A program made the translations under genes and the position numbers. DNA of 64,000 nt, from contig JAKQIY010000047.1 in assembly GCA_029561455.1 (NCBI GenBank), forward strand, positions 332 to 64,331, in the 5' to 3' direction. The DNA comes from a bacterium. GTDB taxonomy: Bacteria > Zhuqueibacterota > Zhuqueibacteria > Residuimicrobiales > Krinioviventaceae. How positions within the stretch are numbered: position 1 is the first letter of the stretch; every line of letters begins with the position of its first letter. Below the pieces are notes generated by a model. That model had not been told where the DNA came from. It ran no database searches and saw only the letters and a list, made by a program, of their open reading frames with translations. Positions 1 through 64,000 of this stretch are shown here, in pieces.

Positions 1-1446
1 CGTCAGCAAACCAGCGGAATCTTTTATGCACCGCGCCGCCCTCCCGTGGGCATCGGTTACCTGGCGGAAGCGCTGCGTAAAAATAACATTACCTATATGA
101 TCATCGACCGCGAACTCGGCGGTTATACAATAGAGGAGATCGACCGCAAAATCCGCGACTTTAAACCGGACCTGGTCGGCATCAGCATGGTCACGCTCGG
201 TTACCTGGAATCCTACGCCCTTATCGCCCATATTAAAAACGATTTCGGCGTGGATACCATTATCGGCGGGCCGCATGTTTCCGCATTCGGCAAAGAAATA
301 CTGGTCGATTGCGCCGCGCTGGATTACGCCGTGCAAAGCGAAGGGGAAGAAGCGTTGGTAGAATTAATCCAGGGTAAACCGCTGGCTGAAATTAAAGGTT
401 TGTATTACCGTAATAACGCCCAGGTGGAATTTACCGGCAAGCGTCCCGCGGTGAGCGACATCGATTCTCTCACCTGGCCTACCTACACCGGGTTTGAAAT
501 GGAGCGATACCTGAGCAATGAAATGGGTATTCTCACCTCGCGCGGCTGTCCTTATGCCTGCACCTTTTGTTCAGTGCATACCATTATGGGCGCGAAAATC
601 CGCCTGCGCAGCGTACAGAGCGTGGTGGATGAAATGGAATACTGGTATAAAAAGAATTACAAGACCTTTCTTATCATGGACGATAATTTTACGTTCGACA
701 AACAACGGGTATTCGCTATATGTGATGATATTGAAAAACGCGGCATGAAAGACATCCGCATCAGTCTGGCCAACGGCGTGCGGGCGGATAAAGTGGATGA
801 ACCGATGCTGCGGCGGCTCAAGCAGGTCGGCGCCTGGGAAATCCAGATCGCCGTCGAATCCGCCAGCGACCGGGTGTTGAAAATTCTGCGTAAAGGCGAA
901 ACCCTGGAAACCATCCGCCAAGCTATTGATATTTCCTGCCGCCTGGATTACGATGTAGGCCTGAACTTTCTCATCGGTTCGCCGGGTGAAACCTGGGATG
1001 AAGTGCAGGAGTCATTCAAGTTTGTTAAAGACTATCCCCTGCAACTGGCATTCTACTTTAACATTATCCCCTATCCGGGCACGCGTCTGTTCGATTATTT
1101 AAATGAGAACAATTTAATGCGCGACGATCCGAAAAACTATCTCGGCACCCTGCGCGAGGGCGTGCCCCAGCCGGTATTCGAAACCCCGGAGCTATCCGTT
1201 GAGCAGCGTATAAAGCTGTTAAAGCAGGCGCGGCGGGTGAGCGAGAGTGTACGGCGGGCGTATATCAAGCGTCGTTTGTCACGATTCGGCCTGCTGGCCT
1301 GGCCGTTGGCCTTTCTTGGCTCGTGGACGGTGACGGCGTGGCTGTTAAAGCGGAACAAATTTGTCAGCAAGTATTTACTGCCGATCTATTACCGCATGCG
1401 TAAATACGAAGATCCGCAGAATGAAATTGTGCAGCAAGCGGACTAA
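1..1446 (+). CDS. B12-binding domain / radical SAM protein (5' end runs off the window)
   Basis: The frame is open from nt 1, so the ORF start at 46 is internal. The N-terminal part resembles a B12-binding domain ('GIGYLAEALRKN...DLVGISMVT'). The CxxxCxxC radical-SAM cluster motif 'SRGCPYACTFCS' is present. Confidence 0.75.
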   Translation, partial: RQQTSGIFYAPRRPPVGIGYLAEALRKNNITYMIIDRELGGYTIEEIDRKIRDFKPDLVGISMVTLGYLESYALIAHIKNDFGVDTIIGGPHVSAFGKEILVDCAALDYAVQSEGEEALVELIQGKPLAEIKGLYYRNNAQVEFTGKRPAVSDIDSLTWPTYTGFEMERYLSNEMGILTSRGCPYACTFCSVHTIMGAKIRLRSVQSVVDEMEYWYKKNYKTFLIMDDNFTFDKQRVFAICDDIEKRGMKDIRISLANGVRADKVDEPMLRRLKQVGAWEIQIAVESASDRVLKILRKGETLETIRQAIDISCRLDYDVGLNFLIGSPGETWDEVQESFKFVKDYPLQLAFYFNIIPYPGTRLFDYLNENNLMRDDPKNYLGTLREGVPQPVFETPELSVEQRIKLLKQARRVSESVRRAYIKRRLSRFGLLAWPLAFLGSWTVTAWLLKRNKFVSKYLLPIYYRMRKYEDPQNEIVQQAD

Positions 1447-1458
1447 TAATGTAAAAAC

Positions 1459-1497
1459 AAGCCGGTGATGTGGCAACGCAAACCGGCTTTATTTTTT
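1459..1497. terminator. Bidirectional Rho-independent terminator between convergent radical-SAM and trkH genes
   Basis: Hairpin 'caagccggt...accggctt' followed by 'tattttttcc'. The stop codons of both convergent genes flank it. Confidence 0.6.
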
Positions 1498-2931
1498 CCA
1501 GAATTCGGGGACGAATAAAATAAGAATAGTATAGAGTTCCAGTCTGCCCAGTAGCATAAAGAACGATAATGCCCATTTCCCGCCGGCGGGGACAAATGCA
1601 TAATTATCCATAGGCCCGGCAACGGCCAGGCCGGGACCGATATTGCCCAGGGTCGCTGCCACGCTGGACCCGGCGGTTACCAGATCCAGTCCGAAACAGG
1701 TCATAATGATCGAGCCGATAATAAAAATAAGCATATAAATAATGAAAAAGCCCAGCACCTCGGTCACCACTTCCGGTTGTATAACCCGGCCGCCCAAACG
1801 CATGGGGATATAGGCATTAGGGTGGAGCAGCTTGCGTAATTCCAGGACGCCCTGTTTTAAAACGATCATAAAACGGATGACCTTTATGGCGCCGCCGGTG
1901 GAACCTGCGCAGCCACCGACAAACATCAATACCAATAGCGCTATCTGCCCCGCGTGAGCCCATTTTTCAAAATCCGCCGTCACAAAACCTGTAGTGGTGA
2001 GAATAGAAACTACCTGAAAAGCCGCCGCCCGTAACGACTGACCGGCATTATGGTAATTACTGAAATAAACAACGATAGTAACAAACAGGATCGAAAGCGT
2101 TGTAAATTTGATGTAAAATAAAAATTCCCGGTCTTTCCAGTACGACTTGAAATTTCCTTTTAAAAAAGCGTAATGTAAACTAAAATTGACGCCGGCCATG
2201 AACATAAAGAAAATGATTACAATTTCAATATAAAGGCTGTTATAATACCCCACGCTGGTATTTTTAGTTGAAAAACCGCCGGTGGCCATGGACCCAAAAG
2301 TGTGACACAGAGAATCGAACAGGGTCATTCCGCCCAGCATCAGCAGGCCGGTTTGTAATGCGGACATGAGGAAATATACAACCCATAATATTTTTGCGGT
2401 ATCGCGGATACGGGGACTGAGTTTGTCCGGCGAAGGTCCCGGCACCTCGGCCTTGTAAAGCTGCATACCGCCGACTCCCAAAATCGGCAAAATGGCCAGG
2501 GAGAGCACAATAATTCCCATTCCACCCAGCCAATGGGTTAAACTACGCCAGAAGAGCAAACCATGCGGAACAGTTTCCACATTGGGCAGGATACTGGCTC
2601 CGGTGGTGGTAAAGCCGGACATGGTTTCGAAAAAGGCGTCGGTATAGGAGGGGATAGCGCCGCCGATAACAAAGGGAATGGCGCCAAATGCAGCCAAAAG
2701 AGTCCAGCCCAGGGCAACAATAACAAAGCCTTCACGAATGCCAAGATCTTTTTTAGAACCGGTAGGCAGGAACAGGGCCGCGCCGCAGCCCAGGCATATT
2801 AGCGCCGAAGTAATGATAGCCTGGGCGTCCCCATCGCCATAATAATATGAAAAGGGTAATGGTAATAACAGGGAAAGACCTTCAAACAGTAACAACGCGC
2901 CAAGTATATGTAATATCACCCGATAATTCAT
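1489..2931 (-). CDS. trkH: Trk-type K+ uptake transporter subunit TrkH
   Basis: 480 aa, polytopic, with repeated pore-loop signatures typical of the TrkH/KtrB family ('TTTGFS', 'GGFSTKN'). It is adjacent to trkA. Confidence 0.85.
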   Translation of the reverse strand: MNYRVILHILGALLLFEGLSLLLPLPFSYYYGDGDAQAIITSALICLGCGAALFLPTGSKKDLGIREGFVIVALGWTLLAAFGAIPFVIGGAIPSYTDAFFETMSGFTTTGASILPNVETVPHGLLFWRSLTHWLGGMGIIVLSLAILPILGVGGMQLYKAEVPGPSPDKLSPRIRDTAKILWVVYFLMSALQTGLLMLGGMTLFDSLCHTFGSMATGGFSTKNTSVGYYNSLYIEIVIIFFMFMAGVNFSLHYAFLKGNFKSYWKDREFLFYIKFTTLSILFVTIVVYFSNYHNAGQSLRAAAFQVVSILTTTGFVTADFEKWAHAGQIALLVLMFVGGCAGSTGGAIKVIRFMIVLKQGVLELRKLLHPNAYIPMRLGGRVIQPEVVTEVLGFFIIYMLIFIIGSIIMTCFGLDLVTAGSSVAATLGNIGPGLAVAGPMDNYAFVPAGGKWALSFFMLLGRLELYTILILFVPEFWKK

Positions 2932-2949
2932 GAACAGGCCTGAAATAAT

Positions 2950-4296
2950 TTAAATAAACATGGATTCAACTAGTTTGATAGCGGAAGGCAGGGCAAAGAT
3001 GATCAATTTATCCCCCGGTTCAATAACCGAGTCGCCTGTGGGCACAAATACCTGGTCGCCGCGGGTTATCATGCCGATGAGCATGTTCTGCGGCAGTTTG
3101 GCTTTTTTAAGGGATTTACGGGCTATTTTTGCTTGCGGTCCTGCCAATATTTCAAAAATTTCCGCATCGATACCGCGCAAAGTGGCAAACGAAACAATTG
3201 TACCGCGGCGGATATAACGCAAAATCGCGTTAGCGGTGATCATTTGCTGGTCTACTGCCGCATCCAGGCCGATGGATGACATGACCGGCATATAATCGGA
3301 ACGGTTGACGAGCGCCAGGGTGCGGGTAACACCCATGTGCCGCGCCAGCAGGCAGGAGATGATATTGGTCTCTTCGTCGTTGGTCACGGCGACATAACCG
3401 TCCATATCCATAATGCCTTCAGCAGCCAGCAGGTCAATGTCGGTGCCGTCGCCCATGATGATCAGGGTTCTTTTGACGGCATTGGCAATGATCTGCGATT
3501 TCTCCCGGCTGGATTCGATCAGTTTAATATTAATGCTGCGGTCTTTTTCCAATTCGGCCGCCACCAACCTGCCCACCTTGCCGCCGCCCAGGATCATTAT
3601 GTTTTCCAGCTTTTCTTCGCTTTTGCCGGCAATCTCCAATACTTTCGGCACACTTGCTGTTGGCGTAATAAAGAACAACTGGTCGCCCCGGTTAATAATA
3701 TCCTTACCCGTCGGGATAATGGTAGTATTGCCCCGGAAAATAGCAACAATACGGAACAAGACATCGGGGAACAGTTCGCTTATCTGGATCAGGTTTTTGT
3801 TGATGATTGGAGCGTTCAACCCGATACGTACACCGATCAGTTGCACCCGGCCTTCGGCAAATTCCAGCACATCGGTAGCGGAGGTACGCCGCAGCAGCAG
3901 CACCAGTTCGCGGGCGGTTTCTTCTTCGGGATGAATGATATAATCGATACCCATATCACTTTTTTGCAACCAGCCTTTGGGATCGCTGTATTCCGTGTTG
4001 CGCAGCCGGGCGATTTTGGTTTTAACGCCGGCCTTGGCGGCGATCATACACGCCATAATGTTAACTTCATCGTTTGCGGTAACGGTGATGATCATATCAC
4101 AATGCTTAATACCGGCGCGATTGAGGGCTTCCTGGCTGGCGCCGTTGCCCTCGATGACCATGGCGTCGACCAGTTCGTTGGCCCGGCGGCTTGTTTCTGC
4201 ATTATTCTCAATGATAATAACATCATGATTTTCCGACGTCAGTTTTTTAGCCAGATATAACCCGACCCGCCCGGCGCCGACAATGATGACTTTCAT
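2950..4296 (-). CDS. trkA: Trk K+ uptake regulatory subunit TrkA (full-length, two RCK_N/RCK_C pairs)
   Basis: 448 aa with the Rossmann motif 'MKVIIVGAGRVGLYLAKKL'. A second NAD-binding repeat ('IMILGGGKVGRLVAAEL') indicates the N-C-N-C architecture. Confidence 0.85.
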   Translation of the reverse strand: MKVIIVGAGRVGLYLAKKLTSENHDVIIIENNAETSRRANELVDAMVIEGNGASQEALNRAGIKHCDMIITVTANDEVNIMACMIAAKAGVKTKIARLRNTEYSDPKGWLQKSDMGIDYIIHPEEETARELVLLLRRTSATDVLEFAEGRVQLIGVRIGLNAPIINKNLIQISELFPDVLFRIVAIFRGNTTIIPTGKDIINRGDQLFFITPTASVPKVLEIAGKSEEKLENIMILGGGKVGRLVAAELEKDRSINIKLIESSREKSQIIANAVKRTLIIMGDGTDIDLLAAEGIMDMDGYVAVTNDEETNIISCLLARHMGVTRTLALVNRSDYMPVMSSIGLDAAVDQQMITANAILRYIRRGTIVSFATLRGIDAEIFEILAGPQAKIARKSLKKAKLPQNMLIGMITRGDQVFVPTGDSVIEPGDKLIIFALPSAIKLVESMFI

Positions 4297-4685
4297 TTAT
4301 ATATCTCGATACTTTTCACTATAAATTGAATTTTCGCAAAAAATAGTATTTTGAACACACAAACTTAAAGGTACAAAATTTTTGCATTAAAAACCAGCAA
4401 AGGATAAACTATCAAAAATTTTATTTACTATTCTCTTTGAAAATATTTTTTTTGTTTGTATAATATAAAGAAAAAAATATGATAATAAAAGCAAATGGAA
4501 ATTTTAATATGCTCTAAATAAACCAGATTAAAAATTATCTCCTGCCCGTCAAATTCATTTCTCAAATTCATAGACCTACACGTTAAATTTTCAATGTAAT
4601 AGTTCAGTTGTCATACCGCGTCCAGAAAGCCGATGGTGTGTTTTAATTTCCAGAAAATCTAGTTATTATTATATTTTGAGATTGT

Positions 4686-6554
4686 ATGGTAAAATCTTTT
4701 CAACAGCGTATTCTTTTTGGATACAGCATTTCCCTAGTTCTCATAGTAATTATTTTGCTATGGTCAATGTCGCAACTTTCTCGTTTGAGCGAGGCCAGTA
4801 ATGCCATTTTAAAAGAAAATTATAAAAGCATTCTCGCGGCTGAGAATATGATCGACGCCCTGGAACGGCAGAATAGTGCCATATTGTTGATCATTACCGG
4901 TAATGGGGCAAAAGGCGAAAAACAGTTCAGTGAAAGCGAAAGCGAATTTTTGCAATGGTTTACCCGCGCAAAAGATAATATTACGATAAAAGGCGAAAAA
5001 GATATCATCGATAGTTTGAATACCGCCTATAATAAATACCTGTTTAACTGTAAAAAGATATTTAGCCCGGATCGGGAGCCAGTGACGAGTATAAATTTCG
5101 ATCGGGATATATATCCCAATTTTTTATCAATAAGACAAATGTGTGTTGATTTACGTGAATTAAATCAAAACACCATGTTCACCAGCAGCAATCGGGCGGT
5201 GGTAATCGGTAACCGGGCGCGTTTATCATTAATGATTATTGGTATTATTGCCATTTGTATCGGCATCGGTTTCAGCCTGGTAGTATCGAACCTGGTGGTT
5301 CGCCCGGTATTACGCATAAAAGAAGCCGCACAAAAAATCATGGAAGGGGATTATGATATTCATATTGCTGCGGAAACATCCGATGAAATTGGTCAATTGA
5401 CCCTGGTTTTCAATGAAATGGTCAACAAACTCCGCATTTACCGGGATATGAATATCGACCGTATCGTGGCGGAGCGCAGCAAAAACGACGCTATTATCCG
5501 CAGTATCGATGACGGGATTATTGTTGTGGATAACGAATTTAGAATTACCAATATTAACCCCAGCGCTGTCCAATCTTTGAACCTGAATATATCTAAAGAG
5601 ATAACCGGCGAACATTTTTTAGGAATAATCCAAAATGAAGTTTTATTTCATTATATCAAAGAAACGGTGCAAAGCGCGGCGCCTTGCCCGATAGAAGATA
5701 AAGATACCATATTGACCATCGACAAGGGTGGAGATAAACAGCATTACCAGTACTCTATAACCCCTGTTCTTTCCAAATCCGGGACTATGTTGGGTGTTGT
5801 TTTGTTATTGCGTAATATTACAAAGCTAAAAGAAATTGACCGATTGAAAAGTGAGTTTGTTATGGCGGCCTCGCATGAATTACGCACACCGTTAACCAGC
5901 ATTATCATGAGTGTGGAATTATTGCGCGAAAACGCCATTTTACATCAAAATGAAAATGTTGAAAAACTACTCGGCGTAATTCACGAAGAGTTACAGCGAT
6001 TAAAAATCCTGGTTAATGATTTACTGGATTTATCGAAAATAGAATCCGGTAAATTGGAAATCAATTTTGAAAAAGTAAATATTCAAAACCTGGTCGAGCG
6101 CGCTATCGCTTTATTAAAAACCCAGGCGCTGGAAAGTGGCGTCAAGTTAGAGACTCAAATAGCGCCTGAATTACCACTGGTATTTGCAGATGCCAACAAG
6201 ATAACCTGGGTATTAACTAATCTTATCGCCAATGCGTTGCGCTACACCGATATAGAAGGGCATATACTTGTCCAGGCCGGACAAATCGGTTCACTATTAC
6301 ACGTATCGGTAATTGATGACGGTATTGGAATACCTTATGAATTACAAAGTAAAATATTTGATAAATTTGTTCAAGTAAAGGGAACCAGAGAAGCAGGGGG
6401 CAGCGGCCTGGGTTTATCCATAAGCCGGGAAATCATCCGCGCGCACAGTGGTACAATTTGGGTTGAATCCACACCCGGCGAGGGAAGTGTTTTCACTTTT
6501 ACTTTACCTGTAATCGCTACAGAACAAAAAGGAGAATTAAATGATAAGGAATAG
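4686..6554 (+). CDS. Sensor histidine kinase (2 TM + periplasmic sensor, HAMP, PAS, HisKA, HATPase_c)
   Basis: Two hydrophobic segments flank a ~150-aa extracytoplasmic domain. The H-box 'ASHELRTPLTSI' is present. The C-terminal ATPase carries 'GGSGLGLSISREII'. Confidence 0.8.
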   Translation: MVKSFQQRILFGYSISLVLIVIILLWSMSQLSRLSEASNAILKENYKSILAAENMIDALERQNSAILLIITGNGAKGEKQFSESESEFLQWFTRAKDNITIKGEKDIIDSLNTAYNKYLFNCKKIFSPDREPVTSINFDRDIYPNFLSIRQMCVDLRELNQNTMFTSSNRAVVIGNRARLSLMIIGIIAICIGIGFSLVVSNLVVRPVLRIKEAAQKIMEGDYDIHIAAETSDEIGQLTLVFNEMVNKLRIYRDMNIDRIVAERSKNDAIIRSIDDGIIVVDNEFRITNINPSAVQSLNLNISKEITGEHFLGIIQNEVLFHYIKETVQSAAPCPIEDKDTILTIDKGGDKQHYQYSITPVLSKSGTMLGVVLLLRNITKLKEIDRLKSEFVMAASHELRTPLTSIIMSVELLRENAILHQNENVEKLLGVIHEELQRLKILVNDLLDLSKIESGKLEINFEKVNIQNLVERAIALLKTQALESGVKLETQIAPELPLVFADANKITWVLTNLIANALRYTDIEGHILVQAGQIGSLLHVSVIDDGIGIPYELQSKIFDKFVQVKGTREAGGSGLGLSISREIIRAHSGTIWVESTPGEGSVFTFTLPVIATEQKGELNDKE

Positions 6555-7212
6555 TTCGATTTTAATTGTTGATGATGAAAAAAACATCCGTTTCACACTG
6601 ACCGAGGCATTAACGTCTTTGGCGGCAGAAATTGATACCGCAATTAATGCTGAAGAGGCATTGGAAAAAATCAAACAAAAGAGTTATTCAGTAATGTTAT
6701 TAGATCTGAAACTACCAGGTATGGATGGTATTTCCTTTCTGAAAATGATAAATGAAATCCGTCCGGAAATCCGGGTTATAATTATTACTGCGCATGGTAG
6801 CATCGAGTCTGCCGTCGATGCTATGAAACTTGGCGCGGTCGATTTTATTCAAAAGCCGTTTGTACCCAATGAAATAAGGGAACTGGTTTCCCAGGTATTA
6901 GAACGTGAAACCCTGGATGAAAAAAATGTACAGGACTATAATGGTTTTCTTGAACTGGCCAAAAAAAGTATTGGCGACCATTATATCGAATCAGCCATTG
7001 AATTTGTAAAAAAGGCCATAAATATCGATTCAAAACGGCCGGAAGCATATAATTTACTGGGAGTCTTGCTCGAATTACAGCATGACCGTGAAGGAGCGCA
7101 AAGAAATTACCGCGTGGCCTTATCACTCGATCCCTCTTATGAACCGGCGCAAAAGAATCTTAGCAGGACGACTCATTCCAGTCTTAATGGTAAAATTAAT
7201 TTAGGTGAATAA
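6541..7212 (+). CDS. Response regulator, receiver domain + TPR-like C-terminal domain (no DNA-binding domain)
   Basis: The REC motifs 'ILIVDDE...' and 'LLDLKLPGMDG' are present. The C-terminal half is helical repeats ('AYNLLGVLLELQHDREGAQRNYRVALSLDP'). The start overlaps the kinase stop. Confidence 0.75.
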   Translation: MIRNSSILIVDDEKNIRFTLTEALTSLAAEIDTAINAEEALEKIKQKSYSVMLLDLKLPGMDGISFLKMINEIRPEIRVIIITAHGSIESAVDAMKLGAVDFIQKPFVPNEIRELVSQVLERETLDEKNVQDYNGFLELAKKSIGDHYIESAIEFVKKAINIDSKRPEAYNLLGVLLELQHDREGAQRNYRVALSLDPSYEPAQKNLSRTTHSSLNGKINLGE

Positions 7213-7229
7213 AAACAGAAAGAATCATA

Positions 7230-7655
7230 ATGTTATATATAATAGTAATTGGCTGTGGGCGGCTGGGCTCCTATCTTGCCAATAGTCTAAGCCGTACCGG
7301 GCATAGTATAGTTATAATTGATAAAAATCAAAATACGTCCAGGTTGCTCAATTCCGAATTTAGCGGCTTTTTTATTGAAGGCGACGCTACTGAATTTTCC
7401 GTACTAAAACAAGCTAGAATTGACAAATCTGATGTTGTCGTTGCAACAACCCAGGATGATAACCTTAACCTGATGGTAGCGCAAATTGCCAAACAGATAT
7501 ATCAGGTTAAAAGAGTCGTTGCCCGCGTCTTTGACCCGAACCGTGAAATAATATACCGTGATTTTGGCATAGAAACAATTTGCCCCACTATTATTTCCGG
7601 CGAAGTGTTTCTGGATGCGATTTCCGTTCCACCTGCTGCAATGGGAGGTAAATAA
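7230..7655 (+). CDS. TrkA/KtrA-like RCK_N (NAD-binding) domain protein, split TrkA part 1
   Basis: 141 aa with the motif 'IIVIGCGRLGSYLANSL'. There is no RCK_C domain. Confidence 0.7.
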   Translation: MLYIIVIGCGRLGSYLANSLSRTGHSIVIIDKNQNTSRLLNSEFSGFFIEGDATEFSVLKQARIDKSDVVVATTQDDNLNLMVAQIAKQIYQVKRVVARVFDPNREIIYRDFGIETICPTIISGEVFLDAISVPPAAMGGK

Positions 7656-8320
7656 TGCATATAATCATTGTAGGAGGGGATAAAATAGTCTATTTTTTAA
7701 CCCGTTTGTTTCAATCCAAAGGACATACAGTAACAATCATCAACCGTGATTATGATGACTGTACCCGCCTGGCTCGGTCTTTAAAGTCTGTGATCATACA
7801 TGGCGACGGCAGCGATCCGGCAATACTTGAAGAAGCCGGCGCTTTTACCTGTAATGCCATTCTTGCTATAACACCAAACGATCAGGACAATCTCATTATT
7901 TGTCAACTCGGCTCTAAACGCTTTCATATCACAAAGACCCTGGCTCTTGTAAACGATCCTGATAATGAAACGGTCTTTACAAAGTTGGGGGTCTCCACTG
8001 TTTTTTCTATAACGCGGATTCTTTCCAACCTGATTGAACAGCAAACCGCGTTTGAAAATGTGATCAATTTAATCCCGGCCGCCGGGGGTAAAGTGAATAT
8101 GACTGAGATAATTCTGGACGGGGAATCACCTGTTATTGGCCGCCGGATCAAAGACCTTCTTTTCCCTGTAAATTCTTTAATTACAATTATTTTGCGTAAT
8201 GATGAACCGATCGTGCCCGGCGGCGATACAACATTACTGGAAAATGATCGTATTGTGGTTATGACTTTACCTGAAAATCATGCGCAGGTAATACGATTAC
8301 TCACCGGCGAATATATGTGA
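7655..8320 (+). CDS. TrkA/KtrA-like RCK_N + RCK_C domain protein, split TrkA part 2
   Basis: 221 aa with 'MHIIIVGGDKIVYFLTRL'. A C-terminal TrkA_C-like region follows. The ORF is translationally coupled with its neighbours (ATGA-type overlaps). Confidence 0.7.
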   Translation: MHIIIVGGDKIVYFLTRLFQSKGHTVTIINRDYDDCTRLARSLKSVIIHGDGSDPAILEEAGAFTCNAILAITPNDQDNLIICQLGSKRFHITKTLALVNDPDNETVFTKLGVSTVFSITRILSNLIEQQTAFENVINLIPAAGGKVNMTEIILDGESPVIGRRIKDLLFPVNSLITIILRNDEPIVPGGDTTLLENDRIVVMTLPENHAQVIRLLTGEYM

Positions 8321-9807
8321 AAGGGAAAAACGTGTCCGCATCTGCATATAATTACATGCAAAATAAATATTCAGCAATATTATCTTATACAGGGACTATT
8401 CTCATCATTACCAGCATGTTGTTTATTACTCCTCTGTTTCTGTTGATGTTTTATCCATTTGAATCCGGGCAAAGTGCGGGTTTTGTTTTGCCAATGGCGG
8501 GTCTGGCCGGGTTGGGCTTTATACTTAGAACAATTACCCGTAAACGCGCTCCGGTTGTTTTGAATGTACAGGAAGGAAGTATCATCGTTTTGTTAAGCTG
8601 GATCGTGGTATGTATTTTTTCAGCCTTGCCATTGATGATTAATTGTCAATTAAATTTTACCCAGGCTATATTTGAATCAGTAAGCGGCTGGACCACGACC
8701 GGGCTATCTGTAGTCGATGTTACCAAGGTATCCCATCTGGTTTTATTCTGGCGCAGTATTATGCAGTTTGCCGGCGGCGCCGGTTTGGTAATTATCATGT
8801 TATCGGCAATAGCCGGGCCGCCCGGTCCTGGTTTGTCCCTGGCGGAAGGGCGAACTGATTTGTTGGTGCCTCATGTTCAACAATCGGCTAAACTGGTAAT
8901 GATAATATATGTTTCCATGATCTTTATTGGTACACTTTTATATATATTGGCCGGCATGTCTGCTTTTGACGCTATTAATCATTCAATTGCGGCATTATCG
9001 ACCGGTGGATTTTCAACCCGGGTAGAAAGTATTGGCTATTGGAATTCTCCGGCAATTGAATTAATTACCATTATTCTGATGATAATCGGTAACATTAATT
9101 TTTTGACCATTTATTTATTGATAAACAGGAATTTCAAAGCCTTTATCCGGAATGGAGAAATAAGATTATCGGCTTTATTAATTTTAGTCAGTTTTATTAT
9201 TTTACTTTTTTTTGTAACAATACCATTATATGATACTTTATCATCAAGTTTGCGTGTAGCAATTTTTGAAGGCGTATCTGCATTAACCACAACAGGCTAT
9301 ACGATTACTACCTATAGTAACTGGAATACGACTGGCTATTTTGTTTTAATCATTCTCATGTTAATAGGTGGAGGAACCTGTTCCACTGCCGGCGGTTTAA
9401 AACAATACCGTGTCTATTTAATGTATAAATTGTTAAGAACTGAATTTAAACGCGCTTTGTTACCGCGCTCTGCCGTCATTACGCCATTTATATGGCAGGG
9501 AGATCGAAAAGAATATATTAATGATAATTATATCCGGCAACTCATCTCTTTTGTTTTTTTGTTTATATGCGTCTATGCCGTTGGTGTATTGATATTATCA
9601 TTCTACGGTTATCGTCTGGAGGATGCCATGTTTGAATTTGCTTCGTCGCTTAGCGATGTAGGTCTATCCGCAGGAATAACCAAAAGTGACGCCCCCGCAG
9701 TTGTGTTATGGACTGAAACAATAGGTATGTTTCTTGGCCGTTTGGAAATTTTTGTGATTTTTACCAGTTCTGTAAAGCTTTTTAAAGATTTATTTTTAAA
9801 AATATAA
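8317..9807 (+). CDS. TrkH/KtrB-family cation transporter
   Basis: 496 aa, polytopic, with the pore signatures 'SGWTTTGLS', 'STGGFST', 'TTTGYT' and 'GGGTCSTAGGLK'. Confidence 0.8.
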   Translation: MKGKNVSASAYNYMQNKYSAILSYTGTILIITSMLFITPLFLLMFYPFESGQSAGFVLPMAGLAGLGFILRTITRKRAPVVLNVQEGSIIVLLSWIVVCIFSALPLMINCQLNFTQAIFESVSGWTTTGLSVVDVTKVSHLVLFWRSIMQFAGGAGLVIIMLSAIAGPPGPGLSLAEGRTDLLVPHVQQSAKLVMIIYVSMIFIGTLLYILAGMSAFDAINHSIAALSTGGFSTRVESIGYWNSPAIELITIILMIIGNINFLTIYLLINRNFKAFIRNGEIRLSALLILVSFIILLFFVTIPLYDTLSSSLRVAIFEGVSALTTTGYTITTYSNWNTTGYFVLIILMLIGGGTCSTAGGLKQYRVYLMYKLLRTEFKRALLPRSAVITPFIWQGDRKEYINDNYIRQLISFVFLFICVYAVGVLILSFYGYRLEDAMFEFASSLSDVGLSAGITKSDAPAVVLWTETIGMFLGRLEIFVIFTSSVKLFKDLFLKI

Positions 9808-9810
9808 AAT

Positions 9811-10845
9811 TCAATTTTTAAAAATTTTCCCAAACACCTCCAGAACCCGGTCAATATCCGCGTCGTTTATTTCCAGGTGAGTAACAAAGCGGATTTTTGT
9901 AGCGGAGAAATCCATGCACAATACGCCCTGCTCGCCTAACTTTTTACACAAGGTCTTAGCATCGACGCCGTAATCCTTAAAATCGGCAATGACGATGTTG
10001 GTGCGGGTTTCTTCAAGATTAATCGATACGCCTTGGACGGAATGCAGAAACGTAGCAATTCTAAAGGCGCGGGCGTGGTCGTCGGCCAGGCGTTGAATAT
10101 TATTTTCTACGGCATACAAGGCCGCAGCCGCCAGGATACCGGCCTGGCGCATGCCGCCACCCAGCATTTTGCGGACACGGTGCGCCTTGTTGACCAGTTC
10201 CATCGAACCGGCTATGGCCGAGCCCACCGGCGCGCCCAGCCCTTTGGAAAAACAAACGGACACGGAATCAAAGTATTGTGCATATTCGTGCAGGGGAATA
10301 CCGGTGGCGATATGCGCATTCCACAGGCGCGCGCCGTCCAGATGCATTTTCAAATCGTAAAAATCCACCAGCTGGCGGATTTCTTTAATAACCTCCAGGG
10401 GATAGATCGTACCCCCGGCGCGGTTATGAGTGTTTTCCAGTTCAATAAGCCGGGTTTGCGGATAATGGCTGTCCTTTGGGCGAATGACCGGCTTGATCTG
10501 CTGCGGGGTAATAATGCCATATACACCCGGCAGCGGGTGCAGTTGTACGCCGGACAGGAACGCCGGGGAGCCGCCTTCGTAATTGAAAATGTGACTGTTG
10601 ACATCGCAGATCACTTCATCGCCGGGGATAGTGTGGCACTTGATGGCGATTTGATTGGCCATAGTACCGCTGGGCACAAACAAAGCAGCTTCCTTACCCA
10701 GCAGCGCCGCTACTTTTTTCTGCAATTTATTGATTGTGGGATCTTCGCCGAACACATCATCGCCAACCTCGGCGTTAGCTATGGCCGCACGCATCGCCGG
10801 GGTGGGTTTGGTTATGGTGTCGCTGCGTAAATCTATTGTTTTCAT
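9811..10845 (-). CDS. ltaE: Low-specificity L-threonine aldolase
   Basis: The N-terminus '[22 protein letters not shown]...[10 protein letters not shown]' is characteristic. The fold is a PLP-dependent aminotransferase type. Confidence 0.8.
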
Positions 10846-11009
10846 GTTGATCCTTTATTTTTGCAATTGATTCATCATTTATTGGAAAAATGCTTTTATT
10901 TAACCGCCGAGCTCGTGGAGAACGCTAAGAAAAAAAAGATTGATTTTCATAGCTATTCCTCTGTGTAAATTAAAAAAGTAATTAACACAAAAGAATCAGG
11001 CAATTCCAT

Positions 11010-14000
11010 TTAAAATAATGTTAACTGATCATCCTTTTTCTTTTTATATGTTTCCGTTTTCTCCCGGTTCAGCAGGCTGGCGGATATACCAGTCAGAAAA
11101 CGCGAAGGACTTTGGCTATGATGCTGCCCGAATAACAGCCGGCTTTTACAGTGAGTGAGATACAACTGCCGCTGTGCCCGCGTCATACCGACATACAGCA
11201 GCCTTTTTTCTTCCTCGATATCGGCAAGGCGGCCGGGCTGGCGATAAGGAATGATGGTTTCTTCGCAACCGGGTATAAACACCACCGGAAATTCGAGTCC
11301 CTTGGCGGCATGCAGGGTTAAAATATGCACTTTATCGGCGCGGTTGTCGAATTCATCGCTGGCGGCATGCAAAGCCAGGGCGTCGGTGAATTCCATCAGC
11401 CGATCGGCAAACGGCGCCGCCAGTTCCAGTAATTTACGTTTATCCTGCCGGTCGTCTTCAAGGTTGCCGGGAAAAAGCATAACCGTGAATTCCCAAATTT
11501 TTTCCAGATATTCGCAAACCGGCAAACCGGTTGGCAGGGATAGCAATATTGTCTGAAATACCTGGAATACCGGGTGGGGTTGTGGTTGTACAGCCGTTGT
11601 ATCTGTGTTTGTTTGAGTAAAACAAAGCGCCAATTCCCGGTATTGTATTGATTCTGCAAACGGATTTAGCATCCATCGTAAGGAAGCGGCAATAAACGCC
11701 ATACGCTCCTGGGCGGTGAGCCGGGAGTCGTCAAATGTTTCGAACGGAATGCCGGAGCGGGCAAGCGCTTCGACCAGGGGCGGAGCGAGACTGCGGGTGC
11801 GCAGCAGCACGGCTATATCGGCAAAGCTGTATGATTGCGGCAATCCGCGTTCGTCAACGCGATTGCTGTCCATTGAAAAAAAACTGACGCCGCCGATCAA
11901 CTGTTCGATAGTGTGAACGATATATTCCGCTTCGGCGCGGTCGGTTGGCGAGTTATGCAGGTTAACTTTGACCTCGGGAGCGATATTCGACCAGACCGCA
12001 TCAGCATCATTCCGTCCCGGACTATCCAGAATCTGCCGGGCTGCCAGAACAATATTTTGCGCCGAACGGTAATTACGGCGCAGTTTCATGGCAACGGCAT
12101 TGGGGAAATCGTTGGCGAACCGGTCAAAGTACTCCGGGCTGGCGCCCCTAAAGCCGTAAATCGCCTGATCCGGGTCGCCGATGACGCAGACATCCTGCGC
12201 TGCTACCGCCAGAATAACAAATAATTCATACTGAACGCGGTTAATATCCTGAAATTCATCCACCGCCAAAAATTGAGCGTTTTGCAACACCCGACGGCGC
12301 TGTTCGGGATCCTTACGTAACACCTGTAATGCCAGGCCGATCAGGTCGTCGTAATCCACACTGTTTGTATCTCTTAACAGCTGTTCATAGTTTTTATACA
12401 GAGTTTCAAATTGCTCCGGCAGGGTTTCTTTTATTTCTTTGGGAATGCCCTCCGGGTAATAGCCCTGACTTTTAAGCGCGGAAATAGTGTCCAGGGCGGA
12501 TTGAGTCAGCTTGAGGTTATAGTGCTCCTGAAATAATCTTTTGAAATAGGGGTCGTCAGTTGTATTTATAATTGTAAAATGCCTGGTGCGGCCAAAAAAG
12601 AAATCGGTTTGGCGTAGTATGTTGGCGCCCAGGGCGTGAAAGGTGGCGATATTGATTTGACCGGCGAGCTTTGCTCCAAGTTGGGCGAATAACCGGTCGC
12701 GCATTTCGCGGGCAGCTTTGTTGGTAAATGTAACTGCCAATACCTGTTGCGGTTGCGCCAGCCCGGAGGCGATCAATCCGGCAATACGTTGTGTGAGCGT
12801 GCGGGTTTTACCGGCGCCGGGTCCCGCCTGAATGATGAGCGGCGCGCCGTGATGCTGCACGGCGGCGAGTTGTTCAGCGTTCAGGCCATAATCAGCAGTT
12901 TTTTCTTGAACCATATTCACGACTACGCCGGCGGCAGGCTCCGCAACCGGCAGGGCCGTGTTATTTTTTTTAGCCGGTTTGGGGTTAACGGTGATACTCT
13001 CAAAGCCGAATAATTGTCCCTGCTGCAACAGGGTTTTGCGCTCATCCTCTTGAAAAATGTGAATAACGCCGTATTCGCCGTCATATCCCGGTATGGGCGA
13101 AACCTCGCCGGCCCGCATTCTGCGGATAGCTTCGGCCAGCAGCGAGCCCCCGGCGCTTTCCAGGTCGGACAGCGGCGTATCCATCAGGATCGTCAACTCC
13201 GGCCCCAACTCGCGCAACAGCATGGTGTACATGGTTTGTACGCTTTTCGAATTGGCGCCACTGGACTTGACTTCAGCGATCACTTCGGGTAAAGGAACAA
13301 GACTGGCAAAGTTTTTGGCATTGGCGGGTTTACCGCCTTCGGAACGATTGGCCAGTTCTTCCACACGGTAACTAACGCCCAGGGTAGAAGGCTTGCCGCA
13401 CACCGGGCACAGGCCTTTGTTTTGCATGGTCTCTTTGGGCAGGGTCATATAGCCGCACTTGCGATGCCCGTCGACATGGTACTTGCCTTCTTCGGGGAAA
13501 AATTCTATCGTGCCCCAAAAGTCGCTGCCGGTACGGTTTTTCAGGGCGGCGATCATGGCGTCGTAACCGATTTCGGTGTTAAACACATTCGCTTCGCGCG
13601 CCAGTTTGGCCGGGGAATGGGCGTCCGAGTTGGACACCAGGTTGTATTGATCGAGTATCGAGAGCCGCCAGTTCATAGGCGGATCGGAAGACAGCCCGGT
13701 TTCCAGGGCAAAAATGTGCTCCGACAGGTCGCCATAGCATTCCTGCACGCTGTCAAAACCGGATTTAGAGCCCAGTAACGAGAACCAGGGCGTCCAGATA
13801 TGCGCGGGAATGAGCACGGCGCGGGGATCGGAATCCAGTACCATTTCCAGCAGATCGCGGGAATCGAGTCCCAGTATCGGCCGGCCGTCGGAGCGGATAT
13901 TGCCGATACGTTCCAGCATTTGCTGGAATATGGCAACGGATTCGAGTGACGGGAACAGCACCACATTATGGACTTTGCGCACCTTGCCGTCTTTTTTATA

Positions 14001-14294
14001 GATATTGCTGATCTCGCCGGAGAGGATATAATAGACATCATTGGCGCAGGCGGTCGGAATTTCCCGCCGCATCGGCCCGGCATGGGTTTCTTTAAGCGTG
14101 TACAATCCCCCGGCGGCGCTTTCCTGTAATTTTTCCCGCATTTCTTCCAGCCAACGGGGATGGGTCAGGTCGCCGGTCGCCACAACCTGTAAGCCTTTGA
14201 GCTGCGCCCACTTGAACAGGTGTTCCAGGTTCAGGTCGGGACTGGTGGCGCGGGAGTAATGCGAATGAATGTGCAGATCGGCAATATAGCGCAT
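11010..14294 (-). CDS. PHP phosphoesterase domain fused to UvrD/PcrA-type SF1 helicase
   Basis: The N-terminus carries PHP motifs 'YIADLHIHSHYS' and 'NSDAHS', plus a CxxC element 'CPVCGKP'. From about residue 470 the Walker A 'AGPGAGKTRTLTQRIAGLI' and later UvrD motifs ('VDEFQD', 'LRRNYRS', 'LHAAKGLEFPVVFI') appear. Confidence 0.75.
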   Translation of the reverse strand: MRYIADLHIHSHYSRATSPDLNLEHLFKWAQLKGLQVVATGDLTHPRWLEEMREKLQESAAGGLYTLKETHAGPMRREIPTACANDVYYILSGEISNIYKKDGKVRKVHNVVLFPSLESVAIFQQMLERIGNIRSDGRPILGLDSRDLLEMVLDSDPRAVLIPAHIWTPWFSLLGSKSGFDSVQECYGDLSEHIFALETGLSSDPPMNWRLSILDQYNLVSNSDAHSPAKLAREANVFNTEIGYDAMIAALKNRTGSDFWGTIEFFPEEGKYHVDGHRKCGYMTLPKETMQNKGLCPVCGKPSTLGVSYRVEELANRSEGGKPANAKNFASLVPLPEVIAEVKSSGANSKSVQTMYTMLLRELGPELTILMDTPLSDLESAGGSLLAEAIRRMRAGEVSPIPGYDGEYGVIHIFQEDERKTLLQQGQLFGFESITVNPKPAKKNNTALPVAEPAAGVVVNMVQEKTADYGLNAEQLAAVQHHGAPLIIQAGPGAGKTRTLTQRIAGLIASGLAQPQQVLAVTFTNKAAREMRDRLFAQLGAKLAGQINIATFHALGANILRQTDFFFGRTRHFTIINTTDDPYFKRLFQEHYNLKLTQSALDTISALKSQGYYPEGIPKEIKETLPEQFETLYKNYEQLLRDTNSVDYDDLIGLALQVLRKDPEQRRRVLQNAQFLAVDEFQDINRVQYELFVILAVAAQDVCVIGDPDQAIYGFRGASPEYFDRFANDFPNAVAMKLRRNYRSAQNIVLAARQILDSPGRNDADAVWSNIAPEVKVNLHNSPTDRAEAEYIVHTIEQLIGGVSFFSMDSNRVDERGLPQSYSFADIAVLLRTRSLAPPLVEALARSGIPFETFDDSRLTAQERMAFIAASLRWMLNPFAESIQYRELALCFTQTNTDTTAVQPQPHPVFQVFQTILLSLPTGLPVCEYLEKIWEFTVMLFPGNLEDDRQDKRKLLELAAPFADRLMEFTDALALHAASDEFDNRADKVHILTLHAAKGLEFPVVFIPGCEETIIPYRQPGRLADIEEEKRLLYVGMTRAQRQLYLTHCKSRLLFGQHHSQSPSRFLTGISASLLNREKTETYKKKKDDQLTLF

Positions 14295-14569
14295 GATGCT
14301 CTTTGTTTTTTAGGGGATAAGATGAGTTAATTGCTTTAATATACTAGAAATCGTTGAGCATTCAAAATTGAAAAATTCTTGTGTGGAAAAGAGGGACTGT
14401 AATGTGTAGACATGATATTGGATTGAAGAGCGCCCTGTTGCAGGTTAATTTGATAGTAGAACATGCCAATTTAGACTGTAGCATTTATATAGTCAATTAT
14501 TATAAAGAATAGCTTGTTTTTCAGCAAGGCGCACTCGGTCATTATTTTGGGTTGCGACAGGTAAAGCCC

Positions 14570-16140
14570 GGAAACAGGGTGAATCTATACGAACGCGCCG
14601 GAAAAATAATTTTTTCGTAGGGCGAAGCGAACACAGCCGTCATCTCGATACGTTCTGAAAGATGAAGCAACGGGACTACTCAATGTCTATTATGCGTTTG
14701 TCATTCCAACGAGCGCAACAAGGAGAAAACATTAAGCTCATTGCCACGTCATTTATGACGTGGATTATAAAAACTAAACAAAATTGACTTTAGTCAAATA
14801 CTTGTTTAGGCTAAAGCCCTGTTTTTCCTTTATTTGTCCCACGACCTGAAGGTCGTGGCAATGATTGGGGCTTATTCACAAACCGGTCATCGAGTAGTCC
14901 GTCCCGCTTGGCGGGACGGACGTATCGAGACGACATTTCCTGGTCAGTATGCAACAAAATGGAGCCCCCCTCGTCGCACATACGGCACAAGCCTGGACAA
15001 GTTCGGAGTCAGAGTCTTGCCTTTATAGCAGTCCTGTGCCCCAGGTGGACCGCACTGATATTCTGCCGGGCCGCAGGCCCGACCTACAGAATAAACCCCG
15101 TCAGGAGTGTAATGCTATACGAACGCATCGGAAAAACAATTTTTTCGTGGGGCGAAGCGAACACAACCGTCATCTCGATACGTTCTGAAAGATGAAGCAA
15201 CGGGACTACTCAATGACTATTATGCGTTTGTCATTCCAACGAGCGCAACAAGGAGAAAACATTAAGCTCATTGCCACGTCATTTATGACGTGGATTATAA
15301 AAACTAAACAAAATTGACTTTAGTCAAATACTTGTTTAGGCTAAAGTCCTGTTTTTCCTTTATTTGTCCCACGATCTGAAGGTCGTGGCAATGATAGGGG
15401 CTTATTCACAAACCAGTCGTCGAGTAGTTCGTCCCGCTTGGCGGGACGGACGTATCGAGACGACATTTCCTGGTCAGTATGCAATAAAGTGTAGCCCACC
15501 TCGTCGCACATACTGCAAAAGTTTGATCAGGTTCGAATTCCTAGAATTTTCTTTATAGCAGACTCGTACCCCAGGTGGACCACACTGATATTCTGCCGGG
15601 CCGCAGGCCCGACCTACAGAATATACCCCGTCAGGGGTGTAATGCTATACGAACGCGCCGGAAAAATAATTTTTTCGTAGGGCGAAACGAACATAACCGT
15701 CATCTCGATACGTCCCGAAAGATAAAGCAACGGGACTACTCGATGACCATTATGCGCTTGTCATTCCAACGAGCGCAACAAGGAGAAAACATTAAGTTCA
15801 TTGCCACGTCATTTATGACGTGGATTATAAAAACTAAACAAAATTGACTTTAGTCAAATACTTGTTTAGGCTAAAGCCCTGTTTTTCCTTTATTTGTCCC
15901 ACGACCTGAAGGTCGTGGCAATGATAGGGGCTTATTCACAAACCGGTCGTCGAGTAGTCCATCCCGCTTGGCGGGACGGACGTATCGAGACGACATTTCC
16001 TGGTCAGTATGCAACAAAGTGGAGCCCCCCTCGTCGCACATCCAGCACAAGCCCGGTCAGGTTCGGAGTCATAGGGTTGTCTTTATGGCAGACTCATGCC
16101 CCAGGTGGACCACACTGAAACCTGCTGAGCTGCAAAACCG
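14570..16140. repeat. Tandem array of three 530-bp direct repeats (noncoding, highly structured)
   Basis: The marker 'ctatacgaacgc' recurs at 14585, 15115 and 15645. Identical spacing of 530 bp is seen between the artefactual ORFs at 14834, 15364 and 15894. Units are about 90-95% identical and each contains several perfect hairpins. Confidence 0.9.
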
Positions 16141-16197
16141 GCTAAAGCCGGGACTACAAACATGGCCGAAAGATGATGTTTACAATCCGAATAATGC

Positions 16198-16974
16198 TTA
16201 TATCTTGAATTTCAGGATCACCGGACAATGGTCGGAACCATATACGGCGGGTGTAATATAGCAGTCCGTTACCTGCGGCGCAAGTTCTGCGGACACAAAA
16301 AAATAGTCGATCCGCCAGCCGACATTTTTTGCGCGGGCGTTGGCCCAGTATGCCCACCAGGTATACTGCGCCGCTTCATCCGGATGAAAAAGCCGAAAAG
16401 CATCCACATACCCGTGGGCAATGAATTTATCGATCCAGGCGCGTTCTATAGGCAAAAAACCGGACTGATCGGCGTTGCTTTTGGGATTTTTCAGGTCGAT
16501 CTCGCGGTGGGCGGTATTGTAATCCCCGCAAATAACCAGCTTTTTGCCCTGACTGCGCAGGATTTGGCAATAATTTAGCGTGGCGTCGTAAAAAGCCAGT
16601 TTATAATCCAGCCGCTCCTGGCTTTGCTTACCGTTCGGGAAATAGATATTCAATAAAGTGAACTCTGGATAATCGAGCGCCAGGATCCGGCCTTCGGCGT
16701 CTTTGTTGTCCGCGCCAAACCCATAGCCGATGGTCACCGGCGGGGTTTTGACAAAACAGGCGACTCCGGAATATCCCGGTTTTTGCGCCTCGTTCCAATA
16801 AGAAGAATAGCCGTTTGCCAAATGTAACTCATCCCGTACCTGTTCATAATTTGCTTTGGTCTCCTGCAATGCTGCAATGTCCAGTATTTCCGTCGCCAGC
16901 CAATCGAAAAAGCCTTTTTTTACCACCGCGCGAAAACCGTTCACATTCCATGTCGCCAGTTTAATTTCGGGCAT
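16198..16974 (-). CDS. xthA: Exodeoxyribonuclease III (AP endonuclease)
   Basis: 'MPEIKLATWNVNGFRA' and the conserved ExoIII catalytic residues are present across 258 aa. Confidence 0.85.
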   Translation of the reverse strand: MPEIKLATWNVNGFRAVVKKGFFDWLATEILDIAALQETKANYEQVRDELHLANGYSSYWNEAQKPGYSGVACFVKTPPVTIGYGFGADNKDAEGRILALDYPEFTLLNIYFPNGKQSQERLDYKLAFYDATLNYCQILRSQGKKLVICGDYNTAHREIDLKNPKSNADQSGFLPIERAWIDKFIAHGYVDAFRLFHPDEAAQYTWWAYWANARAKNVGWRIDYFFVSAELAPQVTDCYITPAVYGSDHCPVILKFKI

Positions 16975-17107
16975 GATACCGTTTCCTTGTGTTCGACAAA
17001 ATAATTTCCGTGATATAAAAAAACTACTTGAATGTACAACAGTTTTACGATATATTTCTACAATTAAATTTTGTTCAGTAAAAATCCCGATTAAATTGAT
17101 ACCAGGA

Positions 17108-17716
17108 ATGAAAGATCTTTTAAACTACAGGAACACTTGTATTTTCATGCTTATACTTGTTTGCGGCGTCTCGTGCAAATCTCCCTTTGCCACCCGCGAG
17201 CCGGAAAAGCCGTTTTCAAAGCAATCTTCCTACATCCAACCGACGTCGCCGAGTTATGTCATGGCCAATCTTCGTAACGCCATCGCCGAAAAAAACACCG
17301 CCAATTATATACGCTGCCTGGCCGATACCAGTAATTCCACAAAAAGTTTTCGCTTTATAGCCGACCCGATCGTTGTGAACAATAATCCCGGCCTGTTTGA
17401 CAAGTGGGATAAAGACAACGAGTTCATATATTTAAACCAGTTAATGCTTTACCTGCCCAAAGACTCTACCAGCGTCCTGACATTTACTTCTTACCGCGAA
17501 GATACTTTTCAGGACTCGGTGATTTTAATACAGGAATATCAATTAACCGTGCATTTGAAATGCGCAACCGATGAGTGTTATCATACCCTGGTCGGGCAGG
17601 CGGAATTCCGCCTGGTGCGCACCCGGGAAGACCTGTGGTACATTCACCGTTGGAGCGATATAGCCACAGGTGACCAGCCTACCTGGAGTGCGCTTAAAGC
17701 TGCTTTTGGCAAATAA
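17108..17716 (+). CDS. Hypothetical secreted/lipoprotein
   Basis: The internal ATG at 17108 gives a signal-peptide-like N-terminus 'MKDLLNYRNTCIFMLILVCGVSC'. The longer ORF would overlap xth. Confidence 0.4.
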   Translation: MKDLLNYRNTCIFMLILVCGVSCKSPFATREPEKPFSKQSSYIQPTSPSYVMANLRNAIAEKNTANYIRCLADTSNSTKSFRFIADPIVVNNNPGLFDKWDKDNEFIYLNQLMLYLPKDSTSVLTFTSYREDTFQDSVILIQEYQLTVHLKCATDECYHTLVGQAEFRLVRTREDLWYIHRWSDIATGDQPTWSALKAAFGK

Positions 17717-17724
17717 CAAGACTT

Positions 17725-18831
17725 ATGAAACGAATTATACATCACGAAAATTTTCAAACTACTGAACCGGCGTTCAGTGATAAAGATAAAAAGATAATTG
17801 CCTGGCTGACAATTTCCGCTGTGATTTTGTCTGTTGTCCGGTTCCTGGTTTTGCCGGTTATGTTGCGGCCGGAAAAGCCGGTCGAGCTTAAACCTGAAGA
17901 AAAGCAGGTCTTGATGGATTGTATGCAATCGACCCTGGCTGAATTTTATATTGATAAAAAATGGCAAAAGAACCAGGGTGAATATATTGAAGTGCAAATC
18001 CCACGACGCATGAATTTTTTATTATTCTATTCGGCGCTGGCTAAAAATATGCAGGCGGCGCCGGAGGGGTTTGCCGGATGTGAGGAGAAAACCGGCAAAA
18101 GCTATATGATCACAATGGGCATGAAGGAAATACCGGTTTATAAATTCTGGTTAAAACCCCGCGAAGCGGTTGGTTGTGTGGCGTTGATCATTGATGATTT
18201 CGGGTATGTTTACAGCAAAGTGGCCCGCGATTTTTTACGCATTCCTTATCCATTAACAGTATCAATAATACCGGGTTTGCCGGAATCGCAGCGACTGGCC
18301 CAGGAAGCGTCGTTGTCCGCTAAAGAAACGCTAATCCACATGCCAATGGAGCCGTTACAAGCCGCCTGGCGCGAAGATGGATATATCCTCGCATCCGCTC
18401 ACAACAACAGCATCCTGCGTATGCGCATTAAAAAGGCCTTTTCCGAAATCCCCACTGCAGTAGGGATGAATAATCATCAGGGATCAAAAGCGACCATCGA
18501 TCCCCGCATTATGCAGGTGGTTATGAGTGAATTAAAGGAGCAGAATAAATTTTTTGTGGATAGTTTCACCAATAACAAAAGCATCGCTGCCGCCACCGCC
18601 CGGCAAAATCGGGTACCGGCAATAACCAACACCCTGTTTATCGACGCCAGGGATGAAAAACAATTCATGCTCGACCAGTTACAGCGGATTTCCGGGCTGT
18701 CCGCCAAAGGAGAAAATGTTGTCGCTATTGCCCATGTTCGTAAAAACACTTTTACCGTATTGAATGCAATGCTGCCGGAATTGGCTAATAAAGGGATCGA
18801 ATTTGTTTATGTGTCTGAATTGGTGAAATGA
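17725..18831 (+). CDS. Divergent polysaccharide deacetylase (YibQ-like) family protein
   Basis: 'VALIIDDFGY' and 'GMNNHQGSKAT' motifs are present. An N-terminal TM segment precedes them. Confidence 0.55.
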   Translation: MKRIIHHENFQTTEPAFSDKDKKIIAWLTISAVILSVVRFLVLPVMLRPEKPVELKPEEKQVLMDCMQSTLAEFYIDKKWQKNQGEYIEVQIPRRMNFLLFYSALAKNMQAAPEGFAGCEEKTGKSYMITMGMKEIPVYKFWLKPREAVGCVALIIDDFGYVYSKVARDFLRIPYPLTVSIIPGLPESQRLAQEASLSAKETLIHMPMEPLQAAWREDGYILASAHNNSILRMRIKKAFSEIPTAVGMNNHQGSKATIDPRIMQVVMSELKEQNKFFVDSFTNNKSIAAATARQNRVPAITNTLFIDARDEKQFMLDQLQRISGLSAKGENVVAIAHVRKNTFTVLNAMLPELANKGIEFVYVSELVK

Positions 18832-19051
18832 ACCGCAGGTATTATAATTTCTATTAAGGGACAGGTTCATGCAAAAATAAAATATTAGCATACCTGTAAA
18901 ACAATTGCAGGTGTAATTCTTATAAAACTCTACAACTGATCCCGGATTTTATGTTTACCATTGAGAGGCGCGATCCACTGATAAAAAGCAGATTGAATAA
19001 AGATAGTTTCATCCGGGTTATATGATATTAACAAATAAGAAAGGGTAATCC

Positions 19052-19762
19052 ATGGCACGGGTTTGTTTATGCGTAAACCAAATTGCTCATATCCGCAATA
19101 TGAATAAAGCCAAAACCCCGGACCCGGTTTCTGCGGCGGTAGCCGCCGAAATCGCCGGTATAGACGGCATCACAGTGCAACTGCGCGAAGACCGGATGGA
19201 CATCATCGACCGGGATGTCGCGGTCTTGAAAGAAGTTGTGCAAAGCCATCTCAACATCGCTGTTGCAATGAATGATGATATGATTAAAAAAGTGGTCACC
19301 TGGCTGCCGGATATGGTAACATTATTGCCCGCCGCAAATGAAATGTCGATGGATCAATCCCTGGATGTTGTAACCAACCTTGAATATCTTGAAGAAGTTG
19401 TTACCCAATTGCGGGCTAACAATATTGTCGTCAGCGCGCTGATCAAACCCGATCCTCAGCAAATCCGCGCTGCCGCGCGCGTCCGGCTCGATTATGTGCA
19501 AATCAACACCGCGCCGCTTGCTACTATCGGCGACCTTGGCACAATGGGGGATATGGTCGAGCAAATCCGTTCCGTAGCCATCGCCGCCAACAAGCTGGGG
19601 CTAGGCGTGGCCGCCGGCAGGGGACTGAATGAGCAAGCGTTAAAAGAATTATCCGATATTCCCTTGATCGAAGAATTCAATATCGGTCGGTCGATAATAG
19701 CCAAATCTTTGCTGGTCGGTATGGAACGCGCCGTCAAACAGTTCAAATTCATGCTTGCCTGA
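19052..19762 (+). CDS. pdxJ: Pyridoxine 5'-phosphate synthase
   Basis: 'LCVNQIAHIRN...PDPV...AEIAGIDGITVQLREDRMDI' resembles the PdxJ TIM-barrel signature. Confidence 0.8.
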   Translation: MARVCLCVNQIAHIRNMNKAKTPDPVSAAVAAEIAGIDGITVQLREDRMDIIDRDVAVLKEVVQSHLNIAVAMNDDMIKKVVTWLPDMVTLLPAANEMSMDQSLDVVTNLEYLEEVVTQLRANNIVVSALIKPDPQQIRAAARVRLDYVQINTAPLATIGDLGTMGDMVEQIRSVAIAANKLGLGVAAGRGLNEQALKELSDIPLIEEFNIGRSIIAKSLLVGMERAVKQFKFMLA

Positions 19763-19779
19763 CCGGGCCGGGATCTTGA

Positions 19780-20427
19780 TTGTTCAAAGCAATATTGTTT
19801 GATTTTGACGGAGTGCTGGCGGAAACCTTCCCCTGGCATATACAAGCCTGGCGGCACGTTTTGCTGCACGACAACCTGACGCCGGATGAAATGACAGTAA
19901 AATTGCACGAAGGCTCGCCGGCCTGGCAGATCGCAGTGGCCTTGTATCGCCATGCCGGGGTAGAACTTGATGCACACAAAGCCAAAGAACTGGCTATAAA
20001 AAAGAACCATGTATTTCAAAAAATTCAGCAAGCGCGGGTTTACCCGGAAATTATTGAAATTTTAGACAAAGCTCATTCCGTCAACATGAGCGCCGGCATT
20101 GTTACCGGCACGACCTTGGCCAATATTACCACGGTTTTACCGCTGGGTTTACCGGAAAAGTTTGCCATAATCATCAAAGATGGCGATACCGAACGCGGTA
20201 AACCCTTTCCCGATCCCTACCTGGCGGCTATTGAGCAATTACGCATTTCCCCGGCTGAATGTATTGTTGTCGAAAATGCTCCGCTCGGCATACGGGCAGC
20301 TCAAGCCGCCGGCGCATTTTGTGTCGCCCTGCAAACCACCTTGAACAGGGAACAATTACAGGGCGCAGACGTTATATATTCAAATCACCGGGAACTGGCC
20401 AAGGCTTTTTTTACATTGATAAAGTAG
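19780..20427 (+). CDS. HAD-superfamily hydrolase (beta-phosphoglucomutase-like)
   Basis: The 'LFDFDGVL' motif I is present. The protein has a cap domain and is 215 aa. Confidence 0.7.
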   Translation: MFKAILFDFDGVLAETFPWHIQAWRHVLLHDNLTPDEMTVKLHEGSPAWQIAVALYRHAGVELDAHKAKELAIKKNHVFQKIQQARVYPEIIEILDKAHSVNMSAGIVTGTTLANITTVLPLGLPEKFAIIIKDGDTERGKPFPDPYLAAIEQLRISPAECIVVENAPLGIRAAQAAGAFCVALQTTLNREQLQGADVIYSNHRELAKAFFTLIK

Positions 20428-20740
20428 CAGGTTGCCTGGAAAAAAATCTTGATTATTCATGCAACATTGTGTAAATTCATTATCTAAATTATCAGGAGGT
20501 TGTCAGACCAGGTTGTTACAGCGCTTGAATTATGCAAAAATAAATGGTTTTTGGTGCAATTAAAACAACTGTTTTTTAAGCGAAAAGCGGAGGTCTGGTA
20601 ACTACAACTCTATAACCGGGTACAGTATAACACAGGCTCGGTTTTTTTGTTTTATCCCGAATGCGGGATACATAGATTTAAATGCCTTTTGACCGGAATT
20701 TAAACTGGCCATGTTCTTACGGTATTACAAGGAAAAATAT

Positions 20741-21883
20741 ATGAAAAAGTTGTTGGTAATAGTTTTATTGTTTTTAGTAGCTTGCGCCGAGCGTAAATTG
20801 CCTACCGTACCCGGTAATGAGCAATTGCCGGTTATTGAAAATTTTTCATTACCGGAAATAATAAATCCCGGCAAATCTTACCTGGTCTCGGTACGGGTTA
20901 TTGCAAATCCACAGCCGGATTATGTGCAATATACCGTGTATAAAGAAGGCGGTACGGAAGAATTGCTGAGCGGTAAGATGTATGACGACGGCATGGCTCA
21001 GCATAGCACCGACGGCGATATTGTCGCACGGGACGGTTTATTCACCCAAAATATTACCTGGCAGAGTACCGATGAAAATCCACATCATATCGTTTTTGAA
21101 TTTGTTGCCGTCTTGAATTTTGAAACCACTGGTGAACCGTTAAAAGTAACCCTGGTTTCCAGTAAAAATATTCTGCCGCAAATTACCGGGGTAACCGTGC
21201 CGGATACTTTGCCAAGCGGGTTTACAGGAACCCTGACCTTTAGCGCCACAGTTTTTGATTCAAATGGCATTAAAGACATAAAAACCGTTTTATTCAAAGG
21301 AAAGCGGGATAATCAGACACTGTTTCAGGGTGAATTGTTAACTACCGCCAATGCCGGTGTTTTTGAAAAATCATTCGACAATACATTTGCCATCGGAAAA
21401 AAGGGAGTTTACGAGTTAATTTTTGAAGCTATAGACAAGTCCAACCGTAAAAGTTCTCCCTATAGCAGTTCAGTTTTTATCGGCAACAATGCGCCGGTTC
21501 TTTCCGACATCCAGGCTCCCAGCGCGATCCCCCGTCCGACGGATGCCGATGTTACCTTGTATTTCCTGATCACTGTGCAAGTTCGTGATGATCAATCGTT
21601 AAAAGATATTAAATTTGTTAAAATGTCCTGGAAAAAGGCGGACGGCACCTATTCCCTGAACAGTCCCTTCCAGCTTTATGATAACGGGCTACCGATTCAG
21701 GAAGATCTGGTCGGCTGGGATAACGGCTACCGCGGCGATGTGGTTGCCAATGACGGTATTTTTTCCATTACCGGCGCTTTTGATATACATCAACCCCTGG
21801 GTAATTATGAATTGGTCTTTTGGGCAGAAGATATGGCCGGAAATACCAGCGAAACCCTGAAGCATATTATTAACCTGCAATAG
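20741..21883 (+). CDS. Hypothetical lipoprotein
   Basis: An AAGGA ribosome-binding site lies 8 nt upstream of the ATG at 20741. The N-terminus 'MKKLLVIVLLFLVAC' carries a lipobox. Confidence 0.5.
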   Translation: MKKLLVIVLLFLVACAERKLPTVPGNEQLPVIENFSLPEIINPGKSYLVSVRVIANPQPDYVQYTVYKEGGTEELLSGKMYDDGMAQHSTDGDIVARDGLFTQNITWQSTDENPHHIVFEFVAVLNFETTGEPLKVTLVSSKNILPQITGVTVPDTLPSGFTGTLTFSATVFDSNGIKDIKTVLFKGKRDNQTLFQGELLTTANAGVFEKSFDNTFAIGKKGVYELIFEAIDKSNRKSSPYSSSVFIGNNAPVLSDIQAPSAIPRPTDADVTLYFLITVQVRDDQSLKDIKFVKMSWKKADGTYSLNSPFQLYDNGLPIQEDLVGWDNGYRGDVVANDGIFSITGAFDIHQPLGNYELVFWAEDMAGNTSETLKHIINLQ

Positions 21884-23350
21884 ATGGAACGACTGATGCA
21901 AAATATTAAAACCTCTTTAATTTTATTAGTTATTTTTATCCCGGTTATGGTGTGGGCCGCGCCATTTGCGGACAGTTACCAGTTGGGAACCGCCCCCTCT
22001 GCCGGCCTGGCAGGCAACGGCATAACCGATATTGCCGCCGGTAACCGCATGATGTGGTTCGGCACCGGTTATGGCTTGAGCCGCAGCCAGGATAACGGCG
22101 CTAGTTTTGAGTCTTTTGGCGTGAAACACGGCCTGGGCGCCGGCAGCGTCTCTGCTTTATGGGTGCATGGCGATACGATCCTGGTCGCCACCGCCAACGA
22201 TACGCTGACCAATGCCTCGGAAAGTTACTTGTCCAACGGTACGGGCCTGAGTATATCCACAGATAACGGCGCCACCTGGAGACATATCCGGCAAACCCCG
22301 CTGGATTACACGTCGGTGCAAAATCTTTCTTACGATATTGCCGTTTTGAACGGTACGATCTGGCTGGCCAATTTCGGCGGCGGCCTGGTGCGCGGCGACA
22401 ATTTTGGCGAAACCTGGGCGGTAAATCCCCCCGATTCTTTTCTGTTCGATCCCGGTAAAGAATTAAATCACCGGGTTTTTTCCGTAATTGCAGTTGACGA
22501 CGAGTTGTGGGTAGGCACTGCCGAAGGCATTAACAAATCTACCGATGGCGGCAAAACCTGGAAAAATTTCAACCATACCAGCCAGGAACAGCCGATCTCC
22601 GGTAATTTCGTCAACGGTCTGGCTTGTCAAAAAACCGGCGGCCGCAAGATCATCTGGGCCAGCACCTGGAAAGCGGAAGGCGAAGATGAATATTATGGCG
22701 TATCCAAATCCGAAAATGGCGGGCTGACCTGGTCGGTCGTATTGGGAACCCCGGAACAACAGATCAAAGCCGCCAATTTCTCCTTCGATGGGGCAACTGT
22801 ATATGTGGCTACTTATGACGGCTTGTACAAATCCACTGATTTTGGCGAGACCTGGTATTTGTTTCCGCAAGTAATCGATCCGGAAATAGATGAAAAGATC
22901 TATGGCGCGGAAACATATTCCGTACACGCGCAAAACAACGTCATCTGGCTGGGAACCTCGGACGGCCTGGCGCGCACTACCAATAACGGGTATACCTGGG
23001 ATATTATGCGCGCTTTTAAACCAACGGGACAAGGCGGTGTACCCCGCACTTATGCGTATCCCAACCCGTTTTCGCCAACCCGCGATAACCTGGCCGCTAA
23101 CGACGGCTTTGTACGTTTACAATATAACACCCTGCGCCCGACACGGGTAACCATCAAAGTTTATGATTTTGCCATGGACCTGGTTACAACCGTGGTCGAG
23201 GGGAAAATCCGCTATACAGCCGGTAATTTTAATGAGGTCTGGAACGGCCGCAATGATTATGGCGACCCCGTAGCAAATGGAGTTTATTTCTATTGTGTTT
23301 CAATTGAAGAAGACGGCGCCTTTTGGGGCAAAATTCTGATCGTGAATTGA
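21884..23350 (+). CDS. BNR/Asp-box repeat protein with C-terminal T9SS-type sorting domain
   Basis: Asp-box repeats recur ('STDNGATW', 'STDGGKTW', 'SENGGLTW', 'STDFGETW', 'TTNNGYTW'). The C-terminus carries 'YAYPNPFSP...GVYFYCV'. Confidence 0.6.
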   Translation: MERLMQNIKTSLILLVIFIPVMVWAAPFADSYQLGTAPSAGLAGNGITDIAAGNRMMWFGTGYGLSRSQDNGASFESFGVKHGLGAGSVSALWVHGDTILVATANDTLTNASESYLSNGTGLSISTDNGATWRHIRQTPLDYTSVQNLSYDIAVLNGTIWLANFGGGLVRGDNFGETWAVNPPDSFLFDPGKELNHRVFSVIAVDDELWVGTAEGINKSTDGGKTWKNFNHTSQEQPISGNFVNGLACQKTGGRKIIWASTWKAEGEDEYYGVSKSENGGLTWSVVLGTPEQQIKAANFSFDGATVYVATYDGLYKSTDFGETWYLFPQVIDPEIDEKIYGAETYSVHAQNNVIWLGTSDGLARTTNNGYTWDIMRAFKPTGQGGVPRTYAYPNPFSPTRDNLAANDGFVRLQYNTLRPTRVTIKVYDFAMDLVTTVVEGKIRYTAGNFNEVWNGRNDYGDPVANGVYFYCVSIEEDGAFWGKILIVN

Positions 23351-23369
23351 TAATGGTACAGGAAAGAGC

Positions 23370-24344
23370 ATGAAAAAATATATTCTGATCGTAATACTTT
23401 TGATAATAAATAGCGGCATCCTGTTCGCGCGCAACGGCGACGGCGGCTATGCCGGGGCATTTTTACGTATGGGCATGGGCGCGCGCGCCAAAGCCATGGG
23501 CGACGCTTTTACGGCAATCCCGGAAGGGGCGATCGCCGGCTTTTACAACCCGGCTTTGCTGCCTCATTTGCAGGAACGCCAGGTGGTCGCTTCGTATTCT
23601 TTTTTACCCCTGGATCGCAGCCTGGATTATGTCGGATTTGCTATGCCGCTGCATCCGGCGGCCAAAGAGGGAAAACGCGGCAATCCTCTCAAAGCCGGAG
23701 TCGCACTGGGTTGGGTTCATGCCGGAACGGATAAAATCTATGGCACCAACAGCAACGGTCAGTTTATCGGCGATCTATCCAACTCGGAACATGCGTTTTA
23801 CCTGTCTTTTGCTATCCGTCCGGCTGATAAGCTCTCTATTGGCGTCAGTGGCAAAGTGTTGTATAACCGCATGCCGGGCTTGCAAACCGACAACAGCGCA
23901 TTGACCTCGACCGGTTTCGGCATGGATTTTGGTATTTTTCTCACCCCGCGTAAAAATGTCATGCTGGGATTTGTCGTCCGTGATAATATGTCGAAATATA
24001 CCTGGAATACGGACAAGGTGTTTGAACGCGGCACCAGCACGGTTTATAAATTCCCCAAAGTGACGCGCGCCGCTATCGCTTACCGTATTCCCCAGGAGTG
24101 GCTGTTGCTCGCTTTTGAAGCGGAAACCAGCGACAAGCAGAACCCCCGTTATCATTACGGAATGGAATTTACATACAAACCGGTCGGCGCCATTCAACTC
24201 GGTCTCGATGACAATATGCCGACTTTTGGTTTAGGTTTAAAATTTAATGTTTTAAGCAAAACGACATTAATCAATTATGCGTTTGTTGTTAATGATGTCA
24301 CCCCGGGCTCGGATCATATTTTTACCTGGGCGTTTAATTTTTAA
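23370..24344 (+). CDS. PorV/PorQ-like outer-membrane beta-barrel protein (T9SS-associated), paralog 1
   Basis: A signal peptide is followed by 'AGAFLRMGMGARAKAMGDAFTAIPEGAIAGFYNPAL'. The C-terminus ends in an aromatic residue. Confidence 0.5.
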   Translation: MKKYILIVILLIINSGILFARNGDGGYAGAFLRMGMGARAKAMGDAFTAIPEGAIAGFYNPALLPHLQERQVVASYSFLPLDRSLDYVGFAMPLHPAAKEGKRGNPLKAGVALGWVHAGTDKIYGTNSNGQFIGDLSNSEHAFYLSFAIRPADKLSIGVSGKVLYNRMPGLQTDNSALTSTGFGMDFGIFLTPRKNVMLGFVVRDNMSKYTWNTDKVFERGTSTVYKFPKVTRAAIAYRIPQEWLLLAFEAETSDKQNPRYHYGMEFTYKPVGAIQLGLDDNMPTFGLGLKFNVLSKTTLINYAFVVNDVTPGSDHIFTWAFNF

Positions 24345-24346
24345 TT

Positions 24347-25267
24347 TTGTACAAGGTGAATCAAGTGATGAAAAGCAGATTAATTATAACATTACTGGTT
24401 ATGGCATTAGCGGCTCCGTTGTTTGCGGCCGGTGAAAACGGCATGGCAGTGTTAAAGATCGGCGTCAGCGCCCGCGCTGCCGCAATGGGCGAAGCGTTTA
24501 CCGCCACTGCGGATGATGCTTCCGGGGTTTTCTGGAATCCGGCAGGTATTACCTGGAGCCAACACCGTCAGGCTCATTTTACTCATAATGAGTGGATTCA
24601 GGGAATAACCCACGACGCCGCCAGCCTGATAATTCCACATAATAACTGGGCTATAGGCCTGGACTTGATGCTGAACAATGTCAGCGATTTTGAACGGCGC
24701 ATCATCGCTTCAGAGGAACCGTTCGGCACTTTTTCTTCCCATGATTTTTCCATGGCGCTTACTTTTTCCCACATGATCGGAAAAGACATTTCAGTAGGCG
24801 GCAGGGTGCGTTATTTAAGCGAAAAGATCTATGACGAATCGGCCAGCGGCGTGGCTGTAGATTTAGGCGCGCGTTACCGGGTTTTACCGGGGCGGCTCTT
24901 TGTCGCTGCTGCCATGCAGAATTTGGGTAAAATGTCCGAAATGGTACAAGAAGAGGTAAAACTTCCTGCCACGCTGCGGCTGGGCGCCGGTTATTACTTG
25001 CCGGGTCAAATCTTTGGCAATAATCTTTTGCTGGCAGCCGATTATGTAAAAATATTCAACGAAGACGATCATATCAACCTGGGACTGGAATATACTCCGG
25101 TTCCGGTTGTTGCCCTGCGCGGCGGCTATCAAACCGGATACGAGGAACGTTCCCTGACTGCCGGTTTTGGCGTCAATATCGGTTTTCTTTCAATCGATTA
25201 TGCTTTTATCCCGTTTACCAATGATCTGGGAACCGGTCACAAATTTTCACTGTTGGCGGATTTTTAG
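24347..25267 (+). CDS. PorV/PorQ-like outer-membrane beta-barrel protein, paralog 2
   Basis: 'LKIGVSARAAAMGEAFTATADDASGVFWNPAGI' is present and the protein ends in '...LLADF'. The start could instead be the ATG at 24368. Confidence 0.5.
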   Translation: MYKVNQVMKSRLIITLLVMALAAPLFAAGENGMAVLKIGVSARAAAMGEAFTATADDASGVFWNPAGITWSQHRQAHFTHNEWIQGITHDAASLIIPHNNWAIGLDLMLNNVSDFERRIIASEEPFGTFSSHDFSMALTFSHMIGKDISVGGRVRYLSEKIYDESASGVAVDLGARYRVLPGRLFVAAAMQNLGKMSEMVQEEVKLPATLRLGAGYYLPGQIFGNNLLLAADYVKIFNEDDHINLGLEYTPVPVVALRGGYQTGYEERSLTAGFGVNIGFLSIDYAFIPFTNDLGTGHKFSLLADF

Positions 25268-25951
25268 TCAAGCCCCGGCAACTTTGACTCTAAAGTTTGT
25301 TTACCTGGTTCAAGTTTCATCTGTAAGAGTATGACAAAAATACAGGCAACATAACGGAATTATTGTAAATTTTTTAAGGATTATCCACAATAAAAAGTAT
25401 CATCATTAATAACTAATTTCTGGTTCCCAATCTCCCGATTGGGAACCCGCTTGTACAAAATCTCTGATTTGAAAGGTAAAGATCATATTTAAAATAAAAT
25501 AACTGCTTGAAAGGAATCGGAGATTCCTGACCAATCTCGTTTCTAATCAGGAGATTAGGAACGAGGAGACATTTTTATTAAACAGTAATGTCAAAAATAT
25601 AATAATCAATATATCGTTCCTTATAAAATTCATTCATTAATTATTTGTAATTTTTTGACTTAAATGTCACTATTTTTAGTTTTAACCGGACACTACTGAT
25701 CTATAATATAAAATAACACTTTTAGTAACTAATTTATATTATTAAAAAAGCAGGGTCAAGCCGGGAAGATTTAATAGCCATGTTTAGGTTTAAAAATGAA
25801 ATTCTTACAGCATTAGAAAAATTTTTTGATCAGGTGTAAATAAACTTTTGTTTCTTTTTGTTTTATTTACGCACAGTATTAATTTAATAGTAATAATCTG
25901 GCGTTGACCGGTATATTTAAATAAAGAAACTAATTTTTTACAGGAGCTCCT

Positions 25952-28105
25952 TTGGTAAAAATAAATCTGGTTTTGGGCACTCACAATCATCAACCGATTG
26001 GGAATTTTGACTTTGTATTTGAACAGGCTTTTCAGCAATCGTATTTACCCTTTTTAAACGTCTTGCAGCAGCATCCGCGTATCAGGATTGCCCAACATTA
26101 CAGCGGTATTTTGTTTGAATGGCTGACAAAAAATCACCCTGAATTGATCAAACAATTGCAAAAGCTGGTACGCTCAGGTCAGGTTGAAATGATGACCGGC
26201 GGTTATTATGAACCGATATTGACCAGTATTCCCGAAAGAGATATTATCGGCCAGATAAAAAAATTATCACAATATGTTATGAAAAAAACCGGCGTGGAGC
26301 CGACCGGTTTATGGCTAACCGAACGGGTATGGGAACCCTACCTGGCCGGGCCAATTGCCAAAGCCGGAGTAAAATACACCGTTATGGATGACTCTCATTT
26401 CAAGTCCGCCGGATTGCAGGATCAAAATTTATTCGGTTATTACATTACCGAGCATGAAGGCGAAATATTAAAAATTTTCCCTATCAGCGAACGAATGCGT
26501 TACCTCATACCCTTCCAGCCGCCGGAGAAAACGATAGAGTTTTTACGTTCCCTGGCCACGGAAGAGGGCGATCGTCTGGTCGTATTTGCCGATGACGGTG
26601 AAAAGTTTGGCGTTTGGCCGGGCACTTTTGTGCAATGTTATGAAAGAAAATGGCTCGACCGGTTATTTACATTAATTGAAGAAAACCTGGACTGGATCAA
26701 TTTACTGACCTTTAGCGAAGCCACCCGGCAATTGAAACCCGCCGGCACCATTTACCTGCCTACCGCTTCTTATCGCGAAATGATGGAATGGGCCATGCCG
26801 GTTAATGCCATTAAAGATTATGAACACTTTTTCCAATGGTGTAAAGATAATCATGTGTCCGATGCCAATCTCAATTTTATTAAAGGTGGCTTCTGGCGTA
26901 ACTTTTTAGCCAAATATACCGAAGCGAATAATCTGCAAAAGCGAATGCAGCTAGGCAGTAACCGGTTAAATCGCCTCGCCGGTAGTAATCATGACCTGGA
27001 AACTGCCCGTGATCTTGTCTATGCCGGGCAGTGCAATTGCCCCTACTGGCATGGCGTATTTGGCGGATTATATTTGCCGCATTTGCGCTACGCTATCTAT
27101 TCCAATCTTATTCAGGCCGATGTTGAGATGGACAAGATCGAATTCCGGGAACAGCAAAAAACCGGCTGGGTGAACAGCGAAATAACCGACTTTAATGCCG
27201 ATGGTTATGACGAAGTAGTAGTCCAGACCGACCGCATGAACCTGTTCTTTTCACCCAAAAACGGCGGTTGTTTAACTGAACTCGATTTCAAGCCCAAATC
27301 CATCAATTTGGTCGATACCATGACCCGGCGGCCCGAGGCTTATCATCAAAAACTGTTTGAGTTGGATAAACCATCCCATCCGGCCAGCAGCGACGACAGC
27401 GTCGCCTCGATTCATGATATTGTTTTGACCAAAGAACCAGGTTTGGATAAATACCTTAATTATGACTGGTATCCCCGCGCTTCCATGCTCGATCACTTTT
27501 TACGACCCGATTCGACCCTGGAATCAGTATCCCAGGCCAAATATGGCGAACAAAGCGACTTTGTTAACCAGCCATTTGAAGTTTCCATTGCCAAAAAAGC
27601 CAACGATCATGAACTTGTTTTGGAAAGAAATGGCCATGTTTGGGTTGAAGGCGAATTTGTACCGGTAAATATTAAAAAGAAAGTGCAGGTCAAAGCTCGC
27701 AGCGATTATTATATGGTAAAATATATTGTTACTAATAATCATACCCGCGCAATAAGTGTTTGGTTTGGAGTGGAATTTGCTACTTCTTTATTGGCCGGTA
27801 ATGCCCCGGATCGTAATTACATCGTTCCGGGCCAAACCCTGCAGGACAGCAAGCTGGCGAGCATCGGCGCTGTTGACAATATTAAAAAAATTCAACTGCG
27901 TGACGATTGGTTGGGTCTGCAAATCAGTTTTGAAACCAGCAGGGAAGCGGCCTTTTGGCGCTACCCGATAGAAACGATTTCCATGTCGGAAGCCGGTTTT
28001 GAAAGAGTTTATCAGTGTTCAATTGTAATGCCGAACTGGAAAATTACCCTGGAGCCTGGTGAACAATGGAACGTTACCATAAAGCAGGGCATTGAGCAAT
28101 TATAA
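25952..28105 (+). CDS. Glycoside hydrolase family 57 (alpha-amylase / 4-alpha-glucanotransferase-like)
   Basis: The N-terminus 'INLVLGTHNHQPIGNF' and 'WLTERVWEP' are GH57-type. A C-terminal extension is present. Confidence 0.7.
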   Translation: MVKINLVLGTHNHQPIGNFDFVFEQAFQQSYLPFLNVLQQHPRIRIAQHYSGILFEWLTKNHPELIKQLQKLVRSGQVEMMTGGYYEPILTSIPERDIIGQIKKLSQYVMKKTGVEPTGLWLTERVWEPYLAGPIAKAGVKYTVMDDSHFKSAGLQDQNLFGYYITEHEGEILKIFPISERMRYLIPFQPPEKTIEFLRSLATEEGDRLVVFADDGEKFGVWPGTFVQCYERKWLDRLFTLIEENLDWINLLTFSEATRQLKPAGTIYLPTASYREMMEWAMPVNAIKDYEHFFQWCKDNHVSDANLNFIKGGFWRNFLAKYTEANNLQKRMQLGSNRLNRLAGSNHDLETARDLVYAGQCNCPYWHGVFGGLYLPHLRYAIYSNLIQADVEMDKIEFREQQKTGWVNSEITDFNADGYDEVVVQTDRMNLFFSPKNGGCLTELDFKPKSINLVDTMTRRPEAYHQKLFELDKPSHPASSDDSVASIHDIVLTKEPGLDKYLNYDWYPRASMLDHFLRPDSTLESVSQAKYGEQSDFVNQPFEVSIAKKANDHELVLERNGHVWVEGEFVPVNIKKKVQVKARSDYYMVKYIVTNNHTRAISVWFGVEFATSLLAGNAPDRNYIVPGQTLQDSKLASIGAVDNIKKIQLRDDWLGLQISFETSREAAFWRYPIETISMSEAGFERVYQCSIVMPNWKITLEPGEQWNVTIKQGIEQL

Positions 28106-28163
28106 TATTGATTTTTATTTAAATATATTTTCGTTATATTATAATTGCAGTCTCATTTGAGGA

Positions 28164-29777
28164 ATGAAATATATGATGAACAGTAAAAAATTTAAACGCA
28201 CCTTGTGGATACTGGTCGCAATTATTGCCGCCGGCATTGGCGTAAGTAAATTTAACCAGACGCAGCTTTATTCATCAGATAGTATTCGCGATCAGCTGGT
28301 TCGGTTTAACGAGGTGTTTGCGTATATAAATCAATATTATGTTGAAAAACCGGATAATGAAGAATTAATTACCGGCGCTATCGAAGGCATGCTGGGCGGT
28401 TTGGATCCCCATTCAGTATATATTCCCAAAAAAGCCGTAGAACAAGTTAATGAACAATTTGAAGGTTCCTTTGAAGGAATAGGCATCGAGTTCGTTGTCT
28501 TGGAAAAGATTTTAACGGTTGTCGCGCCAATAGTGGGCGGGCCCTCGGAAGCGGTTGGTATTTTACCCGGCGACCAGATCATCAAAATTGAAGGTAAATC
28601 GGCTTACGGTATAACTGAAGATGAAGTGCAAAAGAAACTGCGCGGCCCCAAAGGCAGCAAGGTGCAGGTCACGATTCGCCGTCCGGAACAGGATAATGCC
28701 GAATTTGAGGTAACGATTGTCCGCGATGAAATCCCGATCTATAGTGTTACAGCCTCATTCATGATGGATGATGGAGAGACCGGTTATATTTATCTTGGCC
28801 GTTTTGCCAAAAAGACCTCGGAAGAGCTGGAACAAGCCATGGTCGATCTGGAAAAACAGGGCATGAAAAGAATGATCCTCGATCTGCGCGGCAATTCCGG
28901 CGGCTACCTGGATCAGGCGGTAGAGGTGTCCGATAAATTTTTACCCGGCGGCCAAAAAATTGTCTACACCCGCGGCCGGGTTAGCAACAGCGGGTCGGAT
29001 TTTTATTCGACCGACAAAGGAACGCATCCCATCTATCCACTCATTGTTATGATCGATCATGGTTCCGCCAGCGCCTCTGAAATTGTGGCCGGCGCTATCC
29101 AGGACCTGGATAGAGGCCTGGTTGTCGGACAAACCAGCTTTGGTAAAGGGTTGGTGCAGAACCAGATTCCCCTGCGCGACGGTTCGGCGTTACGGTTGAC
29201 CATTGCCCGGTATTATACCCCCAGTGGTCGGTTGATCCAGCGTCCTTATGACGACGGGATTATTGATTATTATACCGAAGCGTATGATGATTCGTCCATT
29301 ACCAGCAAAGTCGATTCCAGCAAACAATACAATACCCTGTCCGGACGTGTTGTATACGGCGGCGGTGGCATTACCCCGGATATTACCCTGGAAGCGGAAA
29401 AGATTACCCGTTTTACCTACCAATTACGAACCAAGCGCGTGTTCTTTGAATATGGTTCCAAATATGCCAATACCTATAAAAAGTGGAAAAAAGATTTTCA
29501 GGGTTACAAAAATAATTTTGAAATTACCCAGCCCATGTTGAATGATTTAAAAGAGATCATCCAAAAGCATGACGTCAAGATCAACCAGGAAGCATTTAAT
29601 AAAGATCTAGACTATATAAAATTGTCAATGAAATCTGAAATGGCGCGGCATATATGGGATAGCGAACATTATTATATGATCCGTATCATGGCGGATTCCG
29701 AAGTCATCAAAGCGTGCGAACATTTTCCCAAAGCCAAAGAGATAGCCATGTTGAATAAATGGGAAACCCGGCTGTAA
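28164..29777 (+). CDS. Carboxy-terminal processing protease (S41 family, PDZ domain)
   Basis: A PDZ region is followed by 'GNSGGYL' and 'IDHGSASASEIVAGAIQD'. Confidence 0.75.
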   Translation: MKYMMNSKKFKRTLWILVAIIAAGIGVSKFNQTQLYSSDSIRDQLVRFNEVFAYINQYYVEKPDNEELITGAIEGMLGGLDPHSVYIPKKAVEQVNEQFEGSFEGIGIEFVVLEKILTVVAPIVGGPSEAVGILPGDQIIKIEGKSAYGITEDEVQKKLRGPKGSKVQVTIRRPEQDNAEFEVTIVRDEIPIYSVTASFMMDDGETGYIYLGRFAKKTSEELEQAMVDLEKQGMKRMILDLRGNSGGYLDQAVEVSDKFLPGGQKIVYTRGRVSNSGSDFYSTDKGTHPIYPLIVMIDHGSASASEIVAGAIQDLDRGLVVGQTSFGKGLVQNQIPLRDGSALRLTIARYYTPSGRLIQRPYDDGIIDYYTEAYDDSSITSKVDSSKQYNTLSGRVVYGGGGITPDITLEAEKITRFTYQLRTKRVFFEYGSKYANTYKKWKKDFQGYKNNFEITQPMLNDLKEIIQKHDVKINQEAFNKDLDYIKLSMKSEMARHIWDSEHYYMIRIMADSEVIKACEHFPKAKEIAMLNKWETRL

Positions 29778-29890
29778 AAGGGCCCATAAAAAATATATTG
29801 ACTTTTAAAACAAAATATACTAAGTTTTCTAGTACTCTTGAAATATTAATTAACTTTTTTAAATTAAACTTGTTTGGAGGAGTCTGAATA

Positions 29891-30505
29891 ATGGTTCAAA
29901 TGTTTAACGATGGCGGCGCTTTCATGTGGCCAATTTTAATCCTTTTAATTATCGGTATTGCAATCAGTCTGGAGCGTTTGTGGACATTGACAAGAGCCGG
30001 AATTAATACCAAGAAATTTATGGCATCGATTAAAAATGCTCTTGCTGAAGGCGGAGTAAAAAAAGCTATTGAAGTATGTGAAAATACCCGCGGCCCGGTT
30101 GCTTCTATTTTCCATGCCGGTTTACTGCGTTCGAATCGCGGTATTGAAAACGTTGAAAAAGCAATTTCCAGCGCCGGATCAATTGAAATGGCATTCCTGG
30201 AAAGAGGCCTGGTTTGGTTGGCAACAATCGTCAGTTTGGCCCCGATGTTGGGATTTACCGGAACCGTACAGGGTATGATCCAGGCATTCAATGACATTAA
30301 AGCTGCTAACGATATTTCCCCGACTATCGTCGCCGGTGGTATTTCCGTAGCTTTGTTAACCACCCTTTTTGGTCTGGTTGTCGCTATGTTAGTCCAGGTA
30401 TTTAATAACTATTTCGTATCCAGAATCGACCGTTTAATCATTGATATGGAAGAAAGTTCCAATGAACTTGTGGACGCATTAATTGCCATCGAGGAAAAAA
30501 AATAA
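29891..30505 (+). CDS. exbB: MotA/TolQ/ExbB proton-channel protein
   Basis: Three TM segments and 'LGFTGTVQGMI' are present. An exbD gene lies immediately downstream. Confidence 0.75.
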   Translation: MVQMFNDGGAFMWPILILLIIGIAISLERLWTLTRAGINTKKFMASIKNALAEGGVKKAIEVCENTRGPVASIFHAGLLRSNRGIENVEKAISSAGSIEMAFLERGLVWLATIVSLAPMLGFTGTVQGMIQAFNDIKAANDISPTIVAGGISVALLTTLFGLVVAMLVQVFNNYFVSRIDRLIIDMEESSNELVDALIAIEEKK

Positions 30506-30528
30506 TTTGATTGGAGAGAGTAGTTACT

Positions 30529-30924
30529 ATGTTAAACAAACGTAGAAAAGGAACTCCTGAAATCAATTCGGGGTCTATGGCAGATATTGTGTTCCTGCTG
30601 TTAATTTTCTTCCTGGTAACAACTACGATTGATACGGATAAAGGTATTTCGTTGGCATTACCCCCCAAAGGCGAAACCAAAGAAGTATCCAAAAAGAACA
30701 TTGCGAATATCCTGATCAATGAGGCTGGCGATGTAATGATCAACGAAGAGCAGATTGCCATAGGCGAACTTTCCCGTAAAGCTAAACAGATGCTGGATGA
30801 AAATGATAAAATCGCTTTTTCTGTAAAAACTCTCAAGACCACCAAATATGATGTATATATTGATGTTCTTGATCAGTTGAAAAGAGCGAATGCGACCAGA
30901 ATTTCTATTGCGGAACCCGATTAA
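30529..30924 (+). CDS. exbD: ExbD/TolR biopolymer transport protein
   Basis: A GGAGAG ribosome-binding site lies before the ATG at 30529. The protein has 'DIVFLLLIFFLV' and a single TM segment. Confidence 0.7.
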   Translation: MLNKRRKGTPEINSGSMADIVFLLLIFFLVTTTIDTDKGISLALPPKGETKEVSKKNIANILINEAGDVMINEEQIAIGELSRKAKQMLDENDKIAFSVKTLKTTKYDVYIDVLDQLKRANATRISIAEPD

Positions 30925-30977
30925 TTTACAAGCGTATACTAGTAAAGAAAATGAATAATTAATTTAGGAGTAAGACT

Positions 30978-31400
30978 TTGAAATTCAAAACAAAGTCAAA
31001 AGTGGGATCCGGCATTTCAACCGCGTCCATGCCCGATATTATTTTTATGCTTTTGATCTTTTTTATGGTTTGTACCGTATTTAAAGAATCATCAGGTCTA
31101 AAAGTAATATTACCGGATGCACGCAAGATTGAGAAATTGCCCGGTAAACGTGGCGTCGCCGTTATCTGGGCTGACAGGGCCGGGAATCTGACTATTGATG
31201 ATAAATTTTTGCGACCTGAAGATATCCGTAGTATTATCTATAATAAAGCAATTGACCCGACTAGTCCTTTAAAGATTGTTTCAATGCGGATTGATAACCA
31301 GGTAGATATGGAACGAGTTACAGCGATTCATGAAGAATTGCGGGCTGTCGGTGAAGCTGCATTAAATGTCAATTATTCTTCAAGAACTGCAGCTGAATGA
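30978..31400 (+). CDS. exbD: ExbD/TolR biopolymer transport protein (second copy)
   Basis: A TTG start follows an AGGAG ribosome-binding site. The protein carries 'MPDIIFMLLIFFMV'. Confidence 0.65.
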   Translation: MKFKTKSKVGSGISTASMPDIIFMLLIFFMVCTVFKESSGLKVILPDARKIEKLPGKRGVAVIWADRAGNLTIDDKFLRPEDIRSIIYNKAIDPTSPLKIVSMRIDNQVDMERVTAIHEELRAVGEAALNVNYSSRTAAE

Positions 31401-31411
31401 GGTGATTTATT

Positions 31412-32062
31412 ATGATGATTAGACAAAACCCCAAAGTCAGTCTCAAGTATAAATATAAAAAGAATATGGAACTTGGACTGATAATCACCCTGTTTTTATT
31501 GATTCTGATTTTTCAGGGCTGGAAAAAGTTTGAAAGTGAAACCAAAAAGCAGGAGCGGGTTAATATTACTATAGAAGTACAGGAAATCCCGCAAACTGAG
31601 CAGGAAAAAAAGCCGCCAGCCCCTACACGTCCGGCTATACCGATTGAAAGCGAAAGCGATGATATCGATGAAGATGAAACAATCGAGACCACAGAAATAA
31701 ACCTGGACGAGTTGCCGACTCCTCCTCCACCCCCGGAAGAAGACGTCGATGATGAATCTGCAATCTTTGTAGCTTATGATGAAGCCCCGGAACCCATTGG
31801 TGGATTTGCGGCTATCCAGCGTAATCTGGTTTATCCTGAAATTGCCCGCAAAGCCGGCGTTGAAGGTAAAGTGGTTGTTAACTGCCTCGTAGATGAAAAA
31901 GGTAATGTTGTTAAAACTACTATTTTGAAATCTCTGGGCAATAACGGTTGTGATGAAGCGGCTGTTGCTGCGATCAAATCCGTTAAATGGAAACCCGCCA
32001 AACAACGCGATAAATCGGTTAAAGTTTGGATCGGTATTCCTGTGGTATTCAAGTTGAAGTAA
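31412..32062 (+). CDS. tonB: TonB energy transducer (Pro-rich linker, TonB_C domain)
   Basis: An N-terminal TM segment is followed by 'PTPPPPPEE' and a C-terminal 'GVEGKVVVNCLVDEKGNV'. Confidence 0.7.
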   Translation: MMIRQNPKVSLKYKYKKNMELGLIITLFLLILIFQGWKKFESETKKQERVNITIEVQEIPQTEQEKKPPAPTRPAIPIESESDDIDEDETIETTEINLDELPTPPPPPEEDVDDESAIFVAYDEAPEPIGGFAAIQRNLVYPEIARKAGVEGKVVVNCLVDEKGNVVKTTILKSLGNNGCDEAAVAAIKSVKWKPAKQRDKSVKVWIGIPVVFKLK

Positions 32063-32173
32063 GCAGTATTACTTAAAAAAACGAATTTCAATATTTTTTA
32101 TTGATTGGATAAAAGTTCGTTTTAAGACTACTGGAATATATGATATAGTGTTTATTAGTAATAGCAGTAATTA

Positions 32174-32204
32174 GAGAGCCGGTTTTAAAACCGGCTCTTT
32201 TGTC
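32174..32204 (+). terminator. Rho-independent terminator after tonB copy 1
   Basis: Hairpin 'gagagccggtttt-aa-aaccggctct' followed by 'tttgt'. Confidence 0.6.
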
Positions 32205-32360
32205 AGTCCCTTTTAACGAGTAATCATGCGGACTGATAGCCAGGTAAAAGTGGAACACAATTTAATAGTAATCCATATAGAAACAAGGCAGATTAAGAAG
32301 CACTATTAAATATCTATATTCAACATTCAACAAGAATCTCTTTTGCGGGAGGGCACTACC

Positions 32361-33008
32361 ATGAGAAAGAAACAAATCTCCACTGTCAGTCTCAAGAATA
32401 AATATAGCAAAAATATTGAACTTGGACTGTTGTTAACTTTGTTTTTGTTAATTGTAGTATTTCAGGGGTGGAAAAGGTTTGATACCGTAGTTAAAGAACA
32501 GCCGCCTGTAAAATTTACTTTTACAGTAACAGATGTATTACAAACCGAACAGAAAAGAACCCTGCCTGCGCCAAGTCGTCCATCTATCCCAATCGAGAGC
32601 GAAAATGAAGATATTGATGATGATGAAACTATTGAATCTTCAGAAATTAATATTACCGATATATTAACTCCTCCTCCGCCCCCGGCTGATGATGTTACCG
32701 AGTCAGTTCCTTTTATATCTTTTGATGAACCTCCGATGCCAATAGGCGGTTATGCTGCATTCCAGCGAAATTTAATTTACCCGGAAATTGCCCGCAAAGC
32801 CGGAGTTGAAGGTAAAGTTTATGTAAACTGCCTTATTGATGAAAAAGGTAACGTTGTTCAAACAGTTATTATAAAATCTTTGGGCAATAATGGATGCGAT
32901 GAAGCGGCTATTGCTGCGATCAAATCCGTCAAGTGGATCCCGGCCAAACAGCGTGATAAAGCGGTCAAAGTATGGATTAGCATCCCTGTGGCATTTAAAC
33001 TGAAATAA
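32361..33008 (+). CDS. tonB: TonB paralog 2
   Basis: The ATG at 32361 follows a 'gggaggg' ribosome-binding site. The architecture matches the upstream copy, with 'PPPPPADD' and 'GVEGKVYVNCLIDEKGNV'. Confidence 0.7.
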   Translation: MRKKQISTVSLKNKYSKNIELGLLLTLFLLIVVFQGWKRFDTVVKEQPPVKFTFTVTDVLQTEQKRTLPAPSRPSIPIESENEDIDDDETIESSEINITDILTPPPPPADDVTESVPFISFDEPPMPIGGYAAFQRNLIYPEIARKAGVEGKVYVNCLIDEKGNVVQTVIIKSLGNNGCDEAAIAAIKSVKWIPAKQRDKAVKVWISIPVAFKLK

Positions 33009-33083
33009 GCAGATAATGCAAATTATCTGGTTTATTGAATTGTAATAACAGACCAGATTTTTTGTAACAATTTTCACTATTGA

Positions 33084-33110
33084 AAAGCCGGTTTATTAAC
33101 CGGCTTTTTT
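33084..33110 (+). terminator. Rho-independent terminator after tonB copy 2
   Basis: Hairpin 'aaagccggttta-tt-aaccggcttt' followed by 'ttttaatttt'. Confidence 0.6.
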
Positions 33111-33298
33111 AATTTTAGGCCTGCCCTATAAACTAATCAAAAACGGGCTCTCTATATTTCAGCTTTTTCATATTTTAACACTCCATACCCAAAAAATCAT
33201 ATTGATATGAAAAAAATATTTATTATTTTACAAGTTGTGATAATTACCGATTTTATTCTATAAAGTTTTACTATATGTCCTTGACCTTATTTTAAACA

Positions 33299-33859
33299 AT
33301 GATCCGGTATACAATAAAAAACATAAATCTGCTTCCTGGCAAAAAGCTCCGGTTGTTGATTGTCCTTTCTATCCTCTGCATGACGATTTTTACCTTTTGT
33401 TATAATCCTTTTGCACCGAAACTGGAACACTCCAACGGGCAAGGGCTGGTTATAACCGAACAAAAAAGTCCGGATGAAGTTTTACAGAATTTTATTTATG
33501 CCTATACCTTTAAAGATTCGCTGGTTTATGCCGGGTTGCTGGACAGCTCTTTTGTATTTGTCTATTTTGATCCTAACCTGGGCAGTTCCGGTCGGTTCGT
33601 CTCCTGGGGCCGGGATGTGGACCTGAAAACTACCGGCAGGTTATTCAAGAATTTTGATACGATAACATTAATCTGGAACACAACTATATATCAAATAGAG
33701 AATGAGACTGAAGCGGAATACTCCAAGACTCTGCAATTAAATATGTTTGGCGCTTCGGGTGATTTCAGTCTCAATGGGAATGCCATTTTTAATTTCAAGC
33801 TAAGCAGTTATGATAAAAAATGGCGCATTACCCGCTGGAAAGATGAATCAACCATGTAA
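33299..33859 (+). CDS. Hypothetical exported protein
   Basis: 186-aa ORF with an N-terminal hydrophobic segment. No motif was recognised. Confidence 0.35.
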   Translation: MIRYTIKNINLLPGKKLRLLIVLSILCMTIFTFCYNPFAPKLEHSNGQGLVITEQKSPDEVLQNFIYAYTFKDSLVYAGLLDSSFVFVYFDPNLGSSGRFVSWGRDVDLKTTGRLFKNFDTITLIWNTTIYQIENETEAEYSKTLQLNMFGASGDFSLNGNAIFNFKLSSYDKKWRITRWKDESTM

Positions 33860-33936
33860 GGTTTTGCATCAAACAAGTGTAATATAACTTTTACACAGGT
33901 TTGTAAGGTATGCAAAACATTAAGGATGAGGATACT

Positions 33937-35739
33937 ATGAAACGAACAATAATATTTTTTCTATTTTTTACTTTTGTTATAGTAACAGGCGGTTATTCTC
34001 AATTTGACAAACCAAATATTTTAACGGTTCAGGCATATAATTCACACGATCAGGTATTGCCCGGCGGCAGTTTTAATATAGCCATTGTTGTGCAAATTGC
34101 CCCGGAATACCATATTAATTCCAATACACCTACAAATGAATTTTATATTCCGACTGTAACCAGTTTGGATTCTGTAACCGGCTTGTCTTTTGCAGCGCCG
34201 ATATATCCGGAACCCGCTCTGGTCAAATTCGCCTTTTCCGAAGATAAAGTATCCGTCTTTGCCGGGCAGGTTGTGATCCGTGTGCCGGTTACGGCAGCGC
34301 CGGATATTACTGAAAAGGATTTGATTATTACCGGTTCACTTGCTTACCAGGGTTGTAATGATGTAGTTTGTTTTGCTCCGGCAGAGCAGACTTTTAGCCT
34401 GCAACTACCGGTTGCGCCGGCGGGAACAAATGTGGCGGCTGTCAATTCGGAGTATTTCCCGTCGGCCGGTTCCGAATCCGGATCGACCGCAGCGGCTGAA
34501 ACCCTGACAGCCGATGAGAACAAAGCCCGTGAAATTCTGGACAAGGGGATTTTTTATGCCCTGGCCGCTTTTTTCCTGGTCGGCCTGGCCCTGAACCTCA
34601 CTCCCTGTGTGTACCCGGTCATCCCGTTGACCGTCAGTTTCTTTAGCGCGCAGGGTAATAAAACCAAACGCAAAGTATTTGTGTCTGCTTTGTTTTACCT
34701 GCTGGGTATTGCGGTTGCTTTTGCCCTGCTGGGGCTCATCTCCGGTTTGGCGGGTAAGCAGTGGGGATTCTTGTTCACCAGTCCCTGGTTTGTTGTGGTT
34801 ATTGCTTTGATCATATTGGCTATGGCTGCCAGTCTGTTCGGCGCTTTTGAGATCACTGTGCCCTCGTGGCTGCTGACCGGCGCGGGCAAGAGCCGGCAGG
34901 GAGTAATCGGCGCCCTGGTGATGGGGTTAACCGTGGGTGTGGTCATTGCGCCCTGCGCAGCCGGGATTCTCATTGGCCTGGTAGGTTTAATTGCCAAGAC
35001 CGGCCTGGTGTTTAAAGGGACTTTATTGTTTTTCGTTATGGGTTTGGGTTTGGGATTGCCTTATTTGATCCTGGCAACCTTTTCCGGGCTGCTGCAAAAG
35101 CTACCCCAGTCCGGCATGTGGATGGTGTGGATACGCAAATTTTTTGCCGTGCTGTTGGTTGGCGTGGCTTTGTATTTTATTGTGCCGCAGCTTGACCGGA
35201 TCTATGACAAGTTTGCGTTTTTGACCGGAATTTTGGGAGTATTTGGCGGTTTGTTGCTCGGCTTCCTGGATCATGCTCCCGGGTATACAAAAGGATTCAA
35301 ACTGATCCGGGCGCTGGTTGGTATTGTCATCATGTTGTTGGGATTATACTGGATTAACAGCGCCATAAATTCCAAACCTTCGGCAATTGACTGGATAAAA
35401 TTTAATAATCACACAGTAGAGAGCCTGGTTGATAATGAAAAGCCGGTTTTTATTGATTTTTATGCGGACTGGTGCGCTCCCTGTAAACAACTCGACCGCG
35501 ACACTTTTAGCGATGACCGGGTGGTTGAAAAAGCGCGGCAATTCCACATGCTCAAAGTGGACTGCACCAAACCGGACGAGTTAACTAGTAAATTTATGGA
35601 AACTTTTCAGGTAACCGGAATGCCGACCCTGGTATTTTTATCCAAATCCGGTGTGGTGCAACAAGAGCTACGTGAAATCGGTTTTATCGGGCCGCAAGAG
35701 TTTTTATCCAGTATGGATAAAGCGCTGGCTGCCGAGTAA
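33937..35739 (+). CDS. dsbD: Thiol:disulfide interchange protein DsbD
   Basis: An N-terminal periplasmic domain is followed by a TM core with 'CVYPVIP'. The C-terminal thioredoxin domain carries 'WCAPC'. Confidence 0.8.
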   Translation: MKRTIIFFLFFTFVIVTGGYSQFDKPNILTVQAYNSHDQVLPGGSFNIAIVVQIAPEYHINSNTPTNEFYIPTVTSLDSVTGLSFAAPIYPEPALVKFAFSEDKVSVFAGQVVIRVPVTAAPDITEKDLIITGSLAYQGCNDVVCFAPAEQTFSLQLPVAPAGTNVAAVNSEYFPSAGSESGSTAAAETLTADENKAREILDKGIFYALAAFFLVGLALNLTPCVYPVIPLTVSFFSAQGNKTKRKVFVSALFYLLGIAVAFALLGLISGLAGKQWGFLFTSPWFVVVIALIILAMAASLFGAFEITVPSWLLTGAGKSRQGVIGALVMGLTVGVVIAPCAAGILIGLVGLIAKTGLVFKGTLLFFVMGLGLGLPYLILATFSGLLQKLPQSGMWMVWIRKFFAVLLVGVALYFIVPQLDRIYDKFAFLTGILGVFGGLLLGFLDHAPGYTKGFKLIRALVGIVIMLLGLYWINSAINSKPSAIDWIKFNNHTVESLVDNEKPVFIDFYADWCAPCKQLDRDTFSDDRVVEKARQFHMLKVDCTKPDELTSKFMETFQVTGMPTLVFLSKSGVVQQELREIGFIGPQEFLSSMDKALAAE

Positions 35740-35794
35740 TTGCTCTGGTGATATTGAAAATATAATGTATGGATGATCTAGAATAAAGGACGTT

Positions 35795-37567
35795 GTGTTG
35801 AAAAGATTAGTTGCGGCGAGTTTGGTGTTATTGTTTTTTGGCATGGGCTATTCACAAGAAGCTGTACAGGTTTCCGATTCACTGCTCACGCTGGCAGTAA
35901 CATTTCCGGCGTTGCAGGATACAGTACCGTTCTCCAAAGTACGGGTTACCGGCGTTGCCACTAATGCTGCGCAGGTATCTGTAAATAAAAAAAATGTACG
36001 GTTATTTCCCAACGGCGCCTTTGTTACCCGTGTGGATTTAGAACCCGGCATGAACAGCATATCTGTAAAAGCAGCCAATGGCAGCAGCTCGACCAGCCAG
36101 GAACTGGTGGTTTTTCGTCCCCCGACGCCTGAAAATTTACCGGCGCAGCCCACGGTAATCGACACGATGCTGATCGAACCATCGCAAAATGTTATGCTGA
36201 TCTATGGCGATTATGTTAACGTCAAATGTAAAGGCAGCCCCGGCGGACAGATGATCTTTTCTATCGACAAGGTTGCTAAAGAATTACCGATGGTGGAATT
36301 GCCCCCGGCCCAGGCGGATGGACTGGTTGGGGTTTATAATGGAGTTGTCAGAGTTAACGAAGGCCCGCTCAACAAACCCCTGCAAATAAAGTTTGAATTA
36401 AAAGGCGAGGATGGTAAAAAGGAAGAAGCAATTGCGCCGGGGCATGTTTATATCATGCCGAATGATGTGCCGGTAGTTGGCAAAATCAATAAAGAAACCT
36501 CGCTTTACAGCGCCGCGAATGGTGCGCAGCCGTTCACCAAAATTCAGGATCCCGTCATGGTGCATATTACCGGCAAAACCGGCAATTTTTTTCAGATCCG
36601 GTTGGCGTCGTCTTTAATATGTTATGCAGAAGACAAGGATATTGATTTGCAGCCCTGGGGAACGCCGCTTCCCCGCACCGGGATTGCTGCGCCGGTTATT
36701 TATACCGATAACGACTGGTATCGTTTGCACATGCGGCTGCAACAACCGGTGCCATTTACCGTCGAGCAAACCCTGGAGCCCGCCAGTTTAACCGTTACTT
36801 TTTACGGCGCCGACCTGACATCGAACTGGATCACTTTTCCCAATGTTCCTACCGATATCAAGCAAATCGGTTTTTCCCAGCCGGAAAGCCGGGTTTTAAA
36901 AGTAAAAATTGATCTGAGTTTAAAACAATTCTGGGGTTACCGGGCCTATTATGATGAACAGGGATTTCAGTTAAAGATCCGCAAAGCGCCGCGTTGGAAC
37001 GGGAATGTGTTTAATGGAATGATCATTGCCATCGATGCCGGTCATGGCGGCGATAATGAAGGCGCCATCAGTCCCACCGGAGTATTGGAAAAACAGGTAA
37101 ATATGGACTGGGCGCTGATGCTGGCCGATTCGCTGCGGGCGGCAGGCGCAGTGGTACTGCTGACGCGCTCTACTGATGAAAATATCAGCCTTGCCGACCG
37201 TGTGCAGATCGCCCGCTCGGCAAACGCCAATTTTCTCATTTCCCTGCATAACAATTCAACCACAGCCGGCGGCGACGCCCTGGCGGCGCGCGGCGCCAGC
37301 ACTTATTTTACACTGCCGCAAAACCGCGACCTGGCCTGGGCAATTTATCCACATTTGTTGAAACTTGGTCTGGCTCCTTACGGGCGAATCTACAATTCTT
37401 ACTTTATAACCCGCACCACCGATATGCTGGTGGTGTTGATCGAAGGCGGTTTCTTATCGCACCCGGAAGAGGAATTACTGCTGACCGATAGCGCCTTTAT
37501 GGGTAAAATGGCGGCCGCTGTTGTTAACGGCATCCGCGATTTTTTACAAAACCAGCAAAAGAAATAG
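35795..37567 (+). CDS. N-acetylmuramoyl-L-alanine amidase (Amidase_3, AmiC-like)
   Basis: A GTG start follows an AAAGGA ribosome-binding site. The catalytic domain carries 'IIAIDAGHGGDNEGA'. The N-terminal domains are non-catalytic. Confidence 0.7.
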   Translation: MLKRLVAASLVLLFFGMGYSQEAVQVSDSLLTLAVTFPALQDTVPFSKVRVTGVATNAAQVSVNKKNVRLFPNGAFVTRVDLEPGMNSISVKAANGSSSTSQELVVFRPPTPENLPAQPTVIDTMLIEPSQNVMLIYGDYVNVKCKGSPGGQMIFSIDKVAKELPMVELPPAQADGLVGVYNGVVRVNEGPLNKPLQIKFELKGEDGKKEEAIAPGHVYIMPNDVPVVGKINKETSLYSAANGAQPFTKIQDPVMVHITGKTGNFFQIRLASSLICYAEDKDIDLQPWGTPLPRTGIAAPVIYTDNDWYRLHMRLQQPVPFTVEQTLEPASLTVTFYGADLTSNWITFPNVPTDIKQIGFSQPESRVLKVKIDLSLKQFWGYRAYYDEQGFQLKIRKAPRWNGNVFNGMIIAIDAGHGGDNEGAISPTGVLEKQVNMDWALMLADSLRAAGAVVLLTRSTDENISLADRVQIARSANANFLISLHNNSTTAGGDALAARGASTYFTLPQNRDLAWAIYPHLLKLGLAPYGRIYNSYFITRTTDMLVVLIEGGFLSHPEEELLLTDSAFMGKMAAAVVNGIRDFLQNQQKK

Positions 37568-37570
37568 TCG

Positions 37571-38347
37571 CTACGCTATAACAATAGTGCGCGCAGGTTG
37601 TTTTTCCTTGCCGACGCCCAGTTTGGTTTCCAGGCAGTTGATCACAATCAGAGCCGCAGACTGGGGCGTGAGATGCTGCATATTCAACACCAGGTCGTAA
37701 GCCGTGTGATCATTAGCGCTGCGGTGAAAATAGCGCTGCACAAAGGCAAAGCGGTTACTGTCGACCAGCGACACCACTTTTTTAGCTTCTTTTACCGGCA
37801 GTTCCCGCGCATGGGCAATCTTTTCCACCCGGTAGTCCAGCGGCGCGGTGATCATAATGCGTAACGAATGTTTGGGGTCGACAATAAAATTGGCGCCCCT
37901 GCCGATGATGATCGCCCGGCCTTGTTCGGCAATGGCCTCGATCACGGCATGCAGGAGGTGAAAATATTTGTCGATACCGAGAGCGTCTTTATCCAGCATG
38001 GTTTGCAAAAAGTTGTGCGTCTGGTTTTGTTTACGCTCGTCAAACGGCGCGACGATGCGGTTGCGAAGCTGGCCCGATTGGGCAATATATTCGACAAGCT
38101 CTTTATCATAGATCTGCCAATGTAACATTTCCGCTATTTTTTCCGCCACATCATCCCCGCCGGCGCCATGCGTCCGCGAAATGGTAATAATCGCGTGGTC
38201 AAGGGAATCGGCGCCGCCGGCCTTTTGCTGCCGTTTTTGAATTTGTTGTTTCACTTCCCAAATAGCAACCTGGCCTTTGATCAGCCGGTTCCAGTTGAGT
38301 TGTTCATTATGGTTAGCAGGCATGGCAACCTCCTCTGTTTGGTTCAT
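37571..38347 (-). CDS. Cytidylate-kinase-like family (AAA/P-loop) protein
   Basis: 'ITISRTHGAGGDDVAEKIAEML' is a degenerate P-loop of the Cytidylate_kin2 type. Confidence 0.5.
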   Translation of the reverse strand: MNQTEEVAMPANHNEQLNWNRLIKGQVAIWEVKQQIQKRQQKAGGADSLDHAIITISRTHGAGGDDVAEKIAEMLHWQIYDKELVEYIAQSGQLRNRIVAPFDERKQNQTHNFLQTMLDKDALGIDKYFHLLHAVIEAIAEQGRAIIIGRGANFIVDPKHSLRIMITAPLDYRVEKIAHARELPVKEAKKVVSLVDSNRFAFVQRYFHRSANDHTAYDLVLNMQHLTPQSAALIVINCLETKLGVGKEKQPARTIVIA

Positions 38348-38559
38348 ATTGGATTTAATTGCCAGTCCATAGTGCAGGGGAACGGGAGAAGAATGTCTGT
38401 CGAATGAAAGCCCGCTTGTTGTTCGGGCTCTATTTGAAGTATATTAAAGTAAAGTCATTTTGTCAATAGAAAAATTGCTTTTTTTGAATATAATTATGCA
38501 AATACCTGTCAATAATTTAACGCCGATGATAATGGAAGGGTTTCATGGGGTAAAGTTAA

Positions 38560-39200
38560 AATTTACCGTATGAAAACAAGACGATCTTATATTCCCGGCT
38601 GGGTGCCCCGGAACCAGGGTGAATCCCTATGAATGAGCTGGAAAAACAATTTTTGTAGGGGCGAAGCATCTGTTCCGGACTTACTTTTCATGTCAACTGA
38701 TCCCGGTAAAGATGCTTCGCCCGGATGAATAACAATCCCGGTCCGCATTAAAGTCTATCCCACCTCTCCGCAAATACAGCATAAACCCGGACAGGTTCGG
38801 TGTCAAAGTGCTTTCTTTATAGAAACCCTGTGCCCCAGGTGGACTCCACTGAAATGCTGCCGGGCCGCTTTTCGCTCATCTCGTTACGTCCCGGAAGGTA
38901 AAGCAAAGGGACTAGTCGATGACCGTAATATATTTTAGAAAAACCGGTCGTCGAGTAGGGCCGTACATGGTCTTGAGTGACGAACTACACCAGGTATATA
39001 GCAGCATTACAGCAGATGCAGATTCGGCCCGTATCGAGACGACATTTTCTGACCCGAGTACATTAAAGTCTAGCCCACCTCGCCGCAAATACAACACAAG
39101 CATGGACAAGTTCGAAGTCATAGTACCTTCTTTATAGCAATCTTGTACCCCAGGTGGACAAAACTGAAATGGTGCCGGATCGCAGAGCAGAACGGCCAAG
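38560..39200. repeat. Two degenerate copies of the 14.6-kb repeat family (dispersed copy)
   Basis: The blocks '...cctc(g/t)ccgcaaatac...ggacaggttcgg...ctttatag(a/c)a...ccccaggtggac...cactgaaatg(c/g)tgccgg' are shared with the units at 14.57-16.14 kb. A perfect 13-bp hairpin 'gggcgaagcatct...agatgcttcgccc' is present. Confidence 0.75.
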
Positions 39201-39326
39201 ATCAGGATGAAATTTTATTTCCCCTTTCCCGAAATGTTGTGATTTGCACATTGTTTTTTTTTAAATAAAACACTATCTTTATAATTATTTTCCTACATGA
39301 GTATTTACCAATAATGCAGGCATGTT

Positions 39327-40757
39327 ATGGAAAGAAAGAAAAAACGGCTGGCTAATGTTCCTGAGGATTTGCAGGACTATAAAAGCAAAGCCAAACTGTG
39401 GTTCGGCGGCCTGTTTGCGCCGGATCGTGAAATATATATTGCCAGGGCGCCGGCCCGCCTGGATGTGATGGGCGGTATTGCCGATTACTGCGGTGCAGTA
39501 GCGCTGCAGGGTGTTTTAAAGCAAGCCGCTGTGGTAGGCATACAGCTGCGCCGCGACCGCCGCTTGCTGGTCAAATCCGTTGGCATCGAAAATGACGGCT
39601 TTCGCTCGATTGCCGATTATGACCTTGACCGGTTTTATGACACTGGCGCGGTGAAATCTTTTGCAAACATTCGCCAGGATTTACTCAAAGACCCCTCGAC
39701 CCTGTGGATGGCATACGTACTCGGCGCATACCCGGTACTGCTGCATGAAAAAATTGCCGGACAATTCGGCAACGGCGCGACGATTTGTATTAAAAGCAAC
39801 ATACCGGTACAAGCCGGTCTCGGCGCTTCTTCCGCCCTGGTTATGGCTACTCTATTGGCCATGAAACAGGCGTATAGCCTGGCGCCGGATGCATTTCAAC
39901 TGGCAAAATGCTGCCAGCAAGTGGAGCAGCAAATAATCGGCGTTCCCGGCGGTATTGTTGCGCCGCTCACTTCGGCTATGGGCAAAAACGGCAAGCTGCT
40001 GGTCATTCGCTGCCAGCCCCATGAATTATTGAAAATGATCACGTTACCGGCGGATATTCAGTTTATCGGCATCAACTCCCGCATCAAACCTGCGAATGAT
40101 CATAACCATTATATCGATTCCCGTACGGCTGCACTTTTAGGTAGAAAAATACTTATTGCCCGGTTGCAGGAACAGGGAGTCGCCAATCCTTTTAACGGGT
40201 ATCTTTGCAACCTGGCGGCGGAACATTGGCAGGAGCGCTATCAAAACCTGCTGCCGGAACAAATGACCGGACGCAAATTTCTGGATCAGTATGCCGGGCA
40301 CGATGATGAAATGACGGAGATCGAACTTAAAAAAACGTATCATGTACAAAATTGCGCCGCTTTCCCGGTATATGAAAATGCCCGGGTACAAAAATTCATC
40401 AAAAAGCTGGAAACCTATACGCAGACCGGCAACCGCACCATCCTGGCAGAAGCCGGAGAGTTGATGTACGAATCCCATGCCGCTTACAGCGAGCTTGTTA
40501 ACCTGGGAACCAACGAGACGGATATTCTGGTCTCGCTGGTTAAAAAACTGGGGCCGGAGAACGGGTTATATGGCGCCAGGGTATCCGGCAATGGCGGCGG
40601 CGGCACTGTTGTCGTGCTCACCGCCAAAAATAATGAAGATACGATCAGAAATATTACTTCGCAGTATTATGACCAAACCGGGTTCAAGCCGGATATTTTT
40701 ACGGAATCGTCACCCGGCGGGTTGGAACTTGGCGCCGAAACGATCAAATTTACCTAG
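39327..40757 (+). CDS. GHMP-family sugar kinase (galacto-/fucokinase-like)
   Basis: 'LDVMGGIADY' at the N-terminus, the 'GLGASSALVMATLLAM' phosphate-binding loop, and a C-terminal 'GARVSGNGGGG' are present. Confidence 0.65.
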   Translation: MERKKKRLANVPEDLQDYKSKAKLWFGGLFAPDREIYIARAPARLDVMGGIADYCGAVALQGVLKQAAVVGIQLRRDRRLLVKSVGIENDGFRSIADYDLDRFYDTGAVKSFANIRQDLLKDPSTLWMAYVLGAYPVLLHEKIAGQFGNGATICIKSNIPVQAGLGASSALVMATLLAMKQAYSLAPDAFQLAKCCQQVEQQIIGVPGGIVAPLTSAMGKNGKLLVIRCQPHELLKMITLPADIQFIGINSRIKPANDHNHYIDSRTAALLGRKILIARLQEQGVANPFNGYLCNLAAEHWQERYQNLLPEQMTGRKFLDQYAGHDDEMTEIELKKTYHVQNCAAFPVYENARVQKFIKKLETYTQTGNRTILAEAGELMYESHAAYSELVNLGTNETDILVSLVKKLGPENGLYGARVSGNGGGGTVVVLTAKNNEDTIRNITSQYYDQTGFKPDIFTESSPGGLELGAETIKFT

Positions 40758-40865
40758 TGGACTGCGGTTGAACAGTATATAAATTCGCACGAGTGACAGT
40801 AATTAAACGGGAGACCGTGTCATGGTCTCTCAATTCAGATAATCATCATTTAAAAAGGGCAGTCA

Positions 40866-41501
40866 ATGCTTAGCATAATCCTTGTTATTGCGCTCAGTTA
40901 CCTGGTTGGCTCCATTCCCACCAGTATCATTACCGGGAAAATTTTAAAAGGCATAGATATACGCCAACACGGCAGCGGTAACGCCGGGGCGACCAATGTA
41001 TTTCGCGTATTGGGCTGGAAGCCGGGTGTTTTTGTGATGTTGTTTGATATATTTAAAGGATTTGCCGCAACCTGGTGGATAGCGCGCATCGCGGTCGGGC
41101 CTGTTCCGGTGAATACCGGAATTATGATGCTCATCGCCGGATGCGCTGCCATTTTCGGGCACATCTGGACGGTGTTTGCCGGCTTTAAAGGCGGCAAAGG
41201 CGTCGGCACTGCCGCCGGTATGATCATTGCCCTGTATCCTTTAACACTGCTTATTTATTTGGGTGTATTTATCATTGTGTTCCTGGCTACCCGCATCGTC
41301 TCCCTCAGTTCTATTACCGCGGCTATTTCTTTGCCGATTGTGTTGACGATTTTTCGTTATGTGGTAAAGATTCCCGTGTCGCTGCCGGTATATATATTTG
41401 GTTTTTTTGCTTCCGCGCTGATCATTTATACCCATCGTTCCAATATTAAACGGCTGATAAACGGCACGGAAAACCGCTTTGGCAAGAAAAAAACCGCCTG
41501 A
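40866..41501 (+). CDS. plsY: Glycerol-3-phosphate acyltransferase PlsY
   Basis: 'GSIPTSII' and 'GSGNAGATNVFRVLG' are present. Confidence 0.85.
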   Translation: MLSIILVIALSYLVGSIPTSIITGKILKGIDIRQHGSGNAGATNVFRVLGWKPGVFVMLFDIFKGFAATWWIARIAVGPVPVNTGIMMLIAGCAAIFGHIWTVFAGFKGGKGVGTAAGMIIALYPLTLLIYLGVFIIVFLATRIVSLSSITAAISLPIVLTIFRYVVKIPVSLPVYIFGFFASALIIYTHRSNIKRLINGTENRFGKKKTA

Positions 41502-42457
41502 TGATTGGTTTGTTTGTTATGACCGACCAGGTAAAAATACAGTTCCTCGGCACCGGCGCCGCTGTTCCCTCGCTGCGGCGCGGACTGCCTTCTTTGGCAA
41601 TACTGCATGACGGCGGCATTATCCTTTGCGATATTGGCGAAGGCACGCAATTAAATATTTTACGGGCCGGATTACCGCCTTCAAAAATTCATACCATCCT
41701 AATTTCCCACCTGCATGGCGACCATATTTTCGGCCTGCCGGGCTTTTTAACCTCGCAGCAAATGATGGACAGGGTTAATCCCCTCACCATAATCGGTCCC
41801 CCCGGAATCCGGCAATATTATGACCATATTCGCAGCATAGCGGGGTTCGATATTCAATATCCGCTTTATTTTAAAGAATTGACGCAGGAGGAAAATAATT
41901 CCATGCTGGTTGGGCCGTTCCAGGTAACCGCCAAACCGCTGGAGCATCGCACAGTGTGTTATGGGTATCGTTTAAGCGAATCGCCCAAAGCCGGCAAATT
42001 CAATTCACAGGCCGCCGCGGCGCTCGGCATTCCCGAAGGTTCGCAACGCCGGGATTTGCAGCAGGGAATTCCGGTACAGATAAATGGAAAGTTGATCAAG
42101 CCGGAACAGGTGGTCGGGCCGCCTGTGCCCGGCAGGATCATTGCCTACCTCACCGATACCCGGCCCTGCGTTAATGCCCTGGAACTGGCGCGCACCGCCA
42201 CTGCATTGATATTCGACAGCACCTTCTCCGGCGATCACGCCGAACGGGCGCAGCAAACCTTTCACAGCACCTCGGTGCAGGCGGCGGAACTTGCCCGGCA
42301 AGCCGTTGCGGGGCAATTACTGCTTTGGCATATCAGCATTCGCAATGGCGAAGAGATCGAAGCAGCTATGCTGCGCGAAGCCCGGACAATTTTCCCGAAC
42401 ACCCTGATGCCTGCCGATTATGAAACCGTGGAAATTTTTCGTCCGGGCCAACGATGA
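41501..42457 (+). CDS. rnz: Ribonuclease Z (tRNA 3' endonuclease, MBL fold)
   Basis: 'LGTGAAVP', 'HLHGDHIFGLPGFL' and a C-terminal 'HISIR' are present. Confidence 0.8.
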   Translation: MIGLFVMTDQVKIQFLGTGAAVPSLRRGLPSLAILHDGGIILCDIGEGTQLNILRAGLPPSKIHTILISHLHGDHIFGLPGFLTSQQMMDRVNPLTIIGPPGIRQYYDHIRSIAGFDIQYPLYFKELTQEENNSMLVGPFQVTAKPLEHRTVCYGYRLSESPKAGKFNSQAAAALGIPEGSQRRDLQQGIPVQINGKLIKPEQVVGPPVPGRIIAYLTDTRPCVNALELARTATALIFDSTFSGDHAERAQQTFHSTSVQAAELARQAVAGQLLLWHISIRNGEEIEAAMLREARTIFPNTLMPADYETVEIFRPGQR

Positions 42458-43344
42458 AGCATAAAAACAAAACTCTGTTTATCCTGGTAATCGGCGTTTT
42501 TTCTATTTCCATATCTTCTATTTTAATAAAACTGTGCACTGCGCCTTCGCTTGTCATCTCTTTTTACCGCATGGCTATTGCCTCGCTTTTTTATCTTGGC
42601 GGCGTGTCGCTTTACCATGGTAATATTTTTAAAACAATAACTAAATCAGATTTCAAGTACATGCTCCTGTCCGGAGTTTTTCTAACATTTCACTTTGTCA
42701 CCTGGATCACTTCATTAAAGTATACCTCGGTTGCCAGTTCAGTTGTGCTGGTGCAAACCTCGCCGGTGTTTGTGGCGCTGGGCAGTTATTTATTTTTTAA
42801 AGAAAAACCCGGATTAGCAGGCGTTAGCGGTATTTTAATTACTATGGCCGGCGGGTTTATCATCAGTCGGTACGACAATGCCGGGCAAAGCGGCGCTTTG
42901 TTCGGCAACGTGCTGGCTGTTTTAGGCGCAATCGGCGCTTCCGGGTATTTTTTGCTGGGACGAAAAATCCGTAAAACTGTGGATATCTTCCGCTATGTGG
43001 CAATCGTGTATAGTGTTTCCACCTTGTTGCTACTGATACTTGTTCTTTTCAAAAATCCCGTTTCGTTATGGGGGTATAGCTGGCAAATGATGGCGCTGCT
43101 GGCGGCAATTGCGCTGGTGCCGCAGGTTATTGGTCATACCAGCATCAACTGGGCGTTAAAGTATTACTCGGCAACGGCGGTAACGATTGTCACGCTGGCG
43201 GAATCGGTGTGCGCCTCGCTCATTGCCTGGCTGTTGTTAAAAGAGCCCCTGCCGGTGTACAAGATCGTTGGCGGCATCATCCTGCTATCCGGAGTGGTAC
43301 TGGTGCTGTATGCGGAGAGCAGAGGCAAACTGGAAAAGAAATGA
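42454..43344 (+). CDS. EamA/DMT-family transporter
   Basis: About 10 TM segments in two EamA repeats. Confidence 0.65.
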   Translation: MKHKNKTLFILVIGVFSISISSILIKLCTAPSLVISFYRMAIASLFYLGGVSLYHGNIFKTITKSDFKYMLLSGVFLTFHFVTWITSLKYTSVASSVVLVQTSPVFVALGSYLFFKEKPGLAGVSGILITMAGGFIISRYDNAGQSGALFGNVLAVLGAIGASGYFLLGRKIRKTVDIFRYVAIVYSVSTLLLLILVLFKNPVSLWGYSWQMMALLAAIALVPQVIGHTSINWALKYYSATAVTIVTLAESVCASLIAWLLLKEPLPVYKIVGGIILLSGVVLVLYAESRGKLEKK

Positions 43345-43426
43345 CTTATTTTGAAGCTTGATTTTATTGATATTTGATTCAGTAAATTCTTTATTCACCC
43401 CAAGTAATACCAACCAGGGAGTTTTT

Positions 43427-43840
43427 ATGAAATTCTTCACCCATTATTTGTGGTTCACCACCAAAAATCACCGCGAATACATCAACATTACCGGCGACGT
43501 GGAACAGGCGCTGCAAAAAAGCGGTATTCAGGAAGGCATGGCCCTGGTTTCCGCCATGCACATCACCGCCGCAATCTATGTTAATGATGCGGAATCGGGC
43601 TTGATCCAGGATATCGACGACTGGCTGCAAAAGCTGGCGCCGCAAGGGCCGGATTACCGCCATCATCGCACCGGCGAGAGCAATGGCGATGCGCATTTAA
43701 AAAGTTTGCTCATGCACCATGAAGTCATTCTGCCGGTAACCAACGGCCAACTGGATTTAGGCCCCTGGCAGCAAGTCTATTATGCCGAGTTTGACGGCCA
43801 GCGCCGTAAACGGGTTATCATTAAAATTATGGGTGAATAG
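43427..43840 (+). CDS. YjbQ/UPF0047 family protein
   Basis: '[15 protein letters not shown]' and '[18 protein letters not shown]' are present. The start was chosen at the internal ATG. Confidence 0.65.
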
Positions 43841-43860
43841 TAACATGGCGGGGGGTGAAA

Positions 43861-45219
43861 TTATTTACCCTGAATGCCCAACTGGTTCATTTTGCGGTAC
43901 AGGGTGGCTTCGCCAATGCCGAGCGCTTTGGCGGTGTTGCCGCGATGCCAGCGATACTTTTCCAGGTGTTCCAGAATATAGTAGCGTTCAAACTGTTCCA
44001 CAGCAGAGTTGAGATTTTCGGCGCTAACCTGGATTTTACTGCGGCTGCTCACCGGGAAATCGGGCGGCAGGTCGGCAATGGTCAATACCTCGCCGCGGGC
44101 AAAGATCATCAGCCGTTCAATATAATTTTCCAGTTCCCGCACTTCGCCCTGCCATTCCCGCTGCACCAGTTCGTTCAACAGGTCATCATCAAGTTTAACT
44201 ACTTTTTTGTTCATCTGGCGGTTGTATTTTTTTACAAAATGATCGATCAGCAGGGGAATATCGCAGCGCCGCTCGCTGAGCGACGGCAGGTAAATTTCGA
44301 TCACATTCAGTCGGTAATACAAATCTTCCCGGAATCTGCCTTTGGTAATTTGTTCCCGCAAATCCAGGTTGGAGGCGGCAATGATGCGCACATGGATTTT
44401 TTCCGGCACAGTCGAACCGACTGCCAAAACGGTTTTGGTCTCTATCGCGCGCAATAATTTGGCCTGGGCGGCCATTGAGAGCTCGCCGATCTCGTCCAGG
44501 AACAGGGTACCGCGATCTGCCGCTTTAAAGAGCCCGGGTTGATCGCCGACCGCGCCGGTGAATGACCCTTTTTTGTGGCCAAACAGTTCGCTTTCGATGA
44601 GCGTTTCGGTGATAGCGCCGCAATTTACGGCTACAAATCGTCCCAGCCGGTGCCGGCTGTTAAAATGGATGGCTTTGGCGACCAGTTCCTTACCGGTGCC
44701 GCTTTTACCGCCGATGAGCACATTACTTTCACTGTCCGATACTTTGCGGATGGTTTCGAACACTCTTTTTATAGCCGGACTTTTACCGATGATATTGGTA
44801 AAATCATAGTTGGCGTTCACTTCCTGGCGCAGCGCCTGGTTTTCATACACCAGTTCCTTGTGCTCGACCAGCTTGTATACTTTATGCGCGACATCCTCAA
44901 AATTGAGCGGTTTAAGCAGGTAATCGTATGCTCCCTTACGCAGCGCTTCAACGGCTGTTTCTATTGAAGCGTAAGCGGTAATAATGATAAACGAAACTTT
45001 TACCGGCAACAACGCTGCCTTTTCCAGCAATTCCATACCGTTCATCACCGGCATTTCCAGATCGGTTATAACGACATCAAACTCGTTGGTTTTGATCTGT
45101 TCCAGGGCTTCAGCGCCGTTGGCGGCCTGGCGACAGACAAACCCGCGGTTATTCAACACAGCGATCAGGCTTTCCCTGGTTATGTCGTCATCATCGACGA
45201 CCAGCACATGGATTGCCAT
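43861..45219 (-). CDS. Sigma-54-dependent response regulator (NtrC family: REC, AAA+, Fis-HTH)
   Basis: 'VLVVDDDD', 'GGKSGTGKELVA', 'GSFTGA' and a C-terminal 'RGNTAKALGIGEATLYRK' are present. Confidence 0.85.
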   Translation of the reverse strand: MAIHVLVVDDDDITRESLIAVLNNRGFVCRQAANGAEALEQIKTNEFDVVITDLEMPVMNGMELLEKAALLPVKVSFIIITAYASIETAVEALRKGAYDYLLKPLNFEDVAHKVYKLVEHKELVYENQALRQEVNANYDFTNIIGKSPAIKRVFETIRKVSDSESNVLIGGKSGTGKELVAKAIHFNSRHRLGRFVAVNCGAITETLIESELFGHKKGSFTGAVGDQPGLFKAADRGTLFLDEIGELSMAAQAKLLRAIETKTVLAVGSTVPEKIHVRIIAASNLDLREQITKGRFREDLYYRLNVIEIYLPSLSERRCDIPLLIDHFVKKYNRQMNKKVVKLDDDLLNELVQREWQGEVRELENYIERLMIFARGEVLTIADLPPDFPVSSRSKIQVSAENLNSAVEQFERYYILEHLEKYRWHRGNTAKALGIGEATLYRKMNQLGIQGK

Positions 45220-47103
45220 TTACTTGTCCTTTTTATATTGCGGTAAGGCAATGGTAAAAGTGGAATATTCCCCTTGCCGGCTATCCACGCTGATGGTGCC
45301 GTTAAAACTGGAAATAATATTGTAACTGACCCATAATCCCAGGCCGGTGCCTTTACCTTTAGCTTTGGTAGTATAAAACGGTTCAAAGATATGCGCAATT
45401 TTATCTTCAGGAATGCCGGAGCCGTTGTCGGTAATTGAAGTATAAACTTTTTCCGCATCGAACCAGGTTTTAATAATCAACGTGCCGTTCTGCACATTTT
45501 CCATCGCGTCGGCGGCGTTCAGGCAGATATTGATGAAAACCTGTAACACCTGATCAAAGCTGGCGGTAACCAGGGGGATTTTGGGTTCCAGTACGGTTTC
45601 GATATTTTGATGTTTCAGTCGTTTATCATACTTTATTATACGGATGACATGTTCGATGACACTGTTCAGGTAGATCATTTCGACATTATGCGCAATCGGC
45701 TTGGAAAAATCCACCAGGGTTTTGACGGTACGCGATATACGGTCGATATTTTGACGGATGAGAGTGATCTTGTCCTTGACATCCTCGTCATCTACTTTAA
45801 AGCTGAGCAACTGGGTGAGGGAAGATATGGAATTTAACGGTGAGCCGACTTCATGGGCAATACCGGCTGCCAGGGTGCCGACGGCGGACAGTTTTTCGGA
45901 CTGGATGAGTTGCTGGCGAAGTTGTTCCTGCTGGGTCATATCCCGCGCTATAACGCTGCTGCCGATATATTCACCGCGGTCGTTTAAAATTGCGGTACGG
46001 CTAATATCGATGACGATCTTGCGCCCATCGCGGGTCAAACGGTGAGAGCGCAAGTTGCGGACAAAGCCTTTTTCGCGGACTATTTGGTTGATATTTTCAA
46101 TTTCTTCCTGTGATTGGGGATCATCAGGCACGATGAGGCTGATGGTTTTACCAATCACTTCTTCTTCCGGCCAGCCATATAATAGTTCGGCGGCGTTGTT
46201 CCACATAACGATCCGGTCATTTTCGTTGAGAATGATGATAGCGTCGGCGGCGTCGTTGAGTATATTTTCAAAGTACTGCTCGTAGCGTTTCAGGGTTAGC
46301 TGCCCTTTGATATGCTCGGTCACGTCATGGCTGAGCACGGAAACGCCGATAGGCCGGTCATTTTCATCACGTAACGGGGCAATTTTATAATTAATGATCC
46401 GTTCTTCGCGCTTGCCAATCTTGTGTTTCACTTCAAACAGATCGGCTTCGCGGTTTTCTTCCACCGCCTGCATGATTGCTATATACAGTTTTTTTTCTTT
46501 TTTAAAAAACGGCAGAATTGTGAGCAGATTCTGACCCAGAGCTTCGCGCGTTGTTATATGGTACATTTTATCCAGCCCGGCGCTCCAGTGGATAAAATTA
46601 AGGTTTTTATCCAGCATGAACAGACCAACCCCGGCAAAATCGAGGGACAGCATGCCCTTTTCCAGGGCGCGGGTATAATTTTTAGGCAGTTGTTCGACTT
46701 TGGCCGCCGACCTGGCTTTGAATTGCACGCTGATTGTTTGGATGAGCGGTTCGTAAAGATCATTGATTTGCCCAAAGGCGTTGAGACTGTTATAGTTTTG
46801 CGAATGTTCTTTGGCGATGAACGACAGAATGATGTAGCGACTGACCAGCAGGGAATTGACGATCAGCTTGGGCGCTTCATTAAGCGCCAGGTAAAAGGTG
46901 TTGATTATTTTTTCCACATGCTTTATAATGACTTCCACATCAAATTCAGCCAGGTAATCAACCAGCAATTCTTTGAGCGCATAAACCAGCCGGCGCAGCC
47001 GCTCTTCCTCCCAGTTCGGAAACAACTGTTTGACACGGGTTTCCCATTCCGCAATAATTTCCGGTTCTTTGATTTCTAAAATATGTAAAATTTCTCTAGT
47101 CAA
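45220..47103 (-). CDS. Sensor histidine kinase with PAS domains (NtrB-like, cytoplasmic)
   Basis: PAS repeats, the H-box 'AHEVGSPLNSI' and an HATPase domain with 'GTGLGLWVS' are present. It is adjacent to the response-regulator gene with no spacer. Confidence 0.8.
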   Translation of the reverse strand: MTREILHILEIKEPEIIAEWETRVKQLFPNWEEERLRRLVYALKELLVDYLAEFDVEVIIKHVEKIINTFYLALNEAPKLIVNSLLVSRYIILSFIAKEHSQNYNSLNAFGQINDLYEPLIQTISVQFKARSAAKVEQLPKNYTRALEKGMLSLDFAGVGLFMLDKNLNFIHWSAGLDKMYHITTREALGQNLLTILPFFKKEKKLYIAIMQAVEENREADLFEVKHKIGKREERIINYKIAPLRDENDRPIGVSVLSHDVTEHIKGQLTLKRYEQYFENILNDAADAIIILNENDRIVMWNNAAELLYGWPEEEVIGKTISLIVPDDPQSQEEIENINQIVREKGFVRNLRSHRLTRDGRKIVIDISRTAILNDRGEYIGSSVIARDMTQQEQLRQQLIQSEKLSAVGTLAAGIAHEVGSPLNSISSLTQLLSFKVDDEDVKDKITLIRQNIDRISRTVKTLVDFSKPIAHNVEMIYLNSVIEHVIRIIKYDKRLKHQNIETVLEPKIPLVTASFDQVLQVFINICLNAADAMENVQNGTLIIKTWFDAEKVYTSITDNGSGIPEDKIAHIFEPFYTTKAKGKGTGLGLWVSYNIISSFNGTISVDSRQGEYSTFTIALPQYKKDK

Positions 47104-47444
47104 TTACAATCCTATGTTTATCAACAATACAACGCCAATTCCCGTATAGAGATTCCTGAATTCGGCGGTAAACGATCATTTTCATTTTCTGGCTGGTTAC
47201 CCGGCAGGATAACTCTATATAATGCAGACCTGTCATATCTTTCCTTTTCCCTATATAAATTAAACAAAAAACACCAGAAATCAAATGATAAAAAATGTGC
47301 AAACAGATGAAATCGAGCCGGTTTACTTTTAATCGTATTTGTTAATGATTATTCTATATTTGCCTGTTGCTTTTTTGAATATACTTTAATATTATAACTT
47401 TTAACTTTATTGAATAACCCTTAATATGAGCAAGGCAGGTTCAC

Positions 47445-48839
47445 ATGATCTTTAAAAGAATAATTTTCGCCTGGTTTTTATGCTTAATACTTACCGGATT
47501 TTCCATGGCTGTAGAAAAACCCCGGGTAATTGTTTTGACTGATATTTCCAATGAGCCGGACGATGAAGAATCGATGGTGCGATTCCTGGTTTATGCCAAT
47601 GAGTATGATGTCGAAGGGCTGATAGCTACCACCTCGGCGTGGCTGCGCGATACCACCCGGCTCGATCTCATTCAAAGGCAGATCGATGCTTATGGCCTGG
47701 TGCGTGATAATTTGTTAAAACATGCCCCCGGTTACCCGACTGTTGACCATTTACTAACGGTTGCTAAAAGCGGGCAGACCGGTTTTGGGATGAGCGATGT
47801 TGGCTTTGGCAAGAGTACGTTCGGCTCGAACCATATTATTAGCATGATTGATCGACCAGATGACCGTCCGGTGTGGATTTGCTGTTGGGGAGGGACGAAC
47901 ACCCTGGCCCAGGCGATGTGGGATGTCAAATACACGCGCACCCCGCGCGAGTTGGCGCAATTTATCGCTAAACTTCGCGTCTATACCATATCCGACCAGG
48001 ATGATGCCGGGCGCTGGCTGCGCATTACTTTTCCCGATCTTTATTATATTGTCTCACCCAGTAATGTGGATTGGACCGAGTATTACAAAGCAACATGGAC
48101 CGGTATTTCCGGCGACCGGAATTATAAAAACGGCCCAGGCCATTATTTTGAACTCGTTGATAATCCCTGGCTTACGGAAAACATCATACAAAATCATGGC
48201 CCTCTCGGCGCCTTGTATCCGCCCCTGGCTTATATTATGGAAGGCGACTCTCCTTCTTTTTTGAATCTGATCGATAACGGCCTCGGCAGTTCTATCAGTC
48301 CCACTTATGGAGGTTGGGGCGGACGTTATGAACTGATGCAGAGTTATGCGGAAACCCGGCCGATATACACCAACAGCCGCGATACGTTCCGGGCTGCCGA
48401 TGGATTACACTATACCAGCACCCAGGCGACTATATGGCGCTGGCGCACCGCCTATCAATACGATTTTGCCGCGCGCATGGACTGGTGTGTGGCGCAGGAT
48501 TTTAAAGACGCCAACCATAATCCTATTGCCGTGTTGAATACATGCACCGGTAAGGATATTGTGGAAATGACGGTAACCTCGGGCGGTCAGGTTGAGTTTT
48601 CCGCAGAAGGTTCAACTGACCCGGATGGGAACAAATTGACTATCGCCTGGTTTCAATACCCGGAAGCGGGAACCTGGCCCGGCGTTATTCAACTGAAAAG
48701 TACGGATAAAATGGCTACCGGTTTTGTTGCGCCGGTTGTTGATGAAAAACAAACCATCCACATTATTTTGCAAGTGCGGGACGACGGCACTCCCAATCTT
48801 ACCGCTTACCGGCGGGCAATTGTTACTGTTATACCCTGA
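47445..48839 (+). CDS. DUF1593 (cellulose-binding Sde182-like, nucleoside-hydrolase-like) protein with C-terminal Ig-like domain
   Basis: A signal peptide is followed by 'VIVLTDISNEPDDEESMVRFLVYANEYDVEGLIATTS'. Confidence 0.5.
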   Translation: MIFKRIIFAWFLCLILTGFSMAVEKPRVIVLTDISNEPDDEESMVRFLVYANEYDVEGLIATTSAWLRDTTRLDLIQRQIDAYGLVRDNLLKHAPGYPTVDHLLTVAKSGQTGFGMSDVGFGKSTFGSNHIISMIDRPDDRPVWICCWGGTNTLAQAMWDVKYTRTPRELAQFIAKLRVYTISDQDDAGRWLRITFPDLYYIVSPSNVDWTEYYKATWTGISGDRNYKNGPGHYFELVDNPWLTENIIQNHGPLGALYPPLAYIMEGDSPSFLNLIDNGLGSSISPTYGGWGGRYELMQSYAETRPIYTNSRDTFRAADGLHYTSTQATIWRWRTAYQYDFAARMDWCVAQDFKDANHNPIAVLNTCTGKDIVEMTVTSGGQVEFSAEGSTDPDGNKLTIAWFQYPEAGTWPGVIQLKSTDKMATGFVAPVVDEKQTIHIILQVRDDGTPNLTAYRRAIVTVIP

Positions 48840-48873
48840 CCGGGCTGCCGGCCAGGTATGAATAATTGAAGGA

Positions 48874-49776
48874 ATGAATTTTATGACTCGCAATTACGGA
48901 CTGGAATTTTACAAACGGACTTTAATTTCTTTTCTGTTACTGCTATGTTGCTGCTCGTCAAGCACTGAACCGAAAAAAACTGATCCTGATGACCCCGACC
49001 CCGTGATCGAAAAAGCCTATACTTTTACTTTACCGGATACAGTCATTGATCTGCCGGATCGGCTGAAAGAGATTTCGGGATTGACCACACTGGACAACTC
49101 TCAACTCGGCGCGGTGCATGATGAGATGGGTAATTTCTATATCATCAATATCGTTACCGGCAATATCGATAAAAAAACTGTTGGCGAAGCAGGGGATTTT
49201 GAAGGCATAGCCAATATCGACACCACCATCTTTATCCTGCGCAGCAACGGCACATTGTTGAAAATCAGCAACTGGAAAACGGAGACGTTTACCCCGGAGG
49301 TTATCGAAACCCCCCTGAAAGCCAAAAATAACTGCGAGGGCCTGGCTTTTGATTCCACCCGCAACCGCCTGCTCATTGCCTGCAAGGAAGAACCCGGCAA
49401 TGGTTTGCAGGATGTACGCGCTATTTATGCTTATGACCTGACCCAAAACCGGTTTGTTGACGCGCCGGTTTACACCATTCCACTAACCAGGGACGGCGCC
49501 GCTTTACCGGATTTCCGACCCTCTTCTCTTGCCATTCACCCGGTGACCGGCAAGCTATTTATACTGTCTTCTAAAGAGAAATCAGTACTGGTTCTGGATA
49601 ACGACAATACAATTCTGGCACAATACACGTTGCCGGATTCGTTGTATGAACGACCGGAGGGCATCACCTTTTTGGATAACGGCGATATGTTCATCAGCAA
49701 TGAAAAGGGCTTTACGGATAGCGCAACGCTGGTGCGGTTGAATTATAAAGAAAACATGACGCCCCCTGAGGAATAA
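48874..49776 (+). CDS. SdiA-regulated/YjiK-like beta-propeller lipoprotein (tentative)
   Basis: A lipoprotein signal 'LLLLCCCSS' is present. 'EISGLT...' repeats are reminiscent of the SdiA-regulated domain. Confidence 0.35.
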   Translation: MNFMTRNYGLEFYKRTLISFLLLLCCCSSSTEPKKTDPDDPDPVIEKAYTFTLPDTVIDLPDRLKEISGLTTLDNSQLGAVHDEMGNFYIINIVTGNIDKKTVGEAGDFEGIANIDTTIFILRSNGTLLKISNWKTETFTPEVIETPLKAKNNCEGLAFDSTRNRLLIACKEEPGNGLQDVRAIYAYDLTQNRFVDAPVYTIPLTRDGAALPDFRPSSLAIHPVTGKLFILSSKEKSVLVLDNDNTILAQYTLPDSLYERPEGITFLDNGDMFISNEKGFTDSATLVRLNYKENMTPPEE

Positions 49777-49858
49777 ATTTGCATCGAGCGGATAGTGAAC
49801 CGTGACACGCATGAATCTTACAATCTCTTAAAAATCTGCAAATGTCATCATTCATTAT

Positions 49859-52279
49859 GTGAAGGAGAGTATAATGAAGTGTAATAAAGGTCTGGTCGTA
49901 ATAATCTTTATATCAGTAGTTACTCTTTTTTTGTCCTCCGGGTTTGCAAAACAGGCAGATCAACCCCGCCAGGTTATCAAATTTGATTATAACTGGAAAT
50001 TCATGCTCGGCGATTCTGCCGATGCCGGGGAGGTCGGTTTTAATGACGCTAACTGGCGCGATCTGACCTTGCCGCATGACTGGAGTATTGAGCAGCCGTT
50101 TGATAAAAATCCCCGCCTGGGCAGTAATGCCTTTTTACCCGGCGGCATTGGCTGGTATCGCAAACATTTTACAGTTCCCGAAAATTATAAGAATAAAAAG
50201 GTAACCATTCGTTTTGACGGCGTATACCACCGCAGCGACGTTTATATTAACGGCCGGCATGTCGGCTACCGGCCGTATGGCTTTGTCGGTTTTGAGTACG
50301 ACCTGACTCCATACCTGAAAATTGGCGGGGAAAATGTACTGGCTGTACGGGTTAATCACTCCGATGCTCCCACTGCCCGCTGGTATTCCGGTTCCGGTAT
50401 TTACCGGCATGTATGGCTGATCGTTACCTCTCCTGTGTATGTTGCCCAATGGGGAACGTATATCACCACCGGCGATATTACCGATCAATCTGCAACTGTA
50501 ACTATGACCACCTCTATAAAAAATGACCTTGCAAGCGTTAAAAAGATCAGGGTGATCTCTACAATCATTGACCCCAACCACCAGGAAGCGGGTAAAATCA
50601 GCAGGGAAACGGAACTGCCTGCACAGGGAGCGCAGGACGTAGCACAAACGCTTGCTGTTGCCAGGCCCATGTTGTGGTCGCTGCAGCAGCCGTACTTGTA
50701 TACCCTCCGTACCGAGGTCATCGACGCGCAAAACGGTAAATCCCTGGATGAATATACAACGCCTTTCGGTATCCGCGAAATTCGTTATGATGCAGATAAA
50801 GGGTTCTTCCTTAATGGCGTTAACCTGAAAATGCAGGGAGTTTGTATGCACCAGGACGTCGCCTGCCTGGGGGTAGCGGTTCCGGAACGGGCGTGGCTCA
50901 GACGCCTGCAGGCGCTAAAAGAACTGGGCTGCAACGCCATCCGTATGAGCCATAATCCGCCCGCACCGGAACTACTGGATCTGTGCGATAAAATGGGTTT
51001 CCTGGTCATCGATGAAGCGTTCGATAAATGGAAGACCATGTACTATGCGGAATTTTTTAATGACTGGTGGGAAAAAGACCTGAACACGATGCTGCAACGC
51101 GACCGCAATCATCCCTCGGTCATTATGTGGAGTTTGGGTAACGAGGTTTTTGAACAGGGCAAGCCGGATGGCGCGGCAATATTGACAATGCTGCGGGATC
51201 ATGTCCATAAATACGAACCGACCCGCCCGGTTACAGTTGCCTTGTATCCCAACGCGGCCGGCGACCGCGGCGGGACGAAAAATGCGTTTGCGCCGTTAAT
51301 GGACATAGTTGGTTACAATTACGCGGAACAGTGGTTCGAAGCGGATCGGCAGGATTACCCGCAGCGCATTATCTATAGCGCCGAGGCGTTCCCGTATTTC
51401 CGCGGCACGCAGCAAGTGAACAAGGCTTACGACACGCTCAATCCCTGGTACGCCGTACCTGAACATGATTATGTGATCGGTCAGTTTATTTGGGCCGGGT
51501 TCGATTACCTGGGCGAGAGCAGCGGCTGGCCAAGCAAAGGCTGGCCAACGTGCCCGATCAATACCTGCGGATGGTTAAAAGCCAATTCGTTCTTTCATCA
51601 AACCGTGTGGAAAAAGCAACCGCAGGTGTACATTGCCGTGCTGAACGATGCGTTGGATATCGATCCCGGCAAACCGCACTGGAACTGGCCCAAGAGCGCG
51701 GCGCACTGGAATTTTAGCGATTGCGCCGGCGAGGTGCTGCGCGTGGAAACGCCGACCAACTGCGAAACAGTGCAACTGTTTTTAAACGGCGAGAACCTGG
51801 GTATCCGCCGCGCTGCAGATTTTCCGAATTCCACCATCCAGTGGCATGTTGCCTGGAAACCGGGCACCCTGACTGCCATTGCCAGAAATGGCGACGTTAG
51901 CGCCGATAGCTGTACCTTGCAGACTGCCGGAACCCCGGCAAAAATTTTGTTAACCCCGGATTGTACCACCCTGGCGGCGGATGGGCAGGATATTGCCCAT
52001 ATCGAGTTATCTTTGCTCGACGCTAAAGGGATACTTGTCCCTGACGCCGACCGCACTATAACATTTCATGTGGAAGGTGAAGGCAGCCTGGCCGGGGTGG
52101 ATAATGGTGACCTGCGCTGCAATGAATCATATCAAAATCCCGCGCGCCAGACCTATTGGGGGCGCTGTCTGGCGATTGTCCGCTCCACCCGCAAACCCGG
52201 ATCGATATGGATTACTGCCGAAACGGCAGATTTACCACCGGCAACAATGGAAATTAAAACCACCTTATTTGACCAATAA
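49859..52279 (+). CDS. Glycoside hydrolase family 2 (beta-galactosidase/beta-mannosidase-like)
   Basis: A sugar-binding N-terminal domain is followed by a TIM barrel with 'MWSLGNE' and 'IDEAFDKW'. Confidence 0.75.
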   Translation: MKESIMKCNKGLVVIIFISVVTLFLSSGFAKQADQPRQVIKFDYNWKFMLGDSADAGEVGFNDANWRDLTLPHDWSIEQPFDKNPRLGSNAFLPGGIGWYRKHFTVPENYKNKKVTIRFDGVYHRSDVYINGRHVGYRPYGFVGFEYDLTPYLKIGGENVLAVRVNHSDAPTARWYSGSGIYRHVWLIVTSPVYVAQWGTYITTGDITDQSATVTMTTSIKNDLASVKKIRVISTIIDPNHQEAGKISRETELPAQGAQDVAQTLAVARPMLWSLQQPYLYTLRTEVIDAQNGKSLDEYTTPFGIREIRYDADKGFFLNGVNLKMQGVCMHQDVACLGVAVPERAWLRRLQALKELGCNAIRMSHNPPAPELLDLCDKMGFLVIDEAFDKWKTMYYAEFFNDWWEKDLNTMLQRDRNHPSVIMWSLGNEVFEQGKPDGAAILTMLRDHVHKYEPTRPVTVALYPNAAGDRGGTKNAFAPLMDIVGYNYAEQWFEADRQDYPQRIIYSAEAFPYFRGTQQVNKAYDTLNPWYAVPEHDYVIGQFIWAGFDYLGESSGWPSKGWPTCPINTCGWLKANSFFHQTVWKKQPQVYIAVLNDALDIDPGKPHWNWPKSAAHWNFSDCAGEVLRVETPTNCETVQLFLNGENLGIRRAADFPNSTIQWHVAWKPGTLTAIARNGDVSADSCTLQTAGTPAKILLTPDCTTLAADGQDIAHIELSLLDAKGILVPDADRTITFHVEGEGSLAGVDNGDLRCNESYQNPARQTYWGRCLAIVRSTRKPGSIWITAETADLPPATMEIKTTLFDQ

Positions 52280-52294
52280 AAAACGGAGACTCGA

Positions 52295-53617
52295 GTGCTT
52301 ACCCTGGTATTTCTGGTTCTGGCTATAGTTTTTATCGTTGTTTCCAGTACGCGGTTCAACCTGCATCCATTTTTATCCCTGCTGATCGCCGCGATATTTG
52401 TCGGTTTTAGCGGCGGGCTCGATGCCGCGGCTGTCATTACCGCCATTACCGACGGCTTTGGCAGTACCTTAAAAAGCATCGGTATTGTTATAGCGTTTGG
52501 GGCCATCATCGGCGTATTCCTGGAACGCAGCGGCGGGGCGCAGGCTCTGGCCGCTTTTGTTCTGAAACTGGTCGGCGAAAAACGCGCGCCCCTGGCCATG
52601 AATATTACCGGTTATATCGTCTCCATTCCGGTGTTTTGCGATTCGGGATTTGTCATTTTATCGGCTCTGAACAAGGCGATCAGTAAAAAAACCGGACTGT
52701 CCATGACCATCCTCGCCGTGGCGCTGGCAACGGGATTGTACAGCACCCATGTGTTTGTGCCGCCGACACCGGGACCGCTGGCTGCCGCCGCTACCCTCAA
52801 TGTGGATATCGGCCTGGTCATTCTGCTGGGACTGGTTGTTGCCATCCCTGCGTCGTTGGCGGGTTTGTTGTGGGCTTGTTTCTATGGCAAGCGATTTCAT
52901 GTTACTCCCCAAGAAAATGTTGAAGCGGAGAGTGTGCGCCAACCACACCCCGCAGTTTCGGCAGCGTTTACACCTTTGTTAACGCCTATTGCCCTTATTG
53001 CCCTGCGTTCAGTTGCCGATCTGCCCGGTCTGCCGTTTGGTCAGGGCTGGTTTTACCAGGTAATCATGTTCCTGGGCAACCCGGTTACGGCCCTGCTGAT
53101 CGGCGTGCTGTTGTCGTTTACCCTGAAAAGCCGTAAGGTAAAGGAATCTGCAATGGATTGGGTGGGGGAAGGATTGAAAAGCGCGGGCGTGATCATTCTC
53201 ATCACCGGGGCAGGCGGGGCCTTTGGCGGCATTCTCCGCGCCACGCATATCGGCGATACGCTCGGCAACGCGTTGAGTCAATGGCAGATCGGTATCTTTT
53301 TACCATTTATCATAGCCGCTGTGCTCAAAACAGCCCAGGGCTCGTCAACTGTTGCTATCATTACCACCGCGGCGCTGGTGTCACCATTGCTGCCGGCAAT
53401 GGGACTCGATTCCTCGCTGGCGCGGGCGCTGGTGGTGTTAGCTATCGGCGCGGGATCCATGACCGTCTCCCACGCCAACGACAGCTATTTTTGGGTGGTG
53501 GAGCAGTTTTCGGACATGGATACCGCCACCGCGTTGAAATGCCATACTATGGCTACCCTGATGCAGGGACTGGTGGGCATTGCGGTGATAGCGTTATTGA
53601 CAATGGTGATGGTATAA
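52295..53617 (+). CDS. GntP-family gluconate/sugar-acid:H+ symporter
   Basis: A GTG start follows an ACGGAGA ribosome-binding site. The protein is polytopic, 440 aa, with a GntP-like TM pattern. Confidence 0.65.
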   Translation: MLTLVFLVLAIVFIVVSSTRFNLHPFLSLLIAAIFVGFSGGLDAAAVITAITDGFGSTLKSIGIVIAFGAIIGVFLERSGGAQALAAFVLKLVGEKRAPLAMNITGYIVSIPVFCDSGFVILSALNKAISKKTGLSMTILAVALATGLYSTHVFVPPTPGPLAAAATLNVDIGLVILLGLVVAIPASLAGLLWACFYGKRFHVTPQENVEAESVRQPHPAVSAAFTPLLTPIALIALRSVADLPGLPFGQGWFYQVIMFLGNPVTALLIGVLLSFTLKSRKVKESAMDWVGEGLKSAGVIILITGAGGAFGGILRATHIGDTLGNALSQWQIGIFLPFIIAAVLKTAQGSSTVAIITTAALVSPLLPAMGLDSSLARALVVLAIGAGSMTVSHANDSYFWVVEQFSDMDTATALKCHTMATLMQGLVGIAVIALLTMVMV

Positions 53618-54003
53618 ATACCAACTTTAAAATTCTTATCCGCAGATAACACAGATTTACGCAGATGTAAAACCGGATGATTTAGATTGTTGATAACTTT
53701 TATTACCGCAAGGCGGTTATATTAAAGGCATTTACATATTAACCCCGTCAGGGGTAATATATCTCTAGAATATTCGAAATCACAATATCAAGCCACGCTA
53801 GTGGCGAAACCTAAAAAACCATATTAAAGTTCAAAGGCGAACTCCTTTTTTATTATTCTTTGCCTTTAGAAAAGATGGAAATAGTCAAACTTTGAAGCAT
53901 TAAAATATTTAGATAGGCGCTTTATTATTAAAATTATCACTTGAATAAACTGGAATAAACAATTATATTATTTTAAAATAGATTGTTTTTATTGAGGTGA
54001 ACT

Positions 54004-54228
54004 ATGAAAACACATGCCCTCAAGGATAAGCTTTTAGATAAAACTCAAAAACTGAAACCTGTTGAAAAATTGCAATTGATTGATGCTTTACTGGAAAACC
54101 TTGATAAACAGGATCCGGAGATAGACAAACTCTGGGTAAAAGAGGCTGATGAGCGTTACGAGGCATACAAGAAAGGAGAATTAAAAACAACCTGTTGGGA
54201 AGAGATTAAAAAAAGTACAAATAACTGA
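54004..54228 (+). CDS. Putative addiction-module antitoxin component (TIGR02574-like), orphan
   Basis: 74-aa protein 'L..L...QKLKPVEKLQLIDALLENL....PEIDKLWVKEADERYEAYKKGELKT..WEEIK'. It matches the leucine-rich-N-terminus / W-x-x-E-A-x-x-R pattern of that family. Confidence 0.5.
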   Translation: MKTHALKDKLLDKTQKLKPVEKLQLIDALLENLDKQDPEIDKLWVKEADERYEAYKKGELKTTCWEEIKKSTNN

Positions 54229-54600
54229 ATGTCCTGTTACTATACTCTTTAGAAAAAGTTGGAAGGTTCCCCTATTATATTTTATATTCAATAGATGTTT
54301 ATGATGATATTTAAATTTTAGCAATCGCCAATATGCATCGCAATCCTGTCAATTATAAAGATAGAATAATTTAGCTGTTAGATATACAAAAATTGTAATT
54401 ATTTATTACATATCTGTTCCCAAAGAGTTTGGTATTATAAATAAAATTTTCCGATTTATACTATTTCTTCTTTTGAAATTGATACTGCATAGATTTAAAT
54501 TATATGAAAAATGCATGGTGTATAATTTGCAACATTTATTAACGTAATTATGGGAAATTATTTTTCTCTAAAAAAAATGTAAAACCGAAAGAGGGTCAAA

Positions 54601-55782
54601 ATGAAAGCAAAACTTTTAATTGCTGTAGCAATTATGTTCTGTACCTCGATGGCGTTTGCCGCCGGACCGATCATCATCGATCATACCTGCATCGACATTT
54701 ACCAGGTTCCCATTGAATATATCAATGCCGCCAAAACCAACCTGCACATTGGCTATGGCTTTACCTCGCATGGCAGCCAGATCGTTTCCGGTATGTCCGG
54801 GTTAATTGGTTTTATGAATACCAAAACCGGTTATCCGCAAAATTTATTTGCCTATAACAGCTCCGGCTCCGGCGGGGCGCTGCACCTGTATGAAGGCAGC
54901 GGTTATGATGAAGGCGGCAATCTCTCGCTCGACGCCGGATACTATTCGAACTGGGTGGATAAAACCCGGGCATTTTTAGGGGCCCCGAATGCGAGCGGCC
55001 GTGGTTCGAGTCGACCGGAATATAATGTCATCATGTGGGCCTGGTGTGGACAACTTTCCGGTTATAGTCATGATGACCTCTATAATATGTACATCAACGA
55101 CATGAACCAATTGGAACAGGATTATTTTGGCGTTACTTTTGTTTACATGACCGGTCATTCCGACGGCTCAGGACTGGAAGGCACTCTGCATAACAGGAAT
55201 ACAGAAATGCGTAATTACTGCATTGCCAATAACAAGGTGTTGTTTGATTTTTATGATATAGAATGCTACAACCCGGACGGCGTTTATTTTGGCGATAAAT
55301 ATGTTACCGACGAATGCAATTACAGCGGCGGCAACTGGGCTATTGACTGGCAAAATGCCCATACCGAAGGGGTGGACTGGTATTCGTGTGAACCCGCGCA
55401 TACCCAGCCGATCGTCGGCAATATGAAGGCTTACGCAATTTGGTGGCTGTGGGCGCGCCTGGCCGGATGGGCAGGTCCGGAAGGGACGGATACAACCGAT
55501 AATAATCCGTCTATTGTTACGAATTTTGCTCTGCAGCAAAACTATCCAAATCCGTTTAACGCCGGAACAACTATCCAATTTTCTTTGCCGGAAAAATCCT
55601 GGGTCTCATTAACCGTATATAATCTCAAAGGCCAGGTAGTACAAACTCCCCTGCAGGGAACCCGTACTGCCGGTAATCATAGCATTACCTTAGCTATGAA
55701 CGATCTGCCTTCGGGAATTTATTATTATACTCTGCAAGCCGGAAAGGTTAGTCAAACCCGGAAATTTACGTTAATAAAGTAA
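54601..55782 (+). CDS. Hypothetical secreted protein with T9SS C-terminal sorting domain
   Basis: A signal peptide is present. The C-terminus carries 'QQNYPNPFNAGTTIQFSLPE...GIYYYTLQAG'. Confidence 0.55.
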   Translation: MKAKLLIAVAIMFCTSMAFAAGPIIIDHTCIDIYQVPIEYINAAKTNLHIGYGFTSHGSQIVSGMSGLIGFMNTKTGYPQNLFAYNSSGSGGALHLYEGSGYDEGGNLSLDAGYYSNWVDKTRAFLGAPNASGRGSSRPEYNVIMWAWCGQLSGYSHDDLYNMYINDMNQLEQDYFGVTFVYMTGHSDGSGLEGTLHNRNTEMRNYCIANNKVLFDFYDIECYNPDGVYFGDKYVTDECNYSGGNWAIDWQNAHTEGVDWYSCEPAHTQPIVGNMKAYAIWWLWARLAGWAGPEGTDTTDNNPSIVTNFALQQNYPNPFNAGTTIQFSLPEKSWVSLTVYNLKGQVVQTPLQGTRTAGNHSITLAMNDLPSGIYYYTLQAGKVSQTRKFTLIK

Positions 55783-55788
55783 ATAGAG

Positions 55789-56715
55789 ATGGCTATGAAA
55801 TTACTTTTAAGAAAAAATTTTTTAGTTGCTTTTATTTTCATATTAATAATGGCAACTTGTTTGTATGCCATGCAAATTTACGTATATGATCATTCCTTTT
55901 CACCGGGTTCTACATATACCTATGATGTTGAACAAACTGATACAATCGACCAGTTAAAAGCAAAAATTGAAGATCTGCAAAGCATACCGGTAAACCAACA
56001 GTATCTCTATTTTAATGGTGTTTTTTTAGAAGAGAGTTACACATTACAGGACTATAATGTTCAAAAAAACAATACGCTCGATTTATATAATTATGATACC
56101 GCCTTACCGGTGTCATTGACGGAATTTATAGCTATTTCTAACGGTAACAGCGTCCTAATCCAATGGGTCACCGAAAGTGAAACCGACAATCTCGGTTTTA
56201 TTCTGGATAAAAGCATTGCCGAAACTAACGACTGGCAACTTGTTGCTTCCTGGACTACTCATTCGGCGCTCGCCGGACAAGGCAGCACATCGAGCCGCAC
56301 AGAGTATTCTTTTACCGATGTCAATGTCAAGGAAAATACCGGTTATCGCTACCGGCTTGCCTCGGTCAGTATTAACGGTACAATTCAAATTGAAAAAGAA
56401 ACCGAATATGCAGGCCGGACTGCCGGTCTCCCCATTGCCTTTACACTGGAACCGCCGTACCCGAATCCATTCAATTCCTCGGTAAAAATCATTTATCATT
56501 TGAATGCGGATGAAACAGTCAGGATTGATGTGCATGATATTATGGGGCGGCTGGTAAAGGTGTTATTACAGGATGGCAGACAGCAAGCTGGATCTTATAC
56601 CCTCACCTGGGACGGCACCGATAATTCCGGTGTAACAGCCCCTTCCGGAGAATATATCATACGCATAACTACTGATAACCGTCAATTGACGGGTAAAGTA
56701 CTTTTACTGAAATAG
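55789..56715 (+). CDS. Secreted ubiquitin-like (eukaryote-type beta-grasp) domain protein with T9SS C-terminal sorting domain
   Basis: The mature N-terminus 'MQIYV...DTIDQLKAKIEDLQSIPVNQQYLYFNGVFLEESYTLQDYNVQKNNTLDL' aligns with ubiquitin 'MQIFV...[49 protein letters not shown]'. The C-terminus carries 'PPYPNPFNSSVKIIYHL...GEYIIRI'. Confidence 0.7.
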   Translation: MAMKLLLRKNFLVAFIFILIMATCLYAMQIYVYDHSFSPGSTYTYDVEQTDTIDQLKAKIEDLQSIPVNQQYLYFNGVFLEESYTLQDYNVQKNNTLDLYNYDTALPVSLTEFIAISNGNSVLIQWVTESETDNLGFILDKSIAETNDWQLVASWTTHSALAGQGSTSSRTEYSFTDVNVKENTGYRYRLASVSINGTIQIEKETEYAGRTAGLPIAFTLEPPYPNPFNSSVKIIYHLNADETVRIDVHDIMGRLVKVLLQDGRQQAGSYTLTWDGTDNSGVTAPSGEYIIRITTDNRQLTGKVLLLK

Positions 56716-56727
56716 ATATTTTAAAAT

Positions 56728-56770
56728 ACCCGCCCCGGATGCAATATTCCGGGCGGGTTCTGATTTATTT
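56728..56770 (+). terminator. Rho-independent terminator after the ubiquitin-like gene
   Basis: Hairpin 'cccgccccgg-atgcaatatt-ccgggcggg' followed by a T-rich tract. Confidence 0.55.
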
Positions 56771-56826
56771 ATCTGATCTTTTGTAAGCATTTACACTCAC
56801 TATGACTCTCACGGAATCCTGGAATC

Positions 56827-57741
56827 ATGATAAAGCCCTCGTTGCGGTTTGGTATTTTACTCGGTCTTGTTATTTTATTCCTGATAAACCTGTTTTACCT
56901 GCTTATTGACCCGCCCGGTTATTACACCCTGCTGGTCTGCTATTTATCCCCCGATCATCATCTCAACTCTCCGGCAAACACCGCCAAACTGGTGTTGACA
57001 GGGCTTTTAGCAATAACAGTTTTCTGGTGGCTGGCAACCGGGCCATTTGTCCGCACCTTTTATAAGGCAATTAAACAGGCGCCTGTTATAGATAAATCCG
57101 GTTTTGTAATCACCGTATTATTATTGCTGTCTTTCTTGCTTCATATAGCACTGCCAGATTCCAGGTTGATAAACCTGTTATACATGGAAGATCAATTCTT
57201 TGAAACCGTTACTGTGCTTTGCGCGCTGGCAGCCGCGGCATTTTTGTTTGCAAGCATTCGCAACCGGCAAACCGGCTGGGTACGGGTCATTTTGTTATTG
57301 TTGGCCGGGCTGTTTTTCTTGTTTGCAATGGAAGAAATAAGCTGGGGTCAACGAATATTTGGCTGGTCAACTCCACAAGCCCTGAAAGGTCATAATTACC
57401 AGCAGGAGGCGAATCTACACAACTTTTTTAATCCGCTTTTTAAAATTGCCTATCCGCTGTTTAATTTGTTGATAAGCATGGGGTTGTTTCTGCTGGTAAA
57501 ATACAAAAGCGTTATCAGCAAACGGTTACCGGAAAAAGAATATCTGCGCTTGCTGCCTGTTGATCTGGCGCCCATTTATGCCCCGGTTTTTTTGCTGCTG
57601 TTTTTGCAAAGCTGTATTTATAATACGGAACTGACCGAGGAGGTCGTGGCGGTTTTTGGGTTGAGTTATGCGATAAGGCAAAATTTTAAAATTACGACAT
57701 CATTTTTACAGTTTGAATATACAAGTGACAAGGGGCGGTGA
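56827..57741 (+). CDS. Hypothetical polytopic membrane protein
   Basis: About 8 hydrophobic segments. No motif was recognised. Confidence 0.4.
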   Translation: MIKPSLRFGILLGLVILFLINLFYLLIDPPGYYTLLVCYLSPDHHLNSPANTAKLVLTGLLAITVFWWLATGPFVRTFYKAIKQAPVIDKSGFVITVLLLLSFLLHIALPDSRLINLLYMEDQFFETVTVLCALAAAAFLFASIRNRQTGWVRVILLLLAGLFFLFAMEEISWGQRIFGWSTPQALKGHNYQQEANLHNFFNPLFKIAYPLFNLLISMGLFLLVKYKSVISKRLPEKEYLRLLPVDLAPIYAPVFLLLFLQSCIYNTELTEEVVAVFGLSYAIRQNFKITTSFLQFEYTSDKGR

Positions 57742-57771
57742 ACCCCTTGTCGTAATAAGAATGCGTTTTAT

Positions 57772-60018
57772 CTAATCTTTTACACAGCGGATGGAAAAGC
57801 CAAACTTTTTATTGTTATCATAACGATAAATGATTGGTGTACCAAAATCCATTAACCGATTCCAGGCGTTTGTGCCGGAGCTTTCTGTTGCAGTCCAAAT
57901 TATTGTTCCGGATCCTAAATTGCTATAATCACCATAGTCATAACGATAGCCGGCGGGCAAGGCTGTAAATCCATATTCGTTGGTAGCGCCTTCATTGGGG
58001 AATTCCCAATGAACAGTTCCAGTTTCTTTCAGTTTTCCTCCTTCATTAGAGCCCCTGAGGTCTGTTAGATCTGCTTGTTCCCGGCTCATACCTATGGTCA
58101 TTTCCAGTTGTTTCCATTCCTCATCGCTGGGCACATGCCAGCCGGACGGTGCAATTTGTCTCCCGTCATGAACGGCAAGCCAGTTATAAAGACAACTATA
58201 GGTGGAAATATTATTGACATCATTATAGTAACAGCACCAGGCGCCGGTGGTTAGTGAGGTCCATTCTCCATTATTGGTAATATTGGGAATGACGTCACCG
58301 TTACGGTAATGCGTCACCTTGAGATTTTCCGCCATCCACCATTGCTCGCCGATCATAATCGTTTTGTAGACATTACCATCGATATCGGTCACGGTTCCGG
58401 TAATAAAAGAAATGGTTGTAAAGCTCCAGGGATCAGTCCACGCGGTAGTAGCGCCGTTGTTTGTGGCATTGACCCGCCAATAATAAGTAACTCCACCAGA
58501 TAGTCCGTTCACCTGGAAAGATGTTGTGGTTATACCCTCCTCATCTATAATCAATGTGCTAAAATCCGGTTGTGTAGAAACCTGAAGTCCATAGGTTTTC
58601 GCACCACCTGTGGCTATCCAGGTTAACATTGGAAGAACTGTTATACCCGTATCACCATTTGCCGGAGAGGATAGCGCCGGAAGGTTGGGTAAACTTCCAT
58701 TGAGGATGCAGCGTACCGAAAAGCCTTTTTGCTTTTCAAATAACCCTCTATAAACTTTGACACTATCGGAAAGTAAGATACGACTCCATGCAAAAGAGTC
58801 ACTATAGTCGCTGGCGCTCCAGAAAGAGGCTAATATTCCCAAAGGGTCAAAGGCGCCATAAAAATAGCGTGACCCGCCGGGCAATACGGTAAAGCCTGTT
58901 TCATTTGTCGCCCCTGCATTGGGGGCTTCCCAATGAGTTGTGCCGGTTTCTTTAAGTTTGCCGCCCTGGGTGGTTCCGCGCCAGTATTGGTCATCGGCCT
59001 CCTGGCGGTTCATCCCCAGGCTAATTTCAAGTTGCTTCCATTCCTCATCTGTGGGAAGATGCCAATCTAAGGGAGCAAGGTTACGGTTATCGTTAACAGC
59101 AAACCAGTTATAAAGATAGCCATAGGTAGCAACATTATTTTGTTCATCTGCGGCGGCGCACAAGGCCCCGGTAGTTAAAGAACTCCATCCCGTATCATCG
59201 GTAATGTTTGGTAATGCATCTCCATTACGATAATGGGTCACTTGCAGGTTTTCCGCCATCCACCATTGCTCGCCGATTTTTACAGTGCGGTAGACATTGC
59301 CGTCAATATCCGTTACGGTGCGGATAACGTTTATATTAAATACTTTGTTTCCCATAATCTGCACATCATGCTGCTCCCAGGTTTCAATATCCTTACTGGA
59401 AACCCGCAGCAGGTAATTGTTGGATTGGGCTTTGTACAAGCCGCTTTGTCCAGCCCCGGCGGCTGAACTGGATGCGGAAATATTGCCCAGGTGGCCATCC
59501 AGCAACAGCATTTTACGGGTGATCCTTTTTCCCTCGGTTATCATAGTATAAAGGTATACTCCCGCGGAGACGCCCCGGCCCTGGTCGTTGATTCCATTCC
59601 ATAAAATATGACCATAAAGATCGGTTTGCCAGGCATCCAGCAAAGTTTTGATCTTTTGTCCCAGCACATTATAAATTTCAATGCGCACCTGCGCGGGATG
59701 GGGTATTTCATAACTTATTACTGTTGACGGATTGAACGGATTAGGATAGTTTTGCAGCAACTGAAATGCGCCCGGCTTTTGCGCGGGCGTTTCGTCGATC
59801 CCGGTTTCGGTTATGGTGATGGAGTATTGACCCTGGGCATCGGTGATCCCATTAAAACACCTGTCGGCATTGGCTTGGTCGATCACCTCGATAAAGGCAT
59901 TCTCCACAGGCTCGGCGCCGTTATCCGTTACCACGCCCTGTAAGACAATTTGCGCATTCAGGCAGCCGGCGAGCATAAAGAGAGCAATAAATACAATAAG
60001 CAAATAACGGCGGGACAT
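57772..60018 (-). CDS. Secreted multidomain protein: CarboxypepD_reg-like + T9SS-type sorting-like domain (N-proximal) + 2x Fib_succ_major domains + FN3-like
   Basis: The signal peptide is followed by 'QGVVTDNGAEPV' and 'LLQNYPNPFNPSTVISYEIPHPAQVRIEIYNVLGQKIKTLLDA'. The two repeat modules carry 'DGNVYRTVKIGEQWWMAENL...YGYLYNW...GWHLPTDEEW...GGKLKE...GFSVRC'. Confidence 0.65.
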   Translation of the reverse strand: MSRRYLLIVFIALFMLAGCLNAQIVLQGVVTDNGAEPVENAFIEVIDQANADRCFNGITDAQGQYSITITETGIDETPAQKPGAFQLLQNYPNPFNPSTVISYEIPHPAQVRIEIYNVLGQKIKTLLDAWQTDLYGHILWNGINDQGRGVSAGVYLYTMITEGKRITRKMLLLDGHLGNISASSSAAGAGQSGLYKAQSNNYLLRVSSKDIETWEQHDVQIMGNKVFNINVIRTVTDIDGNVYRTVKIGEQWWMAENLQVTHYRNGDALPNITDDTGWSSLTTGALCAAADEQNNVATYGYLYNWFAVNDNRNLAPLDWHLPTDEEWKQLEISLGMNRQEADDQYWRGTTQGGKLKETGTTHWEAPNAGATNETGFTVLPGGSRYFYGAFDPLGILASFWSASDYSDSFAWSRILLSDSVKVYRGLFEKQKGFSVRCILNGSLPNLPALSSPANGDTGITVLPMLTWIATGGAKTYGLQVSTQPDFSTLIIDEEGITTTSFQVNGLSGGVTYYWRVNATNNGATTAWTDPWSFTTISFITGTVTDIDGNVYKTIMIGEQWWMAENLKVTHYRNGDVIPNITNNGEWTSLTTGAWCCYYNDVNNISTYSCLYNWLAVHDGRQIAPSGWHVPSDEEWKQLEMTIGMSREQADLTDLRGSNEGGKLKETGTVHWEFPNEGATNEYGFTALPAGYRYDYGDYSNLGSGTIIWTATESSGTNAWNRLMDFGTPIIYRYDNNKKFGFSIRCVKD

Positions 60019-60132
60019 GTTTCCTCCATAGCAGTTGATAATATTTTTATTTTACATTAAAACAGCTTTTATAAAATCCGCACAAGGGGCTTGTTACCCC
60101 TTGTGCAGCTGCTAAATAACATTTTTTAAATC

Positions 60133-63100
60133 TTAATCTTTTACGCAGCGGACGGAAAAGCCATATTGTTTTTTATCATCCATACGTCGAATTGTTTGAA
60201 CATCATACTTTAAGGAACGATAGTAACTTGTCAGAGTGTCCGACTCGGAACTTGTACAAGTCCAAAATAGTGCGCTTGTTCCAATCTCGGAAAAAGCTCC
60301 GGTACGCGCACTGCAATAGCCGAAAGATAAAGCAGTAAATCCCGATTCGTTTGTTGCGCCTGTATTTGGATTATTCCAATGCGTTAACCCGGTTTCTTTT
60401 AACATACCGCCTTCATTCCTACCGCGAAAACCTGAATTATCGACTTCTTCCTGCGTCATTCCCAGGTGTTTTTCCAGTATTTTCCAATCTTCATCGGTTG
60501 GTACATGCCAGCCTTCCGGGGCAATATTCCGCTCGTCGACAGTGGCAAACCAGTTATATAAACTGCCATAAGTAGCCATTAAACTGTTATCATTGTTTAA
60601 GCTACACCATGCGCCGGCTTGCGTTTCCATCCATGCCGTGCTGTCCGTAATATTGGGTATTGCTTCGCCATTGCGATAATGTGTTACTTGTAAATTTTCC
60701 TGCATCCACCACTGCTTACCGATGCGGACTGTTTTATATACATTGCCGTCAATATCTGTAACTGAACCGGTTACCGGAACCGACGATACTGTTGTAAGAC
60801 TCCAGGGTTCCGACCAGGGACTGGTTCCTTCAGTGTTCTTTGCATTAACCCGCCAGTAAAAAGTTGTCGCCGGGGTAAGGGTAAACACTTTAAAGGTGGT
60901 AGAGTCAATATTACTTTGGTTAACTATGAGTCCTGAGAAATCAGGGTTTAGAGCAACTTGCAGGCTATAAGAGAGCGCCCCATTTACTTCATGCCAACGC
61001 AGGATTGGACTTTTTGGCACATCAATTTCATTATTTTCTACTGAAATATGCACCGGCGCATTTGGAGGGGTAGAGTATTTCATTAAACGAATTGAACAAC
61101 CGCAACTGGATTGATTATTGCGATTGTTAATTTCTGACCATTCACTGATTCTTCTATGGATTGCCCGGTAGCCGCCGTCTGATGTGCTTGTCCAAAAAGT
61201 TGAAGCTTCACCTAATCCGTCAAAAGAACCATTTGAACTCCTTTGACCACCAGGCAGGGCAGTAAAACCGCTTTCATTAGTTGCATTATCGTTTGGCGCC
61301 TTCCAGTGTAAAGTACCTGTTTCTCTTAGCTTGCCGCTAACATTAAACCAAATTATCCAGGTGCTGTCTTCTTCATCAGGTCTCATGCCGAGTAATGTTT
61401 CCATTTCTTTCCATTCATTATCGGTCGGAACTTTCCAGCCTTCAGGAGCAATTCCCCGTTCATCACCCACAACATACCAATTATAAAGATGACCATAAAT
61501 GGCATTATTTACTTCTTTATTTAAATAATTGCACCAGGCGCCGCTTTGGGTATTATTGGTATCGTGCCATTCGTCATCACCGGTTAAATAAGAAATTTCA
61601 TCGCCGTTATTGTAATGAGATACTTTCAGGTTTTCTGTCATCCACCACTGATTACCGATCAACACCGTATTATAAATATTGCCGTCATAATCGGTTACCG
61701 TGCCTTTTTCATATATTGCCGTTGTAAAATTAATGTATTCGGACCAGTTACTGGTACCGTTGGGACATGAAGCATTGACACGCCAGTAATAGGTTGTTCC
61801 CTCAGATAATCCGGTTACCAGGAAGGAATTGGAAGATATATGATCTTCATTTATGAAAAGATTTGTAAAAACCGGGTTGGTGGAAACCTGCAAACCATAC
61901 CATTCCTCACCGCCCCTTGGGTGCCAGCTTAAAGTTACACTGGTGTACAACCCGGTTGTATTAGCTTCAGGAGCAAGGTTCGATGGTGTATTGGGACTGC
62001 CACCATATAGAACACAGCGTACCGAAAATCCCTTGTTGAGTTTTTCTTTTTCACGGTAAATTGCGGTTTCAGTAGAATTAAGATTCCTGTAAAAAGCATG
62101 ATCTTCATTATAAATAGCATTAGCCCAAAAAAATGCATTGGTGTTCATATCGCTATACGAACCATCTTCATTGCGGTAGCCACCGGGCAAAGCGTTGAAT
62201 CCATATTCATTGGTTGCCCCTGTATTGGGATTCGTCCAATGGGTTGTGCCGCTTTCTTTCAATTTTCCCCCCTGGTCGGTACCTCGCCAATAAGATATTC
62301 CAAGCTGTAATTCATCAATACCCAAAGTCCTTTCCAATTCCTGCCAATCCTGGTCTGTGGGCACACGCCAGCCCTCCGGGGCCAAATCGGAAGTATCATT
62401 CACAGCATACCAGTTATACAAAAGACCATAGGTTGTTATGTTATCGTCATCTTTATTATAACTGCACCGTGCTCCGGAAGTGGCTTTTTTCCACTGCAAG
62501 TCGTTCAGCATACTTTTAATAAATATGCCGTTACGGTAATGAGTTGTTTTCAGATTTTCCGCCATCCACCATTGATTACCGATTTTTACGGTACGGTATA
62601 CGTTACCGTCAAAGTCCGTTACTGTACGAATGACATTTACATTTATAACCTTGTTTTCATTGATGAGTACATCCTGCTGTTCCCAGGTTTCAATATCCGT
62701 TCCGGAGACCCGCAGCAGAAATGTGAACGATTGTGGTTTCAGCAGGCCGGGTTGACCTGCGTAAACCGGCGCGGCTGCATTGGAGGTACTTACTTCGCCA
62801 AGATGACCATCCAGCAGCAGCATCTTGCGGTTGATTCTTTGTCCCTCGCTGAACAGAGAGTAAAAATACACTCCGGCGGAAACGCCCCGGCCCTGGTCGT
62901 TTGTGCCGTCCCAAATGATCTTTCCATAAAGATTGGTTTGCTGGGCATCCAGTAAGGTTTTGATCTTTTGTCCCAATACATTATATATTTCAATGCGCAC
63001 CTGGGCAGGGTGAGGTATTTCATAGCTAATCACTGTAGAGGGATTGAATGGATTGGGATAGTTTTGTAACAGGTTAAAAGAACGGGGTTTTTGACCGGTA

Positions 63101-63342
63101 TCGCCAATACCGGTAGTACTAATGTCGATGGCATACTCTCCTTCGCTATTGGTCAGGCTGCTAAAGATTCGGCCGGCATTGGCCTGGTCGATCACTTCAA
63201 CCAGGGCATTACCCACAGGTTCATCGCCATTGTTTTTTACCACACCCTGTAACTGAATTTGTGCAAAAAGGCTTTGACCCGCAAGTAACAGGCCAAGCAC
63301 ACAAGCCAGAAAAATTTTACGGAAAAGCATAAATCCTCCCAC
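60133..63342 (-). CDS. Secreted multidomain paralog: same N-terminal module + 4x Fib_succ_major domains + FN3-like
   Basis: The N-terminal ~180 aa are near-identical to the upstream paralog, including an identical 43-aa stretch. Four modules end in 'GFSVRCV' or variants. Confidence 0.65.
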   Translation of the reverse strand: MGGFMLFRKIFLACVLGLLLAGQSLFAQIQLQGVVKNNGDEPVGNALVEVIDQANAGRIFSSLTNSEGEYAIDISTTGIGDTGQKPRSFNLLQNYPNPFNPSTVISYEIPHPAQVRIEIYNVLGQKIKTLLDAQQTNLYGKIIWDGTNDQGRGVSAGVYFYSLFSEGQRINRKMLLLDGHLGEVSTSNAAAPVYAGQPGLLKPQSFTFLLRVSGTDIETWEQQDVLINENKVINVNVIRTVTDFDGNVYRTVKIGNQWWMAENLKTTHYRNGIFIKSMLNDLQWKKATSGARCSYNKDDDNITTYGLLYNWYAVNDTSDLAPEGWRVPTDQDWQELERTLGIDELQLGISYWRGTDQGGKLKESGTTHWTNPNTGATNEYGFNALPGGYRNEDGSYSDMNTNAFFWANAIYNEDHAFYRNLNSTETAIYREKEKLNKGFSVRCVLYGGSPNTPSNLAPEANTTGLYTSVTLSWHPRGGEEWYGLQVSTNPVFTNLFINEDHISSNSFLVTGLSEGTTYYWRVNASCPNGTSNWSEYINFTTAIYEKGTVTDYDGNIYNTVLIGNQWWMTENLKVSHYNNGDEISYLTGDDEWHDTNNTQSGAWCNYLNKEVNNAIYGHLYNWYVVGDERGIAPEGWKVPTDNEWKEMETLLGMRPDEEDSTWIIWFNVSGKLRETGTLHWKAPNDNATNESGFTALPGGQRSSNGSFDGLGEASTFWTSTSDGGYRAIHRRISEWSEINNRNNQSSCGCSIRLMKYSTPPNAPVHISVENNEIDVPKSPILRWHEVNGALSYSLQVALNPDFSGLIVNQSNIDSTTFKVFTLTPATTFYWRVNAKNTEGTSPWSEPWSLTTVSSVPVTGSVTDIDGNVYKTVRIGKQWWMQENLQVTHYRNGEAIPNITDSTAWMETQAGAWCSLNNDNSLMATYGSLYNWFATVDERNIAPEGWHVPTDEDWKILEKHLGMTQEEVDNSGFRGRNEGGMLKETGLTHWNNPNTGATNESGFTALSFGYCSARTGAFSEIGTSALFWTCTSSESDTLTSYYRSLKYDVQTIRRMDDKKQYGFSVRCVKD

Positions 63343-63572
63343 TTGATGTTATTAGTAATTATTAATTACTATCCACCAAAAACTTTTCGCCCTGGATAAA
63401 TCCTGTCGCCAAGATATGAAGGAAATATATAAATTTTGCGGAATAATGCAAGAGAAATTTTATCTGTTTTTAGTTTTCTTTTACTTGATTGGCAAGTTTG
63501 GAATTATTAATTTTGATAATTGAAAATTTATGAACGAATAATAGTTTAATATTTATATTGAAAGGAATCGCT

Positions 63573-64000
63573 ATGCGCATTCTCTCGGGAATACAACCCT
63601 CCGGCGCTTTACACCTCGGCAACTATTTTGCTATGATGAAAAGAATGATCGATTACCAGGAAAACCATGAACTGTTCTGCTTTGTGGTTAATTATCATGC
63701 TCTCACCTCGGTATATGACAGCAATTTTTTACGCCGGCAAACCTTTGAGGCGATATGTGATTTTTTAGCGCTGGGCATCGATCCCGAAAAAGCACACTTT
63801 TACGTCCAGTCCGATATTCCCGAAGTGACGGAACTGACCTGGTTATTGAACAATGTAACGCCGCAGGGACTTCTCGAACGCGGTCATTCCTACAAGGATA
63901 AAAAAGCCAAGGGTATTCCCGCCAACCATGGTCTGTTTGCTTACCCGGTGCTTATGGCTGCCGATATTCTGTTGTACGGCGCCAACCTGGTGCCGGTCGG
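63573..64000 (+). CDS. trpS: Tryptophan--tRNA ligase (3' end runs off the window)
   Basis: 'ILSGIQPSGALHLGNY' is the HIGH-motif region of class I TrpRS. The frame is open to the window end. Confidence 0.8.
   Translation, partial: MRILSGIQPSGALHLGNYFAMMKRMIDYQENHELFCFVVNYHALTSVYDSNFLRRQTFEAICDFLALGIDPEKAHFYVQSDIPEVTELTWLLNNVTPQGLLERGHSYKDKKAKGIPANHGLFAYPVLMAADILLYGANLVPV

Follow-up and report, generated by a model that had tools for sequence, protein, structure and literature searches.

The question raised by this locus is what a protein does in which a PHP-superfamily nuclease module is joined to a UvrD-like helicase, and whether such a polypeptide is real or merely the result of two genes having been run together. 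The open reading frame (ORF) occupies positions 11010..14294 on the minus strand of the window, i.e. of the whole stretch of 64,000 nucleotides analysed, and is complete and intact, with an ATG start, 1094 amino acids and a TAA stop. The earlier note had described it as a single-polypeptide PHP-UvrD fusion; the reading frame is present and every motif quoted is found at its place.

The fusion gene and its setting

The identical protein over all 1094 residues (NCBI accessions HPG42109.1/HPN44207.1) is encoded on 10 contigs that derive from two or more independent samples, among them JGI 3300010355 and ENA ERZ27257483, and more than 110 homologues with identities of 45-88% align across 100% of its length, which confirms the fusion as genuine. 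Separate genes do exist in some relatives, and a frameshift or misassembly at about 12.9-13.0 kb had been named as a possible source of the long frame. However, this region encodes a disordered linker (aa 427-468, nt 12891-13016) within which a conserved motif stays in frame, the identical ORF recurs in independent assemblies, and among the best 80 related loci, taken from species-representative genomes, 54 are fused, with completely sequenced cultured strains among the carriers, and 5 run off the end of their contig. An artefact is thereby ruled out as far as sequence data permit, and its probability is considered negligible.

Upstream of the gene lie an array of three 530-nt repeats (14562-16151) and, past it, a genuine xth gene (16198-16974, minus strand; TIGR00633, 311 bits versus a cut-off of 99). 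The gene had been said to be flanked by these two elements, which holds true for the upstream side, whereas the other flank is formed by a PLP-dependent threonine aldolase-like gene (9811-10845). The adjacency of xth does not stand up as meaningful context: xth accompanies the gene at just one of the 80 related loci and is missing in a syntenic relative with 60% identity. The gene lies among housekeeping functions (a threonine aldolase-like gene, Trk potassium transport and PdxJ) whose synteny is kept in that relative, and no conserved neighbour, partner gene or operon was found across the 80 related loci.

The endonuclease Q module

The N-terminal half had been likened to uncharacterised PHP proteins of the TIGR00375 type. 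The assignment to the PHP superfamily stands and virtually the full TIGR00375 profile is aligned (aa 5-411 with profile positions 2-374 of 374, E 3.7e-46), but the module is that of a known enzyme, endonuclease Q (EndoQ), whose family also goes by the COG name 'PHP phosphoesterase with Zn ribbon'. A phmmer comparison with PfuEndoQ (PDB codes 5zb8/7k30) matches aa 5-416 to chain residues 5-385 of 400 with an E-value of 4.5e-53, and the AF2 model (pLDDT 89) superimposes on 5zb8 in Foldseek with a TM-score of 0.88-0.89 and an rmsd of 2.7 Å. The N-terminal module is a full-length EndoQ homologue with the same three-domain fold. Work on this enzyme goes back to 2015 and includes crystal structures of the free and the DNA-bound protein. 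EndoQ is an endonuclease for specific lesions, not a 3'-5' exonuclease, and places its nick directly 5' of dU, dI, dX or AP sites (PMC5961232, PMC8307549); stand-alone bacterial representatives from B. pumilus and B. subtilis have been reported to be active (PMC5961232).

The TIGR00375 score of 158.2 bits lies below the curated cut-off of 326.6, and Pfam PHP and PHP_C yield sub-threshold scores. Judged from its sequence, the module belongs to a divergent bacterial branch and not to the archaeal TIGR00375 equivalog. Because of this low score and an identity to PfuEndoQ of only ~32-36%, the substrate range could differ from that of the archaeal enzyme.

The PHP catalytic domain comprises aa 1-266 (13497..14294, minus strand), as delimited by phmmer against PfuEndoQ, and contains the motifs DLHIHSHYS (aa 6-14) and NSDAHS (aa 222-227). 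Its metal ligands H8, H10, E94, H109, H165, D224 and H226 are invariant in 113 of 113 full-length homologues, so that the loss of ligands which would mark a degenerate domain is not seen. The equivalent residues of PfuEndoQ are H8, H10, E76, H84, H139 and D193, all of which are required for cleavage according to mutagenesis (PMC5961232), plus H195. Equally invariant (113/113) are the lesion-pocket residues H165, W170, G200 and S202, corresponding to H139, the W144 loop, G169 and S171 of PfuEndoQ, with residue roles taken from PMC5961232 and PMC8307549; of these, H139, G169 and S171 keep out T and A (PMC8307549). The zinc-binding domain (aa 267-331; 13302..13496, minus strand), aligned with the zinc site of PfuEndoQ, carries a knuckle of the type H-C-C-C formed by H277, C280, C296 and C299, the latter two within CPVC (aa 296-299), instead of the Cys4 arrangement of the Pfu enzyme (C249/C252/C268/C271). 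Histidine takes the place of the first zinc cysteine in all 113 homologues, the four knuckle residues are likewise invariant in the A2 set, and the knuckle probably remains a zinc site. The C-terminal helical domain follows at aa 332-424 (13023..13301, minus strand), as defined by Pfam PF27218 'MJ0043_C' and the PfuEndoQ alignment.

In comparison with the known EndoQ proteins (PfuEndoQ PF1551, TkoEndoQ, MacEndoQ and those of Bacillus pumilus and B. subtilis; PDB codes 5ZB8 and 7K30-7K33) the three domains are shared, and no metal ligand or lesion-pocket residue is exchanged. The fusion protein differs in the histidine at its first zinc-ligand position, in two insertions within the PHP domain (about 18 and 7 residues compared with the Pfu enzyme) and in its covalent linkage to a helicase of 625 aa. 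It would be expected to cleave 5' of dU, dI, dX or AP sites as well.

The helicase half and the clamp-binding-like peptides

The SF1A UvrD/PcrA-like helicase spans aa 469-1080 (11055..12890, minus strand) according to Pfam, PcrA (1pjr) and Foldseek. It displays the Q-motif glutamine Q475, the Walker A motif (491-497) within GPGAGKTRT (491-499), VDEFQD (678-683), motif III (706-713), LRRNYRS (738-744, with YR at 742-743), GLEFPVVF (999-1006) and the motif VI residues TR (1038-1039). Q475, G491-x-G-x-GKT497, D679/E680/Q682/D683, D707/P708/Q710, Y742/R743 and T1038/R1039 do not vary or are conserved to 90% or more (n=93), and the SF1A set of Q-motif, Walker A, Ia, II (DExQD), III, IV, V and VI with the arginine finger is complete. 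Pfam UvrD-helicase covers aa 471-731 (E 1.7e-69, 235 bits) and UvrD_C/UvrD_C_2 reach to about aa 1050 (UvrD_C 143 bits), both above cut-off, which agrees with the former description of a complete UvrD/PcrA SF1 helicase. PcrA (1pjr) aligns with E 7.5e-83 over its residues 12-406 and 531-648; PcrA, UvrD1, Rep and UvrD are the nearest solved structures, and Foldseek gives TM-scores of up to 0.80 (DNA-bound UvrD) within the UvrD/PcrA/Rep group. Orthology to any one of PcrA, UvrD or Rep was rejected, as all three NCBIfam models score below their equivalog cut-offs (406/911, 293/1144 and 355/951 bits, respectively). The C-terminal half is, as far as motifs and profile scores indicate, a complete SF1A helicase of a distinct subfamily. 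All helicase motifs and the 1A/1B/2A/2B fold are common to it and UvrD/PcrA/Rep, but its 2B region is ~40 aa shorter, the C-terminal extension of PcrA/UvrD is swapped for a short basic tail with QLxLF at its end, and a nicking enzyme is present in cis instead of being recruited in trans.

A helicase and a nuclease within one polypeptide had suggested an analogy to AddA/RecB; taken further, this would mean a processive helicase-exonuclease for DNA-end resection with the PHP domain as its 3'-5' exonuclease. Exonuclease or phosphoesterase activity is indeed established for the PHP domains of Pol III alpha and PolX, the helicase core gives partial AddA and RecB profile matches, and AddAB, AdnAB and RecBCD are found among the distant structural matches. 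These profile scores, however, are far below the cut-offs (AddA 144 versus 708 bits, RecB 135 versus 696 bits) with the core alone being matched, Pfam detects no PD-(D/E)xK domain in the fusion protein, and there is no AddB/RecC-like partner gene near the locus. Furthermore, the EndoQ architecture including zinc domain, helical domain and base-recognition pocket is invariant, and the EndoQ literature consulted reports lesion-specific endonuclease activity only (PMC5961232, PMC8307549). Beyond the pairing of an SF1A helicase with a nuclease in one chain the analogy is weak, and resection of this kind is deemed highly improbable. In AddA, RecB and AdnB, which need a partner subunit, a C-terminal PD-(D/E)xK nuclease acts on single-stranded DNA emerging from the motor at DNA ends; the nuclease of the fusion protein is instead N-terminal, a PHP endonuclease of the lesion-specific EndoQ type on a flexible tether.

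This tether is a K/P/A-rich, poorly conserved interdomain linker (aa 430-468; 12891..13007, minus strand). It is predicted to be disordered, with AF2 pLDDT values below 50 at aa 427-468 and low column information, and the spacing between anchor and Walker A ranges from 53 to 213 aa among family members. At its start lies the candidate clamp-binding peptide QGQLF (CBM1; aa 425-429, 13008..13022, minus strand), whose offset of 15 aa past GYDGEYG is fixed while the flanks are variable. At this offset Q is found in 194, L/F/M in 225 and F/L in 203 of 237 sequences, and the relaxed pattern is matched by 187/237 compared to 0-3/237 at control offsets; like the following ones, these counts are drawn from related sequences and do not represent independent events. 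QxxLF is present at the junction in 120 of 222 relatives, the strict form Q-phi-x-[LM]-[FL] in only 43 of 222, and 14 of 19 stand-alone EndoQs terminate exactly in the CBM1 motif. Since CBM1 has glycine at its second position and the strict motif is infrequent, it may bind the clamp weakly or have another role.

The second candidate, QLTLF (CBM2; aa 1090-1094, 11013-11027, minus strand), forms the extreme C-terminus of a flexible basic tail of low pLDDT (aa 1081-1094; 11013..11054, minus strand). Q..[LMFIV][FLIMWY] is exactly C-terminal in 164 of 218 complete homologues, the strict pattern is terminal in 154 and lies inside the last 10 aa in 182 of 223 relatives, and conservation reaches 90% or more at Q1090, L1093 and F1094. 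In relatives with separate genes the EndoQ and the helicase protein each terminate in a Q..LF motif of their own. By the published definitions of clamp motifs (QL[S/D]LF, QxxLF or Q-phi-x-[L/M]-[F/L]; PMC12309361, PMC11139829) CBM2 fits the strict and CBM1 the QxxLF form, and both are conserved islands in otherwise variable, disordered, low-pLDDT sequence. Archaeal EndoQ carries a PIP motif at the corresponding place, in its disordered C-terminal region, and uses it to bind PCNA, which stimulates cleavage (PMC5961232); in the fusion protein the peptide after the helical domain is of the QxxLF type with the beta clamp (DnaN) as putative partner. Binding to DnaN via CBM1 and CBM2 is suggested by these patterns. 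A clamp motif in a disordered region of an incising nuclease is also known from the MutL endonuclease/beta clamp, archaeal EndoQ-PCNA and EndoMS/NucS-clamp pairs, none of which is helicase-fused. A 2024 review of beta-clamp partners does not mention UvrD or PcrA, and a dual motif, internal and C-terminal, on a UvrD-family helicase is not among the partners it covers (PMC11139829). The two peptides, absent from the earlier note, probably say more about the mechanism than any other feature.

Distribution and proposed function

Relatives of the EndoQ module occur in at least 600 species-representative genomes of many phyla, among others Chloroflexota, KSB1, Desulfobacterota, Myxococcota, Bacteroidota, Firmicutes, Actinomycetota and Planctomycetota. 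The carriers within the Firmicutes include human-gut Lachnospiraceae and Oscillospiraceae. The fused form, too, is spread over many phyla. In about 10 of the 80 loci a separate UvrD-like gene is located 5-270 nt downstream of EndoQ on the same strand, the side-by-side arrangement expected of a Rosetta-stone pair, and about 10 of 80 harbor EndoQ alone, without a nearby helicase. In a neighbour-joining tree the fused proteins do not group apart from the unfused ones but are mixed with them. This pattern argues that EndoQ and a dedicated UvrD-like helicase were joined repeatedly in evolution and are functionally coupled. No biochemistry on any fused EndoQ-UvrD member was found in the literature searched.

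In mismatch repair by MutHLS and excision repair by UvrABC, unwinding from the repair nick is the classic task of UvrD. With moderate confidence, we regard a self-contained bacterial enzyme for clamp-tethered nick-and-unwind repair of deaminated bases as the most likely function. The sequence shows the identity of the domains, the intact catalytic, pocket and helicase residues and the conservation of the fusion and of both peptides; from these we infer which lesions are cut, that the clamp is bound, that the helicase loads at the nick, and the pathway as a whole. The beta sliding clamp, which can be loaded at nicks (bioRxiv 10.64898/2026.01.17.700081), would recruit the protein or hold it on DNA via the junction and C-terminal peptides, in parallel to the PIP-box/PCNA interaction of archaeal EndoQ. 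The EndoQ module would then flip out dU, dI, dX or an AP site and cut the phosphodiester bond directly on its 5' side, so that a 3'-OH and a lesion-bearing 5'-phosphate remain. The tethered helicase could enter this nick, translocate 3'-5' on the intact strand and peel off the lesion-bearing 5' strand, possibly displacing the product-bound EndoQ module at the same time. A 5' flap nuclease or exonuclease, a polymerase (possibly on the same clamp) and a ligase would finish the repair. A helicase that takes away the incised strand already features in the pathway drawn by the discoverers of EndoQ (PMC4357722, Fig. 10 legend).

The helicase could also serve as a motor for purposes other than excision of the damaged strand, namely lesion scanning, the clearing of RNA polymerase, RecA or similar obstacles in the manner of PcrA and UvrD, or the stripping of product-bound EndoQ from the nick for turnover and hand-off to Pol I. 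PfuEndoQ remains on its nicked product (PMC5961232), which makes a turnover factor plausible; the helicase is nearest to PcrA/UvrD; the long flexible linker lets the modules work on different DNA segments; and the loci with EndoQ but no nearby helicase indicate that nicking alone can suffice, with general enzymes acting downstream. However, the PcrA/UvrD extension beyond the helicase core is absent, the proteins ending at a median of 57 aa past motif VI in the clamp motif, and repeated fusion or adjacency with a nicking enzyme most simply fits unwinding from that very nick. A motor role of this kind is judged unlikely.

Less likely still is a function against phages or foreign DNA similar to Gabija/GajB or Nhi, in which EndoQ would nick phage DNA with uracil or other non-canonical bases and the helicase would aid its destruction. 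The helicase half matches PADLOC GajB models with up to 295 bits, a possible antiviral role of bacterial EndoQ has been raised in a review, and B. subtilis EndoQ is not blocked by Ugi, an inhibitor from phage PBS1 (PMC8307549 for both). Yet the GajB matches reflect generic UvrD homology and remain below PcrA (406 bits), the EndoQ half matches no PADLOC model, and the two clamp-binding-like motifs indicate chromosome maintenance. A defence-island context was found neither in the neighbourhood of housekeeping genes, syntenic in the relative with 60% identity, nor by PADLOC models, nor across the 80 loci, which lack a conserved neighbour; no GajA or other defence partner is encoded next door. Gabija membership itself was rejected, as a UvrD-like GajB needs an adjacent OLD-family ATPase/Toprim GajA, and the flanks here are the threonine aldolase-like gene and the repeat array followed by xth.

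Within the preferred nick-and-unwind model, a wider proposal is put forward tentatively, with slightly less than even confidence: that the helicase-fused protein, and not the Bacillus-type stand-alone form, is the main bacterial EndoQ and provides a deaminated-base excision pathway in a single polypeptide. It would dock to the beta clamp by two motifs (one per cleft or sequentially), nick 5' of the lesion and unwind from its own nick, as the counterpart of PCNA-EndoQ and the first direct clamp client of the UvrD family.

The joining of EndoQ with a helicase points to the likely next step after incision, unwinding from the nick, and the clamp motifs point to its likely platform, the beta clamp. 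If the motifs are functional, a helicase and a new class of nuclease would join the bacterial clamp clients, and the protein would offer a compact model for the coupling of incision, strand removal and resynthesis. The EndoQ-UvrD combination, widespread in bacteria, is probably a one-protein 'nick-and-unwind' DNA repair machine.

A single reading frame with an N-terminal EndoQ module

The fusion gene occupies positions 11010-14294 of the window on the minus strand, as a single open reading frame of 1094 codons from ATG to TAA. The earlier note, made from the sequence alone, had placed a PHP and a UvrD domain in one polypeptide, which is borne out, with every motif quoted there in place. A frameshift or misassembly joining two genes at about 12.9-13.0 kb is disfavoured as an explanation, finds no support in the sequence data and was rejected: gene calls on 10 contigs, among them the 580-kb JGI contig 3300010355, evidently the window's source, and one in an independent ENA assembly, yield the identical protein, more than 110 homologues of 45-88% identity can be aligned across its whole length, and fused loci are present in species genomes. 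Promoter and terminator scans of the locus gave nothing better than shuffled sequences. The NCBI entries HPG42109.1 and HPN44207.1 are the window protein, their sole name being 'UvrD-helicase domain-containing protein [bacterium]'. With both the sequence and its relatives deposited publicly under this generic helicase name, the architecture as such is catalogued.

Generic PHP and PHP_C Pfam models reach only sub-threshold scores on the N-terminus, and the NCBIfam model TIGR00375 is matched over its full profile length on aa 5-411 (E 3.7e-46) with 158 bits, below its curated cut-off of 326.6. A PDB sequence search with aa 1-470 matches endonuclease Q (EndoQ) only, with E 4.5e-53; the entries are PfuEndoQ 5ZB8 and the DNA-bound structures 7K30-33, and query aa 5-416 are matched to residues 5-385 of the 400-residue crystallised construct. 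The AlphaFold2 model of the fusion protein, computed from a 93-sequence alignment (mean pLDDT 89, pTM 0.76), superposes on 5ZB8 with a TM score of 0.88-0.89 and an rmsd of 2.7 Å.

EndoQ, discovered in 2015, cuts the phosphodiester bond directly 5′ of hypoxanthine, uracil, xanthine and AP sites and leaves 3′-OH and 5′-phosphate ends (PMC4357722). In PfuEndoQ the catalytic zinc ligands H8, H10, E76, H84, H139 and D193 are required for activity (PMC5961232), and a pocket shaped by H139, G169 and S171 admits U and Hx while excluding T and A (PMC8307549). When the first 480 residues of 113 full-length homologues are aligned with PfuEndoQ, the window residues H8, H10, E94, H109, H165, D224, H226, W170, G200 and S202 are invariant. 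Because metal ligands and pocket residues are thus retained throughout, a degenerate PHP domain, which a loss of these ligands would have indicated, was rejected, and the 'PHP' module is, as judged from alignment and predicted model, an EndoQ with intact catalytic and pocket residues. The helical domain of the EndoQ family (PF27218, 'MJ0043_C' in Pfam) is found in all homologues. Among the residues compared there is one systematic difference from PfuEndoQ, located in the zinc knuckle H277-C280-C296-C299 (aa 277-280 at 13455-13466, minus strand, by alignment with PfuEndoQ). Whereas the archaeal EndoQ zinc site is of the C4 type, the bacterial fused clade carries histidine for the first cysteine (H-x2-C ... 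C-x2-C) in 113 of 113 sequences.

This identification bears on the analogy with AddA/RecB put forward previously. A resection role of the AddA/RecB kind is disfavoured, as EndoQ is an endonuclease cutting 5′ of the lesion; in PMC11354406 exonuclease activity is a keyword only, and the text describes no such activity for EndoQ.

The helicase half and its fused, split and solitary relatives

The C-terminal half is a complete helicase of the UvrD/PcrA type, in agreement with the first reading. Pfam places UvrD-helicase on aa 471-731 (E 1.7e-69) and UvrD_C/UvrD_C_2 up to about aa 1050, and the SF1A motifs (Q475, GxGxGKT 491-497, DExQD 679-683, DPxQ 707-710, YR 742-743 and TR 1038-1039) are invariant or at least 90% conserved in the 93-sequence full-length alignment. 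Residues 469-1080 align with Geobacillus PcrA (1PJR, residues 12-406 and 531-648) at E 7.5e-83, the next PDB relatives being M. tuberculosis UvrD1, Rep and UvrD, and the AlphaFold2 model reaches TM scores of up to 0.80 against DNA-bound UvrD, PcrA and Rep. The NCBIfam equivalog cut-offs are missed by a wide margin (PcrA 406 vs 911 bits, Rep 355 vs 951, UvrD 293 vs 1144), so that on these profile scores the helicase half is not an orthologue of any of the three. The 2B region of PcrA is about 40 residues longer than that of the window helicase, and homologues end a median of 57 residues past motif VI, hence the C-terminal extension of PcrA and UvrD is missing. The 64-kb window contains no second UvrD-like gene.

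A search with the EndoQ module through a protein library of 1.84 billion representatives at 50% identity gave 3867 matches at E<=1e-3, 2644 at E<=1e-10 and 1066 at E<=1e-30. Almost all of the best 150 are 1000-1250 aa long, i.e. fused, and the shorter ones are probably fragments. An alignment of EndoQ modules, PfuEndoQ among them, was run against a single genome for each GTDB species and gave at least 600 rows of relatives, the best 80 of which are loci from Chloroflexota, KSB1, Fibrobacterota, Bacteroidota, Latescibacterota, Planctomycetota, Omnitrophota, Nitrospirota, Desulfobacterota, Myxococcota, Firmicutes (Clostridia, Negativicutes), Actinomycetota and Alphaproteobacteria. Cultured strains among these 80 include Sorangium sp. 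So ce1078, Desulfonema magnum, Neomoorella stamsii, Mediterraneibacter hominis, Faecalicatena faecalis, Actinoallomurus soli, Propionispora sp., Neglectibacter timonensis and Micromonospora parastrephiae.

With the reading frame extended and regions of helicase homology mapped at each of the 80 loci, 54 classify as fused, 21 as unfused and 5 as cut by contig ends. In about 10 of the 21 unfused loci a UvrD-like gene follows 5-270 nt downstream on the same strand, in one it lies 2.6 kb away on the opposite strand, and about 10, mostly from Nitrospirota or Thermodesulfovibrionales, have no helicase within 6 kb. The search for separate neighbouring genes that the earlier note had called for is thus answered by some ten loci, and this Rosetta-stone pattern of fused and split forms argues that the EndoQ and helicase activities work together. 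When the EndoQ modules are placed in a rough neighbour-joining tree, unfused members turn up at separate points between fused clades, suggesting that genes were split or joined several times.

In three split loci (L020, L027 and L038) the downstream helicase homology is in the frame of EndoQ with an in-frame stop as the only separation; in L038 the tblastn helicase match begins 17 nt before the stop of the EndoQ reading frame, in the same frame. These stops could be sequencing errors, recent pseudogenisation, genuine fission or sites of stop-codon read-through. The separate helicases of L020, L024, L029 and L030 (Omnitrophota/Planctomycetales) represent a minimal UvrD-like variant of only about 480-510 aa, which is without most of query helicase residues ~387-505 (2B domain) and still ends in Q[LM]xLF.

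A helicase-fused EndoQ was not found described in the literature searched, the supplements of the 2015 and 2018 EndoQ papers included. PMC5961232, citing Shiraishi et al. 2017 (Biosci Biotechnol Biochem 81:931), divides EndoQ proteins 'based on the domain organization' and arrives at three families, of which two are bacterial. Given this division and the helicase-linked Desulfovibrionaceae loci L054 and L071 among the best 80, the long form was likely at least noticed by the group that defined the families. What appears to be new is the identification of the window's 'PHP' module as an EndoQ with intact catalytic and pocket residues, the wide spread of the fused family, the occurrence of fused, split and solitary forms, and the H-C-C-C zinc site.

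Genomic surroundings and the 530-nt repeat array

Downstream of the fusion gene lies a PLP-dependent threonine aldolase-like gene (9811-10845, minus strand), beyond which come genes for Trk potassium uptake and for a two-component system. Upstream, a non-coding stretch of 1.9 kb holds three 530-nt tandem units, and xth (exodeoxyribonuclease III; 16198-16974, minus strand; TIGR00633 with 311 bits vs a cut-off of 99) follows at about 1.9 kb from the fusion gene. The flanking by xth and repeats that had been pointed out earlier is therefore correct for the window, where both lie upstream, but it is not conserved: of the 80 related loci only L079 has xth within 6 kb, and L001, from a 60%-identical relative, lacks it. 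The order PdxJ / polysaccharide deacetylase / ... / fusion gene / aldolase / Trk is retained in L001, which has FxsA in place of xth and the repeats. Exodeoxyribonuclease III and EndoQ both incise 5′ of a lesion or AP site, and their proximity here is suggestive, though unconserved.

Clustering of neighbouring reading frames over the 80 loci yielded no family in more than 12, the larger clusters reflecting related lineages. PADLOC gave generic GajB (UvrD-like) matches on the helicase half, with scores under PcrA, and no match on the EndoQ half. As neighbours are unconserved and the PADLOC matches generic, a conserved operon or defence island was rejected; the fusion gene stands alone, and the defence context suggested for inspection in the earlier note was found neither around the 80 loci nor by PADLOC. 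Defence against phages whose DNA contains uracil is a possible role, though one that the genomic context does not support.

The GC content of the window is uneven (0.36 at 32-34 kb, 0.39-0.41 at 4-10 kb, 0.51-0.54 at 10-14 kb), and two sets of Trk potassium-uptake genes (TrkA/TrkH) lie about 9 kb or less apart among the called genes of the source contig. Rfam reports no family at the gathering threshold in the whole 64-kb window.

The repeat array itself (14562-16151) lies in the intergenic region between fusion gene and xth and consists of three head-to-tail units of 530 nt, which are about 95% identical and most variable in their last third. A CRISPR or a known RNA was rejected, as TRF returned nothing and Rfam nothing at the gathering threshold, with only sub-threshold psRNA14 matches (31 bits vs 60). 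Either strand of each unit is predicted to fold very stably, into a long-range closing helix with several hairpins (MFE -176 and -183 kcal/mol, z about -6.4 and -6.3 vs shuffles). An independent assembly, L003, contains the array as well (1038/1041 identical), and the syntenic site in L001 lacks it. Exact-pattern scans for the repeat gave no matches in collections of metagenomes and viruses. Possible identities for the array are a tandem structured non-coding RNA and a satellite-like element.

Clamp-binding-like peptides and proposed EndoQ-initiated repair

The window protein contains two candidate clamp-binding peptides, ...ERKTLLQQGQLFGF... at the junction and ...KKKKDDQLTLF at the C-terminus, denoted here CBM1 and CBM2. 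CBM1 (QGQLF, aa 425-429, gene on the minus strand) lies directly after the EndoQ module at a fixed distance of 15 residues past a conserved GYDGEYG, at the start of a segment that AlphaFold predicts to be disordered (pLDDT <50 for aa 427-468). At this offset Q is found in 194, L/F/M in 225 and F/L in 203 of 237 sequences, and what comes after is variable and rich in K, P and A; the relaxed pattern Q-x-x-[LMFIV]-[FLIMWY] is present in 187 of 237, vs 0-3 at fifteen control offsets farther along the linker. In 14 of 19 stand-alone and split EndoQs CBM1 is the exact end of the protein, e.g. ...DQLALF, ...GQMTLF or ...GQARLF. CBM2 (QLTLF), at the extreme C-terminus of the window protein, has counterparts forming the exact end of 164 of 218 complete homologues and lying within the last nine residues in 32 more, most commonly as QLKLF, QLSLF, QMSLF or QLDLF. 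The strict form Q-phi-x-[L/M]-[F/L] is terminal in 154/223 and within the last ten residues in 182/223, and the separate helicases of split loci end in QMTLF, QLKLF, QMGLF or QVSMF.

The bacterial beta-clamp-binding motif is given as QL[S/D]LF, 'more generally QxxLF' (PMC12309361), or as Q-phi-x-[L/M][F/L], usually in C-terminal tails or disordered regions (PMC11139829). Both peptides match this motif, from which we infer binding to the clamp. Their position mirrors that of the PIP box of archaeal EndoQ (QRTLLQYI), situated in the corresponding disordered region at the C-terminus; archaeal EndoQ has an apparent KD of 55 nM for PCNA, which stimulates its cleavage (PMC5961232). UvrD and PcrA are unmentioned in the 2024 beta-clamp review (PMC11139829), and a literature search for EndoQ together with DnaN or beta clamp found no paper linking them. 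Above all else, these two conserved peptides, with a position mirroring the archaeal PIP box, appear to be new.

With its domains identified, its active sites intact and its motifs and its fusion or adjacency conserved, the fusion protein is best supported as a self-contained 'nick-and-unwind' repair enzyme, whose substrate range, helicase-loading strand and downstream steps we infer. UvrD unwinds from repair nicks in mismatch repair and nucleotide excision repair. The EndoQ module would recognise a deaminated or abasic nucleotide and nick 5′ of it, and the tethered SF1A helicase would enter at this nick, move 3′-5′ on the intact strand and peel away the 5′-phosphorylated, lesion-bearing strand, which a flap nuclease or exonuclease would remove before gap filling by a polymerase and sealing by a ligase. 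A helicase removing the incised strand is also drawn in the pathway of the EndoQ discoverers, according to the legend of their Fig. 10 (PMC4357722). The presence of two clamp motifs suggests that the enzyme works on the beta clamp or is brought to its site by it. Nicks are among the places where this clamp can be loaded (bioRxiv 10.64898/2026.01.17.700081); as the clamp is dimeric, one polypeptide might fill both clefts or use them sequentially.

The main rival keeps the repair role and makes the helicase a motor for scanning, obstacle clearing or product release. As a release factor it is plausible, because PfuEndoQ remains on its nicked product (PMC5961232). The nick-and-unwind enzyme would place the fused family in EndoQ-initiated excision repair, and the interest of the fusion lies in making the post-incision steps of this pathway directly testable.

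Follow-up and report, generated by a model that had tools for sequence, protein, structure and literature searches.

The three head-to-tail mosaic units of 530 bp each that occupy positions 14562–16147 on the plus strand most probably form a tandem cluster of transposon-derived palindromic repeats, comparable to REPIN clusters or BIMEs. We assign this reading a probability of about 80% and see in the array a further example of an already known type of repeat cluster. Positions refer to the window, by which we mean the whole 64-kb stretch of DNA that was analysed. The window originates from an anaerobic-digester metagenome contig (JGI 3300010355, Ga0116242_10000008). With this assignment a false lead is removed, since the array is in all probability neither a new toxin-antitoxin system nor a large RNA gene, and the breaks at the xth-helicase site in assemblies of the digester organism find their explanation in the array.

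Period, identity and setting of the array

Repeat search and nhmmer placed the unit starts at 14562, 15092 and 15622, which corresponds to two spacings of exactly 530 bp, and the marker ctatacgaacgc recurs at 14585, 15115 and 15645. Three units with a period of 530 bp had been claimed in an earlier, sequence-only reading of this DNA, and both numbers were borne out by these spacings. Unit 1 extends over 14562–15091, unit 2 over 15092–15621 and unit 3 over 15622–16147 (all plus strand), with loss of homology in the final ~30 nt of unit 3. Two probes of 32–34 nt had three matches each in the 64-kb window, compared to none expected from shuffled sequences. TRF reported no match on the array because its longest period is 500, as against the 530-bp unit. 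Units 1 and 2 are 91.5% identical in an ungapped comparison, the identity over the first 300 nt of the units is 93–94%, and the mean column identity of the units in a MAFFT alignment was 91%, in agreement with the ~90–95% estimated earlier. Since the units are only 91–94% identical, the designation of the array as "perfect" fits its period but not its sequence.

The array is flanked by two genes on the minus strand. One encodes a PHP-domain/UvrD-PcrA-like helicase of 1094 amino acids (11010–14294) and has its 5' end toward the array, the other is xth, encoding exodeoxyribonuclease III (16198–16974), which has its 3' end toward the array. The location between a helicase-type gene and xth is therefore as originally proposed. 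As was also stated there, genes of the transposase, reverse transcriptase, integrase or cas type are absent from the annotation within ~10 kb of the array. Among 80 syntenic helicase loci of GTDB species representatives, which have at most 72% protein identity and do not include the source organism, none contained the repeat, so that synteny yielded no homologues.

Mis-assembly through a dispersed repeat might have generated the three copies or the adjacency of xth and the helicase gene. Chimeric joins are conceivable for a family that is dispersed, and five of six assemblies with an identical xth stop inside the repeat. However, the units differ from each other at 45–67 positions, and differences at dozens of positions make a collapsed repeat or a duplicated graph loop unlikely. 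In addition, an independent NCBI MAG contig (L002), itself one of these five, spans unit 3, the junction and 53 nt of unit 2, the helicase was found in further places, mostly with the same neighbour genes, and comparable multi-unit arrays are present on many other contigs. On this evidence, we consider an assembly artefact very improbable.

Modular structure and the transposase link of module B

Profile searches resolved the unit into a string of modules: H (unit positions 1–77), Al (78–131), I (132–175), B (176–303), J (304–322), Ar (323–375) and T (376–530). H, I and T were annotated on the plus strand, and Al, B and Ar without strand. Module H (14562–14638, 15092–15168 and 15622–15698) contains small hairpins (ACCCCGTCAGGGGT-type; CGGAAAAA..TTTTTTCG), and module I (14693–14736, 15223–15266 and 15753–15796), which is present in some arrays only, is a linker with a small hairpin and an AAGGAG motif. 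Al (14639–14692, 15169–15222 and 15699–15752) is an imperfect palindrome of ~50 nt (GTCATCTCGATACG-TCCCG...CGGGA-CTACTCGATGAC), and Ar (14884–14936, 15414–15466 and 15944–15996) is an inverted Al-type copy with the apical hairpin GTCCGTCCCGC-TTG-GCGGGACGGAC, so that the two are copies of one imperfect palindrome that carries either of two apical hairpins. The segment of ~50 nt to which attention had been drawn before and its downstream reverse complement are real inverted repeats at a distance of ~245 nt instead of the ~230 nt given then. The supposed long-range helix is a pair of inverted copies (Al and Ar) of one palindromic unit of ~50 nt. The ~155 nt of module T (14937–15090, 15467–15620 and 15997–16147) comprise the conserved inverted blocks AAAGTGTAGCCCACCTCG / CCCCAGGTGGACCACACTG around a variable centre, followed by a GGGCCGCAGGCCC hairpin, and T is a third module type bounded by inverted repeats. 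A tRNA-like interpretation of GGTTCGAAT in T found no backing in Rfam and was abandoned, sigma-54 or Bacteroidetes-type promoters considered by eye in the same module did not fit, and consensus scans of the array for promoters and terminators were uninformative.

Module B (14737–14864, 15267–15394 and 15797–15924 in units 1, 2 and 3, respectively) has a length of 128 nt and the termini TCATTGCC.../...GGCAATGA. It consists of four hairpins, of which the H3-H4 pair is the inverted image of the H1-H2 pair. In unit 1, H1 (14744–14763) is CCACGTCAT-TT-ATGACGTGG with the loop TTTA, H2 (14784–14797) is TTGACTTTAGTCAA with the loop TTTA, H3 (14809–14818) has the loop TAAA, and H4 (14839–14858) is CCACGACC-TGAA-GGTCGTGG. 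In general form, H1 and H4 are CCACGnnn-loop-nnnCGTGG with the loops TTYA and TRAA, flanked by ATTGCC/GGCAAT, H2 is GGC-TTTA-GCC and H3 is GGC-TAAA-GCC; the loops are kept as TTYA/TTTA in one half and TAAA/TRAA in the other. The hairpins listed in the sequence-only reading are all present, but the first of them had been slightly mis-transcribed and is in fact H4 in the form given here.

The family is dispersed. Searches with unit and module profiles (nhmmer) detected its modules at 25 or more further intergenic loci, in other orders and with other periods, and a metagenome scan with the pattern TCATTGCCACGNCNNNNNNGNCGTGG, which is common to both arms of the central palindrome, found at least 113 loci with the B-end pattern. 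These family loci are located in metagenomes that also hold the source organism (large contigs, same digester metagenomes) and in relatives. Besides the arrangement of the present array, H-Al-I-B-Ar-T with a period of 530 bp, we observed B-Ar-T with a period of ~384 bp (L104/L196), Al-Ar-B-Ar-T with ~590 bp (L186), three copies of B alone with ~352 bp (L093), and B as a singleton. Within the window, a second family locus between divergent genes (38606–39190, plus strand) contains H, T, Al with a variant Ar, and T, and is without B; it contradicts the idea of a repeat restricted to a single locus in the source organism. Al directly adjoins Ar at position 38876 of the window as well as in L186 and L198. 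All examined copies are extragenic, with none inside a long ORF, and their gene contexts are co-directional, convergent or divergent. With at least 25 loci, and two in the 64-kb window, the repeats conform to the description of REPs and REPINs as short extragenic imperfect palindromes in many copies.

Module B connects the family to a transposase. At about eight distinct loci in other bacteria, an ORF of ~140 amino acids (139–144) is located exactly between the left and the right half of B; among the loci from the pattern scan, where they belong to the more divergent matches, these are L174, L189/L148, L147/L108, L119 and L123. The left half consists of ATTGCC-H1, ~22 nt, H2 and 10–20 nt up to the ATG, and the right half of the stop codon, H3, ~22 nt and H4-GGCAAT. 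B could be aligned with the tnpA-flanking sequence in L174, L189, L147, L119, L201, L203 and L209. The ORFs were found to be mutually homologous when adjacent ORFs were compared. They matched Pfam Y1_Tnp with 90–94 bits (cut-off 23) and passed the cut-off of 55 bits for the IS200/IS605 transposase model NF033573 of NCBIfam (63.6–65.2 bits), whereas they reached only 25.7–35.6 bits with NF047646, the model for REP-associated tyrosine transposases (RayT), which has a cut-off of 80. A regular expression for the RAYT motifs (HxH...YxxNP) gave no match; this motif was too strict, as the real motif is Y-I-x-N-Q. Since the loci had been picked by their B-end pattern, three homologous transposases were taken on the basis of protein homology alone (P0014, P0063 and P0073), and all three have the same B ends, indicating that these ends are not an ascertainment effect. 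In L201 and L174, a full copy, a copy with tnpA remnants and a minimal B lie side by side in one orientation.

Because the same halves flank tnpA and deletion intermediates exist, B is a tnpA-less derivative (REPIN/PATE/MITE-like) of a small transposon of the IS200 group with a Y1 (HUH) transposase, in which the left end is joined to the right end after deletion of the ~430-bp tnpA. Like IS200/IS605-derived MITEs (PATEs), it combines a left and a right end with subterminal hairpins and lacks tnpA, and its two inverted, hairpin-bearing and foldable halves (H1-H2/H3-H4) correspond to those of a REPIN. A mobile repeat of the MITE kind had been among the alternatives in the sequence-only reading and was essentially right. 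Transposase-flanked homologues elsewhere, which that reading had itself named as contrary evidence, refute the toxin-antitoxin and non-coding RNA proposals and uphold the MITE-like one.

With 3,280 homologues at E<1e-20, the transposase belongs to a large group, whose members are named RayT (JGI) or IS200/IS605 (NCBI) and occur in MAGs labelled Bacteroidota, Ignavibacteria or Melioribacteraceae. RAYTs in the strict sense are characterised as single-copy chromosomal genes that have housekeeping genes as neighbours and seldom occur on plasmids. Many close homologues are each present on one or a few contigs. P0014 is located between cytochrome-c assembly and heme genes, all three transposases selected by protein homology lie amid housekeeping or cas genes, and P0063 and P0073 were each found at the same site in several samples. 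Close plasmid copies of the transposase were not detected, the best one being 40% identical. In the window and among the examined loci attributable to the source organism, no Y1 transposase gene was found, and P0014, P0063 and P0073, followed as leads to the transposase of this organism, pointed only to non-digester samples (e.g. WOOD18 and a MAG named Bacteroidota). The flanks of the B copies contained no obvious duplication, and neither a target-site signature nor a pair of empty and filled sites was identified.

Hairpin pairing, folding and the small ORF

In 20 diverse copies of B, 90.6% of the cells are paired and 14 pairs are changed on both sides. This level of pairing was reached by none of 500 shuffles, and slid controls were also far below. 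The double-changed pairs, together with the absence of any control close to the observed value, indicate that the hairpin potential of B is maintained. The compensatory changes in the B hairpins, a core that is better conserved than the flanks, and a predicted fold of −194.6 kcal/mol for the minus strand of one unit (z = −6.8; plus strand z = −4.8) are compatible with the earlier proposal of tandem structured non-coding RNA genes, in which each unit would produce an RNA of ~300–450 nt closed by the Al/Ar helix. However, the reverse complement of the unit was likewise detected by the unit profile at unit positions 78–375, so that the structure is strand-symmetric and the good folding reflects a large imperfect palindrome that favours neither strand. 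G.T mismatches in the B hairpins (16) are about as frequent as A.C mismatches (14), providing no indication that an RNA from one particular strand is under selection. Covariation was absent in module T (consensus energy −9.8 kcal/mol, covariation term +0.54), and the Al/Ar arms, by inspection of those listed, are nearly invariant or changed without consistent compensation. Searches with Rfam 15 gave no match at the gathering score in the 64-kb window. A search at E<=1 likewise yielded no family. The best sub-threshold match in the region was psRNA14, which scored 31 bits where its gathering score is 60; this match and one to rteR, which was also sub-threshold, were rejected as chance matches of AT-rich hairpins. 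Moreover, the modules are freely reshuffled from locus to locus, copies are found whatever the orientation of the neighbouring genes, and B is made of transposon ends. A family of structured RNAs is accordingly an improbable explanation of the array.

The analogy to the ldr/rdl repeats of E. coli, also put forward in the sequence-only reading, would make the array a type I toxin-antitoxin locus in which each unit encodes a toxic peptide of 34–41 amino acids under the control of an antisense RNA. The period of ~530 bp and the three copies are indeed like those of the E. coli LDRs, and each of the three units contains a small ORF. In unit 1, it comprises 41 amino acids (14662–14787) and extends from Al/I into the left half of B, and thus into transposon-end sequence. 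The claim that 41 codons are kept in each unit was correct in that the ORF exists, but in unit 3 its first ATG is changed to ATA, leaving 34 codons, and non-synonymous S/T and L/F changes are found besides the synonymous cgt/cgc difference. In copies elsewhere, this module-crossing ORF contains in-frame stops (L154), ends at an early stop (L088) or has an unrelated tail of 55 amino acids (L186, L142), and most arrays are without module I. The peptide has no hydrophobic stretch that could span a membrane, and no nucleotide similarity was found in 5,426 E. coli genomes. As the ORF is not conserved and lacks a hydrophobic segment, in contrast to the conserved small hydrophobic toxin ORF of ldr/rdl, the toxin reading fails, and we attribute a negligible probability to it.

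The modules differ in their divergence between units, which amounts to 2.3–4.0% in the core (unit positions 78–375), 6–11% in H and 14–20% in T. This difference could be due to gene conversion, to selection that preserves intact hairpins, or to a centre of T that is variable by nature. Low divergence of the core next to high divergence of T was counted against our preferred explanation, as it could point to a host-selected function of the core.

Origin, possible host effects and relation to known systems

We propose that a Y1 transposase mobilises, or once mobilised, the B-type elements in trans in the form of single-stranded DNA. As in the IS200/IS605 and RAYT/REP systems, this enzyme would recognise the subterminal hairpins together with the conserved flanking ATTGCC. 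Unequal recombination or replication slippage may then have multiplied the composite unit, including its flanks, to three copies, and gene conversion or selection for hairpin integrity might have kept the palindromic core more uniform than the flanks. Any effect at the level of the host would probably be secondary. On the minus strand, read-through from xth would produce ~10 hairpins per unit, which may act as a putative attenuator or stabiliser of the mRNA 3' end, and the hairpins of the array are also putative binding sites for nucleoid proteins.

Alternatively, the array may be an architectural or regulatory element that, by analogy to BIMEs, was domesticated by the host irrespective of its origin from a transposon. 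Its hairpins would then be bound by nucleoid proteins or gyrase, or they would stabilise or attenuate the transcript of xth and the helicase gene. An identity of 96–98% in the core compared to 80–86% in the flanks is in line with such a role, and ordered tandem clusters were argued to suggest specific roles (PMC3116915). The transposase homologues also resemble RAYTs in their occurrence on few contigs and in housekeeping or cas settings, with two of them being site-stable. Nevertheless, copies are found not only at 3' ends but also in promoter regions between divergent genes, and the highly variable module composition between loci argues against one fixed function, so that we regard domestication as possible, yet unlikely. 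A related and equally tentative idea is that FCB-group bacteria (Bacteroidota/Ignavibacteria-like) harbour a vertically kept REPIN-RAYT-like pair, consisting of an IS200-group transposase and its four-hairpin inverted ends. In the present array, derivatives of these ends and two palindrome types would form a "super-palindrome" of ~300 nt (Al-I-B-J-Ar), which might be homogenised or selected (2–4% divergence compared to 14–20% in adjacent sequence) for the benefit of the host, e.g. as a structural element of RNA or DNA located between two DNA-repair genes. We consider it doubtful that this scenario applies.

If the array is a cluster of transposon-derived palindromic repeats, as we favour, REPIN/BIME-like repeats, which have mostly been studied in Proteobacteria, occur also in uncultured bacteria of the FCB group. 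There, they are associated with small Y1 transposases that form a very large group and have the end signature ATTGCC-CCACGnnn-TTYA-nnnCGTGG ... GGCTTTAGCC. This signature can be used for the annotation of such elements and for flagging likely contig break points in metagenome-assembled genomes.

Among the known systems, the ldr/rdl loci of E. coli are like the array only in having a period of ~530 bp, three copies in tandem and a small ORF. There is no homology between them, however, and the present ORF is neither conserved nor hydrophobic, while the family is dispersed, mosaic and transposase-linked. The BIMEs of E. coli, a class also characterised by the binding of IHF, gyrase or Pol I, share two subtypes of palindromic units in alternating orientation, extra-palindromic motifs and an intergenic tandem arrangement with our array, as is evident from the module maps and the inverted orientation of Al and Ar. 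Unlike BIMEs, the present units are several-fold larger and have no sequence similarity to the enterobacterial palindromic units (no match in E. coli).

In the MITE-like derivatives of IS200/IS605 elements, also called palindrome-associated transposable elements (PATEs), internal deletion of tnpA leaves two hairpin-bearing ends. Module B agrees with them in the deletion of tnpA and the retention of both hairpin ends, with deletion intermediates occurring alongside full copies. The two ends of classical IS200/IS605 elements are not known to be inverted copies of one another, whereas those of the present element are, and it is also without a tnpB/omega-RNA component.

REPIN clusters and the REPIN-RAYT system have been described in Pseudomonas and Enterobacteria (Bertels & Rainey 2011, PMC3116915; Bertels et al. 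2017, PMC5581495). The present transposase differs from RAYTs in that it fits the IS200/IS605 model and not the RayT model (25–36 bits compared to 80) and in its Bacteroidota/Ignavibacteria-like hosts, and the cognate transposase of the source organism was not found in the window or the examined loci attributable to it. Each half of B has two hairpins and an ATTGCC flank in place of one REP with GTAG, and the tandem unit is, at 530 bp, much longer than that of REPIN clusters and combines three palindrome types. On the other hand, both systems consist of many extragenic imperfect palindromes, and in both the replicative unit is formed by two inverted, hairpin-bearing halves. As in REPIN clusters, the ordered tandem clusters take in flanking sequence, and elements are nested or adjoin each other. 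Finally, as in REPIN-RAYT systems, a Y1/HUH transposase gene is located between the same repeats in inverted orientation, in our case at loci of other organisms.

Divergence between array units and contig ends

Between the three head-to-tail units of the array (window 14562-16147), the palindromic core (unit positions 78-375) differs by 2.3-4.0%, whereas modules T and H, which lie outside the core, are 14-20% and 6-11% divergent, respectively (Fisher p from 6e-8 to 2e-3). The low divergence of the core compared to T and H suggests that the core is under concerted evolution or selection. This organism has been assembled independently in L002-L006, and in all five cases the contig that carries xth breaks off next to this gene, within the array. 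Repeats of this family thus systematically break contigs of the array-bearing genome.

Further repeats in the window

The family has a second mosaic locus at window 38606-39190, composed of modules H, T, Al (with a variant long Ar hairpin) and again T. Module B, the tnpA-less fusion of the left and right ends of an IS200-group Y1 transposon, is absent from this locus, which lies between divergent genes (37571-38347, minus strand; 39327-40757, plus strand). The window additionally contains five tandem paralogous repeats with 60-80% identity and a spacing of 924-1446 bp (58000-63100), which resemble a family of paralogous genes arranged in tandem, and a pair of 80% identical direct repeats of 300 nt at a distance of 946 bp (31766-33011), which are probably adjacent paralogous genes.

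Copies of module B with tnpA at other loci

One cluster (L201:3650-4760), flanked by cytochrome-c assembly and heme-biosynthesis genes, holds a deletion series in which a copy with a 3' remnant of tnpA, a full tnpA copy and a B copy of minimal form share the same orientation. In another organism (L174:3950-5260), a tnpA copy is embedded among B copies that follow one another in tandem at regular intervals, with a conserved spacer of ~85 nt between them, and in one of these B copies hairpins H2 and H3 are merged into a single GGCTTTAGCC hairpin. P0063, a Y1 transposase of the group linked to module B that was found by protein search alone, has B-type ends and resides within a cas operon (L203:1-3444), between a Cas7-family gene and cas4-cas1. 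This operon also encodes a Csd1-family protein, and P0063 occupies the same position in several samples (L203, also L204 and L205).

Follow-up and report, generated by a model that had tools for sequence, protein, structure and literature searches.

The region around 38.6–39.2 kb of the window, by which we mean the whole 64-kb stretch of DNA analysed here, raises the question of what kind of element can sit in two divergent units in one intergenic gap and as a tandem array 22 kb away. The original prediction had left it between a functional RNA and a structured mobile repeat, with a recent duplication as the less favoured option. Our analysis describes the region as a BIME-like cluster whose mosaic repeats are of REP type and most likely selfish palindromic DNA, probably spread and shuffled by a RAYT transposase. 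Most likely it represents a new sequence family of REP/BIME/REPIN-type repeats, carried by a relative of candidate division KSB1.

A repeat search of the window returned a 156-nt segment in five copies, with spacings of 530, 530, 22,734 and 315 nt and identities of 65–85%. An HMM of the ~105-nt core of the repeat gave exactly five matches in the 64 kb, all on the + strand (E 3e-31 to 7e-28) and all intergenic: three in a tandem array at 14,566–16,157 (array 1) and two at 38,750–38,856 and 39,065–39,171, within a cluster of two units spanning 38,606–39,196. The array had been missed by TRF only because its 530-bp period exceeds that program's period limit of 500 bp. The ordered sequence blocks said to be common to the 315-bp units and the array are present, as CCCCAGGTGGAC occurs five times in the window (0.15 expected) and CCTCKCCGCAAATAC is exact at 38763 and 39078 and has 2 mismatches in two array units. 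The copies at 38.6–39.2 kb are the most divergent in the window (65–78% identical to the reference copy). Their intergenic position was correctly predicted, but the neighbours are divergently rather than convergently transcribed, with a cytidylate-kinase-like gene on the left (37571–38347, − strand) and a GHMP kinase gene on the right (39327–40757, + strand). Repetition occurs within genes of the window as well: the Fibrobacter succinogenes major paralogous domain is encoded five times across two large genes at 57772–63342 (− strand), which accounts for direct-repeat families with ~924-bp spacing, and two adjacent TonB C-terminal domain paralogs at 31412–33008 (+ strand) are ~80% identical over 300 nt.

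The cluster opens with a leader (38606–38625, + strand; recognised by nhmmer leader matches and by sequence), in which TGAATC comes after the small hairpin CCCCGGAACCAGGG; array 1 (at 14566) and one array in the related contig L008 open with this motif too. It is followed by a REP-like tagged hairpin (38655–38722, + strand), in which a GTAG tag (38655–38658) stands directly 5' of a perfect 13-bp stem (38659–38671 paired with 38710–38722, 38-nt loop). This hairpin, also found in L020, folds with z-scores of −5.1 and −5.3 against shuffles, one per strand. The stem itself is thus real, but the array copies, which had been thought to carry a diverged version of it, retain the 5' arm (GGGCGAAGCGAACAC) alone, with nothing complementary to it on the 3' side, so the argument that the sequence diverged while the hairpin was retained fails for this stem. 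Next comes the first core copy, V1 (~105 nt, 38750–38856, + strand; core HMM E 7e-28, and alignments), bounded by the terminal imperfect inverted repeat AGTCTATCCCACCT...AGGTGGACTCCACT, and then a half REP-a (CTGCCGGGCCGC; 38857–38869, + strand) that is cut off at the start of the following module. This same junction is seen in L022, L027 and L059.

The following module, which we call H (38874–39043, + strand), is a three-way hairpin corresponding to a tail-to-tail, REPIN-like REP doublet (z −2.3 on both strands). In its outer stem 38874–38892 pairs with 39027–39043, and in its inner stem GGGACTAGTCGATGACCG pairs with CGGTCGTCGAGTAGGGCC; the tags are a GTAG at 38955, beside a GGCCG...CGGCC stem, and a degenerate partner, CTAG, at 38912. 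The inverted segment cgtatcgagacgac / gagtag that had been noticed here is genuine and forms part of this three-way hairpin. The second core copy, V2 (39065–39171, + strand; core HMM E 4.9e-28, and synteny), can be aligned to the one core that the related contig L052 has at the orthologous position, and a degenerate REP-a remnant (39172–39196, + strand) makes up the right end of the cluster. Both cores of the cluster have mutated tags, CTAT (V1) and CTAG instead of GTAG.

Array 1 (14566–16157, + strand) consists of a leader and then three units of 530 bp, each made of a module H with an insert of ~130 nt, followed by a core. The three cores (U1 14956–15062, U2 15486–15592, U3 16016–16122, + strand) match the core HMM at E 3e-29 to 3e-31. 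Units 1 and 2 are closed by REP-a (15065–15087 and 15595–15617, − strand), the palindrome GCCGGGCCGCAGGCCCGACCTAC, which reads GTAGGTCGGGCCTGCGGCCCGGC on the − strand and has a DNA fold z-score of −4.0 on the strand that carries GTAG. The third core is followed instead by REP-d (16134–16157, − strand), a GTAG-tagged hairpin reading GTAGTCCCGGCTTTAGCCGG and then TTTT on the − strand. REP-d lies 41 nt past the stop codon of xth, is kept in 91% relatives and may serve as the xth terminator; its T-run is below the threshold of the terminator scan. The insert (14738–14865, 15268–15395 and 15798–15925, i.e. +530 and +1060; + strand) occupies the loop of module H. It has the look of a miniature transposable element nested within a REP doublet: its ends are 12-nt inverted repeats (CATTGCCACGTC...GTCGTGGCAATG), and it contains a central hairpin besides two subterminal ones. 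It also occurs in L002, L005, L025, L044 and L048, always in the same orientation and in the loop of module H.

Taken over all copies, the repeat is a mosaic of modules: a leader or junction hairpin with TGAAT, module H, the insert (array 1), the core and the terminal palindrome GCCGGGCCGCAGGCCCGACCTAC. Most hairpin modules carry GTAG (CTAC if inverted) at the foot of a GC-rich stem, and the tagged set comprises REP-a, REP-b, REP-c, REP-d and the 13-bp hairpin (GTAG at 38655). GTAG/CTAC is no more frequent in the arrays than chance would give (12 in 1.6 kb), and only its position at hairpin feet is suggestive. Short, GC-rich imperfect palindromes with a terminal GTAG, by which REPs are defined, are found in REP-a, the 13-bp stem hairpin, module H and REP-d, and two inverted REPs folding into one hairpin, the definition of a REPIN, are found in module H. 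The two halves of module H read ...GGGACTAC TCGATGACC-loop-GGTCGTCGA and a GTAGGCC hairpin; the module has a side hairpin and two 17-bp stems, of which the inner carries CTAC...GTAG. The core consensus, AAAGTGTAGCCCACCT...AGGTGGACCACACT, has GTAG at its start, although some copies carry it in mutated form, and ends in an imperfect inverted repeat of 14 nt whose stem carries two A.C mismatches on the + strand.

Related contigs show further modules and arrangements. Untagged short hairpins (GCGCCGGGATTCACATCCCGGCGC, CCAGGGTTTCTTGCCCTGG and ACAAGGGGCTTTTGCCCCTTGT) recur beside cores of several genomes, in L013, L024, L047, L052 and L059. Another repeat of ~130 nt (…GGGACGGCGAGTTCAAATCCGG…AAAACCCCATCCTACnCCCTA) is joined to cores at L025 2215–2344 and L026 3212–3340, where it meets cores cut off at two different positions, as if inserted or recombined. 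At L044 6886–8385, five H-plus-insert units with a 328-bp period and without cores precede one core, an arrangement from which it follows that the modules amplify independently.

The family is not confined to the window. When metagenomes were scanned for a core pattern of 17 bases, ~35 true copies came from several assemblies, along with ~20 chance matches, and nhmmer raised the core matches to 49; about 47 cores lie on contigs from several related genomes. Since the loci were picked with the core pattern, the 47 cores and 30 REP-a copies found in 258 kb of related loci are to be read as counts within a selected set. The sole match in the genome collection comes from an uncultured 'Cytophagia' MAG, right at the end of one of its contigs, and a scan of viral contigs returned zero copies of the repeat. 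The best named homologs of the flanking proteins come from candidate division KSB1 (57–69% identity). Related arrays are mostly in a single orientation, vary in period (266–1300 bp) and composition, and include 5'-truncated cores, recombined copies and arrays in which H units stand without cores. Composition varies as a mosaic in the module maps drawn for 29 arrays, and at sites shared with the window L052 and L059–L062 have another module order. With respect to the upstream gene, arrays are on the same strand in 13 cases and on the opposite strand in 7; with respect to the downstream gene, the counts are 10 same and 12 opposite. Many arrays lie 18–60 nt from a stop codon, and they are often next to gene 3' ends.

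Two sites could be compared between relatives. At the GHMP-kinase site, the collinearity of L052 (~90% nucleotide identity) with the window breaks off at 38,598 and resumes at 39,055, with other interior modules and a single core in between; a 77% relative (L053) is collinear only from 39,229. No array is present at this site in a KSB1 genome or in relatives whose GHMP kinase orthologs are 79% and 57% identical. Since its boundaries are the same in the ~90% relative, the array at this site is old. At the xth site, four contigs encode one identical Xth protein (94% identical to that of the window), and in all four the array opens with the same REP-d, continues with a different module order and is still running when the contig ends; one of the four departs from the others 250 nt from the stop codon. 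Contigs of an 83% relative end 100–125 nt past the xth stop, and a KSB1 relative has no array there. Across the compared sites, arrays are absent from the 77–78% relatives and the KSB1 relatives. The 429-nt core-H-core unit of the 38.6–39.2 kb cluster recurs at 84% identity at a relative's xth site. Array content differs even between near-identical strains, and arrays at fixed intergenic sites remodel rapidly. Contigs of independent relative assemblies end inside or beside arrays in L001, L053 and L059–L065; so many contig ends in arrays make the repeat family a systematic cause of assembly breaks in this lineage.

The link to a transposase comes from two of the related contigs, L027 and L056, which cannot be assigned to the genome of the window; in the 64-kb window itself, tblastn found no RAYT gene. 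The protein encoded at L027 4967–5521 scores 180.8 bits on the NCBIfam equivalog model NF047646, 'REP-associated tyrosine transposase' (cut-off 80), against only 20 bits on an IS200 model (cut-off 55), and matches E. coli TnpA-REP (PDB 4ER8) at E 3e-32 over 169 residues. Its gene is flanked by inverted copies of REP-a, GTAGGTCGGGCCTGTGGTCCGGC upstream and GCCGGGCCGCAGGCCCGACCTAC downstream, and on the unrelated contig L056 a RAYT 80% identical to it has the same inverted REP-a flanks. The REP-a of the window is identical in sequence to the REPs flanking both genes. RAYTs of two KSB1 genomes are flanked by different GTAG palindromes of their own, and a RAYT gene between inverted copies of its REP is the arrangement known from the REP/RAYT literature (PMC3116915, PMC3333891). 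Judged by sequence and gene arrangement, the terminal palindrome REP-a is the putative cognate REP of the RAYT transposase on these contigs. REP-a stands directly after 21 of the 47 cores and is missing from the other 26, an association that is biased by the choice of loci with the core pattern. The neighbourhoods of the two genes also hold an ORF from 5637 whose product has a P-loop-like motif (GVWGSGKT) in L027, and a gene for a RES-domain protein at 609–1763 in L056.

We infer a RAYT-based mechanism because of this conserved arrangement and the published biochemistry of TnpA-REP (PMC3333891, PMC3479197). By analogy to the E. coli enzyme, the RAYT, a HUH/Y1 tyrosine transposase, would bind the tagged hairpins and cut and rejoin beside them, and would generate, spread and shuffle the family on single-stranded DNA. 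The arrays would subsequently grow and become homogeneous through unequal recombination and gene conversion. Consequences for the host would be secondary: lying near gene 3' ends, the hairpins could stabilise or end transcripts. To our knowledge, RAYT-driven mobility has not been directly demonstrated even for model REPs.

Less easily fitted to a REP is the core, which at 105 nt is far longer than a classical REP and in which some blocks are invariant across genomes and neighbouring ones freely variable; within one array it also differs about ten times as much as its flanks. It is conceivable, though unlikely, that the core has a function of its own, as a protein-binding site or as a small RNA, and is a payload which the REP/RAYT machinery copies around; the repeat would then be a REPIN-like element carrying selected cargo.

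Several IS families insert preferentially into REP sequences, and the core and the 130-nt insert might accordingly be MITEs of another transposon with this preference, so that their association with RAYT would be indirect. In seven different sequence contexts the core begins and ends sharply, and an imperfect inverted repeat of 14 nt forms its termini; the insert has its own 12-nt terminal inverted repeats and subterminal hairpins, and 26 of 47 cores are found without REP-a, all of which would suit such elements. However, core boundaries show no recognisable target-site duplication, no transposase other than RAYT is encoded beside any copy (36 flanking proteins, read by eye), and the core is always co-oriented with the REP modules; we therefore hold the MITE reading to be quite unlikely.

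The functional RNA of the original prediction would mean that the arrays encode a structured non-coding RNA in repeated form, with the core and hairpins as its domains and with a promoter upstream of the leader. Single-orientation arrays with a conserved leader at their start agree with this, as do the alternation of invariant and variable core blocks and the folding of the − strand, on which the terminal stem of the core forms 9 continuous pairs including two G.U, and RNAalifold gives −28.8 kcal/mol (− strand) versus −14.7. This terminal stem, an invariant CCACCT/AGGTGG, is the only solid helix of the core. Against the reading, among 40 distinct cores no helix has compensatory double changes, the terminal stem being invariant or changed on one side only; the top column pairs by mutual information are not Watson-Crick and reflect subfamilies, and no consistent helix joins the variable core blocks on either strand. 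Against shuffled sequences the cores show no gain in folding, but the tagged hairpins do. As a test of strand, the asymmetry of G.T versus A.C favours the − strand in the core stem and is mixed in module H. Rfam has no match at the gathering threshold anywhere in the window, nor at the E-value threshold; the best sub-threshold matches reach 31 bits against a cut-off of 60, among them the weak resemblance of the insert to psRNA14. The core contains a T-loop-like GGTTCGAAT, but a search for tRNA and tmRNA genes found none. Promoters, terminators and gene orientation show no consistency (sigma-70 and terminator scans were uninformative), and 5'-truncated and recombined copies are common. Arrays as RNA genes are therefore improbable, and it is the mobile-repeat half of the original prediction that stands, on the tagged hairpins, the RAYT-cognate REP, the dispersal and the array turnover.

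If part of the tandem array had simply been duplicated as a segment and were now decaying, with no mechanism of mobility, this could account for the copies at 38.6–39.2 kb being the most divergent in the window, with degenerate tags and REP-a. This duplication reading is contradicted by the presence of the family at dozens of unrelated loci in several genomes, and the array, old as judged by the ~90% relative with the same boundaries, still has its invariant blocks intact. Nor is the divergence that of uniform decay. Between the units of array 1 the cores are 78–83% identical, compared with 98–99% for the insert and 95–98% for the 3' half of H, a gap that uniform drift or decay after duplication does not explain. 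The unit 2 core carries variable-block states of another subfamily, found in other genomes, despite sharing with the other two cores the array-specific CGTCGCAC, a pattern that points to patchwise exchange. We regard simple duplication as very improbable. Least credible of all is a cis-regulatory leader (a tandem riboswitch or attenuator) of the GHMP kinase or cytidylate-kinase-like gene, which the position between divergent genes, in a possible 5' UTR of either, would allow but which is contradicted by the orientation statistics, by other copies lying after gene 3' ends or between convergent genes, by promoter-like sites of both neighbours lying between the array and each gene, and by the lack of an array in the relatives with 79%- and 57%-identical GHMP kinase orthologs.

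Further candidates were tried and rejected. For an IS200/IS605-derived element, the sole Y1 protein near copies is the one with 20 bits on the IS200 model (cut-off 55) versus 180.8 on the RAYT model; for a CRISPR array, whole 530-bp units repeat at 78–99% identity and there are no unique spacers; and for a diversity-generating retroelement, the substitutions between units are not adenine-specific. Omega-RNA (TnpB/IscB), IS110 bridge RNA, retron RNA, group II intron remnants, integron attC arrays and hammerhead-type ribozymes were set aside for a misfitting pattern or because no gene for such a protein turned up among the flanking ORFs inspected. Searching for the conserved motifs in the full texts of papers found nothing relevant.

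The reading we prefer, a REP-type family mobilised by RAYT, would extend RAYT-associated REP/BIME systems to an uncultured lineage near candidate division KSB1, in an unusually large modular version with three-way hairpins, a 105-nt conserved core and 530-bp tandem units. It opens no new mechanism and describes a fairly ordinary feature of a poorly studied lineage. In practical terms, the arrays account for the breaks that assemblies of this lineage have at particular intergenic sites, and they could be used as fast-evolving strain markers.

Among known systems, the pneumococcal BOX (A-Bn-C) and the neisserial NIMEs are likewise modular mosaics with a variable number of internal modules and variation between strains, although we know of no link of either to RAYT or GTAG tags. 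The GTAG-REP super-family (Di Nocera et al, 2013; PMC3733652) is closer, as it shares the GTAG tag, the dimers, the large clusters and the downstream preference. Its tagged REPs form head-head, tail-tail and head-tail dimers, its clusters are dimers tandemly reiterated with flanking DNA, and these lie mostly downstream of coding regions (PMC3733652). The present family was set apart from the 24 families of that study by the descriptions given in its text. The REPINs of Pseudomonas fluorescens (Bertels and Rainey, 2011; PMC3116915) resemble module H in being RAYT-associated inverted REP doublets that form one long hairpin; they differ in that the doublet here is tail-to-tail, has extra side hairpins, often holds a 130-nt insert in its loop and travels with a non-palindromic core. 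The E. coli REP/BIME system with TnpA-REP (PDB 4ER8; PMC3333891, PMC3479197) shares GTAG-tagged, GC-rich imperfect palindromes, extragenic mosaic clusters with non-palindromic linker motifs, and a RAYT gene flanked by inverted copies of its REP. Compared with it, the units described here are far larger (a 105-nt core, three-way hairpins of 170–300 nt and periods of 530 bp), several distinct types of tagged hairpin coexist, and the host is an uncultured relative of KSB1.
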